From NCBI GenBank assembly GCA_963847625.1, contig CAWKAR010000049.1, forward strand, positions 44,061-108,060: a stretch of 64,000 nucleotides of DNA. Reading direction: 5' to 3'. This document shows, piece after piece, positions 1-64,000 of this stretch; within the stretch, counting starts at the first letter, position 1, and every line of letters begins with the position of its first letter. Source of the stretch: a candidate division FCPU426 bacterium (GTDB taxonomy: Bacteria; Oederibacteriota; Muellerivitia; Muellerivitales; Muellerivitaceae). The notes under the pieces are model-generated. The model worked only from the letters and a program-made list of their open reading frames with translations. It was not told the origin of the DNA and ran no database searches. The position numbers and the translations under genes were made by a program.

Positions 1-1
1 A

Positions 2-1948
2 ACGCCCCTTTCCCCGCTGACTGACGAGGAATTCCTCCCCCCCGTCCCTGCCTGGCTATGGGTCGTTCTCGGCTTAACGGCGGTTTTTATCCATTTTTAC
101 AAACTGGAAAGCCTTTACGCCTGGCCCAATGGCGACGAGGGTTCCGTCGGTTTGTATGCCATTGGATTAACCGAAAAGTGGAATTGGAAGTTTTTTTACA
201 TGCCCGACCAGATCCCCCCCTTTTTAATTTGGGTCACGAGTTTCTTTTTTCGATTTCTCAAACCTCCGTTATTGGGTCTGTGGCTTTTTCCCGCTTTGGT
301 TTCAATCACCGTTATTCCCTTGAGCTACCTTGCGTTTCGGTCTTATTTCTCGAAATCGTTCAGTTTTTTGGGCGTTTGCCTCACGGCTTTTAGTTTATGG
401 CTTTTTGACTGTGGCCGTTGGTGTCAACCGGGAATACTGTTACCGCCTTGGGAATTGATTTTATTTTTCCTGATGGCCAGGTTCTTGGGAGAAAAAGACC
501 CGGCCCCCGGTAAAAAACTGGCGGCTCTTCTTGGCTTCGTCCTGGGGTTGGGGTATTTCACTTTTCCTTGTTGGCCCTTCGTGGTGCTGTTGATTGGCTT
601 GACCTTTTTGGCCCGGGTCTATACCAAACCCGGGAAAAAACTCGGCTTTCTTTTGCATTTCTCCATCTGTTTTTCCCTCGCTTTCATTCCTTTCTTGGCG
701 GCGGTTTGGAAGGAAGGTTACGCCTCCACCAGGCTGGTGGTCGCTGCCTTCGGCGTTGGGGCTTCCCCTTTCCAGCGGGTCTTGGCCGCGCTGTCTTATT
801 TTTCGTCCTTGTTTTGGGGGCCTCTGAAGGGTATCAGGTTTTATAGCCCTGGAAATTTCGAAAGATTAAACCCTGTCTTGGGGGCGGTTTTTTTTGTGGG
901 GCTGGTCCAAATGATCAGGTACCGTTCACATAAAATCGTAAGATGGGTGTTTTGGGCCTCGATCATCGTGACCCTTCCCGCTTGGCTTTCCATGTATGTG
1001 GAAATGTTGAGGATTATTTCCGTTCTTCCTTTTTTACTGATAGTGGCTTCTTGGGGATTTTTTGGCCTTTTAAAAAAGATCCCGGATAAAAGAAGATTGG
1101 TTGTTTTTCTGCTCTTATTGACGGCAGGCCTGGTCCTGGATGGGTTTCGGGTCTTTAAGCTTCACCCGGGGTCCTCGGGTTCCTTGCTGGAATTATCCAA
1201 TCCCAACTTTTCGCCTGTCAGCCGGACCATCTATGGGGTCTTAAAGGAAATCTCGGAAAAGATGGGAACGGGGTTGATCTTTACCGAGTTCAAGCCGGAA
1301 ATGGGAGATCCGACGCCTTTTGTCACGACTTATTCCTTCAATGCCGCTGAAAATCCCCGGTTGATTCCAGGGAACGCCCATTGGGCGGCGGTGGTCACCA
1401 ATGTCCATTTTCAGCGGTTTCTTTCGGCCCGGTTCCCGGAAGCGCGATGGTATTGGCTGGGCCGCGGTTTGCCCCAGGACAACGAAACCCTGCTTGGGAT
1501 TTTGCCGGTCAACGAGGACTCCCGGGAAACTTTCAAGCGGTGGATCCAAGCGCATCATTACTTCCGCAAATTGACCGAAGACCTTGATAACATCAATGGG
1601 CACCCGACTTACGTCGTAGCCCTGAATGACTTCATCCAAAAACCGATCTGGATCAGCGAGGATCGGTTCCTGGAATCCTGCTATTGGGAAAAAATAGGGG
1701 AATTTTATTATCAATTCGGTTTTCAATCCCATTACGGGGATCTCACAAATGCTTTGGGGCAGGCTATCGAAAAAGGATATCCGGCCGCGCACTTATATTA
1801 CAAACTTGGAAGTTTGCTTCTTCGGAAGAAAAATTTTTCCGGAGCTAAAAAAAACTACGAGGCTGCTTTGCGTTTGGAACCCCATTATCCCGCCGTGCTG
1901 AGCGCCCTGGAAGTCCTGAAGAATATGGAAAAACGGGGGAAAGAATGA
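2..1948 (+). CDS. GT-C (ArnT/PMT, GT39/GT83-like) integral membrane glycosyltransferase with C-terminal TPR; 5'-truncated by window edge
   Basis: The frame is open from position 2 (…YKLESLYAWPNGDEGSVGLYA…), giving the acidic DE motif after the first TM helix. Many TM segments follow, then a TPR-like tail (AHLYYKLGSLLLRKKNFSGAKKNYEAALRLEP). Confidence 0.75.
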   Translation, partial: TPLSPLTDEEFLPPVPAWLWVVLGLTAVFIHFYKLESLYAWPNGDEGSVGLYAIGLTEKWNWKFFYMPDQIPPFLIWVTSFFFRFLKPPLLGLWLFPALVSITVIPLSYLAFRSYFSKSFSFLGVCLTAFSLWLFDCGRWCQPGILLPPWELILFFLMARFLGEKDPAPGKKLAALLGFVLGLGYFTFPCWPFVVLLIGLTFLARVYTKPGKKLGFLLHFSICFSLAFIPFLAAVWKEGYASTRLVVAAFGVGASPFQRVLAALSYFSSLFWGPLKGIRFYSPGNFERLNPVLGAVFFVGLVQMIRYRSHKIVRWVFWASIIVTLPAWLSMYVEMLRIISVLPFLLIVASWGFFGLLKKIPDKRRLVVFLLLLTAGLVLDGFRVFKLHPGSSGSLLELSNPNFSPVSRTIYGVLKEISEKMGTGLIFTEFKPEMGDPTPFVTTYSFNAAENPRLIPGNAHWAAVVTNVHFQRFLSARFPEARWYWLGRGLPQDNETLLGILPVNEDSRETFKRWIQAHHYFRKLTEDLDNINGHPTYVVALNDFIQKPIWISEDRFLESCYWEKIGEFYYQFGFQSHYGDLTNALGQAIEKGYPAAHLYYKLGSLLLRKKNFSGAKKNYEAALRLEPHYPAVLSALEVLKNMEKRGKE

Positions 1949-2021
1949 GAATAAAGACGTTTAGAATTTTGGGGCAAAACCGGGGCCCTTTCCTGCGGGA
2001 AAAGGGGTGAACCCGGCCGGT

Positions 2022-3131
2022 TCATCCCAGGGGCCGGTTTTTCAATCCGAACATCTTTCGGATTTTCATATTCACCGGCAACTCAAAAAAATGGTAGGAA
2101 GCCGCCGAGAAAGCGGTTGTCACGGCGGCGAACAATCCAAAAGCCGCCAGGACTTCCATGCGAGCCATCACGGGATAAAGGCAATAAAACATCACCGCTT
2201 GGAACAGGTAATTCCCATAACTGTACTTGCCCGGCCAGGATAAAACCCTCAGGTATTTCGACTCGAAAAAAGGGACATGAAGGCCACCCAGCAGGAATAA
2301 GAAGGAACTCAGGGCGATGAAAGTCGGCCCGTAAATCAGGTTGACGCGGCTTTCATAACCCGCCGCGCCGTAGGTCACCAGCAAAATGAGCGCGCCCGAA
2401 AGGCAGAGGAAACCGCTGGCCCATTTCTGTTTCCCGAGCAGATCCCCGTATTTCCTCGCCGCCAGGTAAAGCAAGGCTCCAAACGCGATCTGGTCGAACG
2501 CCCCGAAGGATACTTTCATGGACCATGCCGCGCTTCCCACTCCCGCGAAATAGACCCCAAGGCGCCATAAAATCCCGAAACCGATGACGCCCCCCGTGAA
2601 CAGCGCCAATCGCGCTTCCTTTCCCAGCCGTTTCAACAGCGGGGGGTAAAAAAGGTAAAATTGCTCCTCCACCGACAGGGACCACAACACGCCCCAATGA
2701 AGGCCCGGGAAATTCGCGGGGAAAAAGGCCTGGAACCAATTGTAGGAAAAGGTCAATATTGAAAGCCAAAAGAGGAAATCGAATTTCATGCCGGTCGTCT
2801 TGAAACAATAAAGGAACCTCTTGGAAGGCTCGGGCAAAAGGAAGGTAAAGAGAACGCCGAGGGCGATCGTCAAAAACAGCAGGGGGAAAATCCTCGCCAC
2901 CCGGCGGACGTAAAACTCCTTGAACCGGGGCTTGAACAACTCTTCCCTTTCTCCGTCAATCAACCGAGTGATCAGGAAACCTGAAATGACGAAAAAAACG
3001 CAGACTCCATAAGTGCCGTTTTTCAGGGCCGGCTGCCAGAGCCATTGAAATGCGGGGCCCGCCGCCCGCATTCCGGCCATGTGCGTGGCCATCACCGAAA
3101 GGATGGAAAAGGTCCTGGCCAAGTCGACCAC
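2022..3131 (-). CDS. Acyltransferase family 3 (OafA/YrhL-like O-acyltransferase)
   Basis: Motifs DLAR…MATH, GVCVFFVISGFLIT, FYVRRVARIFP and LWSLSVEEQFY, with about 10 TM helices. The true start may lie slightly upstream. Confidence 0.9.
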   Translation of the reverse strand: MVDLARTFSILSVMATHMAGMRAAGPAFQWLWQPALKNGTYGVCVFFVISGFLITRLIDGEREELFKPRFKEFYVRRVARIFPLLFLTIALGVLFTFLLPEPSKRFLYCFKTTGMKFDFLFWLSILTFSYNWFQAFFPANFPGLHWGVLWSLSVEEQFYLFYPPLLKRLGKEARLALFTGGVIGFGILWRLGVYFAGVGSAAWSMKVSFGAFDQIAFGALLYLAARKYGDLLGKQKWASGFLCLSGALILLVTYGAAGYESRVNLIYGPTFIALSSFLFLLGGLHVPFFESKYLRVLSWPGKYSYGNYLFQAVMFYCLYPVMARMEVLAAFGLFAAVTTAFSAASYHFFELPVNMKIRKMFGLKNRPLG

Positions 3132-3231
3132 TTGAATTTTTTTCGAGGAAAGTGAAATATTTTTGCCCTTTAGCCCGACTTTCCCGCTTGAAAAAGTTAG
3201 CGGACGTGGTTGGACCGGGATGGAGGGGATT

Positions 3232-5132
3232 TTATTTCAAGGGGGCGGGCTGCACCCTTTGGACCACCTTGTCGCTTTCCGAACCGTCGGCGGTCACGGA
3301 GGTGACTGCGAAATAATAGGTCTTGCCGTTTTTTAAATCTTTCAAAAGCGCCTGGGAGGCGGTCTGGGGGAACTTGGTCACGCGCTTGAAATTCGTGCCG
3401 TCGTCGGAAACGTACAGGTTATATCCCATCGCGCCGTCCACCGCGTTCCAGGTCAGCCTCGCGAAGGTATCACCGCCCTCAATCTTGAATTCGGAAGGGA
3501 TCTTGGGTTTATTGGGGGAAACCTGCGCCGGGGGAGGAGACTCTGGTCTTGCCATATCGGAAAGCCTGAGGGCCAGGATCGCGCTCAAGGGGCTTTCCGC
3601 GCCCTCCGTAGTGACGGCCGTGACCGCGAATCGGTAGCTTTTGTCCGGATCGATTTTCATCAGGATCAATTTGGTATCCAAGATCGGGCGGGCCGTCAGC
3701 TTTTGCGCTGGTTTTCCCTGGTCATCCGCCAGGTAAAGGTTATAACCGGCGATATTTCCCGACAGCGCCTTGCCCCAATCCAGTTGGACCCCTTCCCCGA
3801 CAGGGGTGGCCTTGAGGCCCGTCGGGGGTGATAGGGCCGGGCCGGCCGCGGCGGCACCGGGTACGACGGTCAATTTCGTCATGGAACTCTCGCGGCCCGC
3901 CGCGCTCACCGAAACCACCCCGAAGGCGTATTCCTGCCCGTTTTTGAGGTTCTTGAGTTTGAGGATCGTGTCGTTCAGGGGCCGGGCCGTAATGCGGGAA
4001 TAGGACTGGGTTCCGGGTTTTTTCAAGTACAGTTGGTAACCCAGCAGGTCCTTTTGGTGGACCGCGTTCCAGGAGAGGACCACCCCCCGGTCGAAAATCC
4101 TGGCCTGGAGGCCCGCCGGGGCGCGCAGGCCTTCCTCCCCTTCCGCCCCGAAGCGCAAGATCAGGGAGAACCGGTGGGTGTTGCCCAAGGTGTTGAGGGG
4201 CGTGAAGGCATAATCGAACTGCATGAACTTGAGGTTCACCCCGATCCCGGCGGTGGGGTACTGCTGGTCCGTGTCCCCCGTGAAACCCGCGCGCAAGGCC
4301 AGGGTCTTGTCGAACCAGTACTCCGCGCCGACAGCCCCGGAATAGCTTTGGGCCCCGATCTGGTAGGAATTGTCCAGGGCTAAAAGCAGGGTGTGTTTGG
4401 GGGTGTCCACGATCCGGCAGGCCAAGCCCAACCGGCCCGAGGTGGGCAGGGGATCCCCCGCCGATACGAACTCAACCTGCTGGCCGACGTTGAAGATTCC
4501 CGCGCCCACGCTGAAGCCGCCTCCGGGCGTGAGCAGTATCCCGAAATCCCCGCCCATGGCCTGGGCGTTGAAGCCCGCGATGTTCCTGAGGATGTATTTT
4601 CCGGTCACGCCGAAGGAAATCACGTTATGGATCCGGAAGGCGAGGGAGGCCGAGAGGGCGTTGTCCGCGGCCGAGACCGCGGGCGAAAGCCCGTTGGTGC
4701 TGTCGAAGGGGGGAACGCCCAGGTTGACGCAGCCCAGCCCTAAGCCAAAAGCATTCTCGCCCGCCGGGATGGGCAGGGCGATTCCGCCGAAGTTGTAGGC
4801 GATGTCGCTCAGGTAAAGCATGTGCAGGTAGCCGACTTCCATATGCTCCATGACGGCCAGGCCCGCCGGGTTCCAGGTAAGCGCGTTCACGTCGTCGGCG
4901 ACCGCCGTAAAGGCCCCCCCATTCCCTGGCTCCGGGCCCCGGCGTCGATGGACAGGAAGTCCGCGCCGGATGTCAGTTGTTGGGCCGGTGCCTCCCCTGG
5001 CCAGTTGAGCAAGAATGTAAAAGCCGCTAGGAGTGCCCATAGGGTGATCGAGGGGTTGGCGGGAGGCGGTTGGCAGTTCGCAGTTTTTAACCGCGAACCG
5101 CGAACCGTGGACTGTGAACAATTGTTTATCAT
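3232..5132 (-). pseudogene. PorV/UPF0164-family outer-membrane barrel fused to three Fn3 domains, frameshifted at a G7 homopolymer (4914-4920)
   Basis: ORF 4887..5132 gives a signal peptide plus GADFLSIDAGARSQGMG; ORF 3232..5121 continues GGAFTAVADDVNALTWNPAGL. Together these form the PorV-family N-terminal motif, and one extra G joins them. ATG 5132 overlaps the upstream TGA (ATGA). Confidence 0.75.
5064..5119. repeat. Inverted arrays of heptamer repeats (GTTCGCG/GTTCACA vs TGCGAAC/TGCCAAC) forming a hairpin
   Basis: Minus strand reads GTTCACA GTCCACG GTTCGCG GTTCGCG GTT aaa AAC TGCGAAC TGCCAAC CGCC. Confidence 0.7.
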
Positions 5133-8100
5133 TTCACCACCGCTACTTTCAGGATCTGGTGGAACAAGCCTGACTTGATCTCGATGAGGTAGATGCCCGA
5201 GGCTACGACGTTGCCGTTTTTATCCTTCATGTCCCAAGAGGTTTTTTCCGCCGTGCCGGCCGTGGCGGGCGGGACTGAGAGAGAACGGATCAACCTCCCC
5301 GCGATGTTATAAATGTTGAGTTCCACGGACCCGCTGGAAGGAACCTCGTAGGATATGCCCAGGGTCTGCCCCAAGAGAGGCCGGACCAGGTTGGCGTCGA
5401 AGACCATCTGGCCGGATTTTACCGTCACCACCGTCGGGGGGGGCTTGAGGGTGGTCGCGTAGGCGTGGTTGGAATTGGAACTGGTCCCCACGGGGACGGA
5501 ATAAACCGCCCGGGCCACGTAGAAATAAGTGACTCCGACACTCAAACCGGTGTTGTTGAACACCGTGACGGGCGCGAAGGCGGTGTTGTAAAGGGTGGTC
5601 ACGGGGGTGGTGAGGGTCGCGCCGAAGGAATTGGTCCGGTAGATGGCGTAACCCGTCACGATTCGGCCCAGGTCGTTGGCGGGGGTCCAGGTAAGCTGGA
5701 TGGTATTGGTTCCCGTGCCCTTGGCGGCCAGGTTTGTGGGGGGATTGAGGTTGTTTTGGCTGCTGGCGGCCGTGACCGTCACGGCAACGCTCTCGTGCAC
5801 GCCCGGAAGGGCCTGTCCCGTCTCGTCGATGGCAGTGACCGTGAAGGTGACGGAAACCCCGTTGGTGCTGGGGACCAGCCACCAGGTTTGGGCCGTCAGG
5901 ACGGTCGTCGGGGTCCCGCCGGAGGAAATGACAACCTGGTACTCGGAAACGGGCAGGCTTCCGCCCGAGGGCGGCGCGGCGGGGGCCCAATCGATGAGGA
6001 TTTGTTCGTCACCCGGCAAGGGGGTCAAGCCCGTCGGGGCGGGGGGCGGATTGGAAGCCCCGTCCAGGATTTCCGTTGAGGGAGGACCCTCATGGCCCAC
6101 GGCATCGAGGGCTTCCACCTCGTAGCCGTAAAGCTGGCCCAACGCCACGGTGCTGTCAATCAAAGATGAAACGCCCGAACCCACGACCGTCAGGGGCGAG
6201 GCCGGGTTATAGGTTCCCGAAGAGTTTCGGCGATATATCGCGTATCCGGTAACGGTGAAGGAACTGGTGGCCGGGGCGGACCAGGAGAGCGTGACTTCGG
6301 TGTTGCTGGAGGCGGAGGTGACCGCGGGAGGGCTTAAGGCAAATGGATAGCCCGTCACCGGGGCCGAGGGGCCCAGGCTGGTCACGCTGTTCGCGTTGAC
6401 GGCGTAAACGAGGTACACGAAGGTGGAACCGTCGGCGGCGGGGCTGTCCACGTAGGTCACTGGTACGTTCGCCGCCGTCACGGAGCTGGAGACGGCCGTC
6501 AGGGGGCCCGCGTTGCGGGTGATGACATACTGGTTCACGTTCACGGTGTCCAACGGGCCGTTGGTGAGCCAATGCAGGGTGACCGCGTTGTCGCCGTCGG
6601 ATTCCCTGAGGCCCGTGGGCGCGTTGGGCGGACGGGCGGCCGTGGTGAAGACCGTGGCGCTGGCGCTGTGGCAAAGGCCCCCCACGTTGTCGACAGAAAC
6701 AAGGTAATAATAATATTTGGTTCCATTCGTCACCGGGGCGTCGGTGTAGGTGCCGCCGGTTGGAACCGTGGCGAGGAGAGTGTAACCGGTGAATTGGGAC
6801 GTACTGCGGTACAGCTGGTAGCCGGTCACCGGGGCCCCGACCACAGGGTCCAACCAGGTGACTGCCACCAGGGCGTTCTGGCCCTGGGCCGAGAGGCTGC
6901 TGGGCGGATTGATATTTCCCGTGCTCGGCATGCCCGTGACCAAGGCGGAATTAGCGCTGATGTGGAGCCCGCTGACGATCCCGGAGGTGTCCTCGGACAC
7001 CAGCCAATAGGTGTAAGTGGTGAGATCCGCCAGGCCCATGTCGACGAAACCCGTGATGGTGGAGTTGACCGTGGCGACCAGGATCGTCACCCCGCTGCCG
7101 ACCGCGGTGCGGTAAATTTGGTACGCTCCGATGGGAAGGGTGCCCGGCGATCCAGGCAGCCAGGTGATCTGGACTTCCTGGTCCCCGGCATAGAGGGCCA
7201 CGCTTACCGGCGCGCCAGGCTGGACCAGGGGCTGGGCGGAAACCGGGGCCGTCTGGGCGCTCAAGTTACCCTGCACGTCCACCGTCTGCAGGGCATAGGT
7301 GTAGGTCGTCCCGTTCGTGACCGCGTTATCGGTGTATGCCGCGGCCGTGTAAGGCAGGAAGGTGAGCGGCGCCCCGGTCAAGGTGACCGAGTTGGAACGG
7401 AAAACGTCGTAGCCGGACACCGGGTAGGTGGTGGCGGCGGGGGCGGTCCAGGACAGCGCCACCTGGTTGTTCCCGGCGGTGGCGGCCAGGAAAACCGGCG
7501 GGTTGGGTTGGCGGAAAGCCGTGACCGGCGCGGCCAGGGCCGTGTTGAGGGGGCTCATGAGGCCGCCCAGCTCGGCCTCCACCAGGTAATAGTAGGCCGT
7601 CCCGTCCGCCGCGGTCGTGTCCACAAAAGTGGTGCTGGTGGAGGGAACGCTGGTGATGGGGGTGTAGGCGGCGGTGGCCGGGCCGCTTCCCGTAATGGGC
7701 CCGTTCGCGCGGTAGATATTGTACCCGGTGATGGCCTGGATGGCCGGGTTGGCGGCCCAGGTGAGGCTGACCGCGGCCTGGGTGGGGCTGACGCCGGACT
7801 GGGCCAAGAGGCTGGCCGGGGAGGATGGCCCGATGAGGATGGTGATGGAATTGGAAGCGGGGCCTTCCCCGGTGGGGTTGGTGGCGGAAATCTGGAAGGA
7901 ATAGGTCTGGCCGAATTGGACGGGCCATTGGAACGTGACGGGCATGGCGAAACCCGCCGTGACCGGCACGGCCTGGATCGAGACGGATTGGTTGTAATTC
8001 AGTTGGCGGTAGATGTTGTATTTCGCCACGTCGCCGGCGCCGACAGTGTTCCAATTCAACACCACCGACACGTTGTCGGGCAGGAGGTTGACCGAGTTGA

Positions 8101-11100
8101 GGACCGGCGCCGCGGGGTAGGTCAACTGGGTGACCGGCCCCTCTGGGGAACCCGAGCCGAAGAAGTTGTTGGTTTCAAGCCAGTAGTAATAGGTGGTGTC
8201 GGGGCTCTCCCCCGTGACCGACCCGGCGTACAGGCCTTGGTCGTAATAGGACACGCTGGAGGCGGGGACAAGGTTGGCCCCGGTGGCTCCCGCCAGCTGG
8301 TTGGTGTTGTTGACCAGCAGGGAAACGCTGGAGGCGTTGGGCGCGGCCCCCGTGACGTTGTTCCAGGTCACGGAAATATCGTTGGAAGCGCTGATGGAAG
8401 AAATACCCAGGCCCGTGGGCGCCGGGGGAGCCAGCCCGCTGGTGACCGCCGCAGATAAAAGGCTTTCCCCTCCCAGGATGGTGACTCCGCTTCCCGCGTT
8501 GGTCGCCGTCACGTTGTAATAATAGGTGACTCCCTGTGCGGGGGTACTGTCGGCGTAGGAAGTGCCCGGGGAGGGCACGTTTGCGAGGAGCTGGGTGATG
8601 GGCACGGAGGGCAACTGGCTCCGGTAAACGGAATAATCGAACACGTTTTCTGAGGCCGGGTTCGGGGCCCAACTCACCGTGATGGCGGTGGAGCCGGGGG
8701 AAACGGTCACGGGCGCGGGCGGGTTGGGGGGAATCTGCAGGCCCTTCATGGCCGGGGCGCCGGCGCCTGCGGGATTTTGTTCCCCCAGGAAATAGAAATA
8801 AGTCGTGCCGGCGGAAAGGCCCGGGTCCGTCAGGGACGTCACCGGAACGCCGGCCGCCGTGACAGGAATGCCGATGGACACCTCGGTGGAGCCGACGGTG
8901 GTGGGGGCCGTGTTGCGGTAAAGGTTATAGGAGGTCACGTTGGCCAGGGTGGCGGAAGACCAGGTCAGGTCCACATTGCTGCGGATCGCCGGGTCGGCCA
9001 CCACCGAAAAGCCCGACGGTGCTGGCGGCAGGAGGGTGGAGAAAACCACTGAGGAAGGAAGGCTTTCCCCTCCGGCGATGGTCACCCCTTTTCCCGGGTT
9101 GGTGGCGGTCAACTCGTAATAATAATTGGTTCCGGCCACGGCGCCGCCGTCGGCGAAGGAAGTTCCGGGGCTCGTCACCGTCGCCAGAACCGAGGTAAAG
9201 GGTCCGGCCGGGTTGGTGCTCCGGTAAATGGTGTAAATCAACACGTTTTCCGAGGCCGGGTTCGCGGTCCAACTCACCGTGATGGTGGCCGCGGTGGAAG
9301 AGGCCCCGACCCCCGTCGGGGCGTTGGGGGGGATCATGACCCCCACCGCGGGGGAAACCGTGCTGGGACCGCCCAAGTTCTGGGCCTGGGCATAGTAATA
9401 CAGGATGTTTCCCGCCGCCGAGGGGCCCAGGGTCGCGTCCGTAAAGCTGTAGCCCGGCGCACCGGATGCCATGAGCGTTGCGCCCGCCCCGAATGTGGCG
9501 CTGGGGCTGCGGTAAAGGTTGTAACCCGTGATGTTGGTTTCGGGAGCGGACGGCACGGACCAGGTGAGGGTGACGGTGTCGGAAGCCGTGGCGGTCACCG
9601 CCAGGCCGGTGGGTGTGTGGGGTAACAGCGGCATGGTGACCGGCAGTGATAAGGGGCCTTCCCCGCCGGCGTTGGACGCCGAGACCTGGTAAATATAGTT
9701 CACGCCCACGATCAGGCCGGTGGAGTCCGGGTAAGTGGTGGCCGAGGCCGTGGTGCCGACGGAAATGCCGTTTCGGTAAAGGGTGTAACCGGTCACTCCC
9801 TGGTTGTTAACCGAGTTCCAATTCAAGGTGATGGCCGCCGCTCCCGAGGATGCCGTCAAACCCGTGGGCGCCGCCGGCAGGATATAGCCCGTCACAGGGC
9901 TGGAGGGGTTGGATAGGGCGCCGTTGCTGTCAAAGGCGCTGACCTGGTAGACGTAATAATGGCCGATGGCCACGGAGGAATCGTCGTAAGTGGCGGGGGA
10001 AACCCCCACGGTGACATCCCTGCCGAAAACCCCATCGGGGGAGATTTGGACCTGGTAGCCCGTGACCGGCCCGTTGAGCATCAGGGTCGGGTCGGGGGCC
10101 GTCCAAGAAAGCCCGATGGTGGCCGGACTGACGCTCACCAGGGTCGTGAAGGCGCCCGTGGGCGGGTAACCCGGCGGGAATCCTTGGGCCTGGGAGGAAA
10201 CGGCGCTGATGTGGGCTCCCGCCGGCCCGGAGGGATACTGGCTGTCGAGTGAAACCAGCTCGTAATAATTGAGGGAGGCCGCCACCGGCGCCGGGTCGTT
10301 ATAGGTGGTGGTGGAACCCGCTAAGGTGGCCACCGTGACGGCGCCCGACATGGAAGAGGAAGTGGAACGCAGGACCAGCAAGCCCGTCACCGCGTAAGAC
10401 CCGGACACAGATGCTGGGGCGCCCCAGTTCAATTGGACCGTTGTGCCGCCCGTCAAGGCGGTGACGGGCCCGGGCGCCGCCGGGTTGGCGAAGGCCGTCA
10501 CGGGACCGAGGGAGCTGGTGGTGGACTCGGCCACCGTGTTGTAGGCGAGAATCTGGTAGGAATAGCCGGTGAGGTTTGTGACGGAGTCATTATAGCTAGT
10601 CTGGCTGATGGGTAACGTCACCGCGTTGGATAAAACCGTCCCGCTGGGCAGGGTCACGGAGCCCGTAAAGTCTCCCCCGGCCGGGGTCCGGATCATGACG
10701 TACCCCAGGGGGCTTTCGTTGGTGACCTGGCCCCAGGAAAGTGCGACCGCCCCGCCGCCGCCGACATAATTGGCCGGGAGCGCCGTGAATGAGCCTGGCG
10801 GGCTGGGCGCCGCGATGGAATAAACAAAGGTTTTCGAGGAATCCATCGGGGCCGAGTTGCCGTACACGTTGAGGGCACTCACCATGCTCAGGGGCCAGGA
10901 TCCGTCCTGGCCCGAGGCCGTGCCGACCAGAGTGACAGGATAAGATTGGTTCGTCACAATGGGATTGCTGGAGGCATTGACGGTGATCGTTCCGGGGGTG
11001 GAACCGGAGGGGTTGACGATGACATCGGAGCCCAAGGGATCCTTGGCCGAGCTGAAGCTCCAATTCGACACGCCCGAGCTGTTGGCGGGAACCAGGAAGG

Positions 11101-12346
11101 CCATCTGGGTCAAGGGGCTGTTGAACTGGTTGAGGAAGGTGTCCACCAGGGTGACCGGGCCCCCGTCCAGAACCGTGACGGGATAGGCCACGGAACCGGG
11201 GAATGTGATGACGGAGCGCACGGGTTGCACGTTAGAGGAGGAATAGGGAATATTGACGTAAGAAAGGTTCCCGAGAGTGTATGAGGCCCAGACTAGGTAA
11301 ATCGGACCGGTGATGGTCGTAGGCTGCCCGGCGACGGTGGTAGGCGCCCAAGCCCTCAGGATGATCTGGCCGTTGGTCATGAAAGGCTGTAAAGCAGCCC
11401 CTGAAACCGAGCTGATTTGATTGGCGTTGATGCCCGGGTAATTTGTCGCGATGACGTTGTTGATGAAGCCCTGATAGACCCTGTCATAGGTCAAATCAGG
11501 GTTGTTATAGTCCGTCAGCGGGCCGCTGGGTGCGTTGCCGTAATCCAAAATCACCTCGTAGGATACCGGAGCCGTGAAGGAGTTGTCTTGTTTGAACATA
11601 TATAAATTAAATGACACGCCGGCTCCGCCCGCCGCGTAACCGCCATTCACGCCGGTCACAGCGAAGCAAAGGGAGTTGGTGACGGAGTCGGAGACGGCGA
11701 TCGTAACGGCAGTATTCCCTATGAGCAAACTGGCCGACGAGTCCAGCAAAAGGTCGGTGGGGCCGGGCGTGGGCAAGGGGGCGTAAACGGCCGCGACGGA
11801 CGTGCCGCTGCTGGTTTCGAGGTAATAGGGTTGGAAATATCCGCGCACCAGGTATCCCGGCCCCGAGGTGTTGCCGATGGCGCCCGGATAGGTGTTTCCC
11901 GAGATGATATTGGGGCCGCTGACGCTCACTTGCATGGAATTGGAGCCGGCTGTCAGCGTTACCGAGAAATTCAGCACCCCGCTGACGAAAGACATGGGCG
12001 CCGTGCCGCCGGTGACAGGCGAGCCGCTGGAGGGAACGAAAACAGCCGAGGGATCGGCGGGAAGGCCGGTGGCCGTGTCATAGAGACCGACGACGACCGC
12101 GTCGGTAACCGCGGAGTCATTGGTCCCCACAGGATTTTGGGCCTGGATTCTGAAAGTCAAAACGTTTCCCGCGCCGCTCGTACTATAAGTCACGCCCGCG
12201 TAGGCCGAAGTGGGAGCGATAAAAGTGACTGAATAGCTGGCGGAATAGGCAGGACCGGGGGAAAGGAACAACCCAAGACCTGCTAAAACAAACAAAGGTG
12301 TAAAACTTAAATTTTTCAGGGGGTTTTTCGTTTTGGATTTTTCCAT
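5129..12346 (-). CDS. Large secreted fibronectin type III repeat protein with C-terminal FlgD-Ig/T9SS type-A-like sorting domain
   Basis: Sec signal peptide, then many Fn3 repeats (P.APTGL…L.W…GY.IYR…D…YYY.V.A), ending LNIYNIAGRLIR…WDMKDKNGNVVASGIYLIEI…KVAVVK. Confidence 0.9.
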   Translation of the reverse strand: MEKSKTKNPLKNLSFTPLFVLAGLGLFLSPGPAYSASYSVTFIAPTSAYAGVTYSTSGAGNVLTFRIQAQNPVGTNDSAVTDAVVVGLYDTATGLPADPSAVFVPSSGSPVTGGTAPMSFVSGVLNFSVTLTAGSNSMQVSVSGPNIISGNTYPGAIGNTSGPGYLVRGYFQPYYLETSSGTSVAAVYAPLPTPGPTDLLLDSSASLLIGNTAVTIAVSDSVTNSLCFAVTGVNGGYAAGGAGVSFNLYMFKQDNSFTAPVSYEVILDYGNAPSGPLTDYNNPDLTYDRVYQGFINNVIATNYPGINANQISSVSGAALQPFMTNGQIILRAWAPTTVAGQPTTITGPIYLVWASYTLGNLSYVNIPYSSSNVQPVRSVITFPGSVAYPVTVLDGGPVTLVDTFLNQFNSPLTQMAFLVPANSSGVSNWSFSSAKDPLGSDVIVNPSGSTPGTITVNASSNPIVTNQSYPVTLVGTASGQDGSWPLSMVSALNVYGNSAPMDSSKTFVYSIAAPSPPGSFTALPANYVGGGGAVALSWGQVTNESPLGYVMIRTPAGGDFTGSVTLPSGTVLSNAVTLPISQTSYNDSVTNLTGYSYQILAYNTVAESTTSSLGPVTAFANPAAPGPVTALTGGTTVQLNWGAPASVSGSYAVTGLLVLRSTSSSMSGAVTVATLAGSTTTYNDPAPVAASLNYYELVSLDSQYPSGPAGAHISAVSSQAQGFPPGYPPTGAFTTLVSVSPATIGLSWTAPDPTLMLNGPVTGYQVQISPDGVFGRDVTVGVSPATYDDSSVAIGHYYVYQVSAFDSNGALSNPSSPVTGYILPAAPTGLTASSGAAAITLNWNSVNNQGVTGYTLYRNGISVGTTASATTYPDSTGLIVGVNYIYQVSASNAGGEGPLSLPVTMPLLPHTPTGLAVTATASDTVTLTWSVPSAPETNITGYNLYRSPSATFGAGATLMASGAPGYSFTDATLGPSAAGNILYYYAQAQNLGGPSTVSPAVGVMIPPNAPTGVGASSTAATITVSWTANPASENVLIYTIYRSTNPAGPFTSVLATVTSPGTSFADGGAVAGTNYYYELTATNPGKGVTIAGGESLPSSVVFSTLLPPAPSGFSVVADPAIRSNVDLTWSSATLANVTSYNLYRNTAPTTVGSTEVSIGIPVTAAGVPVTSLTDPGLSAGTTYFYFLGEQNPAGAGAPAMKGLQIPPNPPAPVTVSPGSTAITVSWAPNPASENVFDYSVYRSQLPSVPITQLLANVPSPGTSYADSTPAQGVTYYYNVTATNAGSGVTILGGESLLSAAVTSGLAPPAPTGLGISSISASNDISVTWNNVTGAAPNASSVSLLVNNTNQLAGATGANLVPASSVSYYDQGLYAGSVTGESPDTTYYYWLETNNFFGSGSPEGPVTQLTYPAAPVLNSVNLLPDNVSVVLNWNTVGAGDVAKYNIYRQLNYNQSVSIQAVPVTAGFAMPVTFQWPVQFGQTYSFQISATNPTGEGPASNSITILIGPSSPASLLAQSGVSPTQAAVSLTWAANPAIQAITGYNIYRANGPITGSGPATAAYTPITSVPSTSTTFVDTTAADGTAYYYLVEAELGGLMSPLNTALAAPVTAFRQPNPPVFLAATAGNNQVALSWTAPAATTYPVSGYDVFRSNSVTLTGAPLTFLPYTAAAYTDNAVTNGTTYTYALQTVDVQGNLSAQTAPVSAQPLVQPGAPVSVALYAGDQEVQITWLPGSPGTLPIGAYQIYRTAVGSGVTILVATVNSTITGFVDMGLADLTTYTYWLVSEDTSGIVSGLHISANSALVTGMPSTGNINPPSSLSAQGQNALVAVTWLDPVVGAPVTGYQLYRSTSQFTGYTLLATVPTGGTYTDAPVTNGTKYYYYLVSVDNVGGLCHSASATVFTTAARPPNAPTGLRESDGDNAVTLHWLTNGPLDTVNVNQYVITRNAGPLTAVSSSVTAANVPVTYVDSPAADGSTFVYLVYAVNANSVTSLGPSAPVTGYPFALSPPAVTSASSNTEVTLSWSAPATSSFTVTGYAIYRRNSSGTYNPASPLTVVGSGVSSLIDSTVALGQLYGYEVEALDAVGHEGPPSTEILDGASNPPPAPTGLTPLPGDEQILIDWAPAAPPSGGSLPVSEYQVVISSGGTPTTVLTAQTWWLVPSTNGVSVTFTVTAIDETGQALPGVHESVAVTVTAASSQNNLNPPTNLAAKGTGTNTIQLTWTPANDLGRIVTGYAIYRTNSFGATLTTPVTTLYNTAFAPVTVFNNTGLSVGVTYFYVARAVYSVPVGTSSNSNHAYATTLKPPPTVVTVKSGQMVFDANLVRPLLGQTLGISYEVPSSGSVELNIYNIAGRLIRSLSVPPATAGTAEKTSWDMKDKNGNVVASGIYLIEIKSGLFHQILKVAVVK

Positions 12347-12469
12347 GTTATCTTAAGAATAACCCGATTATTGAGGCTAATCAAGGAATGCGTTTTAACT
12401 TTAAACCTTAAAAACAATGACTCCTTCTGATTCTGCAAATAGAAATTTTTTAAGCTGGAATTTTGTTTA

Positions 12470-12585
12470 GCTGTCATTGAGGAATGCCCCGCGAATAGCG
12501 GGGTGCTTATGACAGGCTTGAAGTAGTTGGCCTTTATTTCAGGCCAACCATACATGGCCCCAAGGGCCAACGTACAACCCCAGTT
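12470..12585 (-). ncRNA. Candidate structured 5'-leader RNA (three consecutive hairpins) upstream of the Fn3 gene
   Basis: Stems TGGCCC/GGGCCA (12555-12569), GTTGGCCT/AGGCCAAC (12526-12548), and CCCCGC/GCGGGG nested inside CTGTCAT/ATGACAG (12471-12515), all in an AT-rich intergenic region. No known family recognised. Confidence 0.4.
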
Positions 12586-12592
12586 ATAAAAA

Positions 12593-12620
12593 ATTTTATG
12601 GATGATCGGCGTAATGACAA
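12593..12620 (-). promoter_or_regulatory. Sigma70-type promoter for the Fn3/PorV genes
   Basis: Minus strand TTGTCA-16 nt-TAAAAT. Confidence 0.55.
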
Positions 12621-12645
12621 ATCAAAAAAACGCCAAAACCAAACT

Positions 12646-13779
12646 TTACCAGGTATCCCGGACGCTATTCACGATGGTCTGGTCATTCCAGACGATCTGC
12701 GGGGTGGCGCCTTGGGCCACCAAAAGCGAGCGAAGCATCACCTCCATCCCAGCGCTTGTCCCGGAGATGCCCACCTCAAATCCACCGGGGAAATTGCCGT
12801 TGGCTATGGCGAACTGCGGAACCGTGGCCGGGGCCCGGTTCCAGCCCGCGCTGTTGGGGCTGATGCCGTAAAAAAAACCGGTGCTGAGGATGCCTGAAGA
12901 AACGCGGGTCAACGCGGTCACCGGGCCCTCCGATAGGGTCGTCATGGGATTCACCAGTACGGCTCCATTGACAGTGCTTAAAGTGAAAAATGCCTGGTTC
13001 GGATCCTGCTGGGTGGGATCCCAGGCGAAGTTTATCGCGTAATTGGTGTCCTGCGGCGCGACATCCCCTTTCGTCGTCAGCCATTTAATGACATTTGTAA
13101 ACAACGTAAAATCAACCAAGCTGAGATCATATAGCTCATTGTAATCGGCGTATTGGGTGCTTTGCCATTCCACCAGCCGGTAAGCGGGGGTGTTTCGCAG
13201 GGTTTTGGGGTTGGCAGGGGTCAGGTAATAGTAATAAATCCGGTAAAGGTCGATGTATTCATTTACTGACACGCCGTCTTTATTAAGGACGGTGACGTTG
13301 GCATTCGTTGCTACCGTGGCCGGCGCGGGATAGACATAGATGCCGATGGTCTGGTTGGAATCGTAAACCCCCATCAGAACGCTGTTGCCGAAATTCGCCG
13401 CGACCGCGGTGACGGGCGAGAAAGAGCCGGTGCCCGTGATGGGCTGCGTCAGGGCAAGTTGGGTCCCCTGCAGGATGGGATAGTTGCTCTTGGTGCTGGC
13501 CGACATGGCTTGGGTGACGGGGCCTAAAAAGGATATGCCCGAAGTATCGCTTTGGAACATATGGCGGCTGGCCACGCACCTCTCATGGAGGCGAAGCAAT
13601 GTCTGTTCGTTCAGGGTTTGAAGCTGGAGGTGCATTTCATCGGCGGCCATGCCCTGGGAGACCTTGAGAAAGAACATGGTCATGACGGGGGTGATGATGG
13701 CGATCAGGGCTACCACGAACATCAACTCCACGAGGGTCCACCCTTTTTCATCCAGCGGGCGGGTGATCTTATTTTTCAT
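12646..13779 (-). CDS. Prepilin-type N-methylation protein (PilW/GspJ-like minor pilin)
   Basis: Class III signal KG|WTLVELMFVVALIAII with Glu at +5. Confidence 0.85.
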   Translation of the reverse strand: MKNKITRPLDEKGWTLVELMFVVALIAIITPVMTMFFLKVSQGMAADEMHLQLQTLNEQTLLRLHERCVASRHMFQSDTSGISFLGPVTQAMSASTKSNYPILQGTQLALTQPITGTGSFSPVTAVAANFGNSVLMGVYDSNQTIGIYVYPAPATVATNANVTVLNKDGVSVNEYIDLYRIYYYYLTPANPKTLRNTPAYRLVEWQSTQYADYNELYDLSLVDFTLFTNVIKWLTTKGDVAPQDTNYAINFAWDPTQQDPNQAFFTLSTVNGAVLVNPMTTLSEGPVTALTRVSSGILSTGFFYGISPNSAGWNRAPATVPQFAIANGNFPGGFEVGISGTSAGMEVMLRSLLVAQGATPQIVWNDQTIVNSVRDTW

Positions 13780-13785
13780 GGTGGC

Positions 13786-16700
13786 TTAACGACTGATGGA
13801 AAGATCGAGCTTGTGATAGCTGTAGTTCAGGGGGTAAGAATGCCGGAAGGCTTCAACCATGACGGTATAATCCCCTTGAGGGAAGCCTGAAGAGGGGACA
13901 GCCCACGCGTAGCTATAAGGAAACGTATTGGTTTGGATCAAGTGGTTTGGGCTGGTGTCCAACACACCCATTACAGCCGATGAATTATCCTGTACAAAAT
14001 ACCAATCCATCTCCGAGTCATTGCTGTAAAGTAAATTAATATCCAGGGTGAGGGGGTTGCCATTGCTGTCCTTTTCCACATAGGTGCTGTTATTGAGGTT
14101 GGGATAACCCGGATATTCCTCCGTATAAAAATTGGCGTTGTTCCCGGTATTTCCGGGGTAACGGTACCAGATATTGTCGGTGGGCCCGTTGATAATCGTA
14201 ACGCCACTTACAATTTTAGGGGTCGTCGTGGTGACGGCGCCGTCCACCACCAGGTTGATGGTGCTGGGCTGGGAATACTGCTCATTGGGGCTGTCGCAGT
14301 AAAGCGCCACCAAAGGCATCTGGGTGATATGGGCGGTGCCGGTATAGTTTCCACCGTCCAGGAAAGTCCTGAGCATGAAAACCAAGGCGGTTTTTCCCAG
14401 TTGGGCGGTTCCAACATCGGGGGAGATGGCCAGGCCGGATTCCACAACATAGGCCACATTTCCGCTTTTATCGGTTATTTGAACCACCCCCGTTCCGTTG
14501 TAAGTGGCGGAACTGGTGTCATCGTAAAAATAGCGGGAGAGGCCGCCCACCTGTGGAACAGTAAGGGTGGTGCGCAACGTAGTACCATAAGGGGCGGTGC
14601 TCCACTCAGTGGTCGTCTGGGTGGTATTGATAGCCCAGGACCTGGTGCAACTGACCGACTGGGCCAGGGGATATGCGAAAATGGAGTAGCAAGTGACACC
14701 CAAGCCCAGAAGGGTGGCGGAATCGGCGTTGCTTTGATGGTTGAAGGTGCTGTCGAAAAAGGAGGTACAGCCGTACTGCCACGCCCTGCTGGTTAAATTC
14801 CGCCCGAAACCGTTGCAGGAGGTCGTCGTCCCGGCCGTGTTGACCACGGGTACCGAACCGTAGAGCTTGCGGTAGAAGGTTGAGTTGGAGATGTTTGCCC
14901 CTGCCACCGGAAGGTTGCCGGTGCTGGACCAGGTGGAATACATACTGTCGGGATAAAGCTCGCCCAGCCAGGACTTTTCATACCAGGTATCGTTGGTATT
15001 GGAAATCACGCGCATGTAACTGACGGGATCATTGTAGGGGATAATTTCAGCCGCTCCGGTCAAATTGGTGGTGGAGGTTGTCAGGTAGGGTGTTTGATTC
15101 AAGGTGACTCCCCCCTGGAAAGGCTGTTGGTCGGCGCCGAATTCCCCCCCAAACCCGTAATAGTAGTAACTGTACCCGTTCATCGTGGTCCAGATGGCAG
15201 TGCAGTTCAAAAGGCCCTGGCGGATCATTTGGTAAAAGCGGGGGGCATCGATGAAATTGGAGTCCGCTGGCGGGGTGCCTCCGGATGAGGCTGCCCCTTC
15301 CCATCCGATAAAATCACCCGCCGCTCCGAAACCCGTATAACCATCATGGTTCATGCCGACATATGTGCCGGTGGCAGCGCCATCCTTGAACCACCAGTTA
15401 TAGCCATTGGGGCCGATGACGGCACCCGCGGTGGCATCCGCGGCCCCCTGCCATCCCTCCTTGACATCCTCGTAAGGGCAGTGGCGGGGGTCCCCCAGGA
15501 ACTGATACCTTTCGGTATAGGGCGGCGGGTAAGCGTCGCCGCACCAAACCCAGGTCCTGGAAAGGTTGGGGCTGTTGTTGACCGGAAATCCGGAGGTTGT
15601 ACTGGTGCCGAAGCGAGTCTCCAGGGTATGCACACCGGGCGGAAGGTTGATCATGAGGAGCCAGCGCGTTGTGTTCTTAGGCCCGTTGCCCGTGGTGCCG
15701 CCTATATCGTCCCAAGGGTTCCCTCCCGTCTCTATAGGGCAAGGGATATACTCGGCGCCGTAAAGCCGGGCGGTGGATGCCAAGCCGGTAGTGGATGTGG
15801 TGTGCATGGGGCAGCGGTAAGGGGTATTGTAAAAAATAATCTCGGTCCCGATTTGGGTCCCGGTTGAGGGAACTGGGACAACATTGTAATAAGAGGTAGC
15901 TGGATAAGGAGCCCCAAAGGAAAAGGGCGTGTTTAAGGCAACAGCTTGGGAACTGTAAGCGGTGCTGCTGTTTCCGGTTCGGGCGTTCACACTGATGTTG
16001 GTGGCTTTAATCACCTCGGGGATGTATACATTCATGACAGGCACGAGCGCCCCCGCGCCGTCCGGATAGGTGGCGTCCAAATTGGCATTCATATTTTCCA
16101 GGCCGTCGATATAAGAATAAACCCGGAAATGGACCTGCGTGGTATTCGTCGCCCCGGAGAAGGGATAATAAAGGTTCTCCGGATGGGTCACCACACGGTA
16201 ACACGGCTCGCCGGAGCCGCTGGTATTGGCCGGGTCCTTGGCGGCGTCCGAGTAGTTGCGCATGGGGGGGATGGGCAGCAACTCGCCGTGCAGGTTGACG
16301 ATGAGGGCGTTCTCGAAGGACGCGGGAGTGGAAAGCATGCCCTCGATCAGCATGCGCTCGCTGATCTCGGTGATCGGATAGCCTGAATATAAGGGCATGG
16401 TCAAATTGTTTGCCGCCGCTGTGACGGCTTGGTACATGGTCAGCTCGTCCGGGTAGCGCATGGAATTGTTATCCTTATCCGCGACCGCGTAGTTGGGACA
16501 GCCGGTGAATATGGCGTTGGTATAGTGGACAGTTCCGTCCAAGTTGAAATTGCCGTCCGCTGGAGCGCCGAAAGTAACGTCTGAGGAGAAAAATTGCGTC
16601 ACCCCGCCGCCATCCGCCGTGTCCATGGGCGTCGTTCCGGGGTAAAAATAAATATAGGGGAGGATGCCCCCCATGGTGGCCGAAGCCGTGCTTTGGTAGA

Positions 16701-17412
16701 AATTGAGGTAAGGGATATATTGTTGGTCCCGCCCGTAGGAGGAACGCGTGATGTAATGGGGCCGGATGAGAAGCCCCGGGTCCCTTGTTTGAATATCATC
16801 AATGATGCCGCGGAAAGTTGAAAAAAGGGCCGGTTCCTGGGTCCACCAGGCCGGGGTATTATTGATGGCCAGCACGTAGACATCCATCACCTGGGACGGG
16901 TATTGTTGATTGACGATCGTCCTTAATTGGCCGCCCACCTGCGCCAGCAGGTCCCCGGGCGCCCCGGGGTTCTGGTCCGACGCGTATTTCCAGATATTCA
17001 CAAAGACCATGCGCGCGTTGGGGTCGTCGGCCACGTGGTTGACCTCGATCTGGCGCAGGTAGCGCCAGTTGCCGTTGGAGAGGCGGTTTCCGCTCAAGGG
17101 ATTGCCGGGGTCGACGTTGGAAAGGCCCGTATCCACGTTTTTGTCGGTGGTCAGGACATTGTTGTAGAGGGACCCGTCGGTGTATCTGTCGAGTATATTG
17201 ATATTTGTTTCCTTGCCGCTGACCAGGGACTTGAGTTCCTCGAACATCTGGATGGCTTTTTGCGTGGCGTAAGATCTGTCACTGGTCTTGACGGTCTGCT
17301 TGGCCATGTAGGAACGGGCCAAGATGACCGAGGAGGCCACAGACCCCAAGATGGCCACGGCGATCAGAAGCTCGACCAGCGTGTAGCCTTTTTGATCCAG
17401 AGTTTTTTTCAT
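13786..17412 (-). CDS. Giant prepilin-type protein (PilV/GspI-like N-terminus plus ~1000-aa extension)
   Basis: Class III signal KG|YTLVELLIAVAILG, followed by a long Tyr/Thr/Gly/Asn-rich extracellular region. Confidence 0.85.
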   Translation of the reverse strand: MKKTLDQKGYTLVELLIAVAILGSVASSVILARSYMAKQTVKTSDRSYATQKAIQMFEELKSLVSGKETNINILDRYTDGSLYNNVLTTDKNVDTGLSNVDPGNPLSGNRLSNGNWRYLRQIEVNHVADDPNARMVFVNIWKYASDQNPGAPGDLLAQVGGQLRTIVNQQYPSQVMDVYVLAINNTPAWWTQEPALFSTFRGIIDDIQTRDPGLLIRPHYITRSSYGRDQQYIPYLNFYQSTASATMGGILPYIYFYPGTTPMDTADGGGVTQFFSSDVTFGAPADGNFNLDGTVHYTNAIFTGCPNYAVADKDNNSMRYPDELTMYQAVTAAANNLTMPLYSGYPITEISERMLIEGMLSTPASFENALIVNLHGELLPIPPMRNYSDAAKDPANTSGSGEPCYRVVTHPENLYYPFSGATNTTQVHFRVYSYIDGLENMNANLDATYPDGAGALVPVMNVYIPEVIKATNISVNARTGNSSTAYSSQAVALNTPFSFGAPYPATSYYNVVPVPSTGTQIGTEIIFYNTPYRCPMHTTSTTGLASTARLYGAEYIPCPIETGGNPWDDIGGTTGNGPKNTTRWLLMINLPPGVHTLETRFGTSTTSGFPVNNSPNLSRTWVWCGDAYPPPYTERYQFLGDPRHCPYEDVKEGWQGAADATAGAVIGPNGYNWWFKDGAATGTYVGMNHDGYTGFGAAGDFIGWEGAASSGGTPPADSNFIDAPRFYQMIRQGLLNCTAIWTTMNGYSYYYYGFGGEFGADQQPFQGGVTLNQTPYLTTSTTNLTGAAEIIPYNDPVSYMRVISNTNDTWYEKSWLGELYPDSMYSTWSSTGNLPVAGANISNSTFYRKLYGSVPVVNTAGTTTSCNGFGRNLTSRAWQYGCTSFFDSTFNHQSNADSATLLGLGVTCYSIFAYPLAQSVSCTRSWAINTTQTTTEWSTAPYGTTLRTTLTVPQVGGLSRYFYDDTSSATYNGTGVVQITDKSGNVAYVVESGLAISPDVGTAQLGKTALVFMLRTFLDGGNYTGTAHITQMPLVALYCDSPNEQYSQPSTINLVVDGAVTTTTPKIVSGVTIINGPTDNIWYRYPGNTGNNANFYTEEYPGYPNLNNSTYVEKDSNGNPLTLDINLLYSNDSEMDWYFVQDNSSAVMGVLDTSPNHLIQTNTFPYSYAWAVPSSGFPQGDYTVMVEAFRHSYPLNYSYHKLDLSISR

Positions 17413-17437
17413 CTGTTTTTCCCCAAGCCATCCCCGC

Positions 17438-18865
17438 CTACAAATTGGGAATGGCCAGCAGCATCTTTCGCTGGCTAATGTCTTCCCGGTAATTCCCCAC
17501 CAGCTTTTGGGCTTTCACCACCAAGTCCGGGTTGTAAAAAATTTGGCCATAGTTTCCGGCGCTACCGTTGATCGTGATGGTCCCGGGGGTGGTACCATGG
17601 TAATAGGGCGATCCCATGATGACCGACCCTTCGATATCACAACCGGCTCCCACGGTCAGGTTCCCCGTCACGAAAAGGATGCCGCCCCAATGGCTGGGCT
17701 GCAGGCTGCCGGTACTTTGGTTAAGCACCAGGTCCCCGTTGACGATCAACACCCCGTAAGCGCCGGTTGTCACTGATTGGTCGTTTCTTCCGAGTTCGTC
17801 ATAAGGGGATGGATTCGCCGGCCCGTAAGTGACGCTTCCATCAAAGAAGCAGAGTTTCCATTCGCTTGTAATATACATAGTGGTAGAGGCGTTTCCCTGG
17901 TAATCCGATATGTTTTTAAGGTCCCCCAGGGACATCCCGAAGACACTGCTGGCGTCAAGACAGGTGTAGTCGGTTGTTCCCCAGCAGGTGACCCCACCCT
18001 GGAGGTTCACTCCGGGAGTGGCCCCATTCGGAAGGTTGCAAGAGTTGGGCAAGGGTGTATTAGTAATGGTAGGGGTAGAGGTGATCGTGGGGGTATAGGA
18101 GATTGTGGGGGTGTATGTGTTGGTCCTAGTGTAGGTAAACGTGAATGTAAAGGTATTGGTCGGCATCCCACCGACCGTTTGCGTCATGTTGGGAGTGTTC
18201 GTTTTGGTGGGGGTAAATGTTATTGTGGGAGTTTCCGTTTTGGTGGGTGTGCAGGTATGGCCGTTACTATCTTTACAGGGAACAGGGGTGTTCGTGCGGG
18301 TGGGAGTGCACGAAGGGGTGAACGTGGGTGTACAAGGCACCTTAAAAGCAATCGAGGAGCTGACTGTACAATTGGAATCGTCGCAATAGGGCTCGCGATT
18401 ACCGGTAGTAGTATCACAACGTGTTCTGGCAAGAAAAATAATGGATACCGCGGCGTTGGGAATGGTGAGTGTTTGGGTCGTGGTAGTCATATTGTTATTA
18501 TTATTGTTAGTTTGGGAAAAATAAGCTTGTAATTGGTTCGAAGCATTGCAGGTGGTGGTGGTTGTACCGCTATTCCCATACCAGATGATATTTCCCCCGC
18601 TGTCCTTAAAGCCTATGGCGTAATAAACGCTCGTGCAGGAAGTGCCGATGTTTGTTAAATAAGCGGACACATCTACCGTGTCATTTTGCGCGCCGCAGGT
18701 GTCGCTAAGGGTAATGCTGGAAACACTCATTCCAGTACAAGCGGCATATAAGCAGGAAATATAATTAAAATAGGCAAAAACCGCCATTATTCCCGCCAGG
18801 CCAAACAAGGGAAAAAGGCTTTTTTTAAAATTGATCCTAAAATAGTTTGTAAATTTTTTGTCCAT
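17438..18865 (-). CDS. Secreted Cys-rich/PT-linker protein ending in a PilX-type beta-helix C-terminal domain
   Basis: Signal-like N-terminus, TPT linker, then GVLIVNGDLVL…GGILFVTGNLTV…GSVIMG…IFYNPDLV repeats typical of PilX-like C-termini. Confidence 0.65.
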   Translation of the reverse strand: MDKKFTNYFRINFKKSLFPLFGLAGIMAVFAYFNYISCLYAACTGMSVSSITLSDTCGAQNDTVDVSAYLTNIGTSCTSVYYAIGFKDSGGNIIWYGNSGTTTTTCNASNQLQAYFSQTNNNNNNMTTTTQTLTIPNAAVSIIFLARTRCDTTTGNREPYCDDSNCTVSSSIAFKVPCTPTFTPSCTPTRTNTPVPCKDSNGHTCTPTKTETPTITFTPTKTNTPNMTQTVGGMPTNTFTFTFTYTRTNTYTPTISYTPTITSTPTITNTPLPNSCNLPNGATPGVNLQGGVTCWGTTDYTCLDASSVFGMSLGDLKNISDYQGNASTTMYITSEWKLCFFDGSVTYGPANPSPYDELGRNDQSVTTGAYGVLIVNGDLVLNQSTGSLQPSHWGGILFVTGNLTVGAGCDIEGSVIMGSPYYHGTTPGTITINGSAGNYGQIFYNPDLVVKAQKLVGNYREDISQRKMLLAIPNL

Positions 18866-18933
18866 CTTTTTTCTTTTCCCGGCCTTTCCTTTTGAAAACT
18901 TTCAAGAATCCTTTCTTCCGCCCCAGGCCGTTT

Positions 18934-19887
18934 TTAAGGGCTATGCATGCCGACCACCCCGAAACAGTTCGGAGCATTGGCCGAAATGTAAGTTTGGGTG
19001 TTGCTCAGGGTTACCTGGTTTTTAATATTTTGCACGTAAATGGCCCCCGCGACCCCGTTGACGTTGCCGGGGGTAGGGCACGGCATGACAAGGCTTAATT
19101 TTCGGAACTCGGTGCTGAATCTGGCGGTAGCCACCACCGAGTTGGGGGGCTGAGTCATGGATACGGCAAAATTGCCGGTCGTTGGATCGATTGATTTATC
19201 CATGCGTTTATAGACGTAACCGGTGCTGACAATGTTCCAAACATACCCGGACCCGTCAGCGTATTTAAATATTCTCTCGCCGGTGACATCATGAACAGCG
19301 TTGGGATCGAAAGCCCCGGTGCCCTGCTGTTTCACCTCGTATCTGGCCCAATAAAGGGCATTGGCGGTTACGGGACTGTCGAGGGGATATTCCTTCACGA
19401 TGCCGATGGAAGCATCGATGGTATCGGAAAGCTGGGCGTTGGCCGTGTTGTTTTGAGGGCTAAAAGCCTGGTCAATGTTGGTGTAAGGATAAACGGGTGT
19501 AGGAGTCGAGCCGGGTATTACGGGGGTAACCACGGCGCCGGCTACGAGGCCTCCATTGGAGGTTCTTCGGGAAAACCAGCCGAGGGTGTCCACTAAACCG
19601 GCCCTGGCCACATTTTCCGCCTCGCCGACATAGAGCATCCGTTCCTTGGACTGGCGGGAGGAATTGGAAACCAGCCTGTACCCGACGGTCATGAGCATAG
19701 TGGCGACCAGCATGAAGATGGCGGCCATGACCAAGGCTGAGCCTTTGTGATCCTTGAGGTATAGGATAAACCGGTTGAAGGGTGAAAAAGTTTTCCGGTT
19801 CCCCCTGGAACGCGAAACCACGAAGAAATCCCAAAAAGCTTTACCGAAGTGGGAAAAAGAAGGGTTTTTGCGCCGGCGTGGACTCAT
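18934..19887 (-). CDS. PilX/GspK-like pilin (N-terminal part)
   Basis: KG|SALVMAAIFMLVATMLM lacks E5, as PilX does, and is followed by AENVARAGL. AAGGAG RBS precedes the ATG. Confidence 0.75.
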   Translation of the reverse strand: MSPRRRKNPSFSHFGKAFWDFFVVSRSRGNRKTFSPFNRFILYLKDHKGSALVMAAIFMLVATMLMTVGYRLVSNSSRQSKERMLYVGEAENVARAGLVDTLGWFSRRTSNGGLVAGAVVTPVIPGSTPTPVYPYTNIDQAFSPQNNTANAQLSDTIDASIGIVKEYPLDSPVTANALYWARYEVKQQGTGAFDPNAVHDVTGERIFKYADGSGYVWNIVSTGYVYKRMDKSIDPTTGNFAVSMTQPPNSVVATARFSTEFRKLSLVMPCPTPGNVNGVAGAIYVQNIKNQVTLSNTQTYISANAPNCFGVVGMHSP

Positions 19888-19997
19888 TAATGTCGCTCCT
19901 TATCACTGCTTGGGGGTACTACATTAACACTAAAATTGTGAACCGTGGGAGCGGCAACCCCGGGAATGGATCTTTTTTGTGAACTACTTTCATGGTT

Positions 19998-20026
19998 ATT
20001 ATCTCCCTAAAGATATTAAGTGTCAA
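19998..20026 (-). promoter_or_regulatory. Sigma70-type promoter of the pilin cluster
   Basis: Minus strand TTGACA-17 nt-GATAAT. Palindrome TTAACGTTAA (20027-20036) abuts the -35, and TTGTGAAC is repeated at 19936 and 19977. Confidence 0.6.
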
Positions 20027-20110
20027 TTAACGTTAAACATAAATTTGGTAAAACGTCTTTCATTTCCCCCCAGGAATGGTATTCCAGCCCCGTCCTGGTC
20101 ATGGGGTGGA

Positions 20111-20956
20111 TCATGGGGCGAACTCCGCGGCCAGGAAAGTGTGATCCGATGGTTTTTCCAGGCCCCGGGGCTTGGTGTCGATCCAAATCTTTTTCAACCG
20201 CCCGGCCATGGGGGGGGTTCCCAGGATGAAGTCGATCCTCCATCCCAGGTTGCGCTTGAAGGTATCGGGCTGGCGGAAATCCCAAAAGGTGTAATGCCCC
20301 GGCCCCTTCTCCTTTTCCCGGAACAGGTCCGTCCACTTCCCTTCCATGGTTTCCCTCAGCGCGTTCCGGGCGTCGATATGGAAGCAGGGGTGGTCCCGGT
20401 TCCCTTCCGGGTTGTTCAGGTCGATTTCCTCGGGTGCCACGTTCAGGTCCCCCATCCAGAGGGCCGGCTGGCTTAAGGGCACTTCCTTATTAAAAAACTT
20501 TTTCAGGTCAGCCAGGAACTTGAGCTTGTAGCGGTATTTTTCGGACTCGATATCGAAGCCCTGGGGCACGTAGGTGTTGATGAGTCTCACGCCCTCGTAA
20601 TCTCCCATCAGGAACCGGGCCTGCTCCTCGGGGTCGCCGGGGTAAAGGCGGTTCACCACGTTTTGAAAGGGCTTTTTGGAAATGAATGCCACGCCGTTGT
20701 AGCTTTTTTGCCCGTGGAAAACCACGTTCCATCCCGCGGCTTCGATGACATCCCTTGGGAACTCATGGTCCTGCACCTTGGTTTCCTGAACGGCCAGGAC
20801 ATCGGGCCTCTCCTTTTTCAGCCAGTCCAAAACGATGCCCATCCGGGCCCGCAGGGAATTGGCGTTGAAGGTTGCGATTTTGAGTGATCCTGAAACGGCA
20901 CCATTGGATTTGGTCTTAGGCTTTGTTTTTTTCGGCATTAGAACCCTCTTCTTCAT
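20111..20956 (-). CDS. xth: Exodeoxyribonuclease III
   Basis: KIATFNANS, QETK, GQKSYNGVA, GDLNVAP, GWRIDF and SDH motifs. Confidence 0.95.
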   Translation of the reverse strand: MKKRVLMPKKTKPKTKSNGAVSGSLKIATFNANSLRARMGIVLDWLKKERPDVLAVQETKVQDHEFPRDVIEAAGWNVVFHGQKSYNGVAFISKKPFQNVVNRLYPGDPEEQARFLMGDYEGVRLINTYVPQGFDIESEKYRYKLKFLADLKKFFNKEVPLSQPALWMGDLNVAPEEIDLNNPEGNRDHPCFHIDARNALRETMEGKWTDLFREKEKGPGHYTFWDFRQPDTFKRNLGWRIDFILGTPPMAGRLKKIWIDTKPRGLEKPSDHTFLAAEFAP

Positions 20957-21062
20957 GAGCCGCGGTCGTTATGAGAATTAAAAAACATAAAAATCTTTTC
21001 GCCACGGATTCAGGGGATACATGGGATGAACCCAAGACCCATCAAACCCATTCGCGGGAAAA

Positions 21063-21548
21063 CTACTTTTTTAACCAATCTTCCCGCGCGGAAATGCGCC
21101 TGACTTGGAGTTCGGGTTTTCCGAAATTCAAAAGCAGGCAAACCTCGAAACCCGTTGCCTTGAGGTAGTTCAGACACTGCGCATAATGCACATTATCCAA
21201 AGCCTGGACAGCTTTCAATTCCACAAGAACTTTTTCTTCCACCAGCAAATCGGCAACATATTCCCCGACCAACACATCACGATATTTGATTTCCACTGGT
21301 TTTTGTTGCGTCACTTTTACGCCGATATGACGCAATTCCACAGCCAAAGCGTTCTCATAAACTTTTTCCAAAAAACCGCTTCCCAAGGTGTTCATGACCG
21401 TATACGCGCAACCGATGATTTTTTCGGTGATATCATTGAATGCGAATGTTTGGGTTGAAATATTTTCTTGGTTTAAATCCACCCTTTTATCCCCATGTTT
21501 CTTGGCTACTACGCCGTTCTCTTCAATGTTTTTTTTCCTGTTGTACAA
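21063..21548 (-). CDS. GxxExxY protein (PD-(D/E)XK nuclease fold)
   Basis: LGSGFLEKVYENAL, ADLLVEEKVLVELKA, AQCLNYLKAT, LLLNFG. The start may be downstream of 21548. Confidence 0.92.
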   Translation of the reverse strand: MYNRKKNIEENGVVAKKHGDKRVDLNQENISTQTFAFNDITEKIIGCAYTVMNTLGSGFLEKVYENALAVELRHIGVKVTQQKPVEIKYRDVLVGEYVADLLVEEKVLVELKAVQALDNVHYAQCLNYLKATGFEVCLLLNFGKPELQVRRISAREDWLKK

Positions 21549-21737
21549 AAAATTGCGTTTTTTTCTTTGCCTTTATCCATCCCCTGCATGCCGTGGTTAA
21601 ATGCCTTTTTGTTAGGTTGAAATTTATCCCATATTTCCCCTGCATCCGTGGCTAAAATTCCATTTCCTTTGGGTGGTTTTTCTTTGCTTAAACCTATCCC
21701 ATGTATCCCCCTGAATCCGTGGCTAGCATTCTTTGTC

Positions 21738-22043
21738 TCAGCTTGTCTCGTAATCCACAGCCGCGCGGGTGTCGGCGATCTTCTGGACGAACCCGGCCGC
21801 CTTCTGGTGTTCGGGATGGTTCTGGTATTGTTCCAGGTCTTCCCGTGTGCGGAAAGCCGAAACCAATACCACGTCGTAACCCGTCCCGGATGGTTCCACC
21901 TGGAATCCCACTTCCAATTCCTCGATTTGCGGGATGAAACCCCGCAAGGCTTCCAGCATATCCCGGAATTTCAAAGCGTTCTCATTTTTGGAGGCGCCTT
22001 CGGCCCGGTCTTTCAATTTCCACATCACGATATGCTTGATCAC
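21738..22043 (-). CDS. Dabb family stress-responsive A/B barrel protein
   Basis: IKHIVMWKLK…IPQI…YDVVLVSAF…YQNHPEH…AVDYE. Confidence 0.92.
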   Translation of the reverse strand: MIKHIVMWKLKDRAEGASKNENALKFRDMLEALRGFIPQIEELEVGFQVEPSGTGYDVVLVSAFRTREDLEQYQNHPEHQKAAGFVQKIADTRAAVDYETS

Positions 22044-22605
22044 TTTAAACCCCTTCTATTCCTTATATGGGTGGGTTTCTTTGCCTCAAACCGTCCCATG
22101 AATCTCCCTGAATCCTTGGCCACTTCGCCTTCTGAAGAAGACACATGTTAAAACACTTTGAGCACCGTTTGCCATAGTGGTTCTTTACACACCTGTCCAA
22201 AATAAACCTAGCCACGGATGCATGGGATTCATGGGATTTAAAAACACAAATATTTAAAGCTTTTTTTATGGTCTATCCGAGTGCATTCCCTGAATCCGTG
22301 GCAAAGGACTTGGTTTTGCTTAACGCCTTTTAGATTAAAAAATTCCTGATTTTATTTATCTTTGTTACCTGGATTTTGTTTAATTTGAACAGCTATGGGT
22401 TCCTTACTTTCCAAAGGAAACCGCCTGCTCCTTTTTGGGCTTTAAACCCGGCTGGAAAAGGCCTAATTTAGCGGGCTTTTCCAAAGGCTCTATCGAAACC
22501 AGGATAAAAAAAATTAACCCCGCTCCACCCTTTGCTTTAAGGGGCGGGGGTGATTTTATAAAGTCACTTCCTTATAGTTAAGGATCAAACGGGGAGAAAA
22601 ATCAA

Positions 22606-23412
22606 ATGGGTTTGTTGAGCGGAAAGAAAGCTTTCATTTTCGGCGTGGCCAACGACCGGTCCATCGCCTGGGGCATCGCCCAGGCCTTCCACCGGGAAGG
22701 GGCCGAGCTGGGTTTCAACTTCCTGGGGGAGGCCTTGGAAAAAAGGGTCCGGCCACTGGCGGAATCGGTCGGGGCCAAGCTCATCCTTCCCTGCGACGTC
22801 TCCAAGGACGACCAGATCCAGGCCCTTTACCGCGAAGTGGAGAAAACCTGGGGAAAACTCGACATCCTGGTGCATTGCATCGCCTTCGCCAACAAGGACG
22901 AGCTCTCCGGCGCTTTTTCCGCCACCAGCCGCGCGGGTTTCCACCTCGCCCTGGACATCTCGGCTTACAGCCTGATCGCCATCACCCGCCCCGCCCTTCC
23001 CCTTTTCAACCCGGGCGGGAGCATCATCACCCTCACTTACTACGGCTCCGAGAAGGTCATCCCCAACTACAACGTCATGGGAGTGGCCAAGGCCGCCCTG
23101 GAAAGCTCCGTAAGGTACCTGGCCAACGACTTGGGGCCCCGCGGCATCCGGGTCAACGCCATCTCCGCCGGGGCCATCAAGACCCTGGCCGCCTCCGGCG
23201 TGGAAGGCTTCAAGACCATGCTGAAAACCTCGGAAGGATTGACTCCCCTGAAGCGTAACGTCACCCAGGAGGAGGTGGGCAAGACCGCCCTGTACCTGGC
23301 CAGTGATTTGGCCTCCGGTGTAACGGGGGACGTGATCTACGTGGATGCGGGCGCCAACATCATCGGAATGTATTTTAACGAGAAGAAAGAAGATGCTCCG
23401 CCGAAAGCTTAA
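22606..23412 (+). CDS. fabI: Enoyl-ACP reductase (NADH)
   Basis: GVANDRSIAWGIA, LDISAYSL, YNVMGVAKAALE, VNAISAGAIKTLAA. Confidence 0.97.
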   Translation: MGLLSGKKAFIFGVANDRSIAWGIAQAFHREGAELGFNFLGEALEKRVRPLAESVGAKLILPCDVSKDDQIQALYREVEKTWGKLDILVHCIAFANKDELSGAFSATSRAGFHLALDISAYSLIAITRPALPLFNPGGSIITLTYYGSEKVIPNYNVMGVAKAALESSVRYLANDLGPRGIRVNAISAGAIKTLAASGVEGFKTMLKTSEGLTPLKRNVTQEEVGKTALYLASDLASGVTGDVIYVDAGANIIGMYFNEKKEDAPPKA

Positions 23413-23658
23413 AACCCAGCCGTGAATGACCCTTTCTTTCTATAAAATCCCTAAAAAATCTCTAGCCACAGATGCATGGGATTCAAGGGATTTATTTAAA
23501 TTCAAAATTGAGAATTTATAATGCATTCATGTGGTTTAGATGAATTTTTTGGCCCATCTAAATGCATCCCCTGAATCCGTGGCCAAGCCATGTTTTTGCT
23601 TTACGCCTTTTAAACTTAACCCCCTGATCTTAATTATCTTTGTTCCATGTATTTTGTT

Positions 23659-24033
23659 TTATTTGAAACTCCCGGCAGGTTCCCAAATCGAACAATAACT
23701 TCTGGTTTCAACCTTTTCCGCCGGGAGCTTTCGCAAGGTGATTTTCAGGGGTGTCTCGGAAAGAGCCATAGACTCTGCCGTGTGCGTTTTCAATGTTGCC
23801 CGTCCCCTGGGCGTGAATCCCAACCTGTTTGGCGCGAGCCCATAGTCCAGGTTCAATTCCTCGGAAGAAACCCTCTCAAAACGAAGCCGGTGGAAACCCG
23901 AGAAATCCAACGGCCGCCCCAGGTCCACGGCGAAGGCTTGAAGCTCAGCCGCCTGCTGGGGCCATTCCCTCTTCTCCAGGAAAAACATTTGGGTCAGCGC
24001 TAAAATTTCGGTCAATTCTTTTTTCCAACTCAT
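23659..24033 (-). CDS. Hypothetical protein
   Basis: 124-aa ORF with a G-rich RBS, directly downstream of radC. No family recognised. Confidence 0.6.
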   Translation of the reverse strand: MSWKKELTEILALTQMFFLEKREWPQQAAELQAFAVDLGRPLDFSGFHRLRFERVSSEELNLDYGLAPNRLGFTPRGRATLKTHTAESMALSETPLKITLRKLPAEKVETRSYCSIWEPAGSFK

Positions 24034-24062
24034 GGCCCCCCCTTATAGGCGCTATCAATGGA

Positions 24063-24878
24063 TCAAGCCAGCAATCCCGTTTGCCGGAAGGAGAAATGCC
24101 CCTCAGCGGTCAGGATGAGGTGGTCATGCACCGTGACTCCCATGGCCCGGGCGGCCGTGGCCACCTGGCGGGTCAACTGCTGGTCGCCCTCGGAGGGCTC
24201 CAGGCTTCCGCCGGGATGGTTGTGGGCCAGGATCAGGCCGGTGGCGTGCAGGTCCAGCGCCTTTTTCAGGATCTCCCTCGGGTAAACCGCGGTGTGGTCC
24301 ACGGTTCCCTCCTGGAGCGTCTCGAAGGAAAGCAGGTGGTTGCGGTGGTCCAGGAAAACCGCCGCGAAAATCTCCCGGGGCCTGCCGCCGATCTGCTCGC
24401 GCAGGAAGGCCACCACGTCCTCGGGGCCTGCGATTACCCGGCCCCGCTTGAATTCCTCGGTCTGGGCCAGCCGGCCGACGTCTCCCACAGCCTTCAAGTG
24501 CAGGGCGCTTTGGGGGGGCAGTTCCCCCAGCGTTTTCAGGCTGTTCAGGTCCGCCTCCAAAACGCTTCGCGCGTTCTTGAAGACGGATAGCAGTTTTTTC
24601 GCGTAGGGCTTGGTGTCCCGGTGGGGGATGGAAAAGGAAAGTAAAAGTTCCAGCAGTTCGTAGTCCTTAAGGGCTTTCGCTCCCGAGGAGGCGTACTTCT
24701 CCTTCAACCGCCTGCGGTGCCCCAGATAGGTAGGCAGTTCCTCCTGGGGGATGTTCAAAACCGGGGGCGCGGGCTCCCTTTCATCCGTGCTTGTTTCAGC
24801 CTCGTTTTCGTACGACTTTGAGGCCGGTTTCACCGGGCCGATTTGTAGGAAGGGCTGGTTCGCCGTTTGATTATTCAT
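24063..24878 (-). CDS. radC: RadC (JAB/MPN domain) protein
   Basis: GHRRRLK, YELLELLL, YPREI, HNHPGG.LEPS.GD, HDHLI. Confidence 0.93.
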   Translation of the reverse strand: MNNQTANQPFLQIGPVKPASKSYENEAETSTDEREPAPPVLNIPQEELPTYLGHRRRLKEKYASSGAKALKDYELLELLLSFSIPHRDTKPYAKKLLSVFKNARSVLEADLNSLKTLGELPPQSALHLKAVGDVGRLAQTEEFKRGRVIAGPEDVVAFLREQIGGRPREIFAAVFLDHRNHLLSFETLQEGTVDHTAVYPREILKKALDLHATGLILAHNHPGGSLEPSEGDQQLTRQVATAARAMGVTVHDHLILTAEGHFSFRQTGLLA

Positions 24879-24907
24879 GTTTTCGCTCCTTTTTCGCTTG
24901 ACGAAGG

Positions 24908-24937
24908 ATACAGGAGTATACTAGCATACACTCGTAT
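24908..24937. promoter_or_regulatory. Two tandem palindromic ATAC-N4-GTAT boxes (candidate LexA operators)
   Basis: ATACaggaGTAT (24908-24919) and ATACactcGTAT (24926-24937) lie in the radC/lexA divergent intergenic region, overlapping TTGACG-18-TAGCAT. Confidence 0.6.
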
Positions 24938-24971
24938 TCTTTTCCAGCCGAAATTCCAGGAGGCATAAAAC

Positions 24972-25589
24972 ATGGCGTCATCGGAGAAGGCCCTCACCGA
25001 CATCCAGCGCAAAGTGCTCCAATACGTCCAAGGCTACATGACGCAGTTCAACCGCCCACCCACGGTGCGGGAAGTCATGAGGCATTTCAAGTGGAACTCC
25101 CCCCAGAGCGCGCGCAAACACCTGTTGGCGCTGGAGGAAAAGGGTTATCTGGAGCGGGAGGACCGCATGGCCCGGGGCTTAAGCCTTCCGGGAAATTCCT
25201 CGCCCGGAATTTCCATTCCCATCCTGGGGAAGGTGGCGGCGGGATTGCCGATTCTCGCCGAGGAAAACCGCGAGGGAACTTTGGTGGTGGACCCCGCCAT
25301 GGCGCGGGGAGGGCGGAGTCTTTTCGCCTTGACCGTCAAGGGGGATTCCATGCTGGACGCGCATATCCTGCCGGGCGACAAGGTCATCGTTCAGCAAACC
25401 AGCCACGCCTCCCCGGGCGATGTCGTGGTGGCGCTATTGGAAGGCGAGGCCACGGTGAAAACCTTCAGGAAAACCTCCTCCAAAATCTTCCTGGAACCGG
25501 CCAACCCCAAGTACGAGCCCATTATGGTTTCCGAGGGGGAGGATTTCAGGATCATCGGCAAGGTGGTCGGGGTCTTCAGCCCGCGTTGA
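24972..25589 (+). CDS. lexA: SOS repressor LexA
   Basis: Winged HTH (PPTVREV…LEEKGYL), cleavage site VAAG.P, catalytic GDSM and TVK. Confidence 0.95.
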   Translation: MASSEKALTDIQRKVLQYVQGYMTQFNRPPTVREVMRHFKWNSPQSARKHLLALEEKGYLEREDRMARGLSLPGNSSPGISIPILGKVAAGLPILAEENREGTLVVDPAMARGGRSLFALTVKGDSMLDAHILPGDKVIVQQTSHASPGDVVVALLEGEATVKTFRKTSSKIFLEPANPKYEPIMVSEGEDFRIIGKVVGVFSPR

Positions 25590-25701
25590 TTTAGCGGCGG
25601 GCCTTTTGCGGATTAGGTCTTTAACAGAAGTTATCTTTTAAAACCAATCCCTCTCTAACACCAACTCTTGTCCCATTAACTATTTATATAAGGAGGTCCT
25701 T

Positions 25702-26190
25702 ATGTCCTTTACGTCTTCATCCACCTTAGTCCGGGAGGCTCCGCTTCCCTACGGCTCCAACCCCCTCGCCAACCCGGTTTTCGAGGTTTCCCTCAAGACA
25801 TCCGGAACCACGGGTCCCTTAAAAGACCTGCACAATGCCTATCGGCTGGTTCAAGCCCTCCTTCAATGGGAAATCCAGGGAAATTGTGTCCTCTTGGACT
25901 TCGCCCTATGGCCGCAAGGGGTTTTTGCGCGGGTCTCCCTCAAAAAGGGCTCTTCTCTTTCAGAATTCCTGGGGTTCCTCCGGGAAAAATCAACGCCCCC
26001 GGGCCGGCCGCCTTTGGATTATTGGGAGGATGAATTGACCTGGATTCGCCTTGTGCCGACGGAAAACCTGGAGGATTCGACCAACCGGTTTCTGCAAACC
26101 GCGGACCGGATCAGGGGGGAAATGGAACGTTCCCGCGGTTTTTCCCCCAGCCTCTTTTTTTTCTACCGGAATCCCCAATTGGGGAAATAA
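25702..26190 (+). CDS. Hypothetical protein, probably a degenerate Y1/RAYT transposase fold
   Basis: Strong AAGGAGG RBS. Motif order resembles RAYT, but the HUH and catalytic Tyr positions are substituted. Confidence 0.55.
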   Translation: MSFTSSSTLVREAPLPYGSNPLANPVFEVSLKTSGTTGPLKDLHNAYRLVQALLQWEIQGNCVLLDFALWPQGVFARVSLKKGSSLSEFLGFLREKSTPPGRPPLDYWEDELTWIRLVPTENLEDSTNRFLQTADRIRGEMERSRGFSPSLFFFYRNPQLGK

Positions 26191-26217
26191 AGCTTTGACC
26201 CGGCTTTTTGACGGTCT

Positions 26218-26649
26218 TTAAACAATCTCCGGGAAAACCTGTGGAATCCCTGTCATTTCCTTCAACTTGATAATAATTGATTTCGGCATTCCTAAAACCA
26301 CCCCGGGGGCTTTTTGAAAATTCACGAGAACCCTCTTATAAAAGGGGCCCTCCACTTCCCGGGCCGAAATGTCCTTCCAGGGAATGTATAGGGGGGCATG
26401 CCCCGTCTTGATGAAGTTGACGGCCTTGAGGGATAGGCCTTCACTGTCGGCCCCCAACTGGAGGGAAAAACCGTAGTTGACGATTCCCATCCGTCCCGAA
26501 CCCAATAGGATCTTTCCTTTAAACGGGCCTGGCGCCGGGTAAACCTTCGCCAGGGTGGACCATACCCCCAGACGGGCGACCATGGGGCCGGTGCCGATGA
26601 GGATAACCACGACGGTGATAAGCAGAACCGGGATGAAATAGGGGGGCAT
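26218..26649 (-). CDS. Hypothetical membrane-anchored protein
   Basis: N-terminal TM, then W..LA..YP…GL.L…PLYIPWKDI (PH-like small domain). Confidence 0.7.
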   Translation of the reverse strand: MPPYFIPVLLITVVVILIGTGPMVARLGVWSTLAKVYPAPGPFKGKILLGSGRMGIVNYGFSLQLGADSEGLSLKAVNFIKTGHAPLYIPWKDISAREVEGPFYKRVLVNFQKAPGVVLGMPKSIIIKLKEMTGIPQVFPEIV

Positions 26650-26758
26650 GGGTTTATGATTATCCCATCTCCATTTAGAGTCAAATCTCTTTTGGCAGTC
26701 AAGGGACGGTCCATCTCACCGCAGAGATGGGCAGGGCTACCGGTGGACTGCGCCCCTG

Positions 26759-26888
26759 TCATTGGGTTGCGACTTTTTATACTGGGTTGCTGGCCTTTTA
26801 TACTGGGTTGCGGTCATCTTATACTGGGTTGCTGGCTTCCAATACTGGGTTCGCGGCTCAGGGCAGGCCGCCTTGTATACCGGGTTCG
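26759..26888. repeat. 21-bp tandem repeat (core ATACTGGGTT)
   Basis: Core at 26779, 26800, 26821 and 26842 (period 21), with degenerate copies at about 26759 and 26877. Confidence 0.85.
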
Positions 26889-26946
26889 AGAAAGCTCCCT
26901 GGGGTGGACTGGGTTTTGTGAATGGGTTTAGGTTTTATGGCAGGAT

Positions 26947-29724
26947 TCAGGTAAGAGGCTTGTCCTTGACGAGTTTGGGCTCCTTCACGGCCCGGACCTC
27001 GTCCAGCCTGGATACAGGCGTGTTGTGCGGGGCGGTCTTGAAAATTTCCGGGTTGGTTTCCATCTCCTTGCGGATCTTCAAAAGGGCCTCCACGAACTCG
27101 TCCAGGGTCTTCTTGGGCTCGGTCTCGGTGGGCTCCACCATGATGGCCTCGTGCACCACCAGCGGGAAATAAATGGTGGGGGGATGGTAGTTGAAGTCGA
27201 TGAGGCGCTTGGCGATGTCCAGCGCCGAGACGCCGAATCGCTTCTTCAAGGGCTCGGCTGTCAGCACGAACTCATGCTTGCAGATGCGGTCGTAGGCCGG
27301 CGGGTACTGGGCCTTCAGGCGGGCCAGCAGGTAATTGGCGTTCAGGGTGGCCACCCGGCCCACCCGTTCCAGCCCTTCCTTGCCTAGCCGCTTGCAGTAG
27401 GCCAGGGCCCTCAACAGCACGCCGAAGTTCCCGGTGTTCCCCTTCATGCGGCCAATGGACAGGGGCGACCCCGATTTCATGAAATAGCGGTTCCCTTCCT
27501 TGAAAATCCTCGGCTCGGGCAGGAAGGGTTCCAGGGCCTTGGTGCAGCCCACCGGGCCCGCGCCGGGCCCGCCGCCCCCGTGCGGGGTGGAAAAGGTCTT
27601 GTGCAGGTTCAAGTGCACCAGGTCGAAGCCCATGTCCGCGGGCCTGCAGATCCCCACGATGGCGTTCATGTTGGCCCCGTCGTAGTAAAGGAGGCCCCCG
27701 GCCTCGTGGACCAACCGGGCCACCTCCAGGATGTTTTCCTCGAACAACCCCAGGGTGCTGGGATTCGTGAGCATGAGGACCGCGGTGTCGCGGCCCAGTT
27801 TCATTTTCAAGGCCGCCACGTCCAAGTTGCCGCGGGCGTCGGTGGGGATAGAGACCGCCTTCCAGCCCGCCATGGTGGCCGAGGCCGGATTGGTTCCGTG
27901 GGCCGAGTCCGGCACGATCACGTTGACCCTCTGGTGGTCTCCCCGGTCGGCGAAATACCGCTTGGCCATCAAGAGCGAGGTGAGTTCCCCCTGGGCCCCG
28001 GCCGCGGGCTGAAGCGTCAGCGCGTGGCATCCGGTAATCTCCTTGAGCCACTGCTCCAGCTCATAGAGGACTTGGAGGGCGCCCTGGACCTCGCCCTCCC
28101 GCTGTGCGGGATGCAGTTCCGTCCAGGACGGTTGGGAGGCGATCTCCTCGTTCACCTTCGGGTTGTACTTCATGGTGCAGGAGCCCAGGGGGTAGAAACC
28201 CGTGTCGATGCAGAAATTCATGCGGGCCAACTCGGTAAAATAACGCACCAATTCCACTTCCGAGTGTCCTGGGATGAGCAGATCGTCGCGGGTCTTCAGC
28301 CAGGGCGGCAGGGAGGCCGGCTTGGGGTCTTGGAAGGGGCTTTTCCGGGTTTGTTCCAGCTCTTCAAGCATGGTTCCTGTCAGGGGGTTCCCCCCGAAGG
28401 CCTGGCAGGCGGAAAGGAAGGCTTCCAGGTCCGCCGGACTCGTCAGTTCGGTGCAGGCCGCCAGGACGCAATCCTTGAATTCGGGATAATCCTTGGCCAG
28501 GTCGTAAGGCGCCACCAGGCCCCATTCGCTGAGAAATTCGGCGAACCCGGGCGAGGGTGGACGCACCACGAATTCATTGGCGAACCGGACCGTTTCAATC
28601 TTGAAGCCGGGAACCTTGGTGATTTCAATCGCCAGGGCGTGGGCAGCCGCGGCCCCTTCCCGGGCGGCATCCCTGGCCCCGGCCCCTCCCTTCATATATA
28701 ACCAGGCGGAGGCGAAATTCGCCATGAGGGATTGGGTCGTGCAGACGTTCGAGGCGGCCCTTTCCCGGCGGATATGCTGTTCCCGGGCTTGGAAAGTCAG
28801 GACGCACCCCTTCTTGCCGTTCCGGTCGAGGGTTTCCCCCACGATCCGGCCCGGCACCTGCCGGATATCCTCGAACCGGGCGGTCAGGAATCCCGAGTGG
28901 GGCCCTCCGAACATGAGGGGGTTCCCGAAGGATTGGGCGCTTCCGGCGCAAACGCCGGCCCCGAGGGACCCGGGGGAAGGAAGCAAGGCCAGGTTCATGG
29001 CCTCCGCCACGGCCGCCACCAGGAAGCAGTTCTTTTCCTTGCAGACCCTGGAGAGGGCTTCCAGGTCCTCGACGGTGCCGAAAAAGTTGGGGTACTGGAC
29101 CACCACGACCGAGTTGGGCCAAAGGTCGGACTTCAGGGATTCGAGGTCGGTTTCAGTTCCCTTCAGGGGAATTTCGCGGATCTTGTGTCCTTGGGGATTC
29201 AGGTAGGTTTGGATGACCTGCCGGTACTCAGGGTGGACGGCCCGGGAAACGTATACGAAAGACTCGGCTTTCTTCACCCGAAGGGCCAGAAGGGCGGCCT
29301 CGGCCACGGCGGAAGCGCCGTCATAGAGTGAGGCGTTGGAAACCTCCAGGCCCGTGAGTTCAGCCATGTAGGTCTGGAAATCGAACAGGGCCCTCAGGGT
29401 TCCCTGCGCGATCTCGGGCTGGTAGGGCGTGTAGGAGGTCAGGAATTCGGGCCGGGTCATTACCGCCTTCACGGCGGAGGGCACGTCGTGGTAATAAACC
29501 CCCGCGCCGAGGAAGCAGGGCCGGCTGAAGAGGGGATCGTTGCCGGAAGCCAGGCGGGCGAAATACCGCTTCAAGTCATGCTCGGAAAGGCCCCGGGGGA
29601 GGTTCAGCCCGTTTTTCAAGAGCACCCCGGGAGGGACATCGGCGAAAAGGTCGTCCAATTTCTTGACGCCGATGGTTTTCAGCATTTCTTTTTCATCTTC
29701 GGGTGTTATGGGGATATAGGCCAC
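26947..29724 (-). CDS. gcvP: Glycine dehydrogenase P protein, GcvPA-GcvPB fusion
   Basis: N-half: YIP…[32 protein letters not shown]-half: [14 protein letters not shown] and PLP site [18 protein letters not shown]. Likely start is GTG 29724. Confidence 0.93.
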
Positions 29725-29786
29725 TCTAACTCCAGTCCATGGTTCACCGCGTAATCTTATGGCTGCCAACAGCGAACTGACAGCTG

Positions 29787-30152
29787 TCAGCTACCGAGCG
29801 AAGCGAGATATTGTTCTTCCGTCATGTAGGCGTCCAACGCCCTGGGGTTGTCCATTTGAACCACCGCGATCCAACCCGCTCCCTCGGCGTCCTGGTTGAT
29901 GAGCCCCGCCTGGTCTTTCAGCTTCCCGTTCACTTCCAGCACCGTGCCAGACGGGCTATAGACGTCAGCCACCGCCTTGACCGACTCCAGGATGCAAAGG
30001 CTCTGCTGGGCCGCCAGTTTTTTCCCGACCTCGGGCAATTCGGCGAAAACGATATCGGAAAGCTGTTGGGCCGCGTGTTTGCTGATGCCGATCCGGATCT
30101 TGCCCGAGCCCAGGTCTTCGTACCACTCGTGGGTTTTGGCGAACTTGCGCAT
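29787..30152 (-). CDS. gcvH: Glycine cleavage system H protein
   Basis: HEW…IGIS..A…LSDIVF, lipoyl motif [12 protein letters not shown]. Confidence 0.95.
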
Positions 30153-30295
30153 GAATACTCCTCAAGACGGCAGTTGGCGGATAGCGGATGGGTCACCGCC
30201 AAGAACTAACCGTTATTTGCTGATTTTTACCGGAAGGTGTTGGAGGGCGTGGGAAATGTTCACGACTATATCAAAAACCCGCTGGTTTTCCAAAC

Positions 30296-30850
30296 TTATC
30301 GGCGGGATTTTCGGTGGAAACCTGATGTTCTTTTTTTGCCCCTCTTTGAAATTTCACGGTACGAATTTTCCAGTAAATTCTTCCGCGGCACTTCGAATAT
30401 TTCGAGGAGTTTCCTCGCCTTGGATTCCTCAATCGCCCGTTTCCGGGAAGTGTCCCCCTGGTAAACCGCCTCGAGTTCTAGGAAATTGCCAAGGCCCTTG
30501 ACCTGGTCGAGATGGACTCGGACGTTCCCCACCAGGTAAATATCCCTTTGTTTTTCCACCACCTCATCCGTTCCCAAAAGAGCCTTGAGAAGTTTCTTCA
30601 CTTTTGGGGCGTCTTGCACGGGTATCACGGCGTAATCGCATTTCTTGGGCCCCCGGCGGTCCGGCCGGAGGTAGGGGATGAGTTCCGCCCCGCCCAGGGT
30701 GGATTCGCGCAGTTTAAACCGGCCTTTTCGCGTCACGAAGTAGGTATCGACCTGGCGGTCCCGGCCCTTGAACCAGGCGTTCAATCCCTTGGCGATGCGC
30801 CGGGCCTTGGCCAAATCGGGATACAGGGCTTTTATCTCAATGTTCGGCAT
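30296..30850 (-). CDS. CYTH-domain protein (class IV adenylate cyclase-like)
   Basis: MPNIEIKA (ExExK-like), QVDTYF, KLRE, VEKQR, LDQVKGLGNFLELE. Confidence 0.88.
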   Translation of the reverse strand: MPNIEIKALYPDLAKARRIAKGLNAWFKGRDRQVDTYFVTRKGRFKLRESTLGGAELIPYLRPDRRGPKKCDYAVIPVQDAPKVKKLLKALLGTDEVVEKQRDIYLVGNVRVHLDQVKGLGNFLELEAVYQGDTSRKRAIEESKARKLLEIFEVPRKNLLENSYREISKRGKKRTSGFHRKSRR

Positions 30851-31017
30851 GGGTTTTCCCTCCTGACTCCATGAAGTTCCGGATGGGTTCCGGTTTTTTT
30901 TAATCAGCTCAATCCACATCTATCAGAATTTACCAGTGTAAATGGGTGTTTCCCTTTATTTTGCCGTTCATTGTCAATTATTCATTTTTCATTGTCATCC
31001 CGCAACTGTGGGATGAC

Positions 31018-32805
31018 CTAATCCCCAAGGCCGTACTTCCGGGGGGAAATCTTTAAATTCCTGCCGAAGAATTGGACCAGGGAACTGGCCGAGCTGAATC
31101 CGCATTCCTGGGCTATCCGTTCCAGGGTCAAATTCCCCTCCCGCAGGAGATCCTTGGCTTTCTCAAGCCTTGCTTTCCTGATATAAGTCCCGAAGGACAT
31201 GCCCGTGATCTTCTTAAACCATTTCAGAAAAGTCGACCTAGATAAACCCGCGCGCTTGCTCAGGGCCGTGAGGCGCCAAGGCTGGCTCGGATCCCTGTTG
31301 ATTCCCGAGAGGATCGAATTCAACCGGGCAGCCACGGACGCTTCCCGGGGCTTGTCCTGGTAACGCACTAGGGCATCTACCGATTCCCGGAAAACCGTCA
31401 CTAAATCCGGAAAGGTATAGGCTGAATCCAAGCGCTTGATCAAATCCTTCCCTAGGGTCCTGGCCACCGCCGGTTCCAATGCGGAACGGCGCTCAATCTG
31501 TTCCAATAGAATATGTAGGACGGACAACATGTAGGCTCGGGAAATCTCGGGGCCATACCCAGTGTAAAGCAATTGGCGGATGAAGCGTTCACGGGCTAGG
31601 GCCAGTTGGGTCGTGGAGGAACGCGCCAGGGATTCCGATAGGTTCCGGATGAGGTCGCGCATTTCGGAGGTGGACATGATTTCGGGTTGGAGATCCATTG
31701 CCTCGGAAAAAACCAGGGTCTTTCCCATCTGGACAGCCGAGTGAAGAGAGGTCACGGCTTCGCGGTAAGACTTGGTCAGGTTCTCGCCCCCCGGAATGAT
31801 TGAACCGATACCCGCCAGGACTTTCGTGTGAAGCTTTTTTTCAAGGTTTCTACAAAGAACTTGGATTTTTTCCCGGACTTCCAAACGGGCCTGGACCTTG
31901 GACAGCCCGGGTTTCGCGGAGGTCAATACGATGGCGCCGTAATCTCCCAGGGGGCGGGAGGTGGTCTCGGAAATTTTACGGGCCGCCAGGTAGCATTCGT
32001 GCTGGAAGTTCCGAGCCAGGCAGAGGATATCCAGAGTCCCGGCCTTCATTTCGGGCTTTTGCGGCATCAGGGCGGCCACGACGGTGGGCATCCGGCTGAT
32101 GCCCATTTCCTCACGAGTCCAGCTTGGAAGAACGTACCCTTTTTCAGGTTTGGCGAAGAATTTGTCGATACCAATAGCCCAGTCCACCCAGTAAGGGTGC
32201 GGCAGGCGGCAGGCGAAAACATCCACCCGAAGGTGGTTGAGTTCCCGGATGATCCCGGGGGTTTCCTCACCAGCCATCCATTGCGAGAAAAGCTCTAGAA
32301 GGCGGCTGCAACCCTCAAGACCTTCCTGATCCAGGATGGGGGTGTTGAGCGCCACCTGGACGTAATGCAGGAAATCGGGGTTCAGGTCGGAGCCTTCTAC
32401 CCCGGTCAGGTTCTTCCAGTGCCTACGGAGGGTTTCCGGTGTGGGGCACTTGTCGAGCACCGGGCCGGATACGAAAAATCCGTCGCAACGTCCTTCCACC
32501 AGGAATGGCGTGAAAAAATCCACATAGTCACCGAAACGCGAGATGACGGGGCGCTTTTCTCGTAAAAGTCGATCGAAATTCTGCTGGAGGTAGGCATCCC
32601 GTTTGCTGATCTTGCCGAAATATTCCTCAAAATGGGAGGGTTGGAGGTATTGCTTGGTGGGGAAAACAAGCGTCCAGCTGTTCCTGTTATTAGCGGAAAC
32701 AAAAAGGCAAAGTCGTCCAAGATTCAGGTTAAAAAGAACTTGAATGATGCTGAAGGCTTCCAAACGCCTGGGCACAGGCTGGTGAAAAGTGGGTTGCTGA
32801 AGCAT
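31018..32805 (-). CDS. AraC-family regulator with N-terminal PocR-like sensor
   Basis: C-terminal double HTH (LSRSTFLKWFKKITG…RLEKAKDLL…IAQECGF). Divergent from GH74. Confidence 0.88.
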   Translation of the reverse strand: MLQQPTFHQPVPRRLEAFSIIQVLFNLNLGRLCLFVSANNRNSWTLVFPTKQYLQPSHFEEYFGKISKRDAYLQQNFDRLLREKRPVISRFGDYVDFFTPFLVEGRCDGFFVSGPVLDKCPTPETLRRHWKNLTGVEGSDLNPDFLHYVQVALNTPILDQEGLEGCSRLLELFSQWMAGEETPGIIRELNHLRVDVFACRLPHPYWVDWAIGIDKFFAKPEKGYVLPSWTREEMGISRMPTVVAALMPQKPEMKAGTLDILCLARNFQHECYLAARKISETTSRPLGDYGAIVLTSAKPGLSKVQARLEVREKIQVLCRNLEKKLHTKVLAGIGSIIPGGENLTKSYREAVTSLHSAVQMGKTLVFSEAMDLQPEIMSTSEMRDLIRNLSESLARSSTTQLALARERFIRQLLYTGYGPEISRAYMLSVLHILLEQIERRSALEPAVARTLGKDLIKRLDSAYTFPDLVTVFRESVDALVRYQDKPREASVAARLNSILSGINRDPSQPWRLTALSKRAGLSRSTFLKWFKKITGMSFGTYIRKARLEKAKDLLREGNLTLERIAQECGFSSASSLVQFFGRNLKISPRKYGLGD

Positions 32806-32996
32806 TTTCCCCCCCCAAAAAATTCCAATTAAATCGCTGGAATGAATTGTTTTTCAGTGAATTTCAAGTGATTCTCTGTCGACGAAGCATTATACTAATT
32901 ATAAATTATATTTATACTTATTATAAATCTATTTCTTTGACTTTTGGTATCCTTCCATTCAGAAACTATCCTTGTGCTGACACATAAAGCGATGAC

Positions 32997-35900
32997 ATGG
33001 TGTTGGAAATTTTATTAAAAAGAAACCGTTTTCAGTCTTTCCGCGCTTTCCACTTCCGTGGGTTGGTTTTCATTCTTTTATTCGCCCTATTTTCCCGGCC
33101 GTCTTCCTTATTATCCCAAACCTACACTTGGAGCAACGTTACGGTGCCCGCCGGGGGTTTTGTGGCCGGCATTGATTACAGTCCCGTGTCCCAGGGGCTT
33201 CTTTACGCCCGCACCGACATGGGCGGTTTCTACCGCTGGGATAACACTAACAACGTTTGGGTCCCCTTGACCGACATGTACGGTACCAGCCAATACACTT
33301 ATTTCGGCGGGGAAAGCATCGCCCCCGATCCCAAAAACGGCAATGTGGTTTACGCAGCGGCGGGAATGTACGAGACCAACGGCGACGGCGTGATCCTCAG
33401 TTCCACCAACCAGGGCAACAGTTGGACCGTCAACACCATCGCCGTTTCCATGGGCGGGAACAATGACGGACGCGAAGCCGGGGAACGCCTGGCGGTCGAT
33501 CCCAACCTGACCTCCACCCTATATTTCGCCTCACGTAGCCAGGGTCTTTGGAAAAGCACCAATACCGCCGCCAGTTGGAGCCAGGTCACCAGTTTCCCGG
33601 TAAACGGCGACGCCGGTTACGGCTTGAGTTACGTCATTTTCGACACTCACGGCACTTCAGGCACCGCTTCGGCGACCATTTATGTCGGGGTAGAGGCCAT
33701 GAACTCGGGAAACAGCAACCTCTACCGGTCCACGAACGCCGGTGCCAACTGGACTCTCGTCGCGGGCGGCCCCACCAACATGATCACTCCCCACGCCTCC
33801 CTCGGAACCGACGGAACTTTGTGGGTCGTTTATGACAGTGGCGGTTACGGTCCGAACAACATCACCACCGGGCAGATTTGGAAACTGAACACCGGCACCC
33901 TGGCCTGGACGAATGTCACCCCGCCGGGGCCGGCCAGCGGAAACGGCGGCTATGGCGGTATTTGTGTGGATTCGGAAAGCGTCAGCCATGTGGTAGTTTC
34001 CACCCTGGATTGGTGGGGCGGGCCGGATAAAATCTTCAATACCGCGAACGCCGGGAGCGCTTGGACGACCATCGGAAACGAGAACGTCGGTTGGAACGCG
34101 TCTCCTTTCGCCACCTACAACCTCAACAGCGCGGAATGGACCCTTTTCTGCGGAACCAACGCTGGAGGCACGGGCTGGCAAGGGGACGTGAAGATCGACC
34201 CCTTCAATTCCAACAACGCCATTTACACGACTGGCGGCGGGGTTTGGAGCAGTACGGATATCCTCAACGCCACGACGGCCGCCATCACTTGGACCTTCAC
34301 CGACTACGGCCTGGAAGAAACCGCGGCGACCGACATGATCACCTCGGCGCCCGGCGGGATTTTTTTCAGCGCTTTCGGCGATATCGGCGGAATGCGGCAT
34401 CCCAACCTGACACAATCCCCCCCGCTGGGAATGTACTGTACCCCCGAATTCACCAATACGAACGGAATCGACTTCGCCGAATCCGCCCTCAATACGCTGG
34501 TGCGAGTGGGAAACTCGGGCGCCATCACGACGGACGGAGCCTATTCGACGAATAACGGTCAGACATGGACCCCCATGGCGGCCCTTCCTGAAACGACGGA
34601 CGACGAAATGCAATCTGTCGCCATTTCCGCGAACGGTCTTACGATATTGGCGGTTCCCTACAACGGTTACGGAAATCCCAGTTATTCCAGCAATTTCGGC
34701 TCCAGTTGGACGGCCAGTTCGGGCCTTCCGGCGGGGGCCCAAATCGCCTCGGACAGGGTTGATTCGAATATTTTCTACGGCCTTTCCGGCACCACCCTTT
34801 ATGTCAGCACCAACGGCGGGTCCAGTTTCTCCAGCGCGGGGACCTACGCGGGAACCATCTCTTGGGACAACCGGCCCCGGCCCGTTTTTGGGATTGCCGG
34901 CGAAGTCTGGGTGCCGACCAGCAGCGGCCTTTACCGTTTCACCAACGTAGGACTTGGCACGGTCACCACCACCCAAATCGCCAACGTTTCCAGCGCCATC
35001 AACGTGGGTTTCGGAAAGGCCGCGACCGGCTACACTCACCCAGCGGTATACCTGGTTGGGACAGTGAGCGGAACTTACGGTTTCTTCCGTTGCGACGATG
35101 GAGTCGGGACCACTTGGACCCGCATCAATGACGCCAACCACCAGTTCGGCGCCGCTGAGTTCGCCGCGGGGGACGAAACGGTTTACGGACGCATGTATAT
35201 AGGAACCAATGGGCGCGGAATTCTCTATGGCGATATATCGGGAACTGTCGCTACCAATACCCCGACCCGGACTTTTTCTCCAACATTAACTGGTACATCC
35301 ACGAATACACCAACGCGGACTTCCACCTCCACAGCGACCCCGACTAGCACCCCAACCAGGACTTCCACTCCGACATCCACCATCACGAATACCCAAACCA
35401 ACACTTCAACCTATACCCGGACGAATACGCCGACGAACACCTCCACCCCAACGTCGACCCCGACTTCCACCAACACCCGGACCAATACGCCGACTTATTC
35501 GGCAACCAACACTTCCACGAATTCGGCGACCAGCACCCTGACCCCCACCCGGACAAACTCACCGACTAACACAGTTACGACCACATCCACAAATACAATC
35601 GCCAACACGGCCACGAGTACGGCAACATCCACCTCCACCCCAACAAGAACGAACTCTTCGACCAATACAGTCACGACCACACCCACCAAAACTCCGACTA
35701 GCACTGCTACAAATACAGCGACTTCCACTCCAACTCCAACCAGGACGATCTCACCAACCAATACAGTTACGACTACAGCCACGAATACCCCGACCAGCAC
35801 GGCTACGAGTACGGCAACACCCACTTCCACCGCGACCCGGACGAACTCGCCGACCATTACCGTCACGACCACACCCACAAATACACCGACCAGCACTGCT

Positions 35901-38900
35901 ACAAATACAGCGACTTCCACTCCAACTCCAACCAGGACGATCTCACCAACCAATACAGTTACGACTACAGCCACGAATACCCCGACCAGCACGGCTACGA
36001 GTACGGCAACACCCACTTCCACCGCGACCCGGACGAACTCGCCGACCATTACCGTCACGACCACACCCACAAATACACCGACCAGCACAGCTACGAATAC
36101 AGTGACTTCCACTCCAACTCCAACCAGGACGAACTCACCAACCAATACGATTACAACTACTCCGACGAATACACCCACGAATACCCAGACGAATACGTCA
36201 ACAACCACAGTAACCCCCACCCCAACCGAAACAAGAACGAACACCCAGGCCAATACACCGACTTCCACGTCGACCAATACTTCAACGAGTACTTCTACGT
36301 CCACGCTGACGAACACTTCTACCTACACGAAGACAAACACCCCGACTTCTACTTCCACCTCAACAGCAACCTATACATCGACGGTGACGTCTACGGTAAC
36401 CAACACCAACACAGGTACCACATCACCCACAAACACACCGACTAACACATCCACTCTCACCAACACGCTGACGCGTACACAGACACCCACATCCACAAAT
36501 ATAGCAACCTATACCCCGACGCCAACCGTGACGAGCACCTCCACCAGCACGTCTACGGCGACGTTGACTAAGACAACGGCCCCTACCTCCACGAACACCC
36601 CATCGAGCACGGCCACATCCACGCCGACCAATACGCTCACAAATACGGTAACTACCACGTCCACCCCAACCCGGACATATACACCCACGAATACGCTGAC
36701 ATCCACGTTGACCAATACTTCGACGAATACCTCTACGCCTACCTCGACGAACACTTTAACCAGCACGAGAACGAATACACCCCCCTCTACTTCCACCGCA
36801 ACGGCCACTAGTACATCGACAATGACGCCTACGGTCACCAATACCAACACGGGAACCACATCACCCACACCGACTTACACCAACACCCCAACCCGTACGC
36901 AAACCCCAACCCCGACGAATACGGCAACTTCTACCTCGACTTTGACCATGACCAATACCTCCACCAACACGCCTACGGCGACACCGTCTCGGACACCCCC
37001 TCCAACCTCCACAAATACCCCATCAAATACCTCCACGCCCACATTGACGAACACTTTAACCAGCACGAGAACGAATACGCCCACCTCTACCCTCAACGCA
37101 ACGGCCACCCATACTCCGACCGTGACACCTACGCTCACCAATACCAGCACGGGAACCACATCACCCACACCGACTTACACCAACACCCCAACCCGTACGC
37201 AAACCCCAACCCCGACGAATACGGCAACTTCTACCTCGACTTTGACCATGACCAATACCTCCACCAACACGCCTACGGCGACACCGTCTCGAACACCCAC
37301 TCCAACCTCCACAAATACCCCATCAAATACCTATACACCTACCTCGACGAACACTTTAACCAGCACGAGAACGAATACGCCCACCTCTACCCTCACCGCA
37401 ACGGCCACCCATACTCCGACCGTGACACCTACGCTCACCAATACCAGCACGGGAACCACATCACCCACACCGACTTACACGATCACCTTAACCCATACGC
37501 AGACACCAACATCCACGAATACAGCAACTTCTACCCCGACCCCGACGGTGACGAACACCTCCACCAACACGCCCACGGTAACGCCGACTTGGACATTGAC
37601 TCCTACCTCTACGAATACCCCGTCGAATACGGCGACATCCACGCCGACCAATCCTTTGACGGGAACCTCTACGCCTACCCTGACGAACACTTTAACTAGC
37701 ACGAGGACGAATACGCCGACCTCTACTCCCACCGCAACGGCCACCCATACTCTGACCGTTACACCTTCGGTAACCAGCACCTCTACCGGGACTCAGTCGC
37801 CTACACCCACTGCGACTAACACGTCCACCATCACTGAAACACCGACCCGTACGTTCACCGGGACATCAACCAGCACGCCGACAAACACCCCAAGCGCGAC
37901 AGCCTCCCAGACTCCAACGACTTCTTTGACATTAACTGGGACACTAACGCCTACGAACACCTCTACCCCGACTCATACGATGACAAATACGCCGACATCA
38001 ACCTCCACCAATAGTGCTACGAACACGCCCACGCCCACCTTTACCAGCACTTCGACAAGTACAATGACCAATACTCCTTCGAGCACTGCTACCAGCACAT
38101 CCACGAATACGTTGTCTGATACGCCCACACACACGCCGACAAATACTCCCACGAATACACCGATTAACACATTAACTCCAACGGTAACACCTACAGTCAC
38201 CAACACCAAAACTGGAACTCAATCACCTACGCCTACGGCGACAAACACGCCTACGCTTACCAACAGCGCGACATCCTCCCAGACTCCTACGGCTTCTTTA
38301 ACATCAACTGGGACACCGACCTATACACTGACGGGGACCTCGACGGATTCGATGACGCCTTCGGCTTCGCCAACACCGACACCAACGCCAACAAACACGT
38401 CCACCCCGACTCGGACCATGACCAACACTCCGACGCCAACTCCCACCAACAGCGCGACGAACACGCCCACTCCCACCTTTACCAGTACTTCGACAAGTAC
38501 CAGGACCAGTACTTCCACAAGTACGGCCACACTCACGCCGACGATGACCGATACCCCAACGAATACGTTTACGACCACGTCCACCTATACGGTAATGCCT
38601 TCACTTACGGGGACTTTCACTGTTACCCCGACCTCTACCCCAACGAGTACTTCGACGAATACGCCCACAGTTACTTCGAAGGAAACCGCGACTCCGGTTG
38701 GAAAAAATGGAGTGCTTGTTTATCCAAACCCGGTGAAGGGCCAAGGCCCGGTGACGGTCCACATCACTTTGACCCAAAAGGAATCGCTTGTTCGGGTCGA
38801 GATATTCACGTTGGCCTTCCGGAAGGTAAATGAGATTGATCTCACCCAAGTACCGGCGGGGACTACCAGTGTTTCCATCCCCCTGACGGATAAGGGAGGA

Positions 38901-38984
38901 ATACCCCTGGCCAACGGCCTCTATTACGTGGTTGTCCAAACACCCCAGGGACGTTTCGTAGCAAAACTCCTCGTTTTGAGTTAA
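32997..38984 (+). CDS. GH74 xyloglucanase/endoglucanase with ~1150-aa Thr-rich stalk and T9SS type-A-like CTD
   Basis: YARTDMGG and FGDIGG catalytic Asp motifs, [18 protein letters not shown]. xT stalk at about 35250-38695. Ends VYPNP…LANGLYYV…KLLVLS. Confidence 0.92.
35700..36083 (+). repeat. 192-bp (64-aa) tandem duplication within the GH74 stalk
   Basis: The unit starting AGCACTGCTACAAATACAGCG recurs at 35700 and 35892. Confidence 0.85.
36745..37480 (+). repeat. 300-bp (100-aa) tandem repeat, about 2.5 copies, within the GH74 stalk
   Basis: GGGAACCACATCACCCACACCGACTTACAC at 36851, 37151 and 37451. Confidence 0.85.
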
Positions 38985-39122
38985 GCTACTTGCATAAATA
39001 TATCGACAATTATGTCGGGTGCCTCTGCAAGCTAAAGATTCGGGAAGCGGATCTGGAAAGTTTTTAATTTCCCTTAATCAAATCTCCAATACTTTCATCG
39101 CCGCCGAGACTTAGGAGAGCTG

Positions 39123-42100
39123 ATGTTTCGCTTTATTTTTGAAACCGGTTTAAAACGCCTCCTTCGCCGCTTCGCAACACTTCTCGCCTGGATATTCCCG
39201 GTGGTTTTCCTCGGTACGGTTGGGGTTTCCCATCTTCATGCCCAAACCGACACGGTGGGCACTTCAAATTATTGTCCCACGGACCCTCCCACCCAATACA
39301 CCGGCATTGCCACTTGGTACAGCAGTCTAAACTCTTCCCCGGGTACTGGAAATTGCGCCTATCCAGCGGGTTCTTACGATCCCAATTATTATGTCGCCCT
39401 CAATTGGTCGGATTATGATAACGGGTCGGGCTGCGGGGCTTGTATCGCGGCGCATTACAACGCCAATTCAGTCACGGTCATGGTGGTGGACCAGTGCCCC
39501 TCGCCCTGCAATGTCCACCAACTCGATCTCGCCCCCCAGGCTTTCAACCAACTGGCCGCCACGGCCCTTGGTCAAATCGACATCACGTGGAACTATACTC
39601 AATGTCCCTCGAACCTCTTGATCGACAACAACTCCACCGGCAACATTACTTACGAATTCAAGTCGGGATGCAACCAATGGTACGCCCCCATTCAATTCAT
39701 GGATTACTTGTTCCCGATCATCTCCGTACAGGTCAGCAACAACGGCGGCGCCTATACCAGCCTATCCTTAATAACTTCTGACGCGGGGAACACAGAATAT
39801 TGGGGAGCCAAGTCAAACAACTACAACATGGGAACGGGTCCCTATTCCTTTATCCTCACCGACGCGCGGAATGATATCGTCACGATCGGCCCCGTTACAG
39901 AATGCAGTTACGTCGCTCCCACCAGCGCCGGCATAACCGGGGTTTTCGGCACGACCGGTGTGCAGTTCCCCGCTTGCGTAGCCGGTCCCACGAAAACGCC
40001 CGTTCCCACCAATACGATCACCCGTACCCCCACGCCCTCTTTTACTATAACGCCGTCTTCCCCGACGGCGACTTACTCTCCCTCACTCACCCCCACGGTG
40101 GGTTCCCCCACAGCGACGTTTACGATCACGCAGACACCCATCAGTTCAGGATGCACAGTCACCTCCGCCACCTTGACTTTTTTGGACGACGACCGCGCCG
40201 TTTTTTACATCAATGGAAACCTGATTACCAGTTGCGTCTCCAACGCTGGGTCTGGCGGGTCCGTCACCTGCTGGGGTGTCCCACAGACCTATGCTATTCC
40301 GCCGGCGACCCTGACTAGTTATTTATATAAAGGTCAAAACGTGATTGCCGTTGATACAAACGATATTTATTACAACAATTCCGGGGTCGCTTGGGACCTT
40401 CTGATCAACTATTCTTGCTGTCCAAGCCAGGAAATCATCAGCGATGGAACCAACACCCGGTTCTTATGGGTCGGGTCAACTTCCAGCCCGACGTATCCCG
40501 CGGGATGGGCCAATTTAGGTTACAACGACAGCTCATGGCCGACGACTTTTTGGATGTCCTCGACAAACCTTCCAATGGGCTATGGTACCGTTTTCACCTC
40601 GAACTTGGTCAGGGTCCCCTGGCTGTCTGGCACTCCTAACTTCGTCGGTTCCTATCAGGAGTATCTCTTCCGTCAAACCTTTAATATCGCAGGCCCCGGT
40701 TCTTCCTGTGCTTCGCCCACCCCCGTCCCGAACTTGACCATTCACAAGTCGATTTTGGGCCCGTCTACGGGCGTTACGTCCGGGCAAAATGTGACTTATG
40801 TGGTGAGCACTTGCAACGACGGGGGGCCGTTATCGGGACCGTTGACCGTGTCGGATAATCTTTATTACACATCCAGCGGCGGCAGTTTCGGTGAGAACGG
40901 ACTCTATTATTATAATTGGAATACTGGATCGGACGGTTCGGGACTTTATACGAACCCATTGTCCGGGCCCAATTTCTACGGGGATTACACCTCTTTCTAT
41001 TGGGTTTACCCCCTCGGTTTTCCGGGATACGGTATTTGTGATTCAGTCACGATTTTATGTTTGTCCTACTATATTTCCCCATCAGGGCCTTGCAGCGTCT
41101 TAAACAACGCTATCATGACCCGGTCCGGGGCCGCTGCCGTGACTTCCAACACGGTGGTATTTACGACCAATGCCGTATGCGGTTCAGTGACCCCTACCCT
41201 CTCGCCGACACCTACTCCCACTCCTACCCCCACGCCAACTCCGACACCCACACCCACCAGGACACCGACTCCGACGCCTACTATCACTCCCACTCCAACC
41301 CCAACACCGACGCCAACTAGGACCCCGACTCCTACACCCACCCCAACTCCGACACCCACTCCTACACCCACGCCGACTCCCACTCCGACGCCAACACCTA
41401 CACCAACGCCAACACCTACTCCGACACCGACCAGGACTCCGACTCCTACTCCTACGCCGACTCCGACACCTACACCCACTCCAACCCCAACTCCGACGCC
41501 AACTAGGACCCCGACTCCTACTCCCACCCCAACACCGACACCCACGCCAACACCTACACCGACCAGAACTCCGACTCCTACTCCTACGCCGACTCCGACA
41601 CCTACACCCACTCCAACCCCGACGCCAACACCTACTCCAACGCCAACTCCCACTCCGACACCGACAAGAACCCCGACACCTACACCCACACCCACTCCTA
41701 CTCCCACACCTACACCCACTCCAACCCCGACGCCAACACCCACACCAACTCCAACGCCAACACCGACACCCACGCCAACACCTACTCCGACACCGACCAG
41801 AACCCCGACACCTACACCCACTCCTACTCCCACACCTACACCCACTCCAACCCCGACGCCAACACCTACTCCAACCCCAACACCTACACCGACACCAACC
41901 AGGACTCCAACTCCTACCCCCACACCCACGCCAACACCAACACCTACTCCCACGCCGACTCCTACGCCTACCACGACCCCTACCCCTACGCCAACGAACA
42001 CTCCTACGAGAACGCCTACTCCCACCCCCACGCCGACTCCTACAACAACCCCAACACCCACACCTACCAATACCCCCACACCCACGCCGACTCCTACCCC

Positions 42101-45100
42101 GACTCCAACCCCGACGACAACCCCGACGACAACCCCGACCCCGACTCCCACGAATACGCCAACTAGGACGCCTACACCCACTCCAACCCCTACGCCCACT
42201 ACGACCCCTACCCCTACGCCAACGAACACCCCGACAAGAACGCCCACTCCAACCCCTACGCCCACCATCACTCCTACTCCGACCCCGACAAACACTCCAA
42301 CGATCACCCCCACACCGACCCCAAGCCCGACCGGGACAACATCTCCCACTGCAACCCCGACTAACACCCCCACAAGAACACCTACCCCCACCCCCACACC
42401 CACTCCCACCATTACACCCACACCCACGCCGACCAATACCCCTACGAACACGCCCACCAATACGCCAACCCCGACCCCCACGATAACCCCTACGCCAACT
42501 CCCACACCCACGCCCACGAGAACACCTACCCCCACACCCACGCCTACGCCCACCACTACACCCACCCCTACGCCCACCAATACCCCGACGCCCACGCCTA
42601 CTCCCACGCCGACTCCAACCCCCACGACAACGCCGACCCCGACTCCCACGAATACGCCCACGAAAACACCTACCCCCACACCCACTCCCACCACTACACC
42701 CACCCCTACACCAACCAATACCCCGACGCCCACGCCTACTCCCACGCCGACTCCGACCCCCACAACAACACCCACCCCCACACCCACCAATACACCCACA
42801 AGGACGCCCACTCCCACTCCGACCCCAAGCCCGACCGGGACGACATCTCCCACTGCAACCCCGACTAACACCCCCACAAGAACACCTACCCCCACTCCCA
42901 CGCCCACCATTACACCCACCCCCACGCCGACCAATACCCCGACCAACACGCCCACCAATACGCCAACCCCGACTCCAACGACAACACCCACCCCCACACC
43001 CACCAATACACCCACAAGGACTCCCACACCCACTCCGACACCCACACCCACAACTACACCCACTCCTACGCCGACCAATACACCGACGCCCACGTCTACT
43101 CCCACGCCGACTCCGACCCCCACAACAACACCCACCCCCACACCCACCAATACACCCACCAGAACGCCTACTCCCACTCCGACCCCTACGCCCACCATCA
43201 CCCCCACACCTACTCCTACCAACACGCCGACGAATACTCCCACACCGACCCCAAGTCCGACCGGGACGACATCCCCCACTGCAACCCCGACTAACACCCC
43301 CACGCCTACACCCACTCCTACTCCCACCACTACACCCACGCCGACCCCTACCGATACCCCGACGCCTTCCCCCACAAATACACCGACGCCGATCCCGGCG
43401 ACATCCACTCCTAGCTTCACGAACACACTCACATCGACTCCGACAAACACAGCGACCCCTACGCCTACCATCACTCCCACGCCTACGCCTACCAACACAC
43501 CGACGAACACTCTCACGCCAACCCCAAGCCCGACCGGAACGACATCTCCCACAGTAACCTCGACTAACACGCCCACAACTACACCCACTTCCACAGCAAC
43601 ACCCACGCCCACGATCACCTCAACATCCACGCCGACTCATACGCCAACCTTGACGCCAACACCAACAGTCACAAGCACGCTTACCAACACTCCGACGGCG
43701 ACTTCTACAAGAACTTCCACCCTGACGCCAACCCCAACCAACACCCCCCCATTCACTGCGACACCCACCTTCACCCCGACAGAAACTGACACCCCTACTA
43801 ATACCAACACGTTGACGGAAACTTACACTGCCACAAGCACCTACACGGCAACCGACACGAGGACAAACACCGATACGCCAACATCGACAGACACTCCCAC
43901 GAATACTTTCACCCCAACGCCGACATCCTCGCCCACGGACACCTGCACGGCCACCAGCACGAGAACTTGCACCAACACCCCTACCTTGACGTACACTCCC
44001 ACGAACACCAATACCCCAACACCGACCTCCTCATCCACGAACACCTGCACGGCCACCAACACGAGAACCAACACCAACACGCCTACGCCGACGAATACGC
44101 CCACAAATACCAATACCCCGACGCCGACCTTCACATTGACCAACACCTCCACGGCGACCAACACGAGAACAAGCACCAGCACTCTCACATCGACGAATAC
44201 ACCGACCCCCACTTCCACCCCTACGCTGACTTACACGCCCACAAATACGCCTACATTGACTCCTACCTTCACACCGACTCCTGCGGCGGTGGTGACGCTG
44301 CAAAAGCAGGAATCGGAGTCGGCTGGCACGTCAGGGGACCAGGTGACCTACACGCTGATGCTAAACGTGAGTAATAACACTGCGACTGGGCTGGTGGTGC
44401 AGGATGTCCTCCCTGCCAACTGCAGTTTCGTGACGTTCGGGGCCTCCCCGGCCAACACGTCGACTTCGCTGAATGTGACAGGAGGCGTGACGGTGATGAA
44501 TTGGGCTCTGCCCACCCTGGCACCGGGGAACTACCTTCTGACCTACATAGTTTCGATCAACAACTTCACGCAGGCGGGGCCGATCACGAACTGCGCGGTG
44601 ATGAGCGTTCCTGGGGTGCTTCCGCAGACGGCCTGTGCGATACTGCAGGTGACGGGGAGCTACACGGTGAAAGTGGGGGTGTACAACGAGGCGGGGGAAC
44701 TGGTGAAGGAACTGCTGGTGACGCAGTATTCCCAGCCTTTGGTGGACCTGCAATTGAAGAACGGGAACCTGATCAGCGGGCTGAACACGCCGGTGGCGAT
44801 CTACGACCTGAACACGCAAATCACGGTGTGGAACGGGACGGACCAGAACGGGAACCCGGTGCCCAACGGGGATTACTACGTGAAAGTGGACAATATCGAC
44901 TCCTTCGGGGCGGACAAGAGCGTGGTATTGAACGTGGTGGTGAGCCGTTCGCTGGAGAAAGTGACGATCGACATCTACAACGAGGCTGGGGAGATCGTGC
45001 AGGCGCTGTACAGCGTGGTGGAGGACCCGCAGGGGACGGTGATCACGGGGGTGAAGCTGTCAAGTACGGTGTTGGAGCCCGGGTCGCCGACGGACGGGAC

Positions 45101-45545
45101 GCTGGTAATCGCGACGAACAACGGGGTGACGACGGTGTGGGACGGGCACGGGTCGGGGGGGACGGTGGTACCCAACGGGAAATACTTCATCGAGGTTCAT
45201 TCCACGAGCGGGACGGGCGGGGAAACTGTGATCGTCACGTCGGTGGTGGTGGTGAACAATGGGAAACTGGCCGTGCCGAAGGTCTGGGCTTACCCGAACC
45301 CGGTGACGGGCGGAACGAGGCTGGTGACATTCAAGGGATCGTCGGCAGGGGTGAAGCTGACGGTAAAGATCTACGACGTGGCGGGTGAGCTGGTGACGGA
45401 GCTTCAAGGGGCGGGCGGGACAAGCCAGGTGACTTGGAACACGGCGGGAATCGCCAGCGGGCTGTACATCGCCAAAACCGAGCTGAGGGACACCAACGGG
45501 TACCTGGTCGCCAGGCAGACCCTCAAGGTTTCCATATTGCAATAA
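39123..45545 (+). CDS. Expansin-like (EXLX: DPBB + CBM63) protein with beta-sandwich domains, ~1000-aa PT stalk, DUF11-like and FlgD-Ig/CTD tail
   Basis: GIATWY…GNCAY…YVALN…GCGAC…VVDQCP…LDLAPQAF (DPBB), [16 protein letters not shown] (CBM63-like). (PT)n at about 41190-44280. Tail has [22 protein letters not shown] and ASGLYI. Confidence 0.9.
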
Positions 45546-45551
45546 ACCTGC
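43308..45551 (+). repeat. C-terminal module copy 1 (near-identical to 50584-52827; 3' part also inverted at 62971-64000)
   Basis: Constant 7276-bp offset to copy 2. Identity extends 6 nt past the stop (TAA ACCTGC). Confidence 0.9.
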
Positions 45552-45921
45552 GATTTGAAAATGAATTCCTGCTGTTACCGCCCATTTATCAAAAAATTGG
45601 TAATAATCTTTTTAATTCGCTGATTTTTTATCTATTTGCTTGAAATATGGTCGTTTACCTGCCCCATAAACACATTGAATTAAAACGCTATTCCCCATGC
45701 AACAAAACAGCTTATTTCGGAGTGTCCGCCTTGATAAAAGCGATTTTGGCCGGGAAAATCTTAATAAGGAACTCTTTAATTCAATACATCTACTTAATGA
45801 GCATTTTTATTGCACGTTACACCAATATTTAAGGTGGTAAATTTTTTTCATATGAAATGAAACCGTTTTCAGCCGGTTAAATCCCTTTCGCAATAGAGTC
45901 GGTTAGTGTGTTTGAAAGCTG

Positions 45922-48900
45922 GTGCAGTCCATGAATCACAAATGGGAAAAAAGGCCCCTGGGGGTTTTCGTTTTAATCCTCTCCATGGTCAAGATCAAAT
46001 CCGTTCCCAAACCGCCACGCCATCCCCGGTTTGTGAAGCTTCTTGCCTGGTTGTACCCGGTGATTCTCCTCGGCATGGTTGGGATTTCCCCTCTTCACGC
46101 CCAAACCATAGGCAGTTCAAAATATTGCCCGGACGATCCTCCCACCCAATTCACCGGCATCGCCACCTGGTACAGCAGCCTAAATTCTTCTCCAGGCACC
46201 GGAAACTGCGCCTATCCAGCAGGCTCTTATGATCCCAATTATTACGTCGCACTCAATTGGTCGGATTATGAAAACGGGTTGGGCTGTGGGGCCTGTATCG
46301 CGGCACATTACAACGCCAATTCGGTCACGGTCATGGTGGTGGACCAGTGTCCCGCGCCTTGCAATGTCCACCAACTCGACCTCGCGCCCCAGGCTTTCAA
46401 CCAACTGGCTGCCACGGCGCTCGGCCAAATCAACATCACGTGGAACTATGTCCAATGTCCCTCGAGTCTCTTGATCGACAACAACCCCACCGGGAACATT
46501 ACCTACGAATTTAAATCAGGATGCAACCAGTGGTATGCCCCCATCCAATTCATGGATTACTTGTTCCCGATCGCCTCCGTGCAGGTCAGCGATAACGGCG
46601 GGGCTTATTCCAGCCTGTCCTTGATCACGTCCGACGCGGGGAACACAGAATATTGGGGAGCCAAGTCAAACAATTACAACATGGGAGCGGGTCCCTATGA
46701 GTTTATCCTCACCGACGTTCGGGGCGATTCCGTCACGATCGGCCCTGTTACGGAATGCAGTTATGTTGCTCCCACCAGCGCCGGCATAACCGGGGTTTTC
46801 GGCACGACCGGGGCGCAATTCGCAGCCTGCGTGTTAGGCCCCACATATACGCCCACTTTAAGCCCGACCATTACCCGTTCCCGCACGCCCACCCTCACCA
46901 ACACTCCCGGTTCCCCCACTGCGACACCCACGTCCACGCGCACACCCACCCCAGGTTCGCCCACAGCGACTTTTACCATCACGCCCACCAGCAACCTCTC
47001 GGGATGCGGTGTTGCTTCCTCGGGCATCTGCGTGGGGGTTGACGACGAGGCTTATGTGTGGATCAACGGGCACCCCTTGAACGGCGGAAACCCCATGAGC
47101 GTTCAAATCCCCTATGGAAATCCAGTCTCCTGCTTCACCATCCCCCTCAGCGACCTTGTTCCCGGGGCCAATCTCATCGCCATCCAAGCCTTTAATATGG
47201 CCACCTTCTACAACTGGGCCACTTGGGCCTTGAACATCACGATGAACAATGGTTCCTCGGCCTACGTCAGCAGCAATAGCGGCGGCATTTTCATGTACAA
47301 CCAGCCCGTGGCAAACGGGCCACCCCCGCCCAGTGACGGCAACGGCGTAACCTGGTACGATCCGGCTTATACGGGGGGCACCTCCGGCAACGGTTGGGGC
47401 GCCGCCTTTCCCGTTACTTACGTGCCCGCCTTTTGGCTGCAAAACGGGATTGATCCCGTGACGGGCGCGCCACTCCCCCCCCTCGGGGCGGATATGGACG
47501 GAGGGAATGGGACCAGCACTCCCGCCACCCTTCAAGGTCAGGCAGCCAATGCGTCCCTTTACTTCCGGCAGACCTTTAACATCCCCAATGTTTGTCCCAC
47601 CTCCACTCCAGTCCCGCATATCACCATCACCAAGTCAATCCTGGGATCCCCGGTGGGGGTCGGTGCCAACCAGCCAGTGACCTACGTAGTGAAAACCTGC
47701 AATACCGGCGGACCGGTTTCGGGGCCAGTCACCGTGGGGGACACCCTTTTCTTTACCTCCAGTGCCGGAAATCCTTTCTACTTGACCAACATTTGTTACA
47801 AGACCTGGTTTAACGGGACCACCAATTGCGGCTATGGATTCACAAATCCCCCCGACGGGCCCAACGCTTTTGGGTCCAGCTCGGCGATATCCTGGGCTTA
47901 CCCCATCGGGTTCCCGGGATACGGGTTTTGCGACTCGGTCACCCTGACCATCGAGAGTTATTCAACAGGAGGGCCCTGCAGCGTCCTCAACAACGCCGTG
48001 CTCACCGCCACTAGTATCGGCCCCATCACCTCCAATACGGTGAGTTTCAGCACAAATAACACCGTTTGTTCCCCCGTCCCGACGCCTACTCCCACACCCA
48101 CACCTACTCCCACACCTACACCCACGCCTACTCCCACGCCGACTCCCACACCAACTCCGACACCTACTCCCACTCCTACCCCCACGCCGACTCCGACACC
48201 CACACCCACCAGGACACCGACTCCGACGCCTACTATCACTCCCACTCCGACGCCAACACCGACGCCAACTAGGACCCCGACTCCTACTCCCACCCCAACT
48301 CCGACACCCACTCCTACACCCACGCCGACTCCCACTCCCACTCCGACGCCAACTAGGACCCCGACTCCTACTCCCACCCCAACTCCGACACCCACTCCTA
48401 CACCCACGCCGACTCCCACTCCGACGCCAACACCGACGCCAACTAGGACCCCGACTCCTACTCCCACCCCAACTCCGACACCCACTCCTACACCCACGCC
48501 GACTCCCACTCCCACTCCGACGCCAACACCTACTCCGACACCGACCAGAACCCCGACTCCTACTCCTACGCCGACTCCGACACCTACACCCACTCCAACC
48601 CCAACTCCAACCCCAACACCGACACCCACGCCAACACCTACACCGACCAGAACTCCGACTCCTACTCCTACGCCGACTCCGACACCTACACCCACTCCAA
48701 CCCCAACTCCAACCCCAACACCTACTCCAACCTCAACACCTACACCGACACCGACAAGAACCCCGACACCTACACCCACACCCACTCCTACTCCCACACC
48801 TACACCCACTCCAACCCCGACGCCAACACCCACACCAACTCCAACGCCAACTCCAACGCCAACACCGACACCAACCAGGACTCCAACTCCTACCCCCACA

Positions 48901-51900
48901 CCCACGCCAACACCAACACCTACTCCCACTCCTACGCCAACACCTACTCCAACCTCAACACCTACACCGACACCGACAAGAACCCCGACACCTACACCCA
49001 CACCCACTCCTACTCCCACACCTACACCCACTCCAACCCCGACGCCAACACCTACTCCAACCCCAACACCTACACCGACACCAACCAGGACTCCAACTCC
49101 TACCCCCACACCCACGCCAACACCAACACCTACTCCCACGCCGACTCCTACGCCTACCACGACCCCTACCCCTACGCCAACGAACACTCCTACGAGAACG
49201 CCTACTCCCACCCCCACGCCGACTCCTACCCCGACTCCAACCCCGACGACAACGCCGACCCCGACTCCCACGAATACGCCAACTAGGACGCCTACACCCA
49301 CTCCAACCCCTACGCCCACTACGACCCCTACCCCTACGCCAACGAACACCCCGACAAGAACGCCCACTCCCACTCCAACCTCTACACCCACCATCACTCC
49401 TACTCCGACCCCGACAAACACTCCAACGATCACCCCCACACCGACACCAAGCCCGACCGGGACAACATCTCCCACTGCAACCCCGACTAACACCCCCACA
49501 AGAACACCTACCCCCACCCCCACACCCACTCCCACCATTACACCCACACCCACGCCGACCAATACCCCTACGAACACGCCCACCAATACGCCAACCCCGA
49601 CCCCCACGATAACCCCTACGCCAACTCCCACACCCACGCCCACGAGAACACCTACCCCCACACCCACGCCTACGCCCACCAATACCCCGACGCCCACGCC
49701 TACTCCCACGCCGACTCCAACCCCCACGACAACGCCGACCCCGACTCCCACGAATACGCCCACGAAAACACCTACCCCCACACCCACACCCACTCCCACC
49801 ACTACACCCACCCCTACGCCAACCAATACCCCGACGCCCACGTCTACTCCCACGCCGACTCCGACCCCCACGACAACACCCACCCCCACACCCACCAATA
49901 CACCCACAAGGACGCCCACTCCCACTCCGACCCCTACGCCCACCATCACCCCCACGCCTACTCCTACCAACACGCCGACGAATACTCCCACACCGACCCC
50001 AAGTCCGACCGGGACGACATCTCCCACTGCAACCCCGACTAACACCCCCACAAGAACACCTACCCCCACCCCCACTCCCACGCCCACCATTACACCCACC
50101 CCCACTCCGACCAATACCCCGACCAACACGCCCACAAACACGCCGACTCCAACCCCAACGACAACGCCAACCCCGACTCCGACTAACACGCCCACGAGAA
50201 CACCTACCCCCACACCCACACCCACTCCCATCACTACACCCACCCCTACGCCAACCAATACCCCGACGCCCACGTCTACTCCCACGCCGACTCCGACCCC
50301 CACAACAACACCCACCCCCACACCCACCAATACACCCACCAGAACGCCTACTCCCACTCCGACCCCTACGCCCACCATCACCCCCACACCTACTCCTACC
50401 AACACGCCGACGAATACTCCCACACCGACCCCAAGTCCGACCGGGACGACATCCCCCACTGCAACCCCGACTAACACCCCCACGCCTACACCCACTCCCA
50501 CGGCAACACCCACGCCCACGATCACCCCAACACCTACACCAACCAATACCCCGACGCCCACGCCCACGAGAACACCTACTCCCACACCCACTCCTACTCC
50601 CACCACTACACCCACGCCGACCCCTACCGATACCCCGACGCCTTCCCCCACAAATACACCGACGCCGATCCCGGCGACATCCACTCCTAGCTTCACGAAC
50701 ACACTCACATCGACTCCGACAAACACAGCGACCCCTACGCCTACCATCACTCCCACGCCTACGCCTACCAACACACCGACGAACACTCTCACGCCAACCC
50801 CAAGCCCGACCGGAACGACATCTCCCACAGTAACCTCGACTAACACGCCCACAACTACACCCACTTCCACAGCAACACCCACGCCCACGATCACCTCAAC
50901 ATCCACGCCGACTCATACGCCAACCTTGACGCCAACACCAACAGTCACAAGCACGCTTACCAACACTCCGACGGCGACTTCTACAAGAACTTCCACCCTG
51001 ACGCCAACCCCAACCAACACCCCCCCATTCACTGCGACACCCACCTTCACCCCGACAGAAACTGACACCCCTACTAATACCAACACGTTGACGGAAACTT
51101 ACACTGCCACAAGCACCTACACGGCAACCGACACGAGGACAAACACCGATACGCCAACATCGACAGACACTCCCACGAATACTTTCACCCCAACGCCGAC
51201 ATCCTCGCCCACGGACACCTGCACGGCCACCAGCACGAGAACTTGCACCAACACCCCTACCTTGACGTACACTCCCACGAACACCAATACCCCAACACCG
51301 ACCCCCTCATCCACGAACACCTGCACGGCCACCAACACGAGAACCAACACCAACACGCCTACGCCGACGAATACGCCCACAAATACCAATACCCCGACGC
51401 CGACCTTCACATTGACCAACACCTCCACGGCGACCAACACGAGAACAAGCACCAGCACTCTCACATCGACGAATACACCGACCCCCACTTCCACCCCTAC
51501 GCTGACTTACACGCCCACAAATACGCCTACATTGACTCCTACCTTCACACCGACTCCTGCGGCGGTGGTGACGCTGCAAAAGCAGGAATCGGAGTCGGCT
51601 GGCACGTCAGGGGACCAGGTGACCTACACGCTGATGCTAAACGTGAGTAATAACACTGCGACTGGGCTGGTGGTGCAGGATGTCCTCCCTGCCAACTGCA
51701 GTTTCGTGACGTTCGGGACCTCCCCGGCCAACACGTCGACTTCGCTGAATGTGACAGGAGGCGTGACGGTGATGAATTGGGCTCTGCCCACCCTGGCACC
51801 GGGGAACTACCTTCTGACCTACATAGTTTCGATCAACAACTTCACGCAGGCGGGGCCGATCACGAACTGCGCGGTAATGAGCGTTCCTGGGGCGCTTCCG

Positions 51901-52821
51901 CAGACGGCCTGTGCGATACTGCAGGTGACGGGGAGCTACACGGTGAAAGTGGGGGTGTACAACGAGGCGGGGGAACTGGTGAAGGAACTGCTGGTGACGC
52001 AGTATTCCCAGCCTTTGGTGGACCTGCAATTGAAGAACGGGAACCTGATCAGCGGGCTGAACACGCCGGTGGCGATCTACGACCTGAACACGCAAATCAC
52101 GGTGTGGAACGGGACGGACCAGAACGGGAACCCGGTGCCCAACGGGGATTACTACGTGAAAGTGGACAATATCGACTCGTTCGGGGCGGACAAGAGCGTG
52201 GTATTGAACGTGGTGGTGAGCCGTTCGCTGGAGAAAGTGACGATCGACATCTACAACGAGGCTGGGGAGCTCGTGCGGGAGCTGTACAGTGTGGTGGAGG
52301 ACCCGCAGGGGGCGGTGGTCACGGGAGTGAAGCTGTCGGGCACGGCATTGGAACCGGGGTCGCCGACAGACGGGACCCTGGTCATCACGATCAATAACGG
52401 GGTAACGGCGGTGTGGGACGGGCGGGCGTCGGGCGGGACGGTGGTGCCCAACGGTAAATACTTCATCGAGGTTCATTCCACGAGCGGGACGGGCGGGGAA
52501 ACTGTGATCGTCACGTCGGTGGTGGTGGTGAACAATGGGAAACTGGCCGCACCGAAGGTCTGGGCTTACCCGAACCCGGTGACGGGCGGAACGAGGCTGG
52601 TGACATTCAAGGGATCGTCGGCAGGGGTGAAGCTGACGGTAAAGATCTACGACGTGGCGGGTGAGCTGGTGACGGAGCTTCAAGGGGCGGGCGGGACAAG
52701 CCAGGTGACTTGGAACACGGCGGGAATCGCCAGCGGGCTGTACATCGCCAAAACCGAGCTGAGGGACACCAACGGGTACCTGGTCGCCAGGCAGACCCTC
52801 AAGGTTTCCATATTGCAATAA
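45922..52821 (+). CDS. Paralogous stalked expansin-like protein with different middle domains
   Basis: Same expansin head, a diverged [12 protein letters not shown] domain, PT stalk at about 48075-51558, and a near-identical tail. The start may be ATG 45931 or later. Confidence 0.9.
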
Positions 52822-52827
52822 ACCTGC
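50584..52827 (+). repeat. C-terminal module copy 2
   Basis: Matches 43308-45551 except for scattered SNPs and a divergent patch at about 52270-52456. Confidence 0.9.
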
Positions 52828-52857
52828 ATTTCCTCCGTTTCTACTATTCCCCGGAAA

Positions 52858-53967
52858 TTATTTGGCCATGGCGGCTTTAACCTTTGTCACATGGCGCACC
52901 CATGGCAGTTTTGTGGTTTGTGCCGGAACCGCCTTCCCCCGGATTTCAACCGATAAAGTTTTATCCAGGTATTCCTTCCTTACATAAGCCAACGCGATCC
53001 CCTTTTTTAAAGTGGGAGAGAAAACCCCGCTGGTGACCTCACCCACCTCCCGGCCTTCCGACACCACCTTGTAATGTTGACGGGGGATGGCCTGGCCTTC
53101 CAAGGTGAGGCCGACAAGCTTGCGGGCGGGTTTGAGGTTTAGGGCTTCCTTCCCGAAAAATCCGCCTTCTTTTTCCATTTTAACCGCCCATCCCAAGCCC
53201 GCCTCAAAAGGCTGGGTGGTTTCGTCAATGTCGTTTCCATGCAACGGTAAGCCCGCTTCCAATCGCAGAGAGTCCCGGGCCCCTAATCCGCAGGGGGTCA
53301 CCTCTTTTTGCGAAACGAGCAAATCCCAAATCAAGGGCGCGTCCTTCTCATCCATCAGCAACTCGTAACCATCCTCGCCGGTATAACCGGTGGCCATGAT
53401 GATAAGAGGTTTCCCTTGGATGCTTCCCCGGCCAAAACCGAAATAAGGTATTTCATCGAGGCTAACATCCTTCACCCATGATTTCAGGACTCCATGGGCC
53501 TTGGGTCCCTGCAAGGCGATAAAACCCGTCTGGTCGGAAAGCACATCAATCACCAGGTTCCTGCCCTTGGCGAGTTTTTGGAGATGGCTGACATCCACGT
53601 CTCTTCCACCCGCGTTGATGATCCAAAGAAACCGGTCATCGGATTCCTTGTAAACAATGACATCGTCGATAATTCCTCCCTTTTCGTTCAAGAGAAACCC
53701 ATATTGGGCGCTGCCGGAGGGGGTCTTGGAAAGATCGTTGGTAAAGGCGAATTGGCAAAAAGAAAAGGCTTGGGGCCCGTGAACTCGGAGTCTTCCCATG
53801 TGGGTGATATTAAAAAGGCCCGCCCCTGTTCGTGTGGCCTCGTGTTCACACAGGATTCCCTTGGAATAGGAAACCGGCATGAGCCAACCGTGGAAATCCA
53901 CTAATTTAGCGCCATGATCCTGGTCCCACTTTAAGCAGAATGTTTCTCGCATGGACGGCCTTTTCAT
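52858..53967 (-). CDS. gcvT: Glycine cleavage system T protein (aminomethyltransferase)
   Basis: FHGWLMPVSY, GGIIDD, TGYTGEDGYE, GLGARDSLRLEAG. Confidence 0.96.
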   Translation of the reverse strand: MKRPSMRETFCLKWDQDHGAKLVDFHGWLMPVSYSKGILCEHEATRTGAGLFNITHMGRLRVHGPQAFSFCQFAFTNDLSKTPSGSAQYGFLLNEKGGIIDDVIVYKESDDRFLWIINAGGRDVDVSHLQKLAKGRNLVIDVLSDQTGFIALQGPKAHGVLKSWVKDVSLDEIPYFGFGRGSIQGKPLIIMATGYTGEDGYELLMDEKDAPLIWDLLVSQKEVTPCGLGARDSLRLEAGLPLHGNDIDETTQPFEAGLGWAVKMEKEGGFFGKEALNLKPARKLVGLTLEGQAIPRQHYKVVSEGREVGEVTSGVFSPTLKKGIALAYVRKEYLDKTLSVEIRGKAVPAQTTKLPWVRHVTKVKAAMAK

Positions 53968-54057
53968 ACAGAATTCAACTAAATCGTTTCTTCAGCTTAG
54001 GCAAGAAGAAATAAGTAGAACCATCAAGGTTTCTAGAAAAATATGGATCAGACGGTC

Positions 54058-54768
54058 CTAAAAATCCGCTATAAATTTTTTCAAGTAACTTTCCAAACTC
54101 ACCACCTGACGGTAACACTGGTAATAAGCGTCCGCCAGGAAAGCAAAATCCTTGTACGCGACGGGTTTATGCTCGATGAAGTCGAGGATCTCGAAGAACG
54201 TGGAATTGTGGATATTCTCGATTATCAGAATAAAATCCGTTTCCAGGTAATGCTCGTAAGTCAGGATTTTATCCATGGTCCGCCGGATCCGGTTTTTCTG
54301 GTGCTCCAGGTATTCAAACCAGTTGCCGAAACCCAAATAATCCAGCCGGGGGGAATGGTCGGAGGGATTGATGCGCTTGAAAATCTCATGGAAATCTTCT
54401 TCCGTCAAGCGGTTCACGTCACAGACATAATTGGCGGCCGTCATGAGGGAATAAAAGATTCCCTTGGTATCACTTAGGATGGCCTGGAGATAAGGCACAA
54501 TCACCCGGTGGATGTTTTTCCGGTTTTTGCGCTCAGGAAGATAAATCGTAAAGGTGTAAAAAACGAAGGATGAAATATAAGAAAGGGAGCACCAAAGAAT
54601 AATCTCGTTGCGGTTTGGGTTCCAAAGGTAAAGGCAAAAAGCGGCACCCAAAAGAACCACTAAAAACCAACACATTTTCCAGAAAAACCAGATTTCTTTA
54701 ATAACTGTTTTAAGAATTTTCATTTTTTCCGCTTTTGGAATGTGTTCACAGTTTAGTGGGCGATTCAT
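54058..54768 (-). CDS. Hypothetical membrane protein (AT-rich islet)
   Basis: Two N-terminal TM helices followed by a soluble helical domain. Confidence 0.7.
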   Translation of the reverse strand: MNRPLNCEHIPKAEKMKILKTVIKEIWFFWKMCWFLVVLLGAAFCLYLWNPNRNEIILWCSLSYISSFVFYTFTIYLPERKNRKNIHRVIVPYLQAILSDTKGIFYSLMTAANYVCDVNRLTEEDFHEIFKRINPSDHSPRLDYLGFGNWFEYLEHQKNRIRRTMDKILTYEHYLETDFILIIENIHNSTFFEILDFIEHKPVAYKDFAFLADAYYQCYRQVVSLESYLKKFIADF

Positions 54769-54943
54769 CCCTCATCAACGCTAATCCTTTATAAAAATAA
54801 AAAATCAATCCATCACGGATAGATACTCTAGAAATTAAAGGTTTTTTGATTGGTATTAATGCGGGAGAGAATGAAGAGTTTGATAACGGTACTTCTAGAA
54901 GCGATAATTCGCCTATTAATTCTTAATGAATAAATATCCAACC

Positions 54944-55996
54944 CCGAGTTCCATAAGTAAGTGCAACACTTAGTGTCTGAAGAAGGCCGCATGAATAGGA
55001 TATGCGGCTATGAAAAAGAAATACAAGCATTTAAGCGTTGAAGAAAGAGATCATTTATCCGTCTTGAAAGGAAAGGGTCTTAGCCTTCGAGCAATTTCAC
55101 GCGCCTTGAAGAGGTCTCCTTCCACCCTCTCCAGGGAACTCAAGCGCAATGCTCCCCCTATCCGTTCTGGTTATTATCTTTCTCATCGAGCCCATCAACG
55201 GTATGTTGACCGCAACCAACAACGAGCACGCCGTTTACGCCTGAAAACAAAACGAATTCGTGCCTACGTCCGTCGTCAATTGAAACGAGGCTGGTCTCCA
55301 GAACTCATTTCAGGTCGATTAGGTCACCTACGGCCTAAGCAAACCATTGGTCCTGAAGCTATCTATCAGTGGGTTTATGCTGAAGCCACTGAGCTGATTC
55401 CTTGCCTAGTTCGACACCACCGGCGACGATTCTCATTTGGCCATAGCCGTAAGCACGCCAAAAACCATATCCCAGGCCGTGTTTCCATCGATAAGCGCTC
55501 CGAGATCGCCAATCAACGCAAGCAATTCGGCCATTGGGAAACCGACACCATGGTCTCTCGTCAGAGTAAAGTGGCTATGCGGGCTCTCGTCGAGCGTCAA
55601 AGCCGTTTTTCCAAGTTGGGAAAGCTCAAACGAAAGACCGCTCGCCAAATGAGTCATAGCCTCAACCGCGCTTTATGCCGCTTCCCTCAAGACGCCCGCC
55701 TGAGTCTGACCTATGACAACGGAACCGAAAACACCAACCACTTGGAAACCAACCACGTGCTTGGTACAAAATCCTTTTTCTGCGCCCCTTTCCACAGTTG
55801 GGAAAAAGGTACTGTGGAAAATACTATCGGTCTTGTCCGCCGCCATTTGCCTAAAAAGACTGATCTTGCTAAAGTGTCCTTCAAAGAATTCAGGACCATA
55901 GAAAGATGGCTCAATAACAGGCCCAGGAAATGTTTGGGCTTTAAAACTCCGGCGGAAGTCTTCCGGCGAAGTGTTGCACTTACTCCGTGAATTCGG
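54944..55996 (+). mobile_element. IS30-family insertion sequence (1053 bp)
   Basis: 28-bp imperfect terminal IRs: CCGAGTTCCATAAGTAAGTGCAACACTT (54944-54971) and CCGAATTCACGGAGTAAGTGCAACACTT (reverse complement of 55969-55996). Target duplication is ambiguous (CAAC on both sides, offset by 1 nt). Confidence 0.93.
55010..55990 (+). CDS. IS30-family transposase
   Basis: YKHLSVEER…STLSRELKRN HTH, WSPELI, and DDE motifs GHWETDT / TYDNGTE / EKGTVEN, then NNRPRKCLG. The stop lies within the right IR. Confidence 0.96.
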   Translation: MKKKYKHLSVEERDHLSVLKGKGLSLRAISRALKRSPSTLSRELKRNAPPIRSGYYLSHRAHQRYVDRNQQRARRLRLKTKRIRAYVRRQLKRGWSPELISGRLGHLRPKQTIGPEAIYQWVYAEATELIPCLVRHHRRRFSFGHSRKHAKNHIPGRVSIDKRSEIANQRKQFGHWETDTMVSRQSKVAMRALVERQSRFSKLGKLKRKTARQMSHSLNRALCRFPQDARLSLTYDNGTENTNHLETNHVLGTKSFFCAPFHSWEKGTVENTIGLVRRHLPKKTDLAKVSFKEFRTIERWLNNRPRKCLGFKTPAEVFRRSVALTP

Positions 55997-56007
55997 CAAC
56001 ATTTAAA

Positions 56008-56361
56008 TTATTGCTCAATGACCACTAAGTGGTGTTTGACCGAACGCTTTTGATTGTGCTGGGACCAACAAGTCAAACAATGGTTCAAACCTTTCTCGTC
56101 GACGAAGATCGTGCCGATTTCCCCGAGGGTGCGACATTCGTCGCACTCAAACAAAGATTCCCCTTGTAAGCTTTTATCGTTCAAGAGCATGGATTTCCTT
56201 TCTTGAGCCTGAAATTTTTTCATTAAATTCATTTGGTTCATGCAGTTCCAGCAATGGTAACTTCCCTCTTCCTCGATGATATCAATGAAAAGTTCACCCA
56301 CAAACCGGCAACGGTCGCACTGGAATAACACGCTTTCCGAGAATTGGTCGAGTGTCAACAT
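56008..56361 (-). CDS. Small protein with two tandem CxxC…CxxC zinc-ribbon-like repeats
   Basis: FQCDRC…HCWNC and FECDEC…HCLTC. AGGAGG RBS. Confidence 0.75.
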   Translation of the reverse strand: MLTLDQFSESVLFQCDRCRFVGELFIDIIEEEGSYHCWNCMNQMNLMKKFQAQERKSMLLNDKSLQGESLFECDECRTLGEIGTIFVDEKGLNHCLTCWSQHNQKRSVKHHLVVIEQ

Positions 56362-56541
56362 AACTCCTCCTACCCCTTATCCATCAGGTCGGTCGGCATT
56401 GAGTCGGTATACAAGAACGTTGAGTGGGTGTTTTGCAGGGTTATTATCGGAAGTAATTATTAAAGGCAGGTTACAGGCGGAAACAAAGGGTGTTAAAAAG
56501 ACAAATGGGCCGAGGGTCTTTGAGTAAGCTCTAAATCAGCT

Positions 56542-56943
56542 TTATTTGAAGGCGAATTCCTGGTAATAACTGGTGGGCTTTTCAAACATGGGATAGGGCC
56601 GGTGATAACACAGTTTGGTACCGGCGGGGAAAAAATATCCCCATTCATTCTGGCAGGTATTTTGCCGGTAATGATAACGGTACTTGGATACATCTTCCGT
56701 CGTGACGAGACTCATTCTCCTGCCGGTCCGGTAATAAGGCTTCGTCTGCACGGCGGTATAGGTCGTAACCGTTTCGCTGGGCCAATGCCACTTGAAATGG
56801 GTTGTTTTAGTACTGCTGTAGAGGACATGGAGGGGCGGTCCGGCCCAAGCCAAACCTGAGATCGACAGCAATAAAGCGAAAATGATTGGTTTACACATCT
56901 TCAATGAATCTCTCCTTAATATAGACTCTATTCCTAACGGCAT
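56542..56943 (-). CDS. Small secreted hypothetical protein
   Basis: Signal peptide MCKPIIFALLLSISGLAWA. The true start is probably this internal Met, which has an AGGAG upstream. Confidence 0.65.
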   Translation of the reverse strand: MPLGIESILRRDSLKMCKPIIFALLLSISGLAWAGPPLHVLYSSTKTTHFKWHWPSETVTTYTAVQTKPYYRTGRRMSLVTTEDVSKYRYHYRQNTCQNEWGYFFPAGTKLCYHRPYPMFEKPTSYYQEFAFK

Positions 56944-57068
56944 AATTCCTTATTACTTGAATGATTTTCAACATACCCCTCAGCAAAAGCCTATATATAG
57001 TTGGTACTAAGGCTGTTATTACCAATAATTTCCTTTATTAAAGGCAACTAAAGCTTTTTCCCCATGCT

Positions 57069-58355
57069 TCAATGGCCACCGAATATTTCATTCAAGGTTG
57101 GATGGGGATGGACTACTTTTCCTAATTGGTCCAGGGTGGTTTCTTGCGCCACCAGGGCGCAGGCTTCCCCGATGAGATCGGTGGCTTCCGGACCGGCCAT
57201 TTGGAAACCCAGGATTCTTCCTGTGTCAGTGTCCGCGACCATTTTGCACCAGCCCTGGATTTCCCCCAGGATGCGGGCCTTGGAATTAGCCGCGAAAGCG
57301 TTCTTGCGGACCGTCACGTTTTTAAACTCCCTTTTAGCTTCTTCCTCGGTGTAGCCCACCGCCGCGATCTCAGGTGATGTGAAAACCACATGGGGCACTT
57401 TCCTCTCGTTCATTTCCTCCGACAGCCCTCCCGGTTTAAGGGATCCGGCCAGGATGCGCGCGTGTTCATAGGCCGTATGGGCGTAGGGATAATTTCCCGT
57501 CAGGTCCCCGATGGCATAGACGGCCGGTTGGGAAGTTTCCAAGTAACCATTGGTTTCAATTTTACCGTCCCGTGTTTTCAACCCTAAGGCGGGAATCCCG
57601 GCCAAGTCGGAATTGGGCATCCGGCCGACCGCGATTAAAACCATTTCCTCGTCTTTAGGCTTTATCTCAGAACCTAATTCCACCTCCACGCCCAATCTTC
57701 GGATCGAATTTAGAAGAAGTTGACCGAGTTCATCATCCATCGTCGGAAGGATCCTGGGCAAGATGTCCCCCAGCCGCACCCTAATCCCCAGTTGCGCGTA
57801 GAGGCACGCGAATTCCAAACCGATGACTCCTGCGCCAAGAATCAGCAATGTTTTGGGAAGCCGGGGTTGGCTTAATAACTCATCACTGGTCACGATATTC
57901 ACGCCAACCGGAAATTTCGAAAGGGTCTTGGGCCGCGAACCCGTGGCCAGGACCAAATTGTTTCCCGGGTATGGCATTCCATTGCATTCCACGAGGTTTT
58001 TGTCCTTCACCCAAGCTTGTCCCTGGATCACCTCCACCTTTTGGGTGGAAAGTTGGCTTACAATTCCCTTCTCCAGGATGCCTACGGTTTTGTGGATTCT
58101 TTCCACGAGTATTGGAAAATTGAAGCGTACATTATCGGCCTCGATGCCCCAGGCTTTGCCCTCTTTAGCCAAGGCATGGAACCGCGATGCCGCTGACTGC
58201 AGTAGCTTGGTGGGGATACAACCCACGTGCAGGCAGGCCCCCCCTATCTTATTTTTTTCAAAAAGCGCGACGGTCTTGCCTTGTTTCGCCAGGTTCAAGG
58301 CGCAGGTATATCCACCGGGTCCCCCGCCGACGATTAAAAAATCGTACTTATTCAT
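57069..58355 (-). CDS. lpdA: Dihydrolipoamide dehydrogenase
   Basis: GGGPGGY, GGACLHVGCIPTK, GAGVIGLE, HPHPTLNE. Confidence 0.93.
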   Translation of the reverse strand: MNKYDFLIVGGGPGGYTCALNLAKQGKTVALFEKNKIGGACLHVGCIPTKLLQSAASRFHALAKEGKAWGIEADNVRFNFPILVERIHKTVGILEKGIVSQLSTQKVEVIQGQAWVKDKNLVECNGMPYPGNNLVLATGSRPKTLSKFPVGVNIVTSDELLSQPRLPKTLLILGAGVIGLEFACLYAQLGIRVRLGDILPRILPTMDDELGQLLLNSIRRLGVEVELGSEIKPKDEEMVLIAVGRMPNSDLAGIPALGLKTRDGKIETNGYLETSQPAVYAIGDLTGNYPYAHTAYEHARILAGSLKPGGLSEEMNERKVPHVVFTSPEIAAVGYTEEEAKREFKNVTVRKNAFAANSKARILGEIQGWCKMVADTDTGRILGFQMAGPEATDLIGEACALVAQETTLDQLGKVVHPHPTLNEIFGGH

Positions 58356-58374
58356 TTAAAACCTTTCGGAAAAA

Positions 58375-59088
58375 TCATTCTATTCTAAGCGATTCAGAAA
58401 CTACGGTTGCGGGGAATTCTTTCTCAAACACGGCTCCGGCCTTCCCAAAGGCGTCCGTGATGGCTTTTTCAACAGCTTCTTGGCTTGTTTTAGAAAAATC
58501 CGGAGGATCGTTTAATCCGGCCATGAGACCGGCCTGGGTTCCGGGAAAAAGGGATTCCCATTCCGGGGCAACCGTCAGCAGGATGACCCCCTGCTGGAGG
58601 AAAATATTCTCGCGGCGGGCCTGTGCCCCTCCCGCAACTTTCTTGCCGCCCAGGGTCAACTCGGCATAAGAAGGCGCTGAAAAACAATGACCTCCCTGTA
58701 AACCCGCGTGTTTATCGGTGGAGAGTCGAACCTCCCGGCCCAACGTTTTCAAACCTTCAGCCAAAAACTCGCTGATTCTTCCGTAGCTTTCCATCAGATC
58801 CCCCCCCACCAATGGATTGGATTGGGAAGCGATGATGGAATAGCAAAGATCTCCTTTTCCATGAACAACCACCCGCCCGCCGGTGGGGCGGATTTCATGG
58901 GGAAAAGGAAGGTTTTCCAATTTGAGTTTTCGGGCTTCCAGGCGCCCGAGGGTCAAGGTGGGTTGGGCGAAACGGAAAAACCGGAGAATTGGCGGCTGGC
59001 TGGGGGCATAATTTTGAAATAATTTCGCGTCAAAGTCCATTTGGCCGGTCGCCGGCTGGTAGGAGGAAGGGATCAAACGCCATTTCAT
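58375..59088 (-). CDS. Lipoate-protein ligase / LipM-like octanoyltransferase
   Basis: ILRFF…TLTLG, RPTGGRVVVH, CF, KKVAGGAQ, LQQG. Confidence 0.85.
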   Translation of the reverse strand: MKWRLIPSSYQPATGQMDFDAKLFQNYAPSQPPILRFFRFAQPTLTLGRLEARKLKLENLPFPHEIRPTGGRVVVHGKGDLCYSIIASQSNPLVGGDLMESYGRISEFLAEGLKTLGREVRLSTDKHAGLQGGHCFSAPSYAELTLGGKKVAGGAQARRENIFLQQGVILLTVAPEWESLFPGTQAGLMAGLNDPPDFSKTSQEAVEKAITDAFGKAGAVFEKEFPATVVSESLRIE

Positions 59089-59176
59089 GGGACAATATTA
59101 AAATTTTACGGGTTCATTTGAAATTAAAATATATTGTATTCTTTCCCGTCTTATAAGCACCCTCCCGAAGCAAGAG

Positions 59177-59686
59177 TCAAGGGTCCAAACGCAATCCGGC
59201 TTGCCCGTCCACGTTTTTCCCCTGGATGAACAATAAACCCACCCGGGAAGGGCCTCTTCCCGGGGAGCCTTCCGGCAATCTGCCAGAAAAGGAACCGGGA
59301 TTGAAGAAGTAGGTTCCGCAGGCCTTCCGGGAAAAGGGTTCGAAATTTCCCCCGTACACGAGAATCTGGACCGGTTCCTCCTCGAATTGCTTCAACAGCC
59401 ATTGTTTCAACCCGTGGGGCTTGCCATAGCCGTGCACTAGGCCCATCATAAACGGGCCTTGCCGCCAGGTGATCCTCACATAGAGTTCAGAGCGCACCAT
59501 GGCGGTTTCGGCGTTCCCGCACACCGCCTTGGTAGGGGCGATCTTCTGCAGCTGTTCCAACACCCTTAGGTCGCCGACAGGCCCCGCGTGCAATATGGCA
59601 TCCACGCCTTTGAAAGCCTTGCGCAGAGCGTTTAATTGCTGCGTTGTCAATAAGCTCTGCGTATCCGCCAGAACCCCGAAAACCAA
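59177..59686 (-). CDS. YfcE/Vps29-like metallophosphoesterase fold, metal ligands degenerate
   Basis: GVLADTQ, ILHAGP, AVCGN, VHG, YGGNF, FNPGS. Confidence 0.8.
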   Translation of the reverse strand: MVFGVLADTQSLLTTQQLNALRKAFKGVDAILHAGPVGDLRVLEQLQKIAPTKAVCGNAETAMVRSELYVRITWRQGPFMMGLVHGYGKPHGLKQWLLKQFEEEPVQILVYGGNFEPFSRKACGTYFFNPGSFSGRLPEGSPGRGPSRVGLLFIQGKNVDGQAGLRLDP

Positions 59687-59819
59687 GGACGGCTCCTTTT
59701 TGACAAGCTCGTTATTTCACCCTAAACTAAACCACAATCCTCATAAAATAAAACTAGAATCTAGGGGCCCTCAATCATTAAATGAGGATTTAGCCGGGCC
59801 ATCCCTTATAAGGCCACAC

Positions 59820-61472
59820 ATGAAAATCGCGATTTGCCAGATTAATACCACCATCGGGGATTTTGATGGAAACGTGGATAAAGTTTCCCAATTCCTGAAA
59901 AAAGCCAAGGAATCCGGCTGCGACCTGGCTCTTTTCCCGGAATTGACCCTGACCGGTTACCCCCCACGGGATCTCCTGGACCGCTTCTCTTTCTACGAGC
60001 GTTCCCAAAAAGCCATCCAACAAGTCGCGAAACAAGCCGATGGAATTGTCGCGGTGGTAGGATCCATCGTCGAAAACAAGGGTCCGGGGCATCCGCTCTT
60101 CAACGCTGCCCTGGCCTTGCTGGACGGGCAGGTCCTTCAAGCTTATAAAAAAGTCCTCCTGCCCAATTACGACGTTTTCGATGAGGCGCGTTATTTCACT
60201 CCCGCGCTCTCCCCCGAGCCCCCCTTTACCTTCCGCGGCCTCAAGATCGCCCTCACCATCTGCGAGGACATCTGGAACATGGACGGGGTTTACTCGCGCC
60301 GGCTTTACACCCGGGACCCCTTGGAGGAAATAGCCAAGGCGAAACCGGACTTGCTATTGAACCTTTCCGCGTCCCCTTTCCACGCCGCCAAGCTTTCCTT
60401 GAGGGAAAGGCTCCTGAAAAACGCCACCCGCATCACCCAGGCCCCCGTGCTTTACTGCAACCTGGTTGGGGGGAACGACGAGCTGATATTCGACGGCTGC
60501 AGCATGGCCATGGACGCGGCCGGCAACCTTTTCCACCTCGGTAAAAGTTTCGAGGAGGATTTCTTCGTTTATGACACGGAAAACCCTTCATTAAAACCGG
60601 CGAAACCCCTGGAAAGCGAGATAGCCCGCATCTACCAGGCCCTGGTCCTGGGGACCCGGGACTACGTGAGGAAATGTGGTTTTGAGAAAGTCCTGGTCGG
60701 GCTTTCCGGAGGCATCGACTCGTCGCTGGTGGCTGCCATCGCGGCGGAAGCGTTGGGGCCTGAAAACGTCATGGGCGTCACCATGCCCTCTCCCTTTTCC
60801 TCCAAGGGTTCCATCCGGGATTCGAAGGAACTGGCCGGCGCTCTCGGCATCGAGTTCAAGGAAATACCCATCACCTCCCTTTTCCAGGAATCCTTGAAAA
60901 TCCTGAAACCCTTTTTCGAGGGCAAGCCGGAGGACATCACCGAGGAAAACCTGCAGGCCCGGCTGCGGGGTTTGATCCTGATGGCGTTATCCAACAAGTT
61001 CCACCGGCTGATCCTCTCCACGGGTAACAAGAGCGAGATGGCGGTGGGCTACTGCACGCTTTACGGCGATATGTGCGGGGGCCTGGCGGTCATTTCGGAC
61101 GTCCCGAAAATGCTGGTCTACCAGCTTTCCCGGTACGTCAACCGCAAACTGCCCTTGATACCCGATGACGTGTTCAGCAAGCCTCCTTCTGCGGAACTGC
61201 GGCCCAACCAAAAAGACCAGGATAGCCTCCCGCCTTACGATCTCCTGGACGGCATCCTGAGGTTGTACGTGGAGGAAAACCTGCCCCCCTCCCATATTAG
61301 GAAGGCCGGGTTTGACAGGCGGCTGCTGGAACAAATGCTCAAGCTCATCAACCAAAGCGAATACAAGCGTAGGCAGATGGCGCCGGGTTTAAAGGTAACC
61401 ACCAAAGCGTTCGGAATGGGTCGGCGGTTCCCCATCGCCCAAAAATTCACTGAGGATGCCGGCAGTCCTTGA
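59820..61472 (+). CDS. nadE: Glutamine-dependent NAD+ synthetase
   Basis: MKIAICQ start at 59820. Nitrilase triad motifs FPEL, K..LPNYDVFDE and ICEDIW; also GLSGGIDS and PPSAELRPNQKD. Confidence 0.96.
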   Translation: MKIAICQINTTIGDFDGNVDKVSQFLKKAKESGCDLALFPELTLTGYPPRDLLDRFSFYERSQKAIQQVAKQADGIVAVVGSIVENKGPGHPLFNAALALLDGQVLQAYKKVLLPNYDVFDEARYFTPALSPEPPFTFRGLKIALTICEDIWNMDGVYSRRLYTRDPLEEIAKAKPDLLLNLSASPFHAAKLSLRERLLKNATRITQAPVLYCNLVGGNDELIFDGCSMAMDAAGNLFHLGKSFEEDFFVYDTENPSLKPAKPLESEIARIYQALVLGTRDYVRKCGFEKVLVGLSGGIDSSLVAAIAAEALGPENVMGVTMPSPFSSKGSIRDSKELAGALGIEFKEIPITSLFQESLKILKPFFEGKPEDITEENLQARLRGLILMALSNKFHRLILSTGNKSEMAVGYCTLYGDMCGGLAVISDVPKMLVYQLSRYVNRKLPLIPDDVFSKPPSAELRPNQKDQDSLPPYDLLDGILRLYVEENLPPSHIRKAGFDRRLLEQMLKLINQSEYKRRQMAPGLKVTTKAFGMGRRFPIAQKFTEDAGSP

Positions 61473-61515
61473 CTTTCTTCCATTGGTTTTCCACTTCAAG
61501 CGCGAGGGTGATAAC

Positions 61516-61995
61516 TTGACAAAGAAAAACACAAAAAAACCGGTAGTCGAGCTGACTAAGGAAATCCATTTCGAGGCGGCCCATTACTTGCACAATCCGA
61601 AATGGGATCGGAAAAAGAACCTGGAAATCTTCAAAAAATGTTCCGGTTTCCGCAAGGACAATCCTAAAGCCATCGATTATCCCCACGGCCATTCCTACCG
61701 GCTTCAGGTGACGATTAAAGGGGTGATTCATCCCGAGACGGGTTTTGTGATCGATTTCAAAGCCCTGAAAGCCATCCTCGAGCAGAACATTTTCGTTTAT
61801 TTCGACCACCGCTTCCTCAATAAGGAAGTAGAGCCTTTTAAAAGCGTACCGTCCCTCCAGCCGACGGTGGAAAACCTTCTTTTGGTCATCTGGGAAAAAT
61901 TGGAGCTTTTGCTTCGGAAGGAAAAGGTGAACCTGCACGAAATCACTCTTTGGGAAACGCCCTCCAATTTCGCCAGTTATCGGAGACAGCATTAG
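61516..61995 (+). CDS. queD: 6-carboxytetrahydropterin synthase / PTPS family
   Basis: FEAAH, C…HGHSY, DHRFLN, PTVENL, LWETP. Likely TTG start at 61516 after GAGGG. Confidence 0.85.
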   Translation: MTKKNTKKPVVELTKEIHFEAAHYLHNPKWDRKKNLEIFKKCSGFRKDNPKAIDYPHGHSYRLQVTIKGVIHPETGFVIDFKALKAILEQNIFVYFDHRFLNKEVEPFKSVPSLQPTVENLLLVIWEKLELLLRKEKVNLHEITLWETPSNFASYRRQH

Positions 61996-62046
61996 TCCAA
62001 GGATTAGTTTTTTTTGTGCGAGAACGGCGGGGGGATCGGTTAGAAA

Positions 62047-62724
62047 TTAATGGAGGGAATCCGTTTCATCGGAACGCTCAATGCACTTCTCGCCATCATG
62101 GGTCAAAATATTCACCCAACCGCTCACCTGAAATCCTTCCATTTTTTCCGCGTCGAAGGGGCGAAAAAGCCTGCTGATCACCCGGAAATCCCTTACCTCT
62201 GAATCCAGCCAGACGTCATAATCTTTCTTCTCCAAAATCACCGGCATCCGGTCATGGATGACGCGCACCACCTCATTGGGGGTGGTGGTGAGGATGGCGC
62301 AGACTTCGCGGGTTTCCTCCGCCAGTTTTTGGGGCGCCCACAAACCCGCCAGGGCGAACGGCTGTCTGTTCTTGAGGCGGAAATAATAAGGCTGGGTTTC
62401 TTTGGCTTCGTGCCGCCACTCGTAAAAACCGTCTACCGGGATTAAACAGCGCCATTTCTCGAAGGATTCCTCCAAAATGGGTCTTTCACCGATTTCCTCG
62501 CAACGGATGTTGGCCAGCAAACGCCCCCCCTGCGACCAGGAGGCTACAAAACCCCAATGCAATAGTTTCAATATGCGCTTTTTTTCCTCAAGGGTATGGG
62601 TCACGACGGGGATAGTTTGCGACGGGGACACGTTATAGCGGGGGTTCCATTCGACCAGTTGTTCAACCTGGAACAATTCACCAATATATTTGGGAGAGCT
62701 TTTCAAGGCGAACCGGGTGTACAT
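62047..62724 (-). CDS. SOS response-associated peptidase (SRAP/YedK/HMCES family) lacking Cys2
   Basis: PRYNVSP, WG, RCLIPVDGFYEW, FALAGLW, IHDRMPVIL. The N-terminus is MYTRF. Confidence 0.9.
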   Translation of the reverse strand: MYTRFALKSSPKYIGELFQVEQLVEWNPRYNVSPSQTIPVVTHTLEEKKRILKLLHWGFVASWSQGGRLLANIRCEEIGERPILEESFEKWRCLIPVDGFYEWRHEAKETQPYYFRLKNRQPFALAGLWAPQKLAEETREVCAILTTTPNEVVRVIHDRMPVILEKKDYDVWLDSEVRDFRVISRLFRPFDAEKMEGFQVSGWVNILTHDGEKCIERSDETDSLH

Positions 62725-62787
62725 GGGAACATCATAAATTAACTGGGTTCAGTATGGGTATTCTTCCAACTCCGGAAAATACCCGCT

Positions 62788-62812
62788 AAAACCCCTTATT
62801 TTAAGGGTTTTT
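62788..62812. terminator. Possible intrinsic terminator hairpin
   Basis: AAAACCCCTTA-TTT-TAAGGGTTTTT, with T-tracts on both strands. Confidence 0.35.
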
Positions 62813-62970
62813 AATTATTTATAGAATTTATGGATGCCAAAAGGGCCATAATTCAGAAAAACCGGTTCTCTTTATTCATGATACAAGCCACCGTGAAACG
62901 ATTTTGATGTTTATTCCTTTATAGGGTTCAATCGGATAAACGAAGCTGTATTGAACGAGCTCGTCTGCTC

Positions 62971-64000
62971 TCACTGCTCCACTAGGATCTTGAGGGTCTG
63001 CCTGGCGACCAGGTACCCGTTGGCGTCCCTCTGCTCGGTCTTGGCGATGTATAAGCCGCTGGCGATCCCCGCCGCGTTCCATGTCACCTGGCTCGCCCCG
63101 CCCGCCCCTTGCAGTTCCGTCACCAGCTCGCCCGCCACGTCGTAGATCTTTACCGTCAGCTTCACCCCTGCCGCCGATCCCTTGAATGTCACCAGCCTCG
63201 TTCCGCCCATCACCGGGTTCGGGTACGCCCACACCCTCGGCGCCGCCTGTTTCACCCCGTTCACCACCACCACCGACGTAATGATCACCGTCTCCCCGCC
63301 CTTCCCGTCCGTCGAGTGCACCTCGATGAAGTATTTACCGTTGGGCACCACCGTCCCCCCCGACCCGTGCCCGTCCCACACCGTCGTCACCCCGTTGTTC
63401 GTCGCGATCACCAGCGTCCCGTCCGTCGGCGACCCGGGCTCCAATACCGTACTTGACAGCTTCACCCCCGTGATCACCGTCCCCTGCGGGTCCTCCACCA
63501 CGCTGTACAGCGTCTGCACGATCTCCCCAGCCTCGTTGTAGATGTCGATTGTCACTTTCTCCAGCGAACGGCTCACCACCACGTTCAATACCACGCTCTT
63601 GTCCACCCCGAACGAGTCGATATTGTCCACTTTCACGTAGTAATCCCCGTTGGGCACCGGGTTCCCGTTCTGGTCCGTCCCGTTCCACACCGTGATTTGC
63701 GTGTTCAGGTCGTAGATCGCCACCGGCGTGTTCAACCCGCTGATCAGGTTCCCGTTCGTCAATTGCAGGTCCACCAAAGGCTGGGAATACTGCGTCACCA
63801 GCAGTTCCTTCACCAGTTCCCCCGCCTCGTTGTACACCCCCACCTTCACCGTGTAGTTCCCCGTCACCTGCAGTATCGCACAGGCTGTCTGGGGAAGCGC
63901 CCCAGGAACGCTCATCACCGCGCAGTTCGTGATCGGCCCCGCCTGCGTGAAGTTGTTGATCGAAACTATGTAGGTCAGAAGGTAGTTCCCCGGTGCCAGG
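62971..64000 (-). CDS. 3' end of a third gene carrying the shared DUF11/FlgD-Ig/CTD tail; truncated by window edge
   Basis: Near-identical to the tails of the two expansin genes. The frame is open to the window end. Confidence 0.9.
   Translation of the reverse strand, partial: LAPGNYLLTYIVSINNFTQAGPITNCAVMSVPGALPQTACAILQVTGNYTVKVGVYNEAGELVKELLVTQYSQPLVDLQLTNGNLISGLNTPVAIYDLNTQITVWNGTDQNGNPVPNGDYYVKVDNIDSFGVDKSVVLNVVVSRSLEKVTIDIYNEAGEIVQTLYSVVEDPQGTVITGVKLSSTVLEPGSPTDGTLVIATNNGVTTVWDGHGSGGTVVPNGKYFIEVHSTDGKGGETVIITSVVVVNGVKQAAPRVWAYPNPVMGGTRLVTFKGSAAGVKLTVKIYDVAGELVTELQGAGGASQVTWNAAGIASGLYIAKTEQRDANGYLVARQTLKILVEQ

Follow-up and report, generated by a model that had tools for sequence, protein, structure and literature searches.

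A GxxExxY nuclease gene between inverted arms of a dispersed intergenic repeat: a candidate nuclease-and-repeat element

In this work, we analyzed a 64-kb stretch of DNA (the window) together with the genome that holds it (G000), in which a gene encoding a GxxExxY protein lies between facing arms of a short repeat, while the same repeat recurs without the gene across the genome. We consider it somewhat better than an even chance (about 0.55) that the gene and its inverted arms constitute a nuclease-and-repeat element, whose protein binds and cuts its own arm type and which spreads by copy-repair, part of the copies having been moved as IS4 cargo. Since the arms vary with the protein tree and also occur gene-less in the same genomes, the protein likely recognizes and spreads the repeats. 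A widespread nuclease family without an assigned function thereby gains a specific, testable candidate substrate, and intergenic repeat families, which in many phyla attain 100 copies or more, a likely cause. If true, it would add a second, unrelated enzyme class to the RAYT/REPIN-like partnerships.

Repeats and GxxExxY gene at the locus

A preliminary description of the window had reported nine repeat copies around the GxxExxY gene, interpreted them as a possible RAYT/REPIN-like system driven by the nuclease, and proposed a genome-wide scan with the consensus, a search of the flanks of homologous genes, a test of repeat and protein co-variation and a synteny comparison in relatives. All nine copies are present and intergenic (Table 1); eight match a three-unit pattern and the ninth has two units. 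The copies at 21001 and 21696 differ by one G, as described, and a pattern scan of the whole window yielded no further three-unit copies. The neighbors, according to profile matches, are xth, a Dabb gene, fabI and radC. The supposed REP-like palindromic nature of the units is not supported: as DNA, the two doublets reach folding energies of -14.6 and -18.4 kcal/mol, versus -7.0 and -8.4 (sd 2.5) for shuffled sequences, whereas three single arms, at -0.8, -2.2 and 0.0, fold no better than their shuffles (-1.6 to -1.9). Arms are therefore direct arrays of short units and not REP-type palindromes. The solo arm beyond the Dabb gene is 82% identical over 45 nt to positions 21679-21723, and is likely a local copy across that gene. 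Two features had been overlooked: copies of the repeat family occur throughout the genome, and the 22211 doublet is enclosed by a longer unit, which has ends of its own and a 9-bp duplication.

Table 1 Features of the locus (window positions).
Feature	Position	Strand	Remarks
Repeat arm 3' of the GxxExxY gene	21001..21027	+	Three 9-bp units; pattern match
GxxExxY / PDDEXK_3 gene, 139 aa from likely GTG start	21063..21482	-	TIGR04256 146 bits, PF13366 144 bits
Candidate decayed arm over the GxxExxY start codon	21477..21506	-	Weak, by eye only
Third arm copy on 5' side of the GxxExxY gene	~21575..21597	-	Two units only; repeat family D3
Second arm copy on 5' side of the GxxExxY gene	21626..21652	-	Three-unit pattern match
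Outermost arm 5' of the GxxExxY gene	21696..21723	-	13 nt past Dabb stop codon; exceeds 21001-21027 by one G
Solo arm plus inner flank	22076..22120	-	Three-unit match 22093-22120; repeat family D1
9-bp target duplication, left copy	22179..22187	+	GGTTCTTTA; adjoins MITE
IS4-family MITE, 210 bp	22188..22397	+	Carries 22211/22275 doublet; ends CACACCTGTCC and CATAGCTGTTC
Inverted doublet without gene, within MITE 22188-22397	22211..22302	.	Arms 22211-22237 (+) and 22275-22302 (-)
9-bp target duplication, right copy	22398..22406	+	GGTTCCTTA, one mismatch; adjoins MITE
Inverted doublet without gene, after fabI	23465..23583	.	Arms 23465-23491 (+) and 23556-23583 (-)
Decayed right part of IS4-MITE wrapper	23591..23667	+	80% identical; without full end or duplication

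The GxxExxY gene is single-copy in the G000 assembly. Its open frame extends to a TTG at 21548, but the true start is likely the GTG at 21482, because three homologues (L018, L020 and L027) have MDLNQ-like starts; intact arms overlap the start codon in the same three loci, a parallel for the candidate decayed arm at 21477..21506. Across an alignment of 45 homologues, residues E39, D78, E88, K90, Q102 and Y106 do not vary. The structure model (pLDDT 94) matches PD-(D/E)XK folds at middling Z scores (SwaI 8.2, BpuSI 7.9, Cas4 7.5), and a sequence search returned no solved structure of a relative. By profile and conserved predicted catalytic residues, the protein is a full PDDEXK_3/TIGR04256 member. 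Copies of the gene within one genome are at most 69% identical (94 pairs) and thus give no sign of recent self-copying; for 60 of 62 copies the nearest relative is found in another genome.

Dispersal of the repeat family

The genome-wide scan shows that the family is dispersed through G000 and not confined to the locus, as had been thought: its 18-nt core occurs in 118 copies at up to 2 mismatches, in a genome with a single GxxExxY gene. These copies are not due to chance, the reversed control giving 15 matches at up to 3 mismatches. They lie outside long ORFs in all cases except one (117/118), and 79 are arranged in convergent (inverted) pairs, versus a random mean of 0.4 and a maximum of 5 of 1000. 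The repeat flanking the GxxExxY gene itself has 92 exact matches in G000. Across homologues, the common arm unit is CRCNRAK at 8-10-bp spacing, with GGGAT as the G000 variant. The arm type of the window is present in 15 of the 41 genomes of the phylum, reaching 67-69 copies in G013 and G024.

Arms around homologues follow the protein tree

Searching the flanks of homologues revealed related arms in three sets of loci. (i) The phylum search gave 88 GxxExxY matches in 26 of 41 genomes, and the best 70 of the 88 were used, the window's own included and the 18 weakest, mostly fragments, left out; an inverted arm pair above the shuffled maximum (score 27) was found at 65 of these 70, which come from 26 genomes. 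(ii) A GTDB contig scan with the clade alignment gave 80 loci, one of which was dropped for a short flank, and arms were present at 70 of the remaining 79 (L071 repeats L045), in 13 named phyla including archaea (Methanobacteriota). (iii) In a third set, reduced from 46 to 38 loci by the removal of 8 duplicates or split fragments, arms were found at 28. Clear arms are thus absent at 5/70, 9/79 and 10/38 genes, respectively. The controls gave arms at 2 of 56 distal flank pairs and at 6 of 382 small ORFs of G000.

The proposed co-variation was also borne out. On the tree of 70 proteins the arm label changes 14 times, versus 38.0 when shuffled (0/200), and four arm types coexist within one genome, G024: arm type tracks the protein tree, not the host. 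At the residue level, Thr19 goes with a G at the fifth base of the unit (72/73 rows, and 12/12 in a new set), and a Glu/Gly20 rule fits 120 of 129 rows but only 17 of 25 in the new set, columns 19-20 having been picked after inspection of the data. This link is suggestive and, under tree control, not significant, with approximately 4 independent pairs in the same direction versus approximately 0 in the opposite one (p 0.06-0.125). Both residues are located in the first helix of the structure model and may read base 5 of the CRCNRAK unit; if true, the specificity of a GxxExxY nuclease could switch via one or two residues. Phe/Tyr37 was rejected as a base reader, as it follows major clades only.

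Co-occurrence of gene and dispersed repeats

Gene and repeats also go together among genomes, although in the following counts related genomes are not independent of one another and the assemblies are mostly incomplete. In 81 Planctomycetota genomes, scanned with a generic three-unit pattern (10 or more matches taken as abundant), repeats were abundant in 32 of 43 with a GxxExxY gene versus 3 of 38 without it. Among phylum relatives, abundance of AAG-type repeats was seen in 21 of the 22 having an AG-clade gene, versus 3 of the 19 lacking one (G000 has 1 such repeat). Four of five distant genomes hold the arm type of their own gene in 34-140 copies, the fifth (G045) having only two arms; the variant of G042 occurs 34 times there and 0 times in four other genomes, and G044 combines 140 copies with one gene. 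There are exceptions on both sides. The cognate gene was not found in G010, G011, G022 and G023, which have the window arm type, nor in G020, G055, G056 and G062, which have repeats, and a 25-copy CCGCCGAT family in G000 is without its own gene. Conversely, dispersed repeats are missing despite the gene in 11 of the 43 Planctomycetota and in G045.

These data bear on whether a RAYT or another Y1 (HUH) transposase moves the doublets, as in true REPINs. G000 has three Y1_Tnp genes and the window a weak Y1-like ORF at 25702-26190 (score 0.87), and in Planctomycetota the presence of Y1 goes with abundant repeats overall (25/39 versus 10/42). The association disappears, however, once the GxxExxY gene is fixed, Y1 adding nothing either with it (23/29 with Y1, 9/14 without) or without it (2/10 and 1/28); within genomes having Y1, repeats are abundant in 23/29 with the GxxExxY gene versus 2/10, and within those lacking Y1 in 9/14 versus 1/28. 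Moreover, the three Y1 genes of G000 bear unrelated GGGGTCAGGCC ends and the arms are not palindromic. We therefore reject a RAYT as the general cause on account of the unrelated ends and the missing Y1 effect, and give a Y1-driven movement hardly any credence.

An IS4-family wrapper around part of the doublets

Many G000 doublets have common outward flanks, terminating in CACACCTGTCC and CATAGCTGTCC, and form the inner part of an IS4-family MITE. A 9-bp duplication with at most 1 mismatch is found at 9 of 17 G000 end pairs (some pairs share an end) and, among 15 loci read in G001, at 5 of 7 complete wrappers. Three full IS4 elements (L173, L177 and L196) open with the same 17 nt as the wrapper and encode NF033592 transposases over the cut-off; elements with this left end are 1356-1485 bp long, metagenomic, and have 9-bp duplications. 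The G000 assembly, 94% complete, contains four IS4 copies with ends related to those of the wrapper but different. No doublet-free ancestor of the wrapper was found among the ends read in G000, G001 and the metagenome elements. According to Table 1 of PMC2266710, the IS4Sa subgroup has CA------T ends, repeats of 8-10 bp and a length of 1150-1750 bp; as far as that table goes, the wrapper at 22188-22397 is alike in its CA...TG ends, its 1356-1485-bp relatives and its 9-bp duplication, and fits IS4Sa by ends, size and duplication alone, without a tree.

The wrapper was found only in the genus of the window: among 31 family genomes, two have its right part. A resemblance of G011 flanks to it, noticed by eye, was unconfirmed at E 0.001. 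Parts of it accompany 40 of the 72 repeat clusters of G000 (22 have both ends and 32 none), so that another enzyme likely moved many of these and, the wrapper being limited to the genus, part of the local spread is likely IS4 hitchhiking. Probably a doublet inserted into an IS4 MITE in this genus, and a DDE enzyme then amplified it. Since an unrelated transposase can multiply a doublet lodged in such a MITE, the number of copies, whether close to the gene or distant from it, does not identify the mover. The empty hairpins had been proposed as units moved by the nuclease, an idea that does not hold for the 22211/22275 pair, which lies in the IS4-type MITE, and that is otherwise favored by the occurrence of gene-less copies together with the gene.

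It could be argued from these ends and duplications, and from the left end shared with full IS4 elements, that the repeats owe their spread solely to transport by IS4-type MITEs and further DDE elements, with the nuclease as a bystander. We regard this as very unlikely, because the arm type reaches 15 of 41 genomes versus 2 of 31 for the wrapper's right part, 32 of 72 G000 clusters are without a wrapper, none of the 13 G013 doublets read has such ends, and the presence of arms at the gene across 13 phyla would be left unaccounted for. As a general account, IS4 cargo is contradicted; it holds for the subset with IS4 ends, and accounts for part of the G000 burst, not for the whole repeat family. 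Unlike the wrapper, neither the doublet that it encloses nor the nuclease gene displays IS4 features.

Junction history

The radC-ORF-fabI and Dabb-xth gene orders are conserved in the family, and the comparison of synteny provided the empty sites sought. Among 28 Dabb-xth junctions (30 Dabb loci, 2 of them at contig edges), the full element is present in 2 (G000 and G001), 17 have no repeats, and 9 carry other arm types without the gene (by eye; 5 clear, 4 decayed). At the site following fabI, a full element with the gene is present in G013, one arm in G006, and doublets, in opposite orientation by eye, in G000 and G001; in G021, a full gene-carrying element lies beside the same neighboring ORF as the post-fabI doublet 23465..23583. 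Of the G001 repeat sites, at least six are empty in G000, the flanking genes of filled and empty pairs being approximately 75-90% identical and too diverged for exact junctions. In its behavior, the GxxExxY gene resembles a RAYT and not an IS; it appears to move rarely and to leave its arms behind on loss. Among public runs, no RNA run was listed as containing the locus; four DNA runs contained 5-8% of the words, with thin contig cover; joints between 22241 and 23556 in their contigs, considered as excision, turned out to be other doublet copies and are therefore uninformative on this point.

A classical transposon, with terminal inverted repeats, fixed ends cut by the PD-(D/E)XK enzyme and the doublets as its MITEs, would be compatible with the different junctions occupied by homologues 67-82% identical, and the iterated units in inverted arms recall multi-site transposon ends. 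We consider it distinctly improbable. Around 126 gene-carrying elements there was no fixed outer end, nor an excess of target duplications over shuffled pairs, although most insertions are old and may have lost such traces. Near-identical copies within genomes are likewise absent, matches were obtained in only 7 of 72,556 plasmid records and in none of the contigs of a viral scan, and a lone PD-(D/E)XK domain is not known to have strand-transfer activity.

The elements are placed with regard to the operon: a sense stop lies near the left, upstream arm at 100 of 123 loci (median 6.5 nt), and a sense start near the right, downstream arm at 111 of 125, 55 of which also fit an antisense stop under the crude ORF rule applied. 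This arrangement is also expected if the protein binds the arms in a host role (as regulator, repair factor or chromosome organizer), or if the arms are RNA stems that make operon insertion harmless, the doublets being footprints of lost genes plus hitchhikers. Such a role would further agree with the lack of recent self-duplication, the long vertical persistence of elements at the same junctions and the single-arm remnants where relatives carry full elements. The excess of G-U type mismatches on the sense strand (137 versus 96) points the same way, but a C-to-T bias on that strand would account for it equally, and we therefore set it aside. A host or RNA role is nevertheless unlikely in our opinion, as 140 copies beside one gene in G044 are hardly explained by footprints alone, repeat sites filled in G001 are in several cases empty in G000, and the catalytic residues are invariant.

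Comparison with known systems

REPINs and RAYTs, in the parts of PMC3116915 and PMC5581495 that concern us here, are described as high-copy extragenic inverted doublets whose repeat flanks a low-copy, non-duplicating enzyme gene, with co-diversification of both. Going by these parts, the present element is similar in its extragenic inverted doublets, abundant flanking repeat, low-copy non-duplicating gene and repeat-enzyme co-diversification, and differs in that (i) the enzyme is a PD-(D/E)XK and not an HUH tyrosine (Y1) protein, (ii) the arms are not palindromes, each consisting of 8-10-bp units in direct array, (iii) the gene lies between two facing arms, as in a half-open doublet, and (iv) the element sits mostly at stop-to-RBS junctions, in operon sense. 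It thus resembles RAYT/REPIN in its working without being a member, since enzyme class and palindromic units fail. From the initial interpretation, the RAYT/REPIN likeness stands as regards arms in many phyla, tree tracking and gene-less copies; the palindromic units do not, and the nuclease would be the driver by inference. The table row for PDDEXK_3 in PMC3424549 lists it as of unknown function with multiple transfers, and does not mention repeats, a substrate or a mobile role. One preprint (bioRxiv 10.1101/2021.01.26.428298) contains a single, unrelated GxxExxY mention. Literature searches, with subscription papers and supplements outside their scope, retrieved no published description of a link between GxxExxY and repeats.

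Homing endonucleases spread by cut-and-repair without duplication, and Tn7 or Mu have iterated binding sites within their inverted ends. The element shares the iterated units in inverted ends and, as proposed here, the mode of spread, and differs in having no intron or intein, no DDE partner and a target that is not an empty gene allele.

Proposed mechanism

In our preferred reading, that of a nuclease-and-repeat element, the element sitting between co-transcribed genes would express a protein that binds duplex DNA at the tandem units of its own type of arm and, by means of its predicted E39/D78/E88-x-K90 site, cuts at or near the arms. Repair from another arm would then copy the arm plus a variable flank, such that arms and gene-less doublets would spread via arm-primed strand invasion and not by cut-and-paste, part of the G000 copies presumably having travelled as IS4 MITE cargo. 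Copy-repair does not explain entry into new junctions without homology.

More tentatively, and at odds that we place below even, GxxExxY proteins could be the enzymes behind a hitherto undescribed kind of selfish DNA, in which a 140-residue PD-(D/E)XK protein reads phased 7-bp words by its helix 1, cuts its own inverted arms and, through copy-repair and without a transposase, seeds operon junctions with arms, doublets and occasionally its own gene; if true, the dispersed repeat families of many phyla, bacterial as well as archaeal, would be explained.

A copy-type spread fits two traces found in the sequences. In L020, both arms mirror 106 identical nt including a secondary insertion, and G001 carries, 2.1 kb off, a 96-bp inverted copy (100% identical) of the gene 3' end plus arm, which may be an assembly artefact.

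Y1-type genes and traces of the GxxExxY element

Traces of the GxxExxY gene and its arms were found in another genome and elsewhere in the assembly that holds the window (G000). In G001, whose GxxExxY gene is interrupted by an in-frame stop, the 3' end of the gene and an arm recur as an inverted second copy (locus L170). In G000, a lone remnant arm precedes mutS, and a full element occupies the matching junction in two other genomes, G013 and G024.

Three Y1_Tnp genes are present in G000; their ends are GGGGTCAGGCC, and two of them adjoin one common unrelated repeat. The 162-aa ORF 3' of lexA matched no Pfam or NCBIfam profile, and no HUH motif was seen in it by eye; it is possibly an inactive RAYT-like protein.

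Other repeats and large ORFs

Many G000 doublets carry in their spacers AT-rich heptamer runs of the TTCATAA/TTCAAAA type; 15 runs of at least three heptamers were counted in this genome (control, 0), where they are intermingled with other repeat families. A twin-hairpin element is spread genome-wide in G000, with 85 copies matched by pattern (control, 9), 79 of them with a 2-bp duplication (TG/CA/CG/TA). GxxExxY-type repeats host 33 copies and others lie within other palindromic repeats; the element is present too in G001, G011, G016, G021 and G128.

A second gene-less family (CCGCCGAT; 25 copies in G000) shares the unit type of the GxxExxY-type repeats. No cognate gene was found for it in the G000 assembly, and arms of this type bracket L044, a stop-containing gene of G013.

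Three large ORFs in the window are of unknown family; a pilin-like N-terminal methylation motif was noted by eye in one of them and a Thr/Pro-rich stalk in another. Finally, one IS4-MITE wrapper, enlarged by a high-copy IS inside it, retains a perfect 9-bp duplication.

Locations of the features described
Feature	Location	Strand	Remark
Inverted second copy, GxxExxY 3' end and arm	L170:4763-5031 and 7079-7277 (G001)		96 bp identical
Remnant arm ahead of mutS	G000 C16:34028		GAG type
Y1_Tnp genes	G000 C39:22987, C22:5849, C24:100290		about 320-355 aa
162-aa ORF	window 25702-26190	+	weak Y1 transposase likeness, score 0.87
Heptamer run, example	window 23495-23525		
Twin-hairpin element, examples	G000 C19:94423-94496, C33:56561-56638		73-82 bp
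CCGCCGAT family, examples	G000 C25:177433-177582, C22:5182-5249		
Large ORFs	window 13786-19887	-	
Enlarged IS4-MITE wrapper	G000 C13:137050-138649		1600 bp
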